42,557 nt of DNA, taken from the sequence record DRR378314_2264. One strand, 5' to 3'. Made by a program: the position numbers and the translations under genes. Under the pieces are notes generated by a model. That model searched no databases. It saw only the letters and a program-made list of their open reading frames with translations, and was not told where the DNA came from. Below, in pieces: positions 1 through 42,557 of this stretch. The stretch's first letter is position 1. Each line of letters starts with the position of its first letter.

Positions 1-489
1 TCTTCCTAGTAAGTAGCCAGGCAACACATAAGCGGGAGCCCACAGGGCTGCGGAGGTGATATTGGCCCACAAAAAAGTGCGCTTTGGCATCCGCATCATA
101 CCTGCAATAAGCGGAATAATGGGGCGGACTGGACCTACAAACCGACCAATAAATACTGAATGGATACCATAACGGTTAAAAAAACGTACGCCGCGTTCAA
201 GCCATTCTGGGTGCATGGATAAAGGCCAGCGGTTAGTGACCTGTTCACGATGGTGGTAGCCGAGCAGGTAGCTAATGCTATCCCCCAGAATGGCGCCTAT
301 TAACGCAGCACCGATTAGCCATGGCAGGGCAATGGCTTCATGCCCCGCCACGGACGAAGCGGCGGTAATCAATACAACACCAGGCACCAATAAGCCAACC
401 AACGCAAGGGATTCAAGCAGCGAAATCAGTGTAACCATCAGGAGTAACATGGCTGGCGAGAGTGACAGGGCAAAAAGCGTATCAGCCAT
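1..489 (-). CDS. DedA/SNARE-associated family membrane protein, N-terminal part (possibly DedA-PAP2 fusion); runs off the window edge
   Basis: Not in the ORF track. Manual translation from ATG at 489 (GGAG upstream) gives MADTLFALS...LESLALVGLLVPG...GAILGDSISYLLG...FFNRYGIHSVFIGRFVGPVRPIIPLIAGMMRM...FLWANITSAALWA, containing the DedA motifs E-S-x7-PG, GD and GRF-x-G-x-x-R. Confidence 0.9.
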   Translation of the reverse strand, partial: MADTLFALSLSPAMLLLMVTLISLLESLALVGLLVPGVVLITAASSVAGHEAIALPWLIGAALIGAILGDSISYLLGYHHREQVTNRWPLSMHPEWLERGVRFFNRYGIHSVFIGRFVGPVRPIIPLIAGMMRMPKRTFLWANITSAALWAPAYVLPGYLLGR

Positions 490-516
490 GAAAAATACTG
501 CTCCATTTTATCCGCA

Positions 517-1449
517 TTAGGCGATAGATAATGCGTTTGCACGAGCTTCCAGGCGATTTATGTAGCGTTCAAAGCTCTCATTTCGGCATGGTAGGCAAAC
601 AGCAATACGGGTTTCTAACTGCCCCGTTTCTACTAGAACACGTTGTGATAGTGCGCGTTGAAGCCGCTCGCGCACCAACATAGCACCGCTCTCACTTGTG
701 TCGGGCAATACTAACCAGAACGTGGCGTTGCCTGCCCGGCCTAACAGATCGTGGTCGCGGCAACGGCTATTGACTTCGTTACAGAGAGCGCCCAGCAGCG
801 CCGTTTTTGCGCGAGAACCAAATTGCTCTTCCGCCATATCAAGTTGGGGTAAATGCATCACTAAGACTGCTAAGCGCTTGTTGAGCATTGCTGCGCGCAG
901 AAACTCATTGTGAAGACGCTCTTTTAGCGTATCAATATGGTAAGCATTGCAATCATTGTCGTTTGGATCTGTCGCCCTTAACAATGCTCTCTGTCGTGCG
1001 TGCTCCCATGGTGGTAAGGCCATCAGCAGAATGAGAGCGGTATAAGCAATAACTGTCTCTGAGGATGCATCGCTGTGACGGGTTAGTAGCCACCACAGGG
1101 GGCTGGAAAATACCGTTAGTAAGAAAGCGCTCGATAGCGGTAATAAAAAAAATGCAGCGGCCGTGGGCAGTCCGATCCAAATCGTAGAGGTGCTAGGATG
1201 ATTGTAGAAGGCGGCCAGGGTAATGATATAACTGCTACCCAGTAAAATAGCGCGGGGAATAACAGGCTTTAACGCCTGGCTGTGGTGCATTAACAACGCA
1301 GTAAGTAGCAGCAGTGTCACAAACATTGGCACTAAAAGGTCGTGATAATTGCCCATGCGATAAAGCCAGAATGTGTACCCTGCTACTAGGATCACACTCG
1401 CGGTGTAGGCAAAAGTCATCAGGTGTCTGTGCCGCAGTTGGTCAATCAT
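517..1449 (-). CDS. Membrane protein with a catalytically degenerate GGDEF domain that retains an RxxD I-site
   Basis: About 5-6 N-terminal hydrophobic segments, then ATDP...ERLHNEFLRA...LAVLVMHL...RDHDLLGRAGNATFWLVLPDTSESGAMLVRERL, which follows the GGDEF fold pattern with GNATF in place of GGDEF. Confidence 0.8.
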   Translation of the reverse strand: MIDQLRHRHLMTFAYTASVILVAGYTFWLYRMGNYHDLLVPMFVTLLLLTALLMHHSQALKPVIPRAILLGSSYIITLAAFYNHPSTSTIWIGLPTAAAFFLLPLSSAFLLTVFSSPLWWLLTRHSDASSETVIAYTALILLMALPPWEHARQRALLRATDPNDNDCNAYHIDTLKERLHNEFLRAAMLNKRLAVLVMHLPQLDMAEEQFGSRAKTALLGALCNEVNSRCRDHDLLGRAGNATFWLVLPDTSESGAMLVRERLQRALSQRVLVETGQLETRIAVCLPCRNESFERYINRLEARANALSIA

Positions 1450-2299
1450 TGTTACCTTCCCGTTGTTGAGGCGGGAGCTGAACTAGCGCCTCGACGGATA
1501 GACCCGATAGCTCTATATCCATTAGTGGTAGGTGGTGGGAGTGCTGTGTTTCTGGGAGGCCTGCGCAGAGAAGCTTGCGGCGTTGGGCGGCTTCCTTTGG
1601 GTTATGCGACAACATCAAGGCGGCAAGTGTCTGATTATTTAAGCGATAAACGTGTTCGAAGCTGTATATGAGGCTGCATAATTTTTGCCCCGACGACCAA
1701 AGCTGATGGCGTTTTACTTGGATAATTAATAACTCTGCATAGATGGCTTCACGTTCAGAACGGGTTTGTTCGCGGCTGAGGTCTCTCAGCAGCTGCCCGC
1801 TAGGCCATAGATTTAACCCGGGGATTAGCCGAAGGCGTTTGCGAATGGAGCCGTTAATATCGATTAACTGGCACGCTTTTGCGCTGGACAGCACGCCTAG
1901 TGTGATCAATGCCGCCAACAGTAGCAGCGCTTCGGGTAAGCTAAGAAGAGGGGCGATTAATGACCAGCTAATCAACGCGGCGCACGTATTGAACACGGCC
2001 ACCCAGCGTTTCTGAGGCAGCATAAACATTGCCGCCCACGCCCATATTAAAAAGCTATGGCGCTCTGGAGCCACGGCAATAAGTCCCAGTAGTAACGCCC
2101 CTGTGAGTACTTGCCAAGGTAGGCCTTTAGAACGACGATGGCTAAAGTCGAGCAATAGCGCAGTAACAAAAAGCCAGCCTACAGACAACCAAAGTACTAG
2201 CGCAGCCGCTGGCTGAGCCATATATGTCCAGGACGCTAATGCTAACGCCGCTGCGAACAAGTTGGCTCTTAGCAGGCGTATTTTGTACTTGTTTTGCAT
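1442..2299 (-). CDS. Membrane protein with a highly degenerate GGDEF-like C-terminal domain
   Basis: About 5-6 TM segments, then LIPGLNLW...LLRDLSREQTRSERE...ELLIIQV...SFEHVYRLNNQTLAALM, matching the GGDEF scaffold by eye. Overlaps the next gene by 8 bp. Confidence 0.6.
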   Translation of the reverse strand: MQNKYKIRLLRANLFAAALALASWTYMAQPAAALVLWLSVGWLFVTALLLDFSHRRSKGLPWQVLTGALLLGLIAVAPERHSFLIWAWAAMFMLPQKRWVAVFNTCAALISWSLIAPLLSLPEALLLLAALITLGVLSSAKACQLIDINGSIRKRLRLIPGLNLWPSGQLLRDLSREQTRSEREAIYAELLIIQVKRHQLWSSGQKLCSLIYSFEHVYRLNNQTLAALMLSHNPKEAAQRRKLLCAGLPETQHSHHLPLMDIELSGLSVEALVQLPPQQREGNND

Positions 2300-2485
2300 G
2301 GTGGCTTACTATTCACCTTTAATTCAAGATTGCCCATGGAGCACTTTGACTAGGCGTGGGCGTCAATATGTATTCATTAACAGCGTCAGTATAACGCCCT
2401 AATGGCGTAACATACTGCCAAACACCTAGTACCACTACCATAGAATGCAACTTGCCTTGCATACGCAATAAGACAGGGAGAAAGT

Positions 2486-3793
2486 ATGAGCGGTTCAAAC
2501 GCACGCCAAAACATAGCCCTACAGCAATTAGCTGCGGGGAATGTGCCCGCTTATATCCAGGTGCTCGGTCAAGGCGCTAGGGCTGCTGCTCGAGAGCTAC
2601 GTCGTGCTGATACGGGATTGAAAAATCGTGCGCTCGAGGCAATGGCGTCGCGCCTGACGGCCTCTAGACAGTTAATACTGGAAGCTAATGCGCTTGATTT
2701 GCAGCGTGGCAAAGAAACTGGCCTAGACGCTGCACTGCTTGATCGTCTGGCGCTTAATGATGCGCGAATTGATGCCATGGTCGAAGGCCTTCACCAAGTG
2801 GCTGCGCTGCCAGATCCCGTTGGCGAAATTGACGATATGCGCTATCGCCCAAGCGGCATTCAAGTTGGCAAAATGCGCGTACCGCTAGGGGTTATTGGCA
2901 TTATTTATGAATCTCGCCCGAACGTTACCCTTGAGGCAGCAAGCCTATGCTTAAAATCGGGTAATGCTTGCTTGCTACGCGGCGGTTCTGAGGCCAGTGC
3001 GTCAAATGCGGCGATTAGCAGTTGTATCCAGGAGGGGCTAGCCGATGTGGGCTTGCCAGCTGAATCCGTACAGGTTGTTGCCACCACCGATCGCGCTGCA
3101 GTGGGTGCGATGATTAGCATGCCCGAGTACGTCGACGTCATTATTCCAAGAGGTGGTAAGTCTCTGATCGAGCGCATTTCCCGCGAAGCAACGGTGCCGG
3201 TCATTAAACACCTCGACGGGGTTTGTCACGTTTACATCGACACTACGGCAGATCCCGCTAAAGCGCTGGCCATCGCGGTAAACGCCAAAACGCATCGCTA
3301 TGGCACCTGCAATACGATGGAAACGCTGCTGGTGGATGCGCCGATTGCCGATATCGTGCTGCCAGAGTTGGCTCGTGCCTACGCCGAGCACCATGTAGAG
3401 CTACGTGGTTGCGAGCGTGCACGGGCATTGCTACCCCAAGCGGCGTTGGCCACTGAAGAAGACTGGGGCGCTGAGTACCTTGCGCCGATTTTAGCGATTA
3501 AAGTCGTCGATGGAATGGATGAGGCGATTCAGCATATCGAGCAATATGGCTCCCATCATACCGATGCCATTGTGACTCAAGACATCAGTCTCGCGAGACG
3601 CTTCATGGCAGAGGTCGACTCAAGCTCAGTCATCGTAAATGCCTCTACGCGCTTTGCTGATGGCTTTGAGTATGGACTGGGTGCGGAAATTGGTATCTCA
3701 ACCGATAAGCTGCATGCGCGAGGGCCGGTTGGATTAGAAGGGCTTACAACGCAAAAATATGTAGTCTTTGGTGATGGGCAAATCAGGCAATGA
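2486..3793 (+). CDS. proA: Gamma-glutamyl phosphate reductase (glutamate-5-semialdehyde dehydrogenase)
   Basis: [66 protein letters not shown]. Confidence 0.97.
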
Positions 3794-4449
3794 GTTCAAC
3801 ACCCATGCGAATAGGCATGCTGGGGGGCACATTTGATCCTGTACATCTGGGGCATTTGCGAAGCGCCGTTGAGGTTCGTGAAGCCCTGGAGCTTGATCGT
3901 TTGCACATGATTCCCGCACCTCAGCCGCCTCTGCGTGATACGCCTCAGGTGTCGCCGGAACAGCGTTTTGAGTTGTTAAGGCTAGGTATTAGCGACACGC
4001 CAGGTGTGATGGCTGATGATCGGGAGCTACGCCGCGAAGGGCCTTCTTATAGCGTGGATACGCTTGCTGAACTGCGGCAAGCGTACGGCGATAGCGCGAG
4101 TCTAGTGATGATTATTGGGTTCGATGCTTTTCTGCGGTTAGCCAAATGGCACAAAGCTCATCAGATATTCTCTTTAGCACATCTCGTTGTGATTGCTCGA
4201 CCAGGCTATAACGCGCGTTGGCCTGAGGAATTAAGGGAACTGGTGGGTAATCGTGAAGTCGATAGTGTAGATGAACTAATGCGAAGCCCTAATGGTAATG
4301 TTCTGACGCTGGCCTTGCCTTCCATGATGGCGATTTCGGCTACTTATATAAGAGAGCGTTTAGAAAAGGGCAAAAGCGTTCGTTATCTACTGCCTGAGGC
4401 CGTCGAGGAAGCCATTCTGCGGCACGGTTTCTATCATTCTGGTGAATAG
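3790..4449 (+). CDS. nadD: Nicotinate-nucleotide adenylyltransferase
   Basis: [12 protein letters not shown] (HxGH), SYSVDTL, IIGFD, ISATYIR. Confidence 0.96.
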
Positions 4450-4556
4450 CGCTGGCAGTCAGGAAAGAAGCCGTTACAATGGCCGGCTGATTGACTGAAT
4501 ATCACTGAGCTTGCTTTTGCTGAGCTTACGACAACAAGGGGTTGCCTTTAGGAGCC

Positions 4557-4943
4557 ATGCACATCGATACACTTAAAAATCTAGCGGTTGATGCCCTAGA
4601 AGAGCTTAAAGCACGAGATATTACGCAGTTAGATGTTTCCAAGCTGACTGAAGTTACTGATTTGATGCTAATCGCCAGTGGTACCTCTACTCGCCACGTG
4701 GCTGCCTTAGCGCAAAATGTTGTGGAAAAGGCCAAAGCGTCAGGCCTTGCGCCCCGAGGTGTTGAAGGTGGCGATAATGCTGACTGGGTATTGGTCGATT
4801 TAGGCGATGTGGTTGTCCATATTATGTTGCCTGAAGCCAGAGCCCTTTATGATCTTGAGCGCTTATGGGCAGACCTGCCTAATGACGCTGGGGCTATTAG
4901 TGAATCGCTCAAACGGTTTGAAGAGCGAGCCACGATGTCATGA
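4557..4943 (+). CDS. rsfS: Ribosome silencing factor RsfS (Iojap)
   Basis: IASGTSTRHV, WVLVDLGDVVVHIM, YDLERLW. ATG at 4557 after AGGAG is preferred to the TTG at 4542. Confidence 0.95.
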   Translation: MHIDTLKNLAVDALEELKARDITQLDVSKLTEVTDLMLIASGTSTRHVAALAQNVVEKAKASGLAPRGVEGGDNADWVLVDLGDVVVHIMLPEARALYDLERLWADLPNDAGAISESLKRFEERATMS

Positions 4944-5407
4944 AGATCAGGCTGTTAGCGGTGGGCACCAAAATGCCTGCGTGGGTTGAGGAGGGCATTG
5001 AGACCTACCGCAAACGGCTGCCTCGAGACTTCTCGCTTGAAATTGAAGAGATTCCACTCGGTCAGCGTGGCAAAAATGCTGATATAGCTAAAGCGCGTGC
5101 GCAAGAGGCTCAGCGTATACGTGACAAGCTTCGTGGCGACGAGTATATCGTGGCACTTGAGGTTAAGGGTAAAACCTGGAGTACCGAGCAACTTGCTGAC
5201 GAAGCCGACGCTTGGCGCATGTTGGGCAAAGATATTGTGTTGTTGGTGGGAGGACCTGATGGCTTGGAGCCATCCCTTTCAGCAATGGCTGATAAAGCGT
5301 GGTCTTTATCGCCTCTCACGTTGCCACACCCACTGGTACGCATCATGCTGGCTGAGCAACTTTACCGGGCGTGGACACTGCTAGTAGGTCATCCCTATCA
5401 TCGATAA
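4940..5407 (+). CDS. rlmH: 23S rRNA pseudouridine-1915 N3-methyltransferase
   Basis: MKIRLLAVGTKMP, VGGPDGL, SLSPLTLPHPLVR, EQLYRAW, HPYHR. Confidence 0.96.
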   Translation: MKIRLLAVGTKMPAWVEEGIETYRKRLPRDFSLEIEEIPLGQRGKNADIAKARAQEAQRIRDKLRGDEYIVALEVKGKTWSTEQLADEADAWRMLGKDIVLLVGGPDGLEPSLSAMADKAWSLSPLTLPHPLVRIMLAEQLYRAWTLLVGHPYHR

Positions 5408-5442
5408 TTGTTTTTTGTCTGATTTGAGAGTCATCGTTACCC

Positions 5443-7350
5443 ATGCCTAAGCGCCATGACACGCTTAAAAACCCTGAGCAAGAATTGCGTATTTTTCGTG
5501 TCAGGGCGCTACTTGCCGTCTTAGTGGTGGTTGTTTTGACGGGATTGCTGACTGGACGATTAGCATACTTGCAGATCGTTCAGCACGATTTATACAGTAC
5601 TCGCTCCGAAAAAAACCGTGTCCGTGTCGAACCGCTGCCCCCCAATCGGGGGTTGATTTATGACCGCAATGGCGTCCTCCTTGCCGAAAATCGCCCTACC
5701 TATAACCTCACGTTGGTGCGCGAACGCGTTGATGATTTAGATGAAACGCTGGCGCTGTTAGTTGAGCTTCTAGACTTGCCCGAAGATGATATTGAAGCGT
5801 TCAATGTCCGTTCACGGCAACGCCAACGCCCGTTTCAACCCGCGCTTTTAATGAGTGATTTGAGCGAAGACCAAATCGCACGGCTAGCGGTGAATCGACA
5901 TCGTCTACCAGGGGTCGAAGTAGAGGCGCAACTGCTCCGTTACTATCCTGATGCCGAAATGATGGCCCATTCGCTGGGCTACGTAGGGCGCATCAACGCA
6001 GAAGAGCTGCAAACCCTCGATGCTGGGCGATATGCGGGAACACACTTTATTGGTAAAACGGGGATTGAGCGTTTTTACGAGACGGAACTGCACGGGCAGG
6101 CGGGGCTGCGTAAAGTTGAAACGAATGCGCGTGGGCGTGTACTTAGAGAGCTCGGTCGTACTGATCCGGTACCTGGGGAAAACCTTACTTTAACGCTTGA
6201 TAAGTCAATGCAAATGCTGGCTTACGAGCTGTTAGATGGCCGGCGTGGATCTATCGTCGCGATCGTTCCTGGGACGGGTGAAATCCTCGCCATGGTCTCG
6301 ACGCCTGGCTTTGATAGTAATCAGTTTGTGACGGGAATTGATGTCGCTTCTTATCGCGGCTTGCAGGAAAATATCGACCTCCCGCTGTTTAATCGAGCAA
6401 TTCGTGGCCATTATCCGCCAGGTTCAACCATTAAACCTTTTTTGGCGCTTGCGGGACTAGTCGAGGGTGTTATCACACCCGATAGCACGATTAATGATCC
6501 TGGTTTTTATCAGTTGCCCAACGACTCTCGCCGCTATCGTAACTGGCTGCGCTGGGGGCATGGCCGAGTAGATATGGAGCGGTCTCTTGCCGTTTCAAAC
6601 AATACTTATTATTACACCCTAGCCCATGATCTGGGTATCGATAATCTGCATGAACAAATGACCAATTTTGGCTTTGGCCAACGTGTTGCTCATGACGTGC
6701 AAGGCGAAAGCACCGGCCTGATGCCGTCTCGTGACTGGAAGCGGGCGCGTTTTAATCAGCCTTGGTATCCCGGTGAAACACTCTCTGTGGGAATCGGGCA
6801 GGGGTACTGGCAAGTAACTCCGTTACAACTGGCGAGTGCAACGGCTACATTGGCTAATCGCGGTCATTGGATAAAGCCACGTCTTGCGTTAGCAATAGGT
6901 GACGAGCCCTTAGCGCTGGATTTGCCGGATACGCTGCCCGATATTCAGTTGGATAATGACAGCTGGTGGGACCGTGTTTTCAGCGGCATGGAAAAAGTAA
7001 TCAGCGGGAGAGAAGGCACGGCACGCCGCACAGGGGTGGGGCTAGAGTATCGGATGGGGGGTAAATCAGGCACTGCCCAAGTGTTCTCGCTTGGGCAAGA
7101 TCAGCGTTACAACGCCGCAGAACTTGAAGAGCGTTTACGCGATCACGCTCTTTTTATGGCGTTTGCGCCCATCGACGATCCACAAATTGCGGTCTCAGTT
7201 ATTGTTGAAAATGCTGGGGGCGGGAGTACGCATGCCGCTCATTTGGCGCGTGCGATGACCGATGCATGGATATTAAGAGACGATGCTCCAGACGCTGAAG
7301 AAGTTAAAGAAGTATTGGAAGAAGATACTGCCAACGTGGAGGGCAACTAA
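5443..7350 (+). CDS. mrdA: Penicillin-binding protein 2
   Basis: N-terminal TM, RGLIYDRNG, SxxK (GSTIKP), SNN, KSGTAQ; adjacent to rodA. Confidence 0.96.
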   Translation: MPKRHDTLKNPEQELRIFRVRALLAVLVVVVLTGLLTGRLAYLQIVQHDLYSTRSEKNRVRVEPLPPNRGLIYDRNGVLLAENRPTYNLTLVRERVDDLDETLALLVELLDLPEDDIEAFNVRSRQRQRPFQPALLMSDLSEDQIARLAVNRHRLPGVEVEAQLLRYYPDAEMMAHSLGYVGRINAEELQTLDAGRYAGTHFIGKTGIERFYETELHGQAGLRKVETNARGRVLRELGRTDPVPGENLTLTLDKSMQMLAYELLDGRRGSIVAIVPGTGEILAMVSTPGFDSNQFVTGIDVASYRGLQENIDLPLFNRAIRGHYPPGSTIKPFLALAGLVEGVITPDSTINDPGFYQLPNDSRRYRNWLRWGHGRVDMERSLAVSNNTYYYTLAHDLGIDNLHEQMTNFGFGQRVAHDVQGESTGLMPSRDWKRARFNQPWYPGETLSVGIGQGYWQVTPLQLASATATLANRGHWIKPRLALAIGDEPLALDLPDTLPDIQLDNDSWWDRVFSGMEKVISGREGTARRTGVGLEYRMGGKSGTAQVFSLGQDQRYNAAELEERLRDHALFMAFAPIDDPQIAVSVIVENAGGGSTHAAHLARAMTDAWILRDDAPDAEEVKEVLEEDTANVEGN

Positions 7351-8513
7351 TGAGGTCATGGCAAACCCTCTCTCGCCCACTGCGTCGTTATCCAGTACGC
7401 CCACCCGATAGCGGTATTGCTCGGCGCAAAAGCATCTGGGAGCGGATTCACCTTGACCCGTGGCTGTTAGGTTTGCTGCTGTTGCTAATGGGGGGTGGCC
7501 TATTAGTGCTTTATAGCGCTTCCGGGCAGCGTATTGATACCGTGATTGCGCAAGCGATACGTTTCGGTGTTGCCATCGCTGTTATGGTGGTTATTGCTCA
7601 ATTGTCGCCTTCCACGTTTCTGCGCTGGGCTCCCTTTGCCTACGGTCTGGGCTTAGCCATGTTGTTGGCAGTTGAAATAGCGGGCGATGTGGGGATGGGA
7701 GCAAAGCGGTGGCTTGAAATACCGGGCGTTATTCGATTTCAGCCATCTGAAATGATGAAGCTAGCGGTGCCACTGATGGTGGCTGCCTATCTGAATCGTT
7801 GCCAATTACCGCCACGTTTCAAGCATATTTTTGTTTGTGCGGTGATCATCGGCTTGCCGGTGGTGCTTACGGCTATTCAGCCGGATCTTGGAACGTCGCT
7901 TTTAGTGGCTAGCGCGGCGGTGATTGTTGTGCTGTTGGCAGGTTTATCCTGGCGCCTAATTGGATTAATAGGTGCCTTAATTGCAGCAGGGCTACCTGTT
8001 CTATGGATGAATATGCATAACTATCAGCGTCAACGGGTTTTAACGTTCCTGGATCCGGATAGCGACCCCTTAGGGGCGGGTTGGAATATTATTCAATCAA
8101 CAACCGCGATAGGTAGCGGTGGCTTATGGGGGAAGGGCTGGCTTGAGGGTACTCAGTCTCAATTAGAATTCCTGCCTGAGCGCCATACGGATTTTATTAT
8201 TGCCGTGCTAGGTGAAGAGTTTGGCCTAGTGGGAATGCTGGTACTGTTATCCCTGTATGTCATGATTGTGGGGCGAGGTCTTTGGCTGGCAGCCTCTGCT
8301 CAGGACACCTTCGGGCGACTTTTTGCAGGCAGTATTATCCTGACGTTTTTTATATATGTGTTTGTCAATGTCGGCATGGTAAGTGGTATTTTGCCCGTTG
8401 TTGGCGTACCGCTGCCGCTAGTGAGCTATGGCGGGACTTCCAGCGTGACCTTGCTGGCAGGGTTCGGTATTCTCATGTCAATACATGCCCATCGGCGGTT
8501 GTTGCCGCGCTAG
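7350..8513 (+). CDS. rodA: Rod shape-determining SEDS glycosyltransferase RodA
   Basis: GAKRW, FQPSEMMK, QPDLGT, LPERHTDFI, GVPLPLVSYGGTS; TAATG overlap with mrdA. Confidence 0.96.
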   Translation: MRSWQTLSRPLRRYPVRPPDSGIARRKSIWERIHLDPWLLGLLLLLMGGGLLVLYSASGQRIDTVIAQAIRFGVAIAVMVVIAQLSPSTFLRWAPFAYGLGLAMLLAVEIAGDVGMGAKRWLEIPGVIRFQPSEMMKLAVPLMVAAYLNRCQLPPRFKHIFVCAVIIGLPVVLTAIQPDLGTSLLVASAAVIVVLLAGLSWRLIGLIGALIAAGLPVLWMNMHNYQRQRVLTFLDPDSDPLGAGWNIIQSTTAIGSGGLWGKGWLEGTQSQLEFLPERHTDFIIAVLGEEFGLVGMLVLLSLYVMIVGRGLWLAASAQDTFGRLFAGSIILTFFIYVFVNVGMVSGILPVVGVPLPLVSYGGTSSVTLLAGFGILMSIHAHRRLLPR

Positions 8514-8560
8514 TATCGAATGGATAAGTAGCGGTGCTTTTTCACAGGAGTGGTAAGTTA

Positions 8561-9577
8561 ATGAAATGGGCCCGAAGTAAAGCAAGCGGCTGCGTAGCAG
8601 CTATGTTATTGGCGTGCTCTTACACGGTTGCATGGGCTGACGACGCGTCGCCTTTTGATCCGCAGCAGCACGAAGGTACGCAACAGCTAGTTGACGAGTT
8701 AGCAGAACAAGGCATTCCTCGGCAATGGCTAACAGATGCCTTGAATCAAGCCAGCTTTAACCAATCTGTTTTGGACGCGATGGAAGGTGCGGCTGAACGC
8801 CGCTTACGTTGGTATGAGTATCGAGATATATTCTTAACTCAGCAACGTATTGAGGAGGGGGCCGAGTTCATCAGTGAGTATGAGGATGCGTTTGCTCGGG
8901 CTGAGGACGTTTATGGTGTCCCGCCAGAGGTCATTGCTGCCATTATTGGTGTTGAAACCTATTACGGTAAGCATAAAGGTCGCCACCTCGTATTAGACTC
9001 ATTAGCAACATTAGCCTTCAACCATCCTGTTCGTGGTGGCTTTTTTCGCGGCGAACTGGCGGCTTTTTTGAAAATCGCTCATGAGCAAGGCGTTGAGGTT
9101 GACGAGCTGTATGGTTCGTATGCCGGCGCAATGGGGTATCCCCAGTTTATTCCCACAAGTTATCAAGCCTATGCCGTCGATTTTGACGATGATGGTAAAC
9201 GAGATTTATGGGAGAATCCGGTCGATGCTATTGGCAGTGTGGCGAACTATTTTGCTGTACATGGTTGGCAGCGTGATGGGGCAATTTATCATGAGGCCGA
9301 TGGCCCTGATTCAGCGCCTGATACGCTTCCTATTAACCAAACCAGTAAGCCTGAAGTGACTGTGTCTGAAGCGATTGAAGCTGGCATTGAACCACAGAGT
9401 GCACTGGATTCAGAGCTGCTTGTGGTGCCTTTAAGGCTCGAGCTTGCTGATGGTAGTATCCAATATCGCTTGGGGGAATATAACTTTTACGTTATTACCC
9501 GCTATAACCACAGCCATCTCTATGCAATGGCAGTGACAGAACTGTCAGAGGCGATTGCACGGCAGGTTGAGGGCTAA
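8561..9577 (+). CDS. mltB: Lytic murein transglycosylase B family (SltB1/MltB)
   Basis: IIGVETYYG (catalytic Glu), GSYAGAMGYPQFIP, EF-hand-like DFDDDGKRD, ITRYNHS. ATG at 8561 follows AGGAG. Confidence 0.92.
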   Translation: MKWARSKASGCVAAMLLACSYTVAWADDASPFDPQQHEGTQQLVDELAEQGIPRQWLTDALNQASFNQSVLDAMEGAAERRLRWYEYRDIFLTQQRIEEGAEFISEYEDAFARAEDVYGVPPEVIAAIIGVETYYGKHKGRHLVLDSLATLAFNHPVRGGFFRGELAAFLKIAHEQGVEVDELYGSYAGAMGYPQFIPTSYQAYAVDFDDDGKRDLWENPVDAIGSVANYFAVHGWQRDGAIYHEADGPDSAPDTLPINQTSKPEVTVSEAIEAGIEPQSALDSELLVVPLRLELADGSIQYRLGEYNFYVITRYNHSHLYAMAVTELSEAIARQVEG

Positions 9578-9579
9578 CT

Positions 9580-10554
9580 ATGAGAACAGTGCTGTCTGAG
9601 GCTCGTGGCATAGGTGGTGCGGTGATCATCATAGCGTTGGTTAGCGGCTGTGCCAGCCATGAAGCTCAACAAAATAGCGCTAATCAGCCTGCTAGTAAGC
9701 CTGCTGAAAGTACGAGCGGTGCGCCCAGCAGTGGAGCAAGTAGTGGTGGTGCATCATCGGGGGAGCGCTATGCAATGACGGGCGACGCCTATCCGTTAGA
9801 GCCGCCGGATGTGAGCAAGGTGCCAAACGCTGAGCCTCGCATAGAGCCGCCATCGCGTTCCGGTAATCGCTCCACTTATGAAGTGTGGGGGGAAACCTAT
9901 CATGTGCTGCCGGATGCGGCGGGCTACGTGAAGCAAGGGACGGCCTCCTGGTATGGTGAAAAATTTCATGGCTATGCCACATCAAACGGTGAGATTTATG
10001 ACATGTATAAAATGTCTGCGGCTCACCGTTCGTTGCCACTGCCAACATTTGCTCGTGTCACCAGTTTAGACAGCGGTCAATCTGTTATCGTGCGCGTCAA
10101 TGATAGAGGGCCTTTTCATAGCGACCGTGAAATAGATCTTTCCTATGCAGCGGCTGCACGGCTAGGCTTTTTAGATAATGGTACTGGCGCCGTCCGGGTT
10201 GAGGCTATCGAGCCTGAGCAATGGCTGGCTCAGCAAGGTAGAAGTAGCCAGCCAGTTGATGAGGTGTCTTCGGCATCTTCTACTGTGAATGAACGGTCTG
10301 TTCGAGATGCTGCTGTTCAGCAGCCAGTGGCAGCAGATGATGCTATTTATCTACAAATTGCGGCATTGGGCAGTGAAGAAGGAGCCCAGCAGCTGCAGCA
10401 ACGTCTGGTCAGTGAACTCCCGCATAACGTACGGGTGATGAGTGATGCTGACGTGCATCGTGTGCAAGTTGGGCCAGTGAGTCCTAAGCAGGAAACCCAA
10501 GCACGTGAAGAACTCCGTCGGGCGGGCTTCCCACAAGCGTTTATCGTGAGATAG
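9580..10554 (+). CDS. rlpA: Septal ring lytic transglycosylase RlpA (lipoprotein, DPBB + SPOR)
   Basis: Lipobox VSGC, GTASWYG, AAHRSLP, RVNDRGPF, IDLSYAAA, C-terminal SPOR domain (YLQIAA...HRVQVGP). Confidence 0.94.
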   Translation: MRTVLSEARGIGGAVIIIALVSGCASHEAQQNSANQPASKPAESTSGAPSSGASSGGASSGERYAMTGDAYPLEPPDVSKVPNAEPRIEPPSRSGNRSTYEVWGETYHVLPDAAGYVKQGTASWYGEKFHGYATSNGEIYDMYKMSAAHRSLPLPTFARVTSLDSGQSVIVRVNDRGPFHSDREIDLSYAAAARLGFLDNGTGAVRVEAIEPEQWLAQQGRSSQPVDEVSSASSTVNERSVRDAAVQQPVAADDAIYLQIAALGSEEGAQQLQQRLVSELPHNVRVMSDADVHRVQVGPVSPKQETQAREELRRAGFPQAFIVR

Positions 10555-10623
10555 TTCTCCCCAATTATTAGCTAAATTAAACGTGCTTCGTTGACGTTTT
10601 TTCTTTGTTGTGAGAAGTAAGAA

Positions 10624-11823
10624 ATGAATGTATTGATGTCTATTCGCCGTACCGCAGGGCTTTGCTTGTTTGCGGTTTTTGCCGTGGTGTCTTCGCCGGT
10701 CATGGCCCAGGTGATACCACAGCCGCAGACGATTATTCCTTCCGCTCCTCAGCTGGCGGCGAGCTCATGGATTCTAATGGATGCCAACAGCGGTCGCATT
10801 CTTGCTGAACATAATTCTGATGAACGCTTACCACCCGCCAGCCTGACTAAACTCATGACCGCCTATCTGGTCGAGCGTGAGTTAGATCGCGGTACAATTA
10901 GCTTGACGGATATGGTCAATATCAGTGAGAAAGCTTGGCGTACCGGCGGTTCCAAGATGTTCATTGAGGTAGGCGATCAAGTCTCAGTCAATGATTTGCT
11001 GCATGGCATCATTATTGTATCGGGTAACGATGCTAGCGTGGCAATGGCAGAGCACCTAGCGGGTGGCGAAGCGCCATTTGCCGATTTGATGAATCAGCAT
11101 GCTACGCGCTTAGGAATGCACAATACTAATTTCCAAAATCCGACAGGTCTTCCTGGCGATAATCACTACTCCACCGCTCACGATATGGCGTTGTTGGCAC
11201 AGCATATTATTAATGATTACCCTGAGCACTTTACTATTTACTCTCAGCGCAACTTCGCGTTTGGTGGCATCGATCAGCCAAACCGTAACCGCTTGCTATG
11301 GCGCGACCCGAGTGTCGATGGTTTGAAAACCGGTTGGACAACTGAGGCGGGCTACTGTCTTGTCTCTTCGGCCGAGCGTGATGGCATGCGGCTAATTTCG
11401 GTCGTGATGGGCACTAATTCAGAAGAGGCAAGAGCGCAGGAAACGCAAAAGCTACTCAGCTACGGCTTCCGCTTCTATGAAACGATGAAGCTCTATGAGC
11501 GTGGTGCAGTGCTTGCAACGCCGCGCGTTTGGGGGGGAGATATCAATGAACTGCGTGTTGGCGTTGACGGTGAAGTATTTATGACGCTTCCGCGCAACCG
11601 TAATGAAGAGTTGCGTGCTCGCTTGAACCTGGATAGCGATCTTCAAGCGCCGATTGCCGTGGGTGATGATGTCGGTACGCTAGAAGTATATTTAGGTGAG
11701 GAAATGGTCGGTGAACGCCAGCTAGTGGCGCTAGAAAATGTTGAAGAGGGTGGCTTGTTCAAGCGCCTATTTGACCAAGTAAGGCGTTTCTTCAGTGGTT
11801 TGATCAGTAACTTCATCGATTAA
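10624..11823 (+). CDS. dacC: D-alanyl-D-alanine carboxypeptidase (PBP5/6 family)
   Basis: PASLTKLMT (SxxK), SGND (SxN), GLKTGWT (KTG). The symbol could equally be dacA. Confidence 0.92.
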   Translation: MNVLMSIRRTAGLCLFAVFAVVSSPVMAQVIPQPQTIIPSAPQLAASSWILMDANSGRILAEHNSDERLPPASLTKLMTAYLVERELDRGTISLTDMVNISEKAWRTGGSKMFIEVGDQVSVNDLLHGIIIVSGNDASVAMAEHLAGGEAPFADLMNQHATRLGMHNTNFQNPTGLPGDNHYSTAHDMALLAQHIINDYPEHFTIYSQRNFAFGGIDQPNRNRLLWRDPSVDGLKTGWTTEAGYCLVSSAERDGMRLISVVMGTNSEEARAQETQKLLSYGFRFYETMKLYERGAVLATPRVWGGDINELRVGVDGEVFMTLPRNRNEELRARLNLDSDLQAPIAVGDDVGTLEVYLGEEMVGERQLVALENVEEGGLFKRLFDQVRRFFSGLISNFID

Positions 11824-11856
11824 TTAGTAATTTCACCGCTTAGTAGCAGCGAGTGG

Positions 11857-11893
11857 GCTTAAGCGCAGAATTTTTAGTCTTTTGCGCTTAAGC
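11857..11893. repeat. Inverted repeat / hairpin between dacC and ybeD
   Basis: GCTTAAGCGCA (11857-11867) and TGCGCTTAAGC (11883-11893) form a perfect 11-bp inverted repeat. Confidence 0.6.
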
Positions 11894-11968
11894 TACTAAT
11901 CTTATAAGGCTGTACTGCACTCGCACCCTGAGCAGAAGTATCTATATATTCCCGTGTAAAGGCGAGCT

Positions 11969-12280
11969 ATGAAAAAAGGCGCGAAAAATGGGCTAAGAGA
12001 TTTACGTCAGCCTGAAGTAAACGAGCCACCTAAAATCACTTTTCCCTGTGATTACTCATTGAAAGTGGTTGGCGATGCCGCTGAGGATTTTCCAGCCTGC
12101 GTGTGCCAAGTGATTGTTAAACATTCCCCAGATTTTGATGAGACGTCACTGCAAGTCGTCGACAGCCGTAACGGCCGTTTTCAATCTGTGCGTGTTACTA
12201 TTGTGGCCACTGGCGAACAGCAATTACGCCAGCTGTTCGATGATCTGAAGGCGACAGGTCGCGTACACATGGTGGTATGA
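11969..12280 (+). CDS. ybeD: YbeD/DUF493 family protein
   Basis: [13 protein letters not shown]...SRNGRFQSV...VHMVV; canonical position between dac and lipB. Confidence 0.9.
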
Positions 12281-12942
12281 CCTTGGCTAGTCAACCTATT
12301 GAGCTGCATCAGCTTGGTCATCGTGCCTACTTGCCGGTGTGGAGCGCGATGCGCGAACTCACCGACACGCGGGACGAGACAACACCTGATCAATTCTGGC
12401 TAGTTGAGCACGACCCCGTTTTTACTCAAGGTCAGGCGGGTAAGCCAGAGCATGTGTTAATGCCTGGTGATATCCCTGTCGTGAAAACGGATCGTGGGGG
12501 GCAGGTAACCTACCATGGCCCAGGCCAAATTGTCTTATATCCATTGCTGGACGTTCGCCGTGGCAAGATTGGTGTTCGTGAGTTAGTAACTGCGCTAGAA
12601 AATTCAGTGATTGACGTACTTGCTCTCTATGACGTGTCTGCCTGGGCGAAGCCAGATGCACCTGGCGTCTATGTTGATACGCAACAGGGTGAAGCGAAAA
12701 TTGCCTCGCTAGGGTTACGAATTCGGCGGGGCGCAAGCTATCACGGGGTTGCGCTAAACGTAGACGGTGACTTATCCCCCTTCGGGCGCATCAATCCCTG
12801 TGGCTATGCAGGTATGCAGGTAACGCGATTGGCTGATTTAGTGGCGCTGCCTGTCGCTCACCAGGTGGGGAGTCGACTAGCGTCTGCACTAGCCCAGCGG
12901 TTGGATCGTCAGTTGGTGGATGTATCCTTTACCCAATCATGA
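12277..12942 (+). CDS. lipB: Lipoyl(octanoyl) transferase LipB
   Basis: [34 protein letters not shown]. Confidence 0.96.
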
Positions 12943-12945
12943 GCG

Positions 12946-13000
12946 ATCTGCACGCAAGGCACTGTTGGAACTGAGTTAGCTGTGCCAATTGCGTGCAGAT
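12946..13000. terminator. Long hairpin between convergent lipB and lipA (possible terminator or RNA-stabilising stem)
   Basis: ATCTGCACGCAA (12946-12957) / TTGCGTGCAGAT (12989-13000), plus inner GGCAC/GTGCC. No strong U-tract. Confidence 0.5.
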
Positions 13001-13039
13001 AGTTAGTGAGAACAGTTAGTGAGAATAGTAAGTGAAAGG
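13001..13039. repeat. 13-bp tandem repeat, about 3 copies
   Basis: AGTTAGTGAGAAC / AGTTAGTGAGAAT / AGTAAGTGAAAGG. Confidence 0.75.
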
Positions 13040-13056
13040 CAACTAGCCTAGACGGT

Positions 13057-14115
13057 TTATCCGACGTTAAACGCAGGAATGCGGTTAGCGTCAGGCTCAT
13101 GACCAGGAACCGCAGCAGGCGACGCGAGACCAAGATTGTTTTTCTCAAATACACGGTCAGCGCGATAGCTAGAGCGAACCAGCGGCCCGGACGGCACTTC
13201 CATAAAGCCTTTTTCAAGGCCAAGCACGCGATAGCGATCAAACTCTTCTGGGGTGACCCAGCGCTCTACGGCTAGATGGTTTTTGGTTGGGCGCAAATAT
13301 TGTCCGAGCGTCACGATATCAACGCCAATCTCTCTCAGGTCATCAAAGGTTTTAAGAATCTCTTCGTCTGTCTCACCTAATCCAAGCATCAAGCTTGTTT
13401 TGGTAATTATGTCTGGTCGATACTGTTTGGCATGCGCTAAGACATTCAGTGTTTTGCGATAACCTGCACGTGGGTCGCGTACTTTGCTGGTTAGTCGCTC
13501 TACCGTCTCTACGTTCTGTGCAAACACTTCCAAGCCCGAATCAACTACCCGCTCAATGGCGGCTTTATCAGCGTCAAAATCGGGTGTTAGAGCTTCTACA
13601 ACCACTTCCGGCGTGCGGGATTTGATAGCTTTAATGCAGTTGGCATAGTGCGTAGCGCCACCGTCGTCCAGATCGTCTCGGTCAACGGAGGTCAATACGA
13701 TGTAGCGCAGCCCCATCAACTCGACTGATTTTGCCGTGTTTTCCGGCTCATCTAGATCCAGCCAGCCTTTCGGGTTGCCTGTGTCCACGGCACAGAATCG
13801 GCAGGCGCGTGTGCATACAGACCCCATTAACATAATGGTGGCGGTGCCATTGCTCCAGCATTCGCCCATGTTAGGGCAGTGCGACTCTGCACAAACAGTG
13901 CTAAGACGGTGCGTAGAGACATTCTTTTTGACGGCTTCGAAGCGTTCGCCTCCAGGAATCTGTGCGCGCAGCCATTTAGGTTTGCGGTCAAGGCTGGGAG
14001 ACGCTTCGTCCGGCGACGCTTTACGCTGTTTCATGCCGTCTTTAATGACCGACATGCCATGCTCATTGCGGAATTTTTCGCCGCTAGGGACGCGCGTTGT
14101 TGGGTTGTTGCTCAT
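13057..14115 (-). CDS. lipA: Lipoyl synthase (radical SAM)
   Basis: CX4CX5C ([12 protein letters not shown]), CX3CX2C (CTRACRFC), [21 protein letters not shown]. Start set at ATG 14115. Confidence 0.96.
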
Positions 14116-14363
14116 AGGAAAGAGCCTCTCTACTGTGCGGCAGGCAATGCCCAAACGTCGTGGCGTCTAACCATATGCTGTTGCGATGGCGTTTATATGC
14201 CATGGCGTTGACAGTTGGATCGCCTGCGCGAATACATGCCAAATCCTGAAGATTCTGAATGATACGTAGGTAGTAGACTAATGTAACATATCTGTTGGTT
14301 AACAAGACACTAAGCCTCCTTCATCGAACCGCTAAACAGGCAGCCTAGCTAGCCGATGACCCG

Positions 14364-15350
14364 CTATATTGATAGTAAAGGTAGGCAGGAAACGCCGTGG
14401 CTGGGCAGTGGGCTAGAGGGAGCTTGAAAATGCCGACCAAAATCTGGCAGGTGTTCCCGGGTGAAGCGTAAAAAAAGATCCGCGACTGGTGTCGGAAAAT
14501 GATCGCGACGATACACCGTGCACCACGAGCGTCGAATGGGAAAGTTGGGCAAAGGGAGCGCTGATAGCAGCCCTTGCTCTAGTTCAAGTTGAACCGCCAA
14601 ACGGGGCAAAACGGCAACGCCTAAATGGGCCATAACGCCTTGTTTAATGGCTTCATTAGTGCCTAATTCAATGCGGTGGGGAAGACCGATTTCTTGATCA
14701 ACAGCCAGTTGCTCAAAGGCGATGCGCACCCCGGAGCCTGGCTCACGCATCAATACATAATGGCGCGCAAAGTCGGCTAATGTGGGTGCTTCCATGTGAA
14801 GTAGTGGGTGGTCTGGCCAGACGAGAGCGATGAGTTCATTTTCAAGAATGGGCATGACTACCAGGTCGTCGTCTTCAGGCACCATGGCCATAATCACGAC
14901 ATCATCTTTTTGTTCTGCCAGCCTTTCCAGCGCTTGACTGCGGTTGCATACCTTTAGACGAATGCGTACGTCGGGATAGCGTGCTCGAAACCGTGCTAGT
15001 AAATAAGGCACCACATATTGGGCTGAGGAGACTGCCGCGATGTTCAGCTCACCGCTAATGCTGCCATTAATCTCCGAGAGATTCATTTGCAGTCTAGAGA
15101 GCTGTCCGAAAATTTCGCGTGTGGAGAGCGCTAGGGTATCCGCGGCAGGTAGCACGTGAAGGGTTTTACCGGCATATTTAAACAGCGGCTGACCAAGAGC
15201 GAGTTCTAACTGACGAATTTGTGCGCTAACCGCAGGTTGTGTAAGTCCTAGCTGCTCGGCTGCGCGAGAGTAGGAGCGCTGGCGGTGAACGGCCTGGAAT
15301 ACCTGTAATTGTCGGAAGGTCAAACGGTTGAGTAGTGTAAGGGATGACAT
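14364..15350 (-). CDS. LysR-family transcriptional regulator (PycR/CbbR-like subfamily)
   Basis: HTH LTFRQLQVF...SYSRAAEQLGLTQPAVSAQIRQLE; REPGSG and NEAIKQGVMAHLG are typical of the CbbR/CysL/PycR group. Start at ATG 15350 (GAGG upstream); the ORF-track extension to 15650 is spurious. Confidence 0.9.
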   Translation of the reverse strand: MSSLTLLNRLTFRQLQVFQAVHRQRSYSRAAEQLGLTQPAVSAQIRQLELALGQPLFKYAGKTLHVLPAADTLALSTREIFGQLSRLQMNLSEINGSISGELNIAAVSSAQYVVPYLLARFRARYPDVRIRLKVCNRSQALERLAEQKDDVVIMAMVPEDDDLVVMPILENELIALVWPDHPLLHMEAPTLADFARHYVLMREPGSGVRIAFEQLAVDQEIGLPHRIELGTNEAIKQGVMAHLGVAVLPRLAVQLELEQGLLSALPLPNFPIRRSWCTVYRRDHFPTPVADLFLRFTREHLPDFGRHFQAPSSPLPSHGVSCLPLLSI

Positions 15351-15519
15351 AACAACCTCTAGGTATACACCCTCCGAAGATAGAAAGTGCCACAAAACAA
15401 AAAGTCTCAGCATTACGCTGGAAATGCTACCACTGATGTTGTGCGGCGTCTTTATGACAACAATGGTGAATTTGCAAAGGTAAGCATCGACGTTATGCAG
15501 CGAGTGGCCTAAACTATAT

Positions 15520-15561
15520 TGCATTGCAGCATCAACGCTTCGGGACTGATGCTTTGCATCA
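15520..15561. promoter_or_regulatory. Putative PhaR-type operator sites upstream of the PhaC2-like gene
   Basis: TGCATTGCAGCA (15520-15531) and the perfect palindrome TGATGC-TTT-GCATCA (15547-15561). TGC-N3-GCA cores are characteristic of PhaR boxes described in other proteobacteria. Confidence 0.45.
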
Positions 15562-15578
15562 ACCCAATGGGAGAATTT

Positions 15579-18137
15579 ATGAACTTTCTCGCTCATCCTT
15601 TGTTGCCTGGCAGCGCGCTGAAAAGCCTGTGGCCAGGAGCGTCTGATCAAATGGCTCCATTACCGGTCGGCGAGGCCTTTGCTAGCATGGTAGATCCGTT
15701 CGGATTCGGACGGGCTGCAGCGGGCTATTGGCGCGACAGTATTGAGCGTAGCGTCCTGTATTGGGATGTTATGCGCGAACGCGGAAATCAATATCTTGAG
15801 CATATGGAGCAAACCAAGCCGAACGTGCTTGGATTTGATACAGAGGTGCTCATGGATGGACGCACGCTTCCCCATCCAACCAATTATGAGCTGCTGAGAG
15901 TTCTTCCCCCCAGCCATATTCAGATTGACCCTGAGAAACGACCGTTTGTTGTCGTGGACCCCAGAGCAGGTCATGGCCCTGGTATCGGCGGGTTCAAGCC
16001 TGATAGCGAGCTTGGGGTTGCTCTAAAGGCTGGTCACCCTTGCTATTTTATTGGTTTTTTGCCTTTTCCTGAACCGGGGCAAACCGTTGAGGATGTGGTA
16101 GAAGCGGAAATTGCGTTTTTGCGTCATGTTATCGCTCTACACCCAGAAACAGCTGAAAAACCAATGGTGGTGGGTAACTGTCAGGCGGGTTGGCAAATAA
16201 TGATGGCTGCGGCACTTGAGCCGGATGTGTTCGGTCCGATTCTTATTGCCGGTGCGCCGCTTTCTTACTGGGCTGGGGAACACGGTAAAGCGCCTATGCG
16301 CTATACCGGTGGTATGACCGGTGGAAGCTGGATTACTGCTTTAACGAGTGATATTGGTAACGGTCTGTTTGATGGTGCTTGGCTAGTGCAGAACTTCGAG
16401 CGTCTCAACCCAGCCAATACCTACTGGAAAAAGCAGTACCATCTGTATGACAACATTGATACCGAATCCAAGCGCTATTTAGAGTTCGAGCGCTGGTGGG
16501 GTGGTCACGTTGTTTTAGGTGGCCAAGAGATCCAATATATTGTCGATAACCTATTTGTTGGTAATCGTCTCTCGACGGCTCAGCTAGTGACTCGCGATGG
16601 CCGCCGTATTGATCTTCGCAATGTGCGCTCACCTGTTGTCGTATTCTGCTCGCGTGGTGACGACATAACGCCGCCGCCTCAGGCACTGGGTTGGATTCGT
16701 GATTTATACGAAGGCGAAGAAGATATCATCGCCAACGAGCAGACGATCGTGTACTGCATGCACGACACAACAGGGCACTTAGGGATCTTTGTTTCCGGTA
16801 GTGTGTCGCGCAAAGAGCATGCTGAGTTTACGGCTAACATGGACTATATCGATGTTATGCCGCCCGGACTGTATGAGACAACGGTCTCGCATGCCAGCGA
16901 GCGAGATGATGCGGAGTTGCTTGAGCGTGATTATTTGCTTGAGTTCACATCGCGTAACTTTGAGGAGCTGGATCAGGATGTAATGCATATTCCAGAGGAT
17001 GACCGTCGCTTTGCAACGGTTGCACGTATTTCTGAGATCAATCTTGGTTTCTATCGGTTATACGTTCAACCCTGGGTGCAGGCCATGATGACGCCAGAAG
17101 CGGCACGCTGGATTCGTCGTATGCATCCTATCCGGTTAGGCTACAAGCTTCTATCTGATCGTAATCCGCTGACCGTTCCGCTGCCGGTGATGGCTGAAGC
17201 AGTGCGCAGCAACCGTCAGCAAGTGGGTCAAGATAATGTTTTTAAAGCGTTAGAAACGATGTGCTCCGATCAAATCGTCGCTAATCTCAATGCCGTGCGA
17301 GATTTACGCGATAGCACGACGGAGAGGCTGTTTATGGACATTTACGGACAGCCTCTACTGCAAGCCGCGGTAGGTTTGCATGGCGATGCGCATGTGCATC
17401 GTCGTCGTCCCGGAGCCGAGCCAGAGCATCAGCGTTTTGTTGAAAACCGCAAAAATGAGCTGCGCAATAAAATAGCCCAGGGTGGCGCTCACGAAGCCGT
17501 CATGCGCTCAGTTATCTATGTGTTAGGCGGAGCGCCAGCGACAGATGAGCGCAATTTCAAACGGTTACGTGCTTCCCGTGCTGAACTAGAGCCTAGTTCA
17601 ACGTTGAGTGAATTTAAGCGTTTGGTGCGCGATCAGTTCTTTATCCTGAAATTAGATCGTGAGCGAGCGCTATCGTCATTGCCCGAGCTGTTAAAAGGGC
17701 AAAGCAGCAGTGACATCGACGGTCATATTGAGCACCTTATGCATGTGTTTGCCGCGAGCGGTGAATTATCCGAGCACGCAGCAGAGCGTTTTGAACAGGT
17801 GAAGACGCTATTTGATCAAGCAAGGCCGCCGAAAGCCGCTCAACCAAAAGCTACTCAGCCAAAAGCCGTGAGCGCACCCGCTACTGACACTAAGCAAGCA
17901 GGTGACCAAGGGGCGGCTATTGATACGCAAACCGCTGCAAGCTCTCCAGCTGAAAGCGTGGTGGCAGAAGCTGAAAGCGTGTCGACAGAGACAGTATCGG
18001 CGGAAAAGGAGGCTACCCAACGCGCATCTACCGAAACGGTGCCTGCTACTAATAATGTAGCAGCAGATGCAGCTAAAGAAGCAAGCAAGCCTCAGCCAAG
18101 AGCGGCGTCGCGTAGGAAACCACCGCGCAAGCGCTAA
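15579..18137 (+). CDS. DUF3141 / PhaC2-like Cys-nucleophile alpha/beta-hydrolase (PHA synthase/depolymerase-like) with a low-complexity C-terminal tail
   Basis: DPRAGHGPGIGGFKPDSE, lipase-box-like GNCQAG, SRGDDITPP (Asp), TGHLGIF (His). ATG 15579 follows GGGAG. Confidence 0.8.
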   Translation: MNFLAHPLLPGSALKSLWPGASDQMAPLPVGEAFASMVDPFGFGRAAAGYWRDSIERSVLYWDVMRERGNQYLEHMEQTKPNVLGFDTEVLMDGRTLPHPTNYELLRVLPPSHIQIDPEKRPFVVVDPRAGHGPGIGGFKPDSELGVALKAGHPCYFIGFLPFPEPGQTVEDVVEAEIAFLRHVIALHPETAEKPMVVGNCQAGWQIMMAAALEPDVFGPILIAGAPLSYWAGEHGKAPMRYTGGMTGGSWITALTSDIGNGLFDGAWLVQNFERLNPANTYWKKQYHLYDNIDTESKRYLEFERWWGGHVVLGGQEIQYIVDNLFVGNRLSTAQLVTRDGRRIDLRNVRSPVVVFCSRGDDITPPPQALGWIRDLYEGEEDIIANEQTIVYCMHDTTGHLGIFVSGSVSRKEHAEFTANMDYIDVMPPGLYETTVSHASERDDAELLERDYLLEFTSRNFEELDQDVMHIPEDDRRFATVARISEINLGFYRLYVQPWVQAMMTPEAARWIRRMHPIRLGYKLLSDRNPLTVPLPVMAEAVRSNRQQVGQDNVFKALETMCSDQIVANLNAVRDLRDSTTERLFMDIYGQPLLQAAVGLHGDAHVHRRRPGAEPEHQRFVENRKNELRNKIAQGGAHEAVMRSVIYVLGGAPATDERNFKRLRASRAELEPSSTLSEFKRLVRDQFFILKLDRERALSSLPELLKGQSSSDIDGHIEHLMHVFAASGELSEHAAERFEQVKTLFDQARPPKAAQPKATQPKAVSAPATDTKQAGDQGAAIDTQTAASSPAESVVAEAESVSTETVSAEKEATQRASTETVPATNNVAADAAKEASKPQPRAASRRKPPRKR

Positions 18138-18155
18138 GTGTTGTAGCGTTTGTCT

Positions 18156-18187
18156 ACGCCCCTGTTTTGATACAGGGGCGTTTTTTT
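18156..18187 (+). terminator. Rho-independent terminator
   Basis: ACGCCCCTGT-TTTGAT-ACAGGGGCGT followed by a T-run. Confidence 0.88.
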
Positions 18188-18440
18188 GTTTCCGTATTTT
18201 GGGTTGCCGTCTGCGTATTGGCAGTCTAGTGTCTAGCTACTTCATTATGAAAAATAGTACGGATAGACACCTTGCGCTTCAGCATTAGTTTGTTACTTAT
18301 GCGTCGGTTGTTACTGGCGCTTGTTGCAGGCCTGGGGTAGGGTAGGCGCATTTTTCTCATGGTCGTCAAGTGGTAACAACAGGCGACAACGTATTCAGAG
18401 CATGGGCGATAGCGCCTGAGCATTAGGAAAGTGGAGCACT

Positions 18441-21068
18441 ATGGGCAAGTCACTGGTCATCGTCGAGTCGCCTGCGAAAGCGAAGACGATCAATAAGTAT
18501 CTCGGCAACGATTTCATCGTAAAGTCGAGCGTGGGTCACATCCGTGACCTGCCGACCAGCGGCTCAGGTAAGGCAGCCTCCGACCCGAAGGAGCGCGCTC
18601 GCCAGGCTGCGGCAACACGCAAGATGTCGGCGGAAGAGAAAGCAGAGTACAAAAAACGTAAGGCTCATGATCAGTTAATTCGGCGGATGGGCATCGACCC
18701 GGATAACGGCTGGGAAGCGCGCTATGAGGTGCTCCCGGGTAAGGAAAAAGTCGTCGCTGAATTAAAGAAGCTGGCTGAAAAAGCTGATGCTGTTTATCTC
18801 GCAACGGATTTGGACCGCGAAGGGGAAGCAATTGCCTGGCATTTGCGCGAGACGATTGGTGGTGATAACAGTCGTTATAAGCGCGTTGTATTTAATGAAA
18901 TAACCAAAAATGCTATTCAGGATGCGTTTAAGTCGCCAGGGGCGCTAAATATTCCCCGAGTGGAAGCGCAGCAGGCGCGCCGCTTCTTGGACCGTGTTGT
19001 TGGTTTTATGCTTTCACCGTTGCTGTGGGCCAAGATTGCCAGGGGCTTATCAGCAGGTCGTGTTCAATCTGTTGCGGTTCGCCTGATCGTTGAGCGTGAA
19101 CGAGAAATTCGTGCGTTTATTCCTGAAGAGTTTTGGGATGTGCATGCAGATCTCGCTTCCCCGGATGGCGAGCTGGTTAGATTTGCGTTGGTGCGTCAGG
19201 ATGGTAAACCCTTCCGTCCTACCTCCGAAAAGGACACGCTTGCACGCATTGAGCAACTGCGCAAAGCCAAGCTTGCGATTACCTCCCGTGAAGACAAGCC
19301 GACAAGCTCTAAGCCTACCGCGCCGTTTATTACCTCAACATTGCAGCAGGCTGCCAGCGGCCGGTTAGGGTTCTCTGTTAAGAAAACCATGACCATGGCT
19401 CAGCGCCTCTACGAGGCCGGCTACATTACCTACATGCGTACCGACTCAACCAATCTTTCAAAGGATGCGGTAGAGAGTGTTCGCTCGTTTATTGGTGATG
19501 AGTACGGAGTACGCTATTTACCAGACTCTGCTAACCGTTACAGCAGCAAGGAGAGCGCCCAAGAAGCCCACGAGGCGATCAGGCCCTCTAGCGTTGAGCG
19601 CAAGGCCAGTGATCTCTCTGGTATGGAGCGCGATGCAGAGCGCCTCTACGAGCTGATTTGGCGTCAATTTGTGGCCTGTCAGATGACGCCTGCTGAGTAC
19701 CTTTCCAGCACGCTGAGTGTTGAGGTTGATGGCTACGACTTGCGCGCCAAAGGGCGAGTGCTCAAGTTTGATGGTTACACGCGGGTGATGAAGCCATCAG
19801 GTAAAAATGAAGACCAAAGCCTGCCTGATTTGCCGAAGGGCACGGCGATGGCGCTTGAAAAGCTTGACCCGCAACAGCACTTTACTAAACCGGCCCCGCG
19901 TTATACGGAAGCCAGCTTAGTAAAAGAGCTAGAAAAGCAGGGCATTGGCCGTCCTTCTACCTATGCTGCCATCATTTCCACGATTCAGGATCGTGGTTAC
20001 GTGAAGCTAGAAAGTCGCCGTTTTTATGCTGAAAAATTGGGTGATATTGTCACCGAACGGCTGAAAGAATCTTTCCCCGATTTGATGGATTATTCGTTCA
20101 CGGCTCGAATGGAAGATAGCCTGGATGAAGTTGCGGAAGGTGAGCGTAATTGGCAAGCCTTGCTGGATGCTTTCTATGGTGAATTCAGCCAGGAGCTTAG
20201 CAAAGCCGAAAGCGACGAAGGAATGCGCCCTAATCAGCCGGTTCCTACGGATATTGACTGCCCAAGCTGCGGTCGCAAAATGCAAATTCGGACGGCTTCC
20301 ACCGGTGTGTTCTTGGGTTGCAGTGGTTATAACTTGCCGCCCAAAGAGCGCTGTAAAACCACCATTGATTTAATTCCTGGTGAAGAAGCTGTTGCCGAAG
20401 ATGCAGGCGAAGAAGCAGAAACCAACGCACTCCGTGCCAAGCGTCGTTGCCAGAAGTGCGGAACCGCCATGGATAACTATCTCATCGATGAGGGTCGCAA
20501 ACTGCATATTTGCGGCAATAGCCCTGATTGTGATGGTTATGAGGTGGAAGCGGGCAAGTTCAAAATCAAAGGCTACGACGGCCCCATTATCGAATGCGAT
20601 AAGTGTGGTTCTGAGATGCAGCTTAAGTCAGGTCGGTTTGGCAAATATTTCGGCTGCACCAACAGTGAATGTAAAAATACCCGCAAGTTGCTTCGTAGTG
20701 GTGAAGTTGCACCACCCAAGATGGACCCCATTCCCATGCCGGAGCTGGCCTGCCAAAAGGTAGAGGATCACTACGTACTGCGCGATGGTGCCAGCGGCTT
20801 GTTCTTAGCGGCCAGCAAGTTCCCTAAAAACCGTGAAACTCGTCCACCGCTGGTAAAAGAGTTAAAAGCCCACGCCGACGAACTGCCGGAAAAGTATCAC
20901 TTTATCTTAAAGGCGCCCAGCGAAGACCCGGATGGCCGTCCTGCGCAAATTCGTTATTCACGGAAAAATAAAGAGCAGTACGTGATGACCGATGAAGAAG
21001 GCAAAGCAACCGGCTGGAAAGCCACGTTTGAGGCGGGTAAATGGCACGTGGAGGATAAGCGCAAGTGA
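18441..21068 (+). CDS. topA: DNA topoisomerase I
   Basis: [43 protein letters not shown]-terminal zinc ribbons. Confidence 0.98.
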
Positions 21069-21526
21069 GTCCACGTTCTCGTACCAACCAACTGCTTTAT
21101 CAAGCTGAGCTTTTGGTTGGTCTTCCAACAGGTAATGACGAACATGCTCAGGCTCGTCAAATGGCGATTGAAGAGAGCGCCTTGGCGCTCTTTGAGCTGG
21201 CATTAAACTCGCTGCTCAAAGAAGTCACCGAGCATGCGCGTCTTAACGAGCATGGCTGGCAAGTGCTCCTTAATGAGAAGGGCCCAGCCGTTGCTGAGCT
21301 GCAGCGCTTAAGAGATATGCTGCAGCAGCCGGATAGCTGGTTGCACTGGCTGGTGGGGCAAATTGAGAAGCTGCACAGTGACGAGGGGGCAAGTAAACGC
21401 GCAGTGCAGAACCCCTCAATGATCGCTGTCGGCAGCCAGGTGAGTGTTGCTGAGCAGCTGTTAACTAACCTTCATGCTGCAAAACGCGATATTGCAGCGC
21501 TACGTGAAACTAGCCAAGAGTGGTAG
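21065..21526 (+). CDS. Conserved hypothetical protein downstream of topA (DUF6586-like)
   Basis: GTGA overlap with the topA stop. RTNQLLYQA at the N-terminus and RETSQEW at the C-terminus resemble the topA-linked family in Pseudomonadales/Oceanospirillales. Confidence 0.65.
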
Positions 21527-21579
21527 TTATAACGTCAAACGTATTGCCTAGAGAGAGTGAGTCGCAAGAGGAGATATAG

Positions 21580-22044
21580 ATGCGCTATAACCAAGTCAAA
21601 GACTTCGTTGAATGGGCCGCGGATTATCATGGGCGCATGGCGCGTCAGTATCGTGCCGCAGCCGATTCAAGTGACCATCAACGTCTTGCCATGGCGTTAA
21701 CGTATTTAGCCGATAGCGAACTCCGGATGAAGACTGGGCTAGAGGCGCTTTTTAGTGATGGCTTTAATCATAAAGAAGTGTTGGAAATATGGTTTGATGA
21801 TCCTAATGACTTTCCTCAGCCTCCAGTGCTTGAGGCGCTTGCGCAACAAACGATAGCAGACTCAATTGATGAACTAACTCGCGTAGCGGTTGAGTCGCAT
21901 CGCAAGCTACAGGACCTCTATGAGCACCGTGCATCACGGGCAAAAATAGAGCCAGAGGAAACTTTTTTTAACGCCTTGGCAGAAGGGCATCATGCTGAAG
22001 CGCGCAAGCTAGTAACGAGTATGCAAGAATTTGAAGATATCTAG
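21580..22044 (+). CDS. Hypothetical all-helical protein, possibly ferritin-like four-helix bundle
   Basis: Strong RBS (GAGGAG); helical pattern with His/Glu pairs (DYH, YLADSE, ESHRKL, EGHHAEARKL). Confidence 0.6.
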   Translation: MRYNQVKDFVEWAADYHGRMARQYRAAADSSDHQRLAMALTYLADSELRMKTGLEALFSDGFNHKEVLEIWFDDPNDFPQPPVLEALAQQTIADSIDELTRVAVESHRKLQDLYEHRASRAKIEPEETFFNALAEGHHAEARKLVTSMQEFEDI

Positions 22045-22217
22045 GCGGGTATGTGAAGTGATTTAGCTAGCGTTTAATAAGGGCGCGGTTGCCATATTGG
22101 CGCACTGGCTTGTTTTTTGGCTTTTTGAAAGCACTGACATTTGGTGTGAGAATAAGGTATAACAACCGCCACAAATGCTTTGTTGGCTGGTGATGCTGGC
22201 CTATATAGAGAACGATA

Positions 22218-22850
22218 ATGATGCCTGTAAACCGTCGCCGTTTTTTAGCGTTGGCGCTGGGCTGGCCTGCTGTGGCCAGTGCAGCGACTTCCGGTAGCTT
22301 AAATAATTATGAGCCCACAGATCTGGTTGAGACGCTGCTTTCGCGTGCGAGTATCCCGCGTCACAGCAATGAACTATGGGTGTTAATTGATGATAAAGAC
22401 GCCACGTTGAGTGTCTACCGTGGTAATGCGTTGGTTGAGCACTACGCGCCCATATCCCTTGGGCGAGGTGGGGCGAAAACCCAGCGGGTTCGCGGTGATA
22501 ACGTGACACCGCTCGGCGAGTTTCGAATTAATCGATTTAATTACGAAAGTCAGTGGCATATCTTTATTGGTATCGATTATCCTACGCCACCTCATGCGAG
22601 GATGGCGCTCGAAAAAGGCATTTACTCCCAAGCGGATTATGATGCTTATTTTGATCACTATCAGCGCCACGGCTCACCACCGCAGAATACGGCATTAGGC
22701 GGTGCCATTGGTATACATGGTATTGGTGAGGGTGATCCAGATATTCATGGCCGGTTCCATTGGACTCAGGGTTGTGTTGCTGTCACCAACGAGCAAATTG
22801 AGCGCGTTGCGTCGCTGGTAGGTGTTGGCACTCGCGTAGTGATCCGATAG
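22218..22850 (+). CDS. YkuD (L,D-transpeptidase) family protein, YafK/DpaA-like, with a twin-arginine signal
   Basis: NRRRFL signal, GDNVTPLGEF, IGIDYP, IGIHG...WTQGCVAV (His...Cys). Confidence 0.85.
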   Translation: MMPVNRRRFLALALGWPAVASAATSGSLNNYEPTDLVETLLSRASIPRHSNELWVLIDDKDATLSVYRGNALVEHYAPISLGRGGAKTQRVRGDNVTPLGEFRINRFNYESQWHIFIGIDYPTPPHARMALEKGIYSQADYDAYFDHYQRHGSPPQNTALGGAIGIHGIGEGDPDIHGRFHWTQGCVAVTNEQIERVASLVGVGTRVVIR

Positions 22851-23072
22851 GCTATGCTGTTGAAGGAAGTTAAAGGTTTTAAATACGTGGCTATAGACAA
22901 CCGCTGTGGTCTATTATAAAACAGCGTTTGACTTGCGTGCATTGGTGTAATGCCATGGTACAAGTCGCTGTAAAGAACCTGCACCGCAGGTAGACAAAAT
23001 TGAGCTAACGCTTTAGCCTTAAATTTGTCATACCCTTAACGTTGTACCCAAGGAAGACTCAAGGAGAACATT

Positions 23073-23336
23073 ATGACTCTGAAGACTGCTCTGAAGATGA
23101 CTGCCGCTGCCGCTTCACTGGCAATCCTGGCTGGCTGTGCTTCTACCAGCGCCCTGGAAGAAGTTCGCATGACTGCTGAATCTGCACAGGCTGATGCCGC
23201 AGAAGCGCGCAGCATGGCTTCACAAGCAATGAACACTGCTAACCAAGCTCAGCGCGATGCGCAAGCTGCTCTGCAGATGTCTCAGCAGAACCGTGAAGAA
23301 ATGAACCGCATGTTCCAGCGTTCCATGCAGAAGTAA
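23073..23336 (+). CDS. oprI: Lpp/OprI-family alanine-zipper outer-membrane lipoprotein
   Basis: AAGGAG RBS, lipobox LAGC, Ala-rich heptads, C-terminal RMFQRSMQK ending in Lys. Confidence 0.88.
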   Translation: MTLKTALKMTAAAASLAILAGCASTSALEEVRMTAESAQADAAEARSMASQAMNTANQAQRDAQAALQMSQQNREEMNRMFQRSMQK

Positions 23337-23382
23337 TTCTGCCTGGGCTCTAAGTGTTAAAACTTAGGGTTGCTGTAGATGT

Positions 23383-23412
23383 AAAAAAACCCCGCCTCGG
23401 CGGGGTTTTTTT
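23383..23412. terminator. Bidirectional Rho-independent terminator
   Basis: AAAAAAACCCCGCC-TC-GGCGGGGTTTTTTT between convergent genes. Confidence 0.92.
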
Positions 23413-23425
23413 ATTTTGGCTAAGG

Positions 23426-24553
23426 TTATGCCTCTTCCTCGGCTTGTGTCGCTGTTGTGAGCTCAATTTCTTCGAATAATCCATCAAGCTCCACAGGCTC
23501 TTCTTCAGCAGGGGCTGGCGCTGGTGCTTGAGGGCCATACAGCGCTATAAGGCGACCATCCGGATTTTCTACTGCTAGTTTTACCTGGGCATAGTCAACT
23601 TCTGCTTGGTCTTCAGCCAGTTCGCTTACTCGTTCGATGGCACTAAGCAGTGGCTCAAAATCGCCAACGTTTTCTTCAAGCTGAGGGTAAGACTGCACAA
23701 ACAGTGTGCCGTCCGCTGCCCAGCCTGCTTTAAACGGTGCATCCATCAAGTTGACTTGAGTGCCGGTAGGCATGCGCTCGTAGAGCGATTTGATATCTTC
23801 GGGGAACATGCGGATGCAGCCGCGGCTGACCCGCATGCCCACGCCTTCAGGGCGGTTGGTACCATGAATCAGGTAGCTAGGCATCGCCAGCAATATAGCG
23901 TGACGACCCAGTGGGTTGTTGGGGCCAGCAGGCACAATAGACGGGGCTGGCTCGCCACGTGCAGCTGCTTCACGACGCATAGAGGCTGGCGGCGCCCAGG
24001 CAGGATCTTTTACCTTTACGGTCGTGCGGGTAATGCCGACCGGTGTGGCAAATTCCTCACGGCCAACACTGACAGGGTAGGTTTCAACAATGCCGGGGTT
24101 GTCAGCCGGATAATAATAGAGTCGCAGTTCAGACAAATTTACGACCACGCCTTCGCGGGGTGCAGGCGGTAAAATATAGCGCGCAGGTATAACGATTTCT
24201 GTGCCTTCCCCAGGTACCCACATGCTGACGCCTGGGTTGGCCATACGAATTTCTTCGTAGCCAATGTTATGGCGTCGCGCGATATCGATGAGTGTGTCTT
24301 CAGGATCTTCTACGACGACGGTGTAGTGTTCTCCAATAATGTCGCCTTCTTCAGGAAGACGAAAATGGCCGCGGGGTAGTTCTCTTTGCTCAGCGAGCTG
24401 GTCAGCGCTGGTAAGCGCCTCTTCTGTAGCAGAGGCTGAGCCTTCAGCTGTATCGGCTGAGGACTGTGCATAAATAGGGGTAGAGAGGCTTGCTGTAAGT
24501 AAGACAGCTAAGCTCGTTGGGCCCCAGGCGTTATATAGCTTACGAATGTTCAT
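23426..24553 (-). CDS. L,D-transpeptidase, ErfK/YbiS/YcfS/YnhG type (LysM + YkuD + C-terminal domain)
   Basis: Signal peptide, DTLIDIARRHNIG (LysM-like), VVNLSELRLYYY, GPNNPLG, YLIHGTN...GMRVSRGCIRM. Confidence 0.92.
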   Translation of the reverse strand: MNIRKLYNAWGPTSLAVLLTASLSTPIYAQSSADTAEGSASATEEALTSADQLAEQRELPRGHFRLPEEGDIIGEHYTVVVEDPEDTLIDIARRHNIGYEEIRMANPGVSMWVPGEGTEIVIPARYILPPAPREGVVVNLSELRLYYYPADNPGIVETYPVSVGREEFATPVGITRTTVKVKDPAWAPPASMRREAAARGEPAPSIVPAGPNNPLGRHAILLAMPSYLIHGTNRPEGVGMRVSRGCIRMFPEDIKSLYERMPTGTQVNLMDAPFKAGWAADGTLFVQSYPQLEENVGDFEPLLSAIERVSELAEDQAEVDYAQVKLAVENPDGRLIALYGPQAPAPAPAEEEPVELDGLFEEIELTTATQAEEEA

Positions 24554-24659
24554 GGTGGTTCCTAATTAATTTATGCGCCACATTGCTGCAAACTAGCATT
24601 GTCATGGGCGGCAGTTAGAGGGCCGTGCGTAGGGCTTTCATACAAGTTTGCCCCAAGGT

Positions 24660-27600
24660 TCACGCCGCCGCTACTTTTTGATTGAGTGTTGTAAGCAGAG
24701 CTTCGACTTTATCAAAACGCTGTTCGGTAGTTTCCATTGGGAATTCAAACCGTAAAGTGTCTGAGCCATCCAGTCGGTAGTGCTGTGGCGATTTTTGAAT
24801 GAGTGTCACAAGTGTTAATGGATCGACTTGGGTAGAGCCGTTGAAAAGTACTCGTCCACGGTTTTCACCGGCTTCAATGCGCGCGACACCTAGTTGTTCA
24901 GCGCGGTGGCGAAGCCTAGTCTGGCGTATCAGGTTCTTCAAGGGCTGGGGAAGGAGTCCAAAGCGATCAATAAGCTCGACTTGTAGCTCCTTAAGCTCAG
25001 CGTCGCTCTGAGTATTGGCGATACGCTTATACATCACCAGGCGCTGTTGTACGTCGTGAATATAGTCGTCAGGAATCAGCGCCGGCAGATTGAGGCTAAT
25101 CTCGACACCGGTGTTGAAGGGGGCGTCAATATTAGGCGTTTTGCCCGCACGGATAGCCTTGACCGCGCGATCCAGCATTTCCATGTAAAGCGTGTAGCCG
25201 ATGGTTTCCATTTGGCCGCTCTGCTCGTCGCCTAGGAGCTCGCCTGCGCCACGTATTTCCATATCGTGGCTTGCTAAGGTGAAACCAGCACCGAGATCAT
25301 CGGAGGCACTAATCGCTTCCAGGCGTTTTACGGCATCTCGTGTCATTGCCTTGGGGGGCGGCGTTAGTAGGTAAGCATATGCTTGATGGTGGCTGCGTCC
25401 AACGCGGCCACGCAGTTGGTGTAGCTGGGCTAAGCCGAACTTATCGGCGCGCTCAATCAGAATCGTGTTGGCGCTGGGCACGTCAATGCCGGTTTCGATA
25501 ATGGTAGAGCACACTAGTACATTGAAGCGACGATGATAGAAGTCTGACATGACTCGCTCAAGGCTGCGCTCGGGTAATTGGCCGTGAGCAACAGCAACCC
25601 GTGCCTCTGGCACCAGTTCGCGAATCTGTTCGGCAGCATTTTCAATCGTTTTGACTTCATTGTGCAAAAAGTAGACTTGTCCGCCGCGTAATATTTCACG
25701 CAGCAGGGCTTCTTTAATGACGCTGCTGTCTCGCTGTTGCACAAACGTTTTGACCGATAAGCGCCGCGCGGGTGGAGTGGCAATAATCGAAAGATCTCGG
25801 ATACCGCTCATGGCCATATTCAAGGTGCGCGGAATCGGTGTTGCCGTTAGCGTCAGAATGTCGATTTCGGCGCGCAGCGTTTTGAGTTTCTCTTTCTGTG
25901 CGACCCCAAAGCGGTGCTCTTCGTCGATAATTAAAAGCCCCATTTTGGGCAGCTCAACGCTTTTAGACAGCAGCTTATGGGTGCCGATTACGATGTCGGT
26001 TTGGCCATTTTTGATGCTTTCCAAGGTTTGCGTCATTTCCTTGCCGCCTGTGAAGCGTGAAATAAGACTAATATTCACAGCGGTGTCGGCAAAGCGGTCG
26101 CGGAAGTTTTCAAAGTGCTGGCGAGCTAACAGCGTGGTGGGCACAAGCACCACTACTTGGCGACCAGTTTGAACGGCCAGAAATGCAGCACGCATGGCGA
26201 CTTCGGTCTTGCCAAAGCCTACATCGCCACAAACGACGCGATCCATTGGCTGAGGAGAGATCATGTCGCTTATCACTGCTTCAATGGCGGCCTGCTGGTC
26301 AGGGGTTTCTTCAAACGGGAAGCTGGCAGAGAAGCGAACGTATTCATCGCTCGGCGTATCATAAATGAAGCCTTCCTGAGCCTCCCTCCGGGCGTAGATG
26401 TCGAGTAGCTCAGCGGCAGTGTCGCGAATTTTTTCAGCCGCTTTACGACGTGCCTTTTCCCACTGATCTGAGCCTAACCGATGCAGCGGAGCGAGTTCGT
26501 CATCAGCGCCGCTATAGCGAGAAATAAGATGCAGGCTATCGACCGGGACATAGAGCTTGGCACCGTCGGCATATGAAAGCGCCAGGAATTCGTTAGCTTG
26601 ACCGCCAGCTTCAAGGGTTTCCAGTCCCAGGTAGCGGCCGACGCCATGTGCTTGGTGAACAACCGGTGCGCCTTCTCGTAGCTCAGATAGATGGCGCACG
26701 GCCAATTCGTTGTCGTCGGTCGCTTTTTCTCGTCGCCGGCTCTGGCGCACGACATCGCCAAAGAGCTCGGTCTCGCTGATCACCGCGACATTCGGTTCGG
26801 TAAGCCACAAGCCGCTGCCTACCAAGCTTTCAGTAATGGCTAAGCGGTCAGTGCTGCTTAAAAAGTCTTGGAAGCTATCAATATGGGGCAGGCTTAATTT
26901 AAGCGGCGCCAATACTTCTTCTAACGCTTCTCTGCGTCCCCGTGACTCGGCAACAAACAGTACCCGCGTAGCTTGCTGCGCATCCAGAAAGGTAGCCAGT
27001 TCGTTAAGGGGTTGCTTGGCGCGAGCGTTAATTGCCAGCGGGGGTAGTGCTTGGGCTTTCGGCGCCAGGGCATGGCGTTGCGTGTTGTCTTCGGTTAGTT
27101 CGATTCGAGGACGCGCTTTGATCGCCGAAAAAACGTCATTAACGGGAATGAACGCGCGAAGCGGTGGTAAAAGGGGGCGTGTTGGGTCAACACCCAAATT
27201 CTCGTAGCGTGATTCAATAGACTGCCAGTGCTGCTCAGCTGCTTCGAATACACCTGGCAACAGTGCTACACGGGTGTCATCGGTAACGTGCTCAAATAAA
27301 GAAGCGGTTTCGTCGAAGAACAGTGGCAAATATTGTTCCAAGCCTGGGGAGGGGATGGCTTTCAGTGCGTCGTTATAGAGAGGGCACTGGCGCGGATCAA
27401 CATCAAAAAGCGTTTCAAACTGTTCCCGGAAGCAAGCAGTGGCGCTGCGGCTGAGTGAGTACTCATGAGCTGGGAGTAGCTCAATCACATCGACTTTATG
27501 GGTAGAGCGCTGATTGCCAGGGTCGAAATGGCGTAATGTATCGATTTCGTCATCAAACAAATCGATACGAATTGGCTCATCCATACCCATGGCGAAAAGG

Positions 27601-28109
27601 TCGATGATTGCGCCGCGCATGGCGTATTCGCCAGGCTCGTAGACCGTTTCTACGGCACGATAACCTGCCCGCGATAGCGATTCGCGAAATGTTTCCCGAT
27701 TTAGTTTGGCGCCCGCTTTTAGCGTCATCACGCGCCCAGCGATGTATGATACGGGGGGCAAGCGCTGCATCAGCGTATTGATTGGCACCAGCACAATGCC
27801 GCGTACGCCATCCTGCAGTAAGCGCAGCGTGCGTAGGCGTGACGAGATAATATCCTGGTGCGGGGAGAAGCTGTCATAAGGCAGCGTTTCCCAATCTGGA
27901 AAGGGCAGGACGGGAACATTGCTATAGAATGCCAGATCCTGTTCCAGGCGCTGTGCGCTGGCAGTATTCGGCGTAATAACCAATAATGGTGCGCTTAACG
28001 CGACCTGAGCCAGCGCCAGGGCAGTTGCACTGCCCGGCGGCGCTGTTAGGTAGAGCGTGTCGCGAATCCCTTTGGGCTGGGGCGGTTCGAGCAGAGAAAA
28101 AGAGGACAT
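24660..28109 (-). CDS. mfd: Transcription-repair coupling factor
   Basis: FPDWETLPYD, CarD/RID domain, CGDVGFGKTEVAMRA, DEEHRFG, QLRGRVGR, TRG motif. Start set at ATG 28109. Confidence 0.97.
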   Translation of the reverse strand: MSSFSLLEPPQPKGIRDTLYLTAPPGSATALALAQVALSAPLLVITPNTASAQRLEQDLAFYSNVPVLPFPDWETLPYDSFSPHQDIISSRLRTLRLLQDGVRGIVLVPINTLMQRLPPVSYIAGRVMTLKAGAKLNRETFRESLSRAGYRAVETVYEPGEYAMRGAIIDLFAMGMDEPIRIDLFDDEIDTLRHFDPGNQRSTHKVDVIELLPAHEYSLSRSATACFREQFETLFDVDPRQCPLYNDALKAIPSPGLEQYLPLFFDETASLFEHVTDDTRVALLPGVFEAAEQHWQSIESRYENLGVDPTRPLLPPLRAFIPVNDVFSAIKARPRIELTEDNTQRHALAPKAQALPPLAINARAKQPLNELATFLDAQQATRVLFVAESRGRREALEEVLAPLKLSLPHIDSFQDFLSSTDRLAITESLVGSGLWLTEPNVAVISETELFGDVVRQSRRREKATDDNELAVRHLSELREGAPVVHQAHGVGRYLGLETLEAGGQANEFLALSYADGAKLYVPVDSLHLISRYSGADDELAPLHRLGSDQWEKARRKAAEKIRDTAAELLDIYARREAQEGFIYDTPSDEYVRFSASFPFEETPDQQAAIEAVISDMISPQPMDRVVCGDVGFGKTEVAMRAAFLAVQTGRQVVVLVPTTLLARQHFENFRDRFADTAVNISLISRFTGGKEMTQTLESIKNGQTDIVIGTHKLLSKSVELPKMGLLIIDEEHRFGVAQKEKLKTLRAEIDILTLTATPIPRTLNMAMSGIRDLSIIATPPARRLSVKTFVQQRDSSVIKEALLREILRGGQVYFLHNEVKTIENAAEQIRELVPEARVAVAHGQLPERSLERVMSDFYHRRFNVLVCSTIIETGIDVPSANTILIERADKFGLAQLHQLRGRVGRSHHQAYAYLLTPPPKAMTRDAVKRLEAISASDDLGAGFTLASHDMEIRGAGELLGDEQSGQMETIGYTLYMEMLDRAVKAIRAGKTPNIDAPFNTGVEISLNLPALIPDDYIHDVQQRLVMYKRIANTQSDAELKELQVELIDRFGLLPQPLKNLIRQTRLRHRAEQLGVARIEAGENRGRVLFNGSTQVDPLTLVTLIQKSPQHYRLDGSDTLRFEFPMETTEQRFDKVEALLTTLNQKVAAA

Positions 28110-28212
28110 AGTCACGGTATCGTTTTGCGCTGAAACGGAATCTGGATCATACACGATCAGTACTTTCAGGCAGAGGCCTGCGCAAAGCAACCACTAGTAG
28201 TTAAGTAAGCCT

Positions 28213-28273
28213 TGTGGTTTCGATACACTATTGTGGTTTGTAGTCAATCCACTTTTTCTGTAATACCCCTACA
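28213..28273. promoter_or_regulatory. Cluster of HexR/RccR-like operator boxes upstream of gap
   Basis: TGTGG-N5-ATACA (28213-28227), TGTAG-N5-CCACT (28239-28253), TGTAA-N5-CTACA (28259-28273); the HexR-type consensus is TGTRR-N5-YYACA. Confidence 0.55.
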
Positions 28274-28363
28274 TGTTGTGCGACTATCCATTCATTGCGG
28301 CATGTTGGTAAGCCCAGGATAATGTTCTAAGAAATTTCTTTTCACTACCCAATGAGGCCGCAC

Positions 28364-29818
28364 GTGAGTCAGCAAGCTCTCGAAAACGTTTTTCAGGAAT
28401 GGCAAAGCAACGAAGCTCTGGCTGAGCAAATGATTCCACTGGTGGGCCAGCTGTATCGCCAAAACAATGTTGTCGCCACTATGTTCGGTCGCTCCCTGAT
28501 TAAGCGGTCAGTCATTCGCATCCTCAAAGATCACCGCTTTGTACGCAAAATTGAAGGCACTGAGCTATCTGTTGAAGATACGTTCCCCATCGTAAAAGCG
28601 ATGAGCGAGATGAACCTCGGGCCTGCTCATGTTGACGTTGGTAAGCTGGCCGTTAACTTTAAGCGCCAGGGTGGTAGTGATCTTGATGCTTTCCTGCGTG
28701 AAGAGCTTGCTGAAATTATTGATGGCTTTCAGCCGAATGGCAGTAAAGGCGAACCTCAAGATGTAGTGCTTTACGGCTTTGGCCGTATTGGTCGTTTGCT
28801 GGCGCGAGTAATGGTCGAAAAAGCGGGCGGCGGTAATCTGTTGCGCTTACGGGCCATTGTTGTGCGTGGTCGCGGCGATGTGGCAAAAGACCTTGAAAAG
28901 CGTGCCAGCCTACTGCGTCGTGATTCGGTACATGGGCCTTTCGATGGCACGATTACCGTCGACGTTGAAGCGCGTACACTGATTGTCAATGGTAATGTGA
29001 TTCAGGTTATTTACGCCGATTCACCGAGTGAAATTGATTACACTGCCTACGGTATCGACAACGCTGTGATTGTTGATAACACTGGTATCTGGCGCGACGA
29101 GGCTGGCTTGGGTCAGCATCTTGAGTGCAAGGGTGCTAAGAAAGCATTGTTAACGGCTCCCGGCAAAGGCGATATCAAAAATATCGTATTCGGCATTAAT
29201 CATGAAACGATTGGCGATAATGACCGTATTGTGTCGGCAGCGTCCTGTACTACCAACGCCATTGTGCCAGTGCTAAAAGCGCTAAATGATGAATATGGCG
29301 TAGTGACGGGGCATGTAGAGACCGTGCACGCCTACACCAACGACCAAAACCTGATCGATAATTACCACAAAGGCGACCGTCGCGGACGTAGTGCGGCGCT
29401 GAATATGGTATTGACCGAAACAGGTGCAGCAAAAGCGGTCGCAAAAGCGCTACCTGAACTTGAAGGTAAGCTCACAGGTAACGCCATTCGCGTTCCTACG
29501 CCCAATGTTTCTATGGCTATTTTGAATTTAACCTTGGAAAAGGGCACCGATGCAGAGGCGTTGAACGATTACCTGCGTCGCGTATCGATTGATTCTTCCT
29601 ACCAGAAGCAGATTGACTTCGTTGATTCAGCAGAAGTTGTATCGTCTGACTTTGTTGGCAATCGTCATGCGGGTATTGTCGATGCTAAAGCCACCATCGC
29701 AAACGGTAACCACGCCGTCGTTTATGTGTGGTATGACAATGAATTTGGCTATAGCTGCCAAGTTATTCGTATTCTTCAGCATATGTCTAATGTGAAGTTT
29801 TTGAAGCTGCCGCATTAA
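28364..29818 (+). CDS. gap: Glyceraldehyde-3-phosphate dehydrogenase, long form with N-terminal extension
   Basis: YGFGRIGR, SAASCTTNAI, GNAIRVPT, WYDNEFGYS. GTG 28364 after GAGG; ATG 28352 is the alternative. Confidence 0.94.
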   Translation: MSQQALENVFQEWQSNEALAEQMIPLVGQLYRQNNVVATMFGRSLIKRSVIRILKDHRFVRKIEGTELSVEDTFPIVKAMSEMNLGPAHVDVGKLAVNFKRQGGSDLDAFLREELAEIIDGFQPNGSKGEPQDVVLYGFGRIGRLLARVMVEKAGGGNLLRLRAIVVRGRGDVAKDLEKRASLLRRDSVHGPFDGTITVDVEARTLIVNGNVIQVIYADSPSEIDYTAYGIDNAVIVDNTGIWRDEAGLGQHLECKGAKKALLTAPGKGDIKNIVFGINHETIGDNDRIVSAASCTTNAIVPVLKALNDEYGVVTGHVETVHAYTNDQNLIDNYHKGDRRGRSAALNMVLTETGAAKAVAKALPELEGKLTGNAIRVPTPNVSMAILNLTLEKGTDAEALNDYLRRVSIDSSYQKQIDFVDSAEVVSSDFVGNRHAGIVDAKATIANGNHAVVYVWYDNEFGYSCQVIRILQHMSNVKFLKLPH

Positions 29819-29881
29819 GCCGTTTGAGCATTAATGGCGTTTAAGCAGCAGTTAATGCGCTTTTAACCGCTAAGTTGTACC

Positions 29882-29908
29882 AAAAGCCACCTCCGGGTGG
29901 CTTTTTTT
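29882..29908 (+). terminator. Rho-independent terminator after gap
   Basis: AAAAGCCACC-TCCG-GGTGGC-TTTTTTT. Confidence 0.9.
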
Positions 29909-29989
29909 GTGTTGAAAGCGAGATCAGTTCAAGCGTCTATAGCACTTTAGGAGGCTGTCAGGGATGTGGTCATTGGCCGCGCTTATCTT

Positions 29990-30135
29990 TATAATACGAT
30001 GGATTTTTCGGGGTGGTTCAAGCGTGCTTGAGCCTGACTGGTAACAATCTGAACAGACAATAAAAATTTACTGAACAGAAATAAGCATTCGAACCCCTTA
30101 CCTTCGTATATCCGATCCATCAACTGGGCGAGACT
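29990..30135 (+). promoter_or_regulatory. Putative nqr promoter (-10 TATAAT) and structured leader of about 135 nt
   Basis: TATAAT at 29990-29995; hairpin GGTTCAAG-CGTG-CTTGAGCC at 30015-30034; direct repeat CTGAACAGA at 30049 and 30071. Confidence 0.45.
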
Positions 30136-31485
30136 ATGATCGAAGTCAAAAAAGGCCTGGATCTCCCCATCACGGGAGCGCCCGAGCAGCGTATTGAAGA
30201 TGCGCGGCCTGTGCGCCACGTGGCAATCCTGGGCACCGACTACGTTGGCATGAAGCCGACGATGGAAGTTCAGGAAGGGGATAAGGTCAAACTGGGCCAA
30301 TTACTCTTCACCGATAAGAAAATTGATGGTGTACGCTTTACAGCGCCCGCCAGCGGTGAAGTCGTGGCTATTAACCGTGGCGAAAAGAGACGTCTGCTGT
30401 CTGTCGTTATTAAAGTCGATGAAAATGAAGAAGCGATGACATTTGCTTCTCATGACCGTGACGCTTTAGGGCAGCTTGAACGTCAATCTGTTGTTGATCA
30501 ACTGGTTGAGTCAGGGCTTTGGACTGCTTTGCGCACCCGGCCTTTCTCTCGCACGCCAGCTATCGACAGCACACCTACCGATATTTTTGTTACTGCTGTG
30601 GATACTCATCCACTCAGCGCTGACCCTGCGGTAGTGATCAACGAAAACTCCCAGGCATTTGAAGACGGCCTCAAGGTGCTAACCCGCCTGACCGAGGGCA
30701 ACGTTTTTCTATGTACGGGTGCTAATGCTTCCATTCCTGGTGGTAATGTCAGCGGCGTAAAGACTGAGAGCTTTGCTGGCCCGCATCCGGCAGGTTTGGT
30801 AGGAACGCATATTCATTATCTTTCACCGGTAGCCCTGCACAAAAAAGTGTGGCACATCGGTTATCAGGATGTGATTGCGTTCGGCAAGCTGTTTGTAGAA
30901 GGCAAGCTTGATACAAGCCGTATTATTGCTGTCGGCGGCCCGCGTGCTGAAAATCCTCGTTTATTGCGCACCCGTATTGGTGCCAGTACGGAGGAGTTGT
31001 TAGCAGGTGAGGTCATCAAACCCGATGACACCCGTGTTATTTCAGGTTCTGTGTTCTCTGGTGCTTCCGCTGAAGGGAGTCTGACTTACTTGGGACGTTT
31101 CCATAACCAAGTAAGCTTGCTCGAGGAAGGTAACAAGCGCACCTTCTTGGGATGGATGTCTATGGGGGCTAATCGGCACTCAATCATGGGCATTTACATT
31201 TCTAAGATTAAAGGCCTGAGCAATTATGCACCAACCACGTCAACCAATGGCTCTGAACGTGCCATGGTACCGATCGGTGCATATGAAGCCATTATGCCTC
31301 TGGATGTTATGCCAACACAGCTGCTACGCACGCTGATCGTGGGTGACATTGAAGTTGCCATGCAACTTGGGTGTCTTGAGTTAGACGAAGAGGATTTGGC
31401 ACTGTGTACCTATGTTTGCCCAGGCAAATACGAGTACGGCCCTATCCTGCGTGACAATCTCACCATGATCGAGAAAGAGGCCTGA
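30136..31485 (+). CDS. nqrA: Na+-translocating NADH:quinone reductase subunit A
   Basis: [39 protein letters not shown]. Confidence 0.97.
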
Positions 31486-32711
31486 TGATGGGTATTCGAC
31501 AAACACTCGATAATCTCGAGCCGCACTTCCATAAAGGTGGTAAGTACGAAAAGTTCTACCCGCTCTACGAAGCGGTAGATACTATTTTCTACTCGCCCCC
31601 CAGCGTTGCTAAAACTACCGCCCACGTGCGTGACGGTATCGATCTAAAGCGCATCATGATCACCGTTTGGCTGTGTACTTTCCCGGCGATGTTCTTCGGT
31701 ATGTGGAACGCAGGCTGGCAAGCCAACACCGCCATTGATGCAGGCTATGCATCAATGAACGGCTGGCGTGAAGCGATCATGATGACCCTGGCGGGTGGAC
31801 ATGACCCCAGCAGCTTATGGGCTAACTTTGTCCTCGGTGCGACCTACTTCCTGCCTATCTATCTTGTCACGTTTGTGGTGGGTGGTTTTTGGGAAGTACT
31901 GTTCGCAATCAAACGTGGTCATGAGGTTAACGAAGGTTTCTTCGTAACGTCGGTACTGTTTGCGCTGATTCTGCCGGCGACTATTCCGCTTTGGCAGGTT
32001 GCTCTGGGTATCACCTTTGGTGTGGTAATCGGTAAAGAGATCTTCGGCGGCACGGGTAAAAACTTCTTGAACCCCGCGCTTACTGGCCGTGCGTTCCTTT
32101 ACTTCGCCTATCCAGCGCAAATCTCAGGGGATGCCGTATGGGTCGCCGCAGATGGCTATACTGGTGCAACTGCGCTCTCCATGGCGTTCCAAGACGGTAT
32201 GACAGCGCTGACTGATACCATGAGCTGGTGGGATGCCTTCCTTGGCTTTATCCCTGGTTCAGTGGGTGAGGTCTCGACACTGGCGATCTTCATTGGTGCG
32301 GCAGTACTGCTGTGGACGCGTATTGCATCATGGCGAATCATGCTGGGTGTTCTTCTGGGCATGGTCGTCACCAGTACGCTGTTTAATCTGATTGGTTCTG
32401 ACAGCAACCCCATGTTTGCAATGCCCTGGTACTGGCATTTGGTGATTGGTGGCTTCGCTTTCGGCATGGTGTTTATGGCAACGGACCCGGTGTCTGCTTC
32501 CATGACTAACCAGGGGCGCTTGGTGTTTGGTGCGTTGATCGGTGTGATGACCGTTTTGATCCGTGTGGTAAACCCCGCCTTTCCTGAGGGCATCATGCTG
32601 GCCATTCTGTTCGCTAACTTATTTGCGCCGCTGATTGACCACATGTTCGTCCAGGCCAATATTAAACGTCGTCTCAAGCGGACTGGCGTAGCGGCCGAGG
32701 AGAATGCCTAA
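31485..32711 (+). CDS. nqrB: Na+-NQR subunit B
   Basis: [27 protein letters not shown] site [12 protein letters not shown]. Confidence 0.97.
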
Positions 32712-33532
32712 TGGCACAAGGTAACAACTCCATCAAAAAGATCCTAACCGTAGCGTTTTCGCTGTGTATCGTGTGCTCGGTAATCGTTTCGACGGCTGCC
32801 GTTGCGCTGCGACCTATGCAGCAGCTCAACCAGGAATTGGATCGTAAAACCAACATTCTTAACGTGGCGGGTCTCTATGAGCCGGGCATGGATGTTGAGG
32901 AAGCGTTCAGCACGCAAATTACCGCACGTGTAGTTGATTTGGATACCGGTGAGTACACCGATCAATTCGACCCGGCTACCTTCGATGGCTTTGAAGCCTC
33001 GAGTGATCCTGCAACGGGTCGTACGCTTTCCGGTGATCGCGACATTGCAGGCCTGTCTCGTGTTGAGAACTTCGCGACTGTTTATCTTGTCGGTGATGCT
33101 GAAAACCCCGAGCAGATTGTTCTGCCCATTCGTGGGCAAGGACTCTGGGGCCGCATGATGGGCTTCCTCGCGGTTGAAGGCGACGGTAACACTATCGTCA
33201 GTATCACTTACTACGACCATAGCGAAACGCCGGGTCTCGGTGCTGAGGTAAATAATCCGCGTTGGCAAGCTCAATGGGAAGGTAAGAAGATTTACGACGA
33301 AGAGGGCGACCTCTCACCGGAAATCCACCTGACCAAAGGCGGCGCAAGCAACGAGTACGAAGTTGATGCGCTTTCTGGTGCAACGCTAACCAGTAACGGC
33401 GTGACCAACATGCTGCAGTTCTGGTTCAGCGAAGAGGCTTTCGCTCCGTATTTGGCTAACTTCCGTAGTGGTACTGAACCAGAAGATGCCGAAGACACCG
33501 ATACCGACTTCGACGACGTTGAGGGGGCTTGA
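32711..33532 (+). CDS. nqrC: Na+-NQR subunit C
   Basis: GQGLWG, ETPGLG, FMN site [11 protein letters not shown]. Confidence 0.97.
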
Positions 33533-33534
33533 TC

Positions 33535-34203
33535 ATGGCGGATGTAAATGCAAAAAGCGTTTTAACGGCGCCGATTTTTAAGAACAACCCCATTGCACTA
33601 CAAATTTTGGGGATCTGTTCTGCTCTAGCGGTTACGACCAGCATGAGCGTATCGCTGGTAATGGCGCTAGCGGTTACTTTTGTAACGGCCTTTTCGAACT
33701 TGTTCGTATCGTTGATCCGGAACCATATTCCGTCTTCGATCCGTATCATTGTTCAAATGACCATTATTGCGTCGCTGGTTATCGTGGTTGACCAGATCCT
33801 CAAAGCTTACGCTTACGAAATGTCTAAGCAGCTGTCGGTCTTTGTGGGCCTGATCATCACCAACTGTATCGTAATGGGCCGTGCGGAAGGTTTTGCGATG
33901 TCCAATACGCCGAGCATGTCGTTCCTTGACGGTATCGGTAACGGCTTGGGCTACGGCTTAATCCTAATGATCGTTGGCTTCTTCCGTGAGTTGCTGGGTG
34001 CTGGCAGTATCTTTGGCTTTACCGTTCTACCAACAGTGCAAAATGGTGGTTGGTATGTGCCCAATGGTCTGCTGCTCCTGCCGCCCTCTGCCTTCTTTAT
34101 TATCGGTTTGCTGATCTGGGTTTTACGTTCAGTCAATCCTGAGCAGGTAGAAGAGAACGAGTTCAAAATGAAGCACAACACCAAGCCGAAGGAGGCCGTG
34201 TAA
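33535..34203 (+). CDS. nqrD: Na+-NQR subunit D
   Basis: [33 protein letters not shown] at 33535. Confidence 0.97.
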
Positions 34204-34204
34204 C

Positions 34205-34822
34205 ATGGAACACTATCTAAGCCTTTTCGTTGCTTCGGTTTTTGTTGAAAACTTGGCGCTGGCCTTCTTCTTAGGGATGTGTACATTCCTGGCGGTATCT
34301 AAGAAGGTTTCCGCTGCATTTGGCCTCGGGATTGCCGTTATTGTCGTACTGACAATCTCGGTTCCGGTCAACAATCTAGTGTTCAACCTGCTGCTGGCTG
34401 AAGGCGCTTTGTCTTGGACTGGCATAAGCGGTGCTGAAAACATCGATCTTTCATTCCTGGGTCTTCTGAGCTACATCGGCGTTATTGCCGCACTGGTTCA
34501 GATTCTGGAAATGTTCCTCGATAAATATGTTCCTGCGCTATACAACGCGCTGGGCGTATTCCTGCCGCTGATTACCGTTAACTGCGCCATCCTAGGTGGC
34601 GTACTGTTCATGGTTGAGCGTAACTACAACTTCGGTGAATCCGTAATCTACGGTTTCGGTTCTGGTGTTGGCTGGGCGCTTGCGATTACAGCGTTGGCTG
34701 GTATCCGTGAAAAGCTGAAGTATAGCGACGTGCCTGGCGGTCTTCAGGGTCTTGGCATCACGTTTATTACCGTTGGCTTAATGTCGTTGGGCTTTATGTC
34801 CTTCTCAGGCATTCAGCTTTAA
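34205..34822 (+). CDS. nqrE: Na+-NQR subunit E
   Basis: [35 protein letters not shown]. Confidence 0.97.
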
Positions 34823-34830
34823 TCGGAGCC

Positions 34831-34870
34831 GGTTTTCTCGGCAGCTCAGGCTGCCGAGGTACAGAAAACC
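34831..34870. other. Intra-operon stem-loop between nqrE and nqrF
   Basis: CTCGGCAGC-TCAG-GCTGCCGAG (34837-34858), extendable by GGTTTT/AAAACC. Confidence 0.6.
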
Positions 34871-34890
34871 TTCAGCAATAGGAAACCGAC

Positions 34891-36123
34891 ATGGTTGATA
34901 CATCTGTCATCTTGCTCGGTGTTGTCATGTTCACGGTCATCGTTATTAGCTTAACGGCGATCATTCTGGCAGCGCGCAGCAAGCTAGTGAGTAGCGGGGA
35001 CGTGACGATTGAAGTCAACGGCGACCCCGAGCACACCCTGCAGACTCAGGCTGGTGGTAAGCTTCTTAACACCTTAGCTGCAAACGGAATCTTTCTTTCC
35101 TCTGCCTGTGGTGGCGGCGGTTCTTGCGCTCAGTGTAAGTGCCGAGTAGAAGAGGGCGGCGGCTCCATTTTGCCGACGGAAGAATCTCACTTCACTATGC
35201 GTGAAAAGAAAGAAGGCTGGCGTCTGTCTTGTCAGGTTCCTGTGAAGCAGGACATGAAAGTAGAAGTGCCTGAAGAAGTCTTCGGTGTTAAGAAGTGGGA
35301 GTGTGAAGTTACCGCGAACCCCAACGTTGCGACCTTCATTAAAGAGTTGAACCTGAAGCTGCCCGAAGGTGAGGAAGTTGCCTTCCGTGCCGGTGGTTAT
35401 GTACAGCTGGTAGCGCCGCCTTACGATATTAAGTTCTCCGATTTTGACATCGAAGAAGAGTATCGTGGCGATTGGGAAAAATTTGATATGTTCAAAGTTT
35501 CCCATAAGAATAACGAGGAAGTTATCCGCGCTTACTCTATGGCTAACTACCCGGATGAAAAAGGCCTCCTCAAGTTCAATATTCGTATCGCGACGCCGCC
35601 TCCGGGTACAAGCCACCCGCCGGGCCTTATGTCGACCTATGTCTTCAATTTGAAGCCGGGCGACAAAGTGACCGTTATGGGGCCGTTTGGCGAGTTCTTT
35701 GCCAAAGACACTGATGCGGAAATGATCTTTGTTGGTGGTGGTGCGGGTATGGCGCCAATGCGTAGCCACATTTTCGATCAGCTCAAACGCTTGAAGTCAG
35801 ATCGTAAAATTACTTTCTGGTACGGTGCGCGCTCCTGGCGTGAGACCTTCTACAACGAAGAGTATGATCAGCTAGCCGAAGAGTTCCCGAACTTTGAGTG
35901 GCACTTGGCGCTTTCTGATCCGCAGCCAGAAGATAATTGGGAAGGGCCGACAGGCTTCATCCACAACGTATTGTACGAAAACTATCTGAAGGACCACCCA
36001 GCTCCGGAAGATTGTGAGTACTACATGTGTGGGCCGCCCATGATGAACGCGTCTGTTATCAAGCTATTGCTCGATATGGGCGTGGAGCCGGAAAACATCC
36101 TGCTGGATGACTTCGGCGGTTAA
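34891..36123 (+). CDS. nqrF: Na+-NQR subunit F
   Basis: 2Fe-2S motif [10 protein letters not shown]...[29 protein letters not shown]. Confidence 0.98.
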
Positions 36124-36141
36124 CAACGTGATTGTGTAAGT

Positions 36142-36186
36142 TGCCTTCGGGCATGAGCGGGGCTGGCCTTTTGGTCAGCCCCGTTT
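36142..36186 (+). terminator. Tandem hairpins after nqrF (probable terminator)
   Basis: TGCC-TTCG-GGCA (cUUCGg tetraloop), then GAGCGGGGCTGGCC-TTTT-GGTCAGCCCCGTTT. Confidence 0.65.
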
Positions 36187-36326
36187 GTATGTGAATGGTT
36201 GAAAAACGATGAGTTGCCTGATCATTTTGAAGTGGCTGAGGTACAATAGGCATTAAAATTCTACGGCACTTAACGACATGACCGTTGTCGGCAGGTGAGC
36301 AGTTAACGCAATGCTGGGAGGTGAAC

Positions 36327-36581
36327 ATGACAATCTGGCTACTGGTATTTGGTTTTATGGCGCTGGTAATGACGGCAATGGCCGTTGGTGTCTTAATGGG
36401 CCGCAAGCCTATTGCGGGTTCCTGCGGCGGATTAAATCAGTTAGGCCTCAAAGAAGGCTGTGACATCTGCGGCGGCAAGGATGAGGTTTGCGAAGAAGAA
36501 AACCGCAAGCGTGGAAGCGTACGGCGGCGTAGCGATGAAAGCCGTGGAGCTGACCTAGGTTATGACGCAACGCGTCGTTAA
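36327..36581 (+). CDS. nqrM: Na+-NQR maturation factor NqrM (DUF539)
   Basis: Single TM, then GRKPIAGSCGG...CDIC...C. ATG 36327 after GGAGG. Confidence 0.9.
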   Translation: MTIWLLVFGFMALVMTAMAVGVLMGRKPIAGSCGGLNQLGLKEGCDICGGKDEVCEEENRKRGSVRRRSDESRGADLGYDATRR

Positions 36582-36600
36582 TCTAGCCATTAGCCATTCA

Positions 36601-36626
36601 GACGCTCGCTAACCGCGAGCGTTTAT
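36601..36626 (+). terminator. Hairpin after nqrM (weak terminator)
   Basis: GACGCTCGC-TAACC-GCGAGCGTT-TAT. Confidence 0.5.
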
Positions 36627-36681
36627 GTAACTGCCATTGTTGAGAGCGCTTTTAAGTTAGCAATAAGGAGATCCAAGTCGT

Positions 36682-38073
36682 ATGGCCGTTCACAATTACG
36701 ATGTTGTGGTGATAGGCACTGGTCCCGCTGGGGAAAGCGCTGCTATTAACGCCGCCAAGCATGGCAAGCGAGTGGCGATTATTGAAAAGCAGGTCCAGGT
36801 GGGGGGTAACTGCACCCACTGGGGCACGATCCCTTCAAAAGCGCTGCGCCATCAGGTCAAACAGATCATGGCGTTCAATACCAACCGCATGTTCCGCGAT
36901 ATCGGTGAACCCCGCTGGTTTTCTTTCCCTAAAGTGATGGAGCGCTCGCGTGGCACCATCGATAAACAGGTCGAAATGCGCACAACGTTTTACGCGCGCA
37001 ACCGCATTGATCTGTTTCATGGAGTGGCGCGTTTTAAAGATGAGCATACCGTGGTGGTGCGAGACCGGCAGGAAGGCGTGGAAGAGCTGGTAGCCAAGAA
37101 AATTGTTATTTCTACCGGCTCTCGGCCTTATCGTCCGGCGGATATTAACTTTCGTCATCCACGTATTTACTGCTCTGATACGATCCTCAGCCTTTCCCAT
37201 ACCCCGCGGACACTGGTGATCTTTGGGGCAGGTGTTATCGGTTGCGAGTACGCCTCTATCTTCTCGGGTCTTGGTGTTAAGGTTGATTTAATCAACAACC
37301 GCGATAGCCTGCTGTCATTCTTGGATGATGAGATCAGTGATGCGCTTTCCTACCATCTGCGTAAACACGGTGTGCTGATCCGCCATAACGAAGACTATAA
37401 AAGTGTCGAAGGTGATGAAGCCGGCGTAACTGTAAATCTGAAGTCGGGCAAGAAGATTCGCGCCGATGCATTTCTTTGGGCGAATGGCCGTACCGGTAAT
37501 ACCGATAGCCTTGGACTTGAGAATATTGGCTTAGAGGCAAACGGTCGAGGCCAGCTTAGCGTTGATGAGCACTACCGCACCGCGATTCCGCATATTTACG
37601 CTGCAGGCGATGTGATTGGTTGGCCGAGTCTTGCCAGTGCTGCCTACGACCAGGGATTAAACTCCTGTAACGAGCTACTGGAAAAAGAGTATCGCTTTGT
37701 TAGTGATGTCCCCACCGGGATCTACACTATTCCTGAAATCAGCTCTTTCGGCCCCAACGAGCGTGAGCTGACCGAAGCCAAAGTGCCCTACGAAGTGGGT
37801 AAGGCATTCTTTAAAGATACTGCTCGTGCGCAAATCACCGGCGATACAGTGGGAATGCTGAAGATTTTGTTCCACCAAGACACGCTGGAGATTCTGGGTA
37901 TCCATTGCTTTGGTGACCAGGCGTCGGAAATTTTGCACATCGGCCAGGCCATTATGCAGCAGGAAGGGGATGCGAATACGGTGAAGTACTTCATCAATAC
38001 GACCTTCAATTACCCCACCATGGCCGAAGCGTACCGGGTGGCGGCGCAAAATGGCTTAAACCGAGTGTTTTAA
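36682..38073 (+). CDS. sthA: Soluble pyridine nucleotide transhydrogenase
   Basis: [22 protein letters not shown] (CxxxxT instead of the redox CxxxxC), [14 protein letters not shown]. Confidence 0.96.
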
Positions 38074-38114
38074 AATGTTTTAAGTAGGGGGGCTATGTCC
38101 CCCATATTCACGCC

Positions 38115-39056
38115 TCACAAACCATCCAGCAGTTGCTGCGCGCGTGGCTGCCAGTCACCGTCTAAGGTGGCAGCCTGAGTGAGTGCTTCCCGCGCACCCT
38201 CCCTATTTTCCTTCTGAAGCCTGAGTATGGCTACATTGAGCCATGCAGCGCCCATGGCAGGGTCAAGCTGTGTGGCTGATTCGAAGGCTTCTAGCGCTGC
38301 TTGAGGTTGTTGATCGGCGTATAGCGCATTGCCGAGTGCAAATTGACCCAGCGGATTAGCAGGGAAGCGTTCTACAAAGGCTTGCCAACTGGAAAGTGTT
38401 GCTACAGGCCCATGCTGCTCCTCGTAAGCGCTAATGGCTTCCAGTGCATTGCGGGCGGTAACGCCTTCGGGCAGGCTTCCTGGTTCGCTAACCACAAACC
38501 CCCAGCGCTCACTGCGTGCCCAGGTAGCATCAAAGCGGCTAAACGACATCGTATGTCGTTCGATTTCGCCACTACGTAAAATCAGCGTTTCATTAGGTAA
38601 ATCAAAACCAATGGCCACCGCGTAGTGCCACATCGGGAAAGCTGGCAAGGCGAGGTTTTGCATCACCACTACAGGGTCACCTGCTTCCAAATGGCCGAGC
38701 AATGCATCCATGGTGCCACGAACGGGGATCGCCAACTGCTTATAACGGCGCACAGTGGCTAGCATTTCAGGCTGAACGCTACCTTCTCGCCCAGGCAGAA
38801 ATACCTGTGGGATTAACTGCTCAAGCCCTGCATCTACCCCCTGGTGATTGAGCGCCATTGCCAGTGTTGCTGGGCCACACTGATACGCCGTCTGGGCGTA
38901 AAACGGTACTTCGGTCAGCTCAGTTTGCGGTGCTAGGCTAGCTTTAGTGCTTTCTAACAGCACCGGGCTTCTGGCGCAGCCGCTAAGCAGAGTGGGCAGC
39001 AGCAGGGCAAGCAGTAAAACGCCCGCAAAGCGGGCGTTTAAAAGCTGTTTCATCAT
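38115..39056 (-). CDS. PA2778-family C39-like cysteine peptidase; lipoprotein with C-terminal TPRs
   Basis: Lipobox LSGC; VPFYAQTAYQCGPATLAM (Gln...Cys); WHYAVAIGFD (His...Asp); FALGNALY and AWLNVA TPR-like repeats. Start is ATG 39056 or 39053. Confidence 0.85.
   Translation of the reverse strand: MMKQLLNARFAGVLLLALLLPTLLSGCARSPVLLESTKASLAPQTELTEVPFYAQTAYQCGPATLAMALNHQGVDAGLEQLIPQVFLPGREGSVQPEMLATVRRYKQLAIPVRGTMDALLGHLEAGDPVVVMQNLALPAFPMWHYAVAIGFDLPNETLILRSGEIERHTMSFSRFDATWARSERWGFVVSEPGSLPEGVTARNALEAISAYEEQHGPVATLSSWQAFVERFPANPLGQFALGNALYADQQPQAALEAFESATQLDPAMGAAWLNVAILRLQKENREGAREALTQAATLDGDWQPRAQQLLDGL
39015..39041 (-). terminator. Terminator/attenuator-like hairpin inside the 5' end of the peptidase gene
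   Basis: Minus strand reads TTAAACGCCCGC-TTT-GCGGGCGTTTTACT, about 26 nt after the PA2779-like stop codon. Confidence 0.6.
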
Positions 39057-39066
39057 GGCAGTCAAA

Positions 39067-39480
39067 TCAGCGAGTGAACGGATAAACATCGGTCAGGCCG
39101 AGAATGTCAGTCACCAGTAGGATAACGAATACCGCAAACAGGGCGCCAATCACGCCGGCGCCGGCGGGCAGCTGTTCGAGTTGTTCGGCCATTTGCTGAG
39201 CTTCTGCATCGCTTAGTGCGGCAACGCGGGCTTCAACGTCATCTAGATCGACACCCTGCTTGAGCAGCTCTTCTTGCACATCTGCACGGGCGAGAATTTC
39301 ATTGATACGCTCGCGGTCAGCACCTGCGCGGTCGCCTGCTAAAACAGATTGGGTAGAGACTAAGTCTGTAGAGGTAGCGTCCATACTCTGCGGGGCTGTG
39401 GGCGCAGCGGCAACAGGTAGGCTGGTAATGACTAACGCAGCGATCAGTAAGCTTGAGAGATAAGCACGCACTTTTTTCAT
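39067..39480 (-). CDS. PA2779-family exported protein with hydrophobic C-terminus (putative peptidase substrate/precursor)
   Basis: Signal peptide MKKVRAYLSSLLIAALVITSLPVAA; GVDLDDVEARVAALSDAEA...LPAGAG; VIGALFAVFVILLVTDILGLTDVYPF. ATG 39480 with AAGGA upstream. Confidence 0.85.
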   Translation of the reverse strand: MKKVRAYLSSLLIAALVITSLPVAAAPTAPQSMDATSTDLVSTQSVLAGDRAGADRERINEILARADVQEELLKQGVDLDDVEARVAALSDAEAQQMAEQLEQLPAGAGVIGALFAVFVILLVTDILGLTDVYPFTR

Positions 39481-39580
39481 TGTCTTCATCCTTAGACGTA
39501 TCGGGGAGCAAGGTAATTTGTAACCTGAATCAATAGTATAGAAATAAACCGTACTGGATTTAAGGCGAAAACGAAAAGTG

Positions 39581-40644
39581 CTAATTATTTGCACTAATGC
39601 GGTAGGTCCAAGGGGATTCAGCTAACAGCCCTTTACCGCCCGCCATGGTCATGGCTAGGTCATGAAGCCCTGGCCATAAGGGCACCGCAGAAGCCCCTTT
39701 CACAGCAAGATCTAACCGTTGGGCCATCAGCAGGAGTTTGTGTAAACGTTTCATTGATAGGCGACTGATCGCTTTTTGGTAAGCGGGGCGGCGTTTATCA
39801 AAAATCATTGGTTTCTGAGTTTTACACGCGTGCTCAAAGCTTTGTCCCTGATCCAAATGCTGGTGCAGCGAAAGCAGGGTGCGTAGCTCGCGACTGAGTG
39901 CCCAAAGCACGATGGGAGCTTCAACCCCTTCACTGCGCAGCCCGTTAACGATACGCGAGGTCCGGCTTGGCTCTCCTTTTAAACAGGCATCCGCAAGGTT
40001 AAACACATCAAAGCGGGTGCTGTCTTCCACGCCTTGGGCAATGCTTTCAACATTAAGGCGAGTGTTAGGTGGATGAATCAGTGCGAGTTTTTGCAGCTCT
40101 TGATCAGCGGCCAACAGATTACCTTCGGTGCGCTCACCCAATAAACGAGCCGCTTCTAGGTCAATTTGCAAACCATGCAGCGATGCGCGATCCCGCAGCC
40201 AGTAGCCTAATCGCGAAGCATCAACGGGCCATACAGGTACAAATAAACCGTGTTTATCGAGTGCTTTAAACCAAGCGCTTTTTTGTTGCTTGGCGTCTAG
40301 CTTGCCCATGCTAATCAGCAGCAAGTCGTCACTGCCATCCATCAATTCCGCATACTGTGCCAGTGCTTTACTGCCATCTTGGCCAAGTTTGTGTGTCCCC
40401 AACCGCAGTTCCAGAAGCTTATTAGAGGCGAATAAAGAGAGGTTGCTGGCGGTTTCCAGCAGTCGGCCCCAGGCAAAGTTAGGCTCTACATCAAGCACTT
40501 CCCGCTCTTCAACACCCGCTTGCCGCGCGGCTGAGCGCACGGCATCACAGGCATCACGATGTTGCAGTGGCTCATCACCGGCAACAATCACCACCTTAGG
40601 CAACTTTTTTGCTAAGGCCGCGGGAAGCTGATCCGAAAATACCT

Positions 40645-40648
<4 letters not shown>
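39581..40648 (-). CDS. holA: DNA polymerase III subunit delta
   Basis: GDEPL, SLFASNKLLEL, EGNLLAADQELQKL; follows leuS-lptE. Confidence 0.95.

Positions 40649-42557
<1,909 letters not shown>

Follow-up and report, generated by a model that had tools for sequence, protein, structure and literature searches.

The Locus and Its Two Genes

The stretch of DNA analyzed here, called the window below, is 42,557 nucleotides long (sequence record DRR378314_2264) and carries two adjacent genes, which were confirmed at the following positions.

39067..39480, minus strand: PA2779-family (DUF6627) precursor, 137 aa (NF033919, 140.5 bits; PF20332)
38115..39056, minus strand: PA2778-family lipoprotein cysteine peptidase, 313 aa (NF033920; PF13529; TPR; pLDDT 94.6)

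A preliminary description had proposed an exported 137-aa precursor and, 10 bp away, a lipoprotein peptidase of the C39 type; the open reading frames, the lipobox, the C39_2 domain and the TPRs were all recovered. The ATG of the 313-aa peptidase form lies 10 bp after the precursor stop, and an alternative in-frame ATG at 39089 would give a 324-aa form that overlaps the precursor. The precursor, whose C-terminal end reads ALSDAEAQQMAEQLEQLPAGA-GVIGALFAVFVILLVTDILGLTDVYPFTR (ORF 39480-39067), covers positions 2–123 of the 123 in the NF033919 profile (cut-off 40 bits), and the peptidase scores 311.1 bits against NF033920 (cut-off 150). The two-gene unit is real, widespread and already catalogued as the PA2779 (DUF6627)/PA2778 pair. 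The pair of Pseudomonas aeruginosa has the same gene order and sizes, and no difference from it was found. As the preliminary description held, the families are uncharacterized, in that the literature found on PA2779/PA2778 holds no functional test of either; the N-terminomics literature gave nothing relevant to them, PMC3223724 and PMC8939145 deal with other matters, and both are absent from one supplement of PMC7694347, in which proteomic evidence was sought.

Distribution and Gene Neighborhood

Over the cut-offs of NF033919 and NF033920, the identical 49 of 401 genomes carry both families, and all 51 copies are adjacent with the precursor first, so that the co-occurrence proposed as a check was found and independent occurrence was not seen in this set. 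The pair is present in 12% of sampled Pseudomonadota genomes, P. aeruginosa included, while DUF6627 is present in 21% of sampled Desulfobacterota. At 80 further named loci the precursor is present in 79, the single exception lying at a contig end. In some lineages the precursors are tandem or dispersed, and at some loci tandem precursors with differing tails are served by a single shared peptidase; for both orphan precursors checked, a peptidase is encoded elsewhere in the genome. Three TPR-less peptidase paralogues carry Cys to Ser and His to Arg changes, and no precursor was found for them in the 9 kb around or by genome search. Longer fused forms of the peptidase were found neither among 1252 candidates, in a weak search, nor in the loci inspected, and the literature yielded no fusion of C39 with Omp85 or POTRA.

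No third gene is conserved across the 80 loci, where only taxon-specific housekeeping neighbors lie within 4 kb and no transporter, receptor, tailoring or immunity gene recurs, in line with the transporter-independent system that had been proposed. The pair had also been described as inserted between housekeeping genes. Its position bears this out, but its G+C content (0.52–0.55 vs. about 0.51 for the window) and the holA cluster that adjoins it in Halomonadaceae only (27 of the 80 loci) argue for an inherited locus, and recent horizontal insertion was rejected on these two grounds. Phage carriage was likewise considered, and the viral contigs gave a single match, at one locus.

The Precursor and Its Pro-domain

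Ahead of its motif and core, the precursor can be divided into three parts.

39403..39480, minus strand: predicted Sec signal peptide, about residues 1–26, with basic n-region, apolar helix and AAA c-region
39352..39373, minus strand: putative flexible linker (low pLDDT) with a 15-bp unit whose copy number varies among relatives
39169..39318, minus strand: folded helical pro-domain as predicted, residues 55–104 (pLDDT about 90, conservation, couplings)

The Sec cleavage site was read by eye, and the signal peptide is supported by a helix at residues 2–20 of the model and by AxA in the family consensus. At the linker, a 15-bp insertion was seen in X1/X4 and loose ends in X21/X22. The pro-domain, which is common to all subfamilies and carries exchangeable tails in other lineages, conserves R56, R65, G76, R85 and LSDxE. 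The coupling analysis (337 rows, effective 254) gave the couplings I59-L89, R65-A94 and N60-A87 within the pro-domain, and none of its 30 strongest pairs joins the pro-domain to the core. The monomer model has a pTM of 0.45. The earlier proposal that the pro-domain chaperones the tail is not supported by these results. By sequence, no solved relative of the precursor was found (best E 0.057), Foldseek returned 0 matches of its model at E<=0.001, and its protein-atlas match was below 0.9.

The PAG Motif and the Likely Cleavage Site

39157..39168, minus strand: PAGA motif, residues 105–108, with the putative cut after A108 (alternative after G107), from the alignment

Motif counts were made by alignment of all 273 rows, from which five fragmentary or extended representatives (P0124, P0128, P0152, P0245 and P0255) had been excluded. 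PAG stands 12 residues after E93 in 248 of the 273 relatives and is usually followed by G, A or S, which answers the logo check that had been suggested. The dipeptide at 107–108 is GG in 150, GA in 83 (as here), GS in 11, GQ in 11, GE in 9, AG in 5, GR in 2, AA in 1 and GK in 1, giving GG/GA/GS in 244/273 and AG/AA in 6/273. A near-invariant Gly is thus held at fixed spacing with a small residue next to it in 92%, and variability and indels begin directly behind the motif. A distant Desulfobacterota subfamily with another tail keeps the motif as well (GG 13, GQ 3, AG 3, GA 1; n = 20). The 23 of 273 motifs that read GQ, GE, GR or GK are non-canonical and count against the mechanism proposed below.

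The LSxxEL-type leader named in the preliminary description did not hold up in its register, which is not that of canonical or LahT-type leaders: compared with canonical double-glycine leaders, 8 additional residues separate LSDxE from the Gly. With a cut after 108, the share of L/I/V/M/F is 0.00 at -4, 0.00 at -7 and 0.99 at -12, while a cut after 107 gives 0.72, 0.99 and 0.14, with Ala at -2, so that the rule of apolar residues at -4, -7 and -12 is broken in either register. As far as the alignment can tell, a cut after residue 108, the site originally suggested, appears likelier than one after 107, and the precursor is probably cleaved by the peptidase in the periplasm.

The Peptidase

38976..38978, minus strand: lipobox Cys27 (LSGC27), next residue Ala; lipobox in 127 of 130 relatives
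38877..38894, minus strand: Gln55 and catalytic Cys60, invariant in 47/47 and aligned with the Q/C motif of ComA and LahT
38571..38627, minus strand: catalytic His144 through Ser162, the latter at the C39 Asp position in the alignment

The peptidase consists of a C39-like domain and three TPR-type helical pairs and stands alone, without an ABC exporter. Gln55, Cys60 and His144 are invariant (47/47), so this part of the Gln/Cys/His/Asp set read earlier stands, while its Asp does not: among 126 relatives, the residue 18 after the His is Ser in 111, Thr in 13, Gly in 1, Ala in 1 and Asp in 0, and the residue 16 after it is Leu in 46/47. By sequence alignment, no catalytic C39 Asp was found 16–18 residues after the His; the LahT pair is His101/Asp117. 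Asp152, 8 residues after the His, was rejected as a catalytic residue, being the hairpin residue of G-Y/F-D. The region aligns without gaps to the strand pair that bears H..D in a papain-fold protease.

Profile matches were obtained to ComA (E 0.0009) and LahT (E 0.002). The predicted model has a papain-like C39 fold, with matches to 3erv (Z 18.3), LahT 6mpz (Z 17.4; rmsd 2.2 over 135 aligned residues) and PeiR (Z 17.2). PeiR and 3erv thus match the fold as closely as the double-glycine proteases do, which counts against the mechanism proposed below.

At the residue after the lipobox Cys, Asp occurs in 0 of 127 relatives, and the peptidase would therefore probably be an outer-membrane lipoprotein. 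The +2 Asp sorting rule stems from Escherichia coli and may not apply here.

Expression of the Pair

39535..39541, minus strand: CTATACT, a candidate -10 element of sigma-S/sigma-70 type, 61 nt ahead of the precursor ATG
39010..39039, minus strand: terminator-like hairpin (stem 39039-39017) with a U-tract (-20.6 kcal/mol, z -3.56)

YTATACT, an RpoS-type consensus that CTATACT matches, lies upstream of the precursor in 25 of 29 Halomonadaceae loci, where 0.6 were expected; a scan with the sigma-70 consensus gave no full promoter. The P. aeruginosa orthologue is a direct target in the primary RpoS regulon and is induced in stationary phase. In a close relative, the precursor is transcribed from the minus strand, and in two runs its RNA stood about 9-fold and about 29-fold above that of the peptidase. 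RNA depth falls and molecule ends pile up at 39048–39061, and the conserved hairpin, which sits within the signal-peptide codons of the peptidase, coincides with this drop between the two genes. Hairpin and U-tract were found in 19/36, 27/106 and 1/19 loci, and in a control stretch in 0/36, 1/106 and 0/19.

The Predicted Core and Its Topology

39070..39156, minus strand: predicted mature core of 29 aa, an apolar helix (109–124) and a conserved tail (conservation, alignment)

Behind the helix, the tail follows the consensus TD-I/L-L-G-x-T-x-V/I-F/Y-P-F. Within the main family it is more conserved than the pro-domain (3.39 vs. 2.34 bits), and tails are exchanged between subfamilies; from Zetaproteobacteria to Desulfobacterales the core hardly varies. 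In the Desulfobacterota subfamily, a still more apolar helix is followed by H-R/K-I-V-V-K. All 51 over-cut-off NF033919 matches start at profile position 2–8 with the pro-domain covered, so that no other cargo bearing the tail was among them. The core has no glycine zipper beyond G112.

A Cys pair in the tail is all or none among 270 scored relatives (both 25, neither 245, single 0). On the best tree it maps to 9 places, but the supported branches give just 2 independent contrasts, too few for a statistical test. DUF6627-OmpA_C fusions, with OmpA_C behind the tail, were found at 21 metagenome loci and in 1 genome, and in nearly all of them both PAG[G/S/A] and the OmpA motif are intact. The PAG motif is also retained by orphan precursors that carry a cargo domain. 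These fusions look like a single clade. Since the Cys pair is all or none and the domain fused behind the tail is a peptidoglycan-binding one, the C-terminus of the tail would be periplasmic. The strongest couplings overall (F118-T136, L122-T136 and D125-F135) would have the tail fold back on the helix, which is a lead only because the independent contrasts give no support. The best 19-mer of the core helix scores below 0, i.e., transmembrane-like, in 230/249 on the biological hydrophobicity scale, and the tail is net basic in 181/244, counts drawn from 249 of the 273 rows. Such a helix with a basic tail is what typifies an ordinary inner-membrane anchor (N-out/C-in) and counts against a periplasmic C-terminus of an envelope anchor.

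Proposed Mechanism and Rival Explanations

From the pairing, the motifs, the fold, the RNA step and the RpoS control of the Pseudomonas orthologue, we infer an envelope maturation unit that stands alone and acts in stationary phase. Transcription of the precursor would start from an RpoS-type promoter, and the hairpin past its stop would end most transcripts, leaving little peptidase. Both proteins would be exported by Sec and the peptidase lipidated and probably placed in the outer membrane on its periplasmic side, where it may recognize the folded pro-domain, probably via its TPRs. The Cys-His pair, with Ser replacing Asp, would then cut at PAG[G/A/S], with the bond behind residue 108 as the most probable site. 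The functional product would be the 29-residue core, held by its freed apolar helix in the envelope of its own cell with the C-terminus periplasmic, as a lipid-free anchor or structural peptide. That periplasmic cleavage near PAGA/G unmasks such a self-envelope anchor peptide, and not a bacteriocin, we hold to have about an even chance of being right.

The preliminary description had proposed a RiPP-like system with a membrane-active or membrane-anchored peptide, and a RiPP is its bolder form. Leader-core modularity, several core types, tandem or dispersed precursors, a disulfide loop in some cores and a patchy distribution (49/401) would all suit a core released as a bacteriocin- or pheromone-like membrane-active or signalling peptide. 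However, the tailoring, exporter and immunity genes of a RiPP or class II microcin/bacteriocin cluster do not recur beside the pair, nor does a receptor gene, the tail varies less than the pro-domain and the core is nearly invariant across distant lineages, no glycine zipper is seen beyond G112 and viral contigs give one match. Moreover, fusion to a peptidoglycan-binding domain would be meaningful only for a product that remains with its producer. We regard this reading as the least probable of those weighed here. Only a little more credible, and still improbable, is that no turnover takes place and that the precursor binds a harmful protease stoichiometrically, as its inhibitor or immunity partner. 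To this the excess of precursor RNA and the loss of the partner beside dead enzymes fit as well, and one study of an H1-T6SS-active library lists PA2778 as a putative toxin, a T6SS toxin-immunity candidate, next to a small insertion-depleted gene (bioRxiv 10.1101/733030). Against it, 127 of 130 peptidases carry a lipoprotein signal and no T6SS gene recurs nearby, both partners change slowly and do not diversify, the motif persists in orphan precursors that have a cargo domain, and one peptidase serves tandem precursors with different tails. T6SS effectors are not delivered by a lipoprotein signal.

A further reading takes the precursor as a type I inner-membrane protein (N-out, C-in), from which the peptidase frees the pro-domain or transfers it to lipid or wall, the tail being a discarded, GlyGly-CTERM-like anchor with a dedicated soluble-domain sortase. 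The Gly motif, apolar helix and basic end have this tripartite look, the helix being more apolar still in the Desulfobacterota subfamily; the pro-domain is folded and shared by all subfamilies, and the GlyGly-CTERM chemistry is published, with cleavage at the Gly motif (PMC6219818). Yet the tail is conserved above the pro-domain, the Cys pair and the OmpA_C fusions place the C-terminus outside the cytoplasm, no other cargo with the tail was among the 51 matches and the peptidase has no +2 Asp. We consider shedding or sorting of this kind unlikely, though less so than the other two rival readings.

Relation to Known Systems

The C39 domains of PCAT/AMS proteins (LahT, ComA and PCAT1) resemble the peptidase model in fold (Z 17.4, 16.5 and 16.8; rmsd 2.2; 132–135 aligned) and share Gln/Cys/His, and Gly-Gly, Gly-Ala or Gly-Ser is present in 244/273 partners here. 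They differ in being part of an ABC transporter, whereas here a lipoprotein with TPRs has Ser/Thr in place of Asp. Their leaders are apolar at -4/-7/-12, whereas the partner here combines a Sec signal with a folded pro-domain, is apolar at -5/-8/-12 and has Pro at -4 and Asp/Glu at -7. That C39 peptidases normally act in the cytoplasm, as stated earlier, has a published exception: FapD of the Pseudomonas functional-amyloid (Fap) system, a Sec-exported periplasmic C39-like protease that needs its catalytic Cys and is suspected of non-canonical sites (PMC5557850), is a precedent. The operon of FapD comprises six genes for amyloid secretion, that of the FapF barrel included, while two genes and a small apolar substrate are present here, and neither a lipoprotein nature nor TPRs are described for FapD.

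With GlyGly-CTERM proteins the precursor shares the Gly motif, apolar helix and basic end. Rhombosortase, a rhomboid and intramembrane serine protease, acts on many unrelated cargoes, whereas here a papain-fold lipoprotein would serve one N-terminal domain with a conserved tail, all 51 matches cover the pro-domain, and cargo stands behind the helix, not in front. Pal/MotB-type anchors joined to OmpA_C are a known kind of tether, and in the Desulfobacterales fusions the anchor segment likewise precedes the peptidoglycan-binding OmpA_C domain. There the anchor is a lipid or an uncleaved signal anchor, while here it would be a protease-unmasked peptide; the precursor of the window itself has no OmpA_C domain.

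Implications

The pair occurs in P. aeruginosa and 12% of sampled Pseudomonadota, and its function is so far only predicted. The analysis singles out the presumed scissile bond and the presumed nucleophile by name, gives stationary phase and RpoS as the condition for expression, and predicts a topology by which the rival readings can be told apart. If the anchor reading holds, it would mean a protease-gated fixing of small helical proteins in the envelope and a double-glycine-type protease with a Cys-His-Ser site, working outside the cytoplasm and without a transporter, and PA2778 would be reassigned from candidate T6SS toxin. A more specific and rather doubtful proposal treats DUF6627 proteins as zymogens from which a lipid-free envelope anchor arises. 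Their folded pro-domain would be removed in the periplasm by an outer-membrane lipoprotein protease, and the freed apolar helix would insert into the outer membrane, or oligomerize there, leaving the C-terminus on the periplasmic side, where it could bear cargo such as a peptidoglycan-binding domain. If true, alpha-helical anchors would reach the Gram-negative envelope by an undescribed route alongside Lol-dependent lipidation, with bulk production under RpoS.

The locus and the pairing of its two genes

Two genes of the window, separated by a gap of 10 bp, are members of two catalogued families, PA2779/DUF6627 and PA2778:

39480-39067, minus strand: PA2779-family/DUF6627 precursor ORF, 137 aa (family profile and domain matches)
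39056-38115, minus strand: PA2778-family cysteine peptidase ORF, 313 aa (family profile, C39_2 and TPR domains)

The closest named protein comes from Vreelandella alkaliphila, at 99% identity. The pair is flanked by holA on one side and by the convergent transhydrogenase gene sthA on the other. Because its G+C is unremarkable and the holA cluster adjoins it in 27 of 80 loci, all 27 from Halomonadaceae, the pair is an inherited locus. On the opposite side from leuS-lptE-holA lies an ordinary Na+-NQR operon (30136-36581), with nqrA-F by sequence inspection and nqrM (PF04400).

Both profiles scored above the cut-off in the same 49 of 401 Pseudomonadota genomes, with 51 copies of each, and in 51/51 copies the peptidase gene follows the precursor gene on one strand. 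A precursor also stands beside the peptidase in 79 of 80 further named loci collected via the peptidase, the remaining locus stopping at a contig edge. The co-occurrence of the two families, named as a check in the preliminary description, is thus borne out, in figures that are counts and not probabilities, kin genomes not being independent. Neighbor clustering within 4 kb in 80 loci found no third conserved gene beyond taxon-specific housekeeping genes. One peptidase copy (L009:522-1523, minus) has an internal TAG stop, and the same genome has a second, intact pair. Three sub-threshold, TPR-less peptidase paralogues have no precursor; Ser replaces Cys60 and Arg replaces His144 in the two alignable ones, and by eye in the third, and such a paralogue is probably a pseudo-enzyme. 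These lipoproteins (L062:4277-4939, minus; L063; L064) belong to three genomes of one genus, and the L062 gene adjoins a D-alanyl-D-alanine endopeptidase-like gene.

The peptidase

The structure model of the peptidase is confident (pLDDT 94.6), and its fold matches 3erv (Z 18.3), LahT (17.4), PeiR (17.2), PCAT1 (16.8), and ComA (16.5). Because these scores tie, the modeled C39-like fold does not identify the substrate. Lipoproteins without Asp at +2 go to the outer membrane under the E. coli sorting rule; a lipobox is found in 127 of 130 relatives, none with +2 Asp, and by this analogy the peptidase would be assigned to that membrane. Gln55, Cys60, and His144 are invariant (47/47 relatives). 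In LahT, a transporter C39 domain that cuts double-glycine leaders, the third catalytic residue is reported to be Asp at His+16 (PMC6363468). The peptidase family has Leu there, and the structurally matching strand position, His+18, is Ser/Thr in 124 of 126 relatives and never Asp, so the Asp of the Gln/Cys/His/Asp set first proposed is unsupported.

The pro-domain and the PAG motif

The pro-domain (residues 55-104) is a folded helical unit (model pLDDT about 90; couplings within the domain), in contrast to the short leader of double-glycine systems. Of 273 distinct precursors, 248 carry Pro-Ala-Gly exactly 12 residues past the conserved Glu93. At position 107, 267 precursors have Gly and 6 have Ala, and at position 108 the counts are 155 G, 84 A, 11 S, 11 Q, 9 E, 2 R, and 1 K; residue 109 is variable, as is the spacing from it to the core helix. 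The PAG(G/A) motif initially noticed is therefore conserved, and cleavage at this site is probable. Since a fixed Gly, a small residue, and then variability resemble a P2-P1 pair, a cut after 108 would be likelier than one after 107. Such a cut puts Pro at -4, Asp/Glu at -7, and apolar residues at -5, -8, and -12. The LahT leader is reported to require -4, -7, and -12 and not to accept Leu-7 to Asp (PMC6363468), and because of its -4 Pro and -7 Asp/Glu with this cut the precursor leader is no canonical double-glycine one; the LSxxEL-type leader of the preliminary description is out of register. In the linker of the precursor (39352-39373), a 15-bp repeat unit varies in copy number among close relatives.

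DUF6627 occurs in 64 of 301 Desulfobacterota genomes, and in 57 of 251 Desulfobacterales genomes with up to five copies. The Desulfobacterota subfamily has the same pro-domain, GG/GQ/AG/GA, and a different tail ending in H-R/K-I-V-V-K, and the tails of three betaproteobacterial-type loci are short and purely apolar; leader and core are thus modular. The Desulfobacterota tail ends look beta-strand-like (L159-L176, L179-L201), and in the same loci two separate proteins take the place of the single peptidase, a C39 lipoprotein and a TPR protein whose own signal ends in Cys. Precursors are in tandem in L160 and L161. A peptidase is nearby in 18 of 23 additional loci of this type; the five exceptions comprise one at a contig end and four from two genomes, each with a peptidase elsewhere. 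L199 has an intact precursor next to a peptidase with Ser in place of the catalytic Cys, and L177, at a contig edge, is the sole peptidase match in a viral contig collection.

Topology of the tail

The tail is more conserved than the pro-domain (3.39 vs 2.34 bits). Because the best 19-residue sum of the core helix, on a biological hydrophobicity scale, is below 0 in 230 of 249 precursors and the tail is net basic in 181 of 244, the inner membrane is where this helix would be predicted to stop, which favors the alternative that the pro-domain is shed instead. We consider this unlikely, since paired Cys residues and domain fusions oppose a cytoplasmic tail, disulfides and OmpA_C domains being periplasmic features. 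Cys replaces Gly128 in 25 of 270 scored precursors, all 25 with another Cys some ten residues later; a single tail Cys occurs in none of the 270, and a pro-domain Cys in 2 of 273. On a weak tree the pairs occupy 9 positions, only 2 of them on supported branches, both concordant. An OmpA_C domain lies behind the tail of the representative precursor P0245 (E 5.6e-18), and fusions were found in 21 metagenome loci and one genome:

L206:2948-3790 (minus strand), L207-L227, P0245: DUF6627-OmpA_C fusion, Desulfobacterales-like sediment contigs, C-terminal peptidoglycan-binding OmpA_C

The OmpA motif is readable in 19 of the 21 loci, and PAG[G/S/A] is kept in nearly all. No fusion gene has an adjacent peptidase; the genome encoding a fusion has an ordinary pair elsewhere. 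In our reading, the core is the functional product and would stay in the envelope with a periplasmic C-terminus; its apolar helix may reach this topology by full translocation followed by insertion, or as a re-entrant hairpin.

Expression

CTATACT lies 61 nt upstream of the precursor ATG, and YTATACT precedes the precursor in 25 of 29 Halomonadaceae loci, where chance would give 0.6. In Stutzerimonas/Phytopseudomonas (L107, L112, L134, L145), GAAC-N16/17-TCT replaces it by eye, an element that we take to resemble an ECF-sigma promoter. The P. aeruginosa genes PA2779 (PA14_28140) and PA2778 (PA14_28150) are listed as up 2.9 and 3.2, read here as log2, in stationary phase (PMC3272035). ChIP and RNA data are reported to place PA14_28140 in the primary RpoS regulon, with values of -3.15 and -3.44 on rpoS deletion (adjusted p 0.007 and 0.018) and no effect of AlgU (PMC4362757), and the P. 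stutzeri gene is tabulated among candidate strong promoters (PMC10155442).

One study of a relative 95-99% alike provided two stranded runs, and 12% of their reads were examined. RNA depth over the precursor was 27-64 in one run and 66-159 in the other, against 3-6 and 1-10, respectively, over the peptidase. RNA molecules end at 39048-39061 in the two runs, followed by a hairpin:

39039-39010, minus strand: hairpin and U-tract, z -3.56, 3' of the RNA molecule ends

A hairpin with U-tract lies within 110 nt past the precursor stop in 19/36 Halomonas-like, 27/106 other, and 1/19 divergent loci, the corresponding counts in a control stretch being 0, 1, and 0. At 38075-38520, sthA transcripts pass a short intergenic hairpin and become antisense RNA over the peptidase 3' end, deeper than the peptidase sense RNA in one run.

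Relation to known systems

A search largely of non-subscription literature found no functional test of PA2779/PA2778 or DUF6627. Start-codon loss is listed for clone CHA (PMC3697988), and bswR and PA2779 are described as divergent (PMC3985676). The excess of precursor RNA fits substrate and enzyme, and also inhibitor and enzyme. PA2778 has been proposed as a putative T6SS toxin candidate (10.1101/733030). A precursor acting as inhibitor or immunity partner is quite improbable, and on the tested features the pair does not qualify as a T6SS pair. It likewise falls outside PCAT systems, GlyGly-CTERM, and RiPP clusters, which goes against the RiPP-like system initially suggested; a core released as weapon or signal is very improbable. 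The text of a review on RiPP leader proteases lacks the whole words periplasm, lipoprotein, and Sec (PMC10885120). The pair resembles a double-glycine processing system that would operate in the periplasm, independent of a transporter, and its nearest sorting analogy is GlyGly-CTERM (PMC6219818). C39 peptidases had been regarded as normally cytoplasmic, a view to which FapD of the Pseudomonas Fap system, a Sec-exported C39 protease that can be active in the periplasm, is a reported exception (PMC5557850). Predicted cleavage with the core retained as an envelope anchor has about an even chance; it may take the form of a protease-gated outer-membrane anchor.
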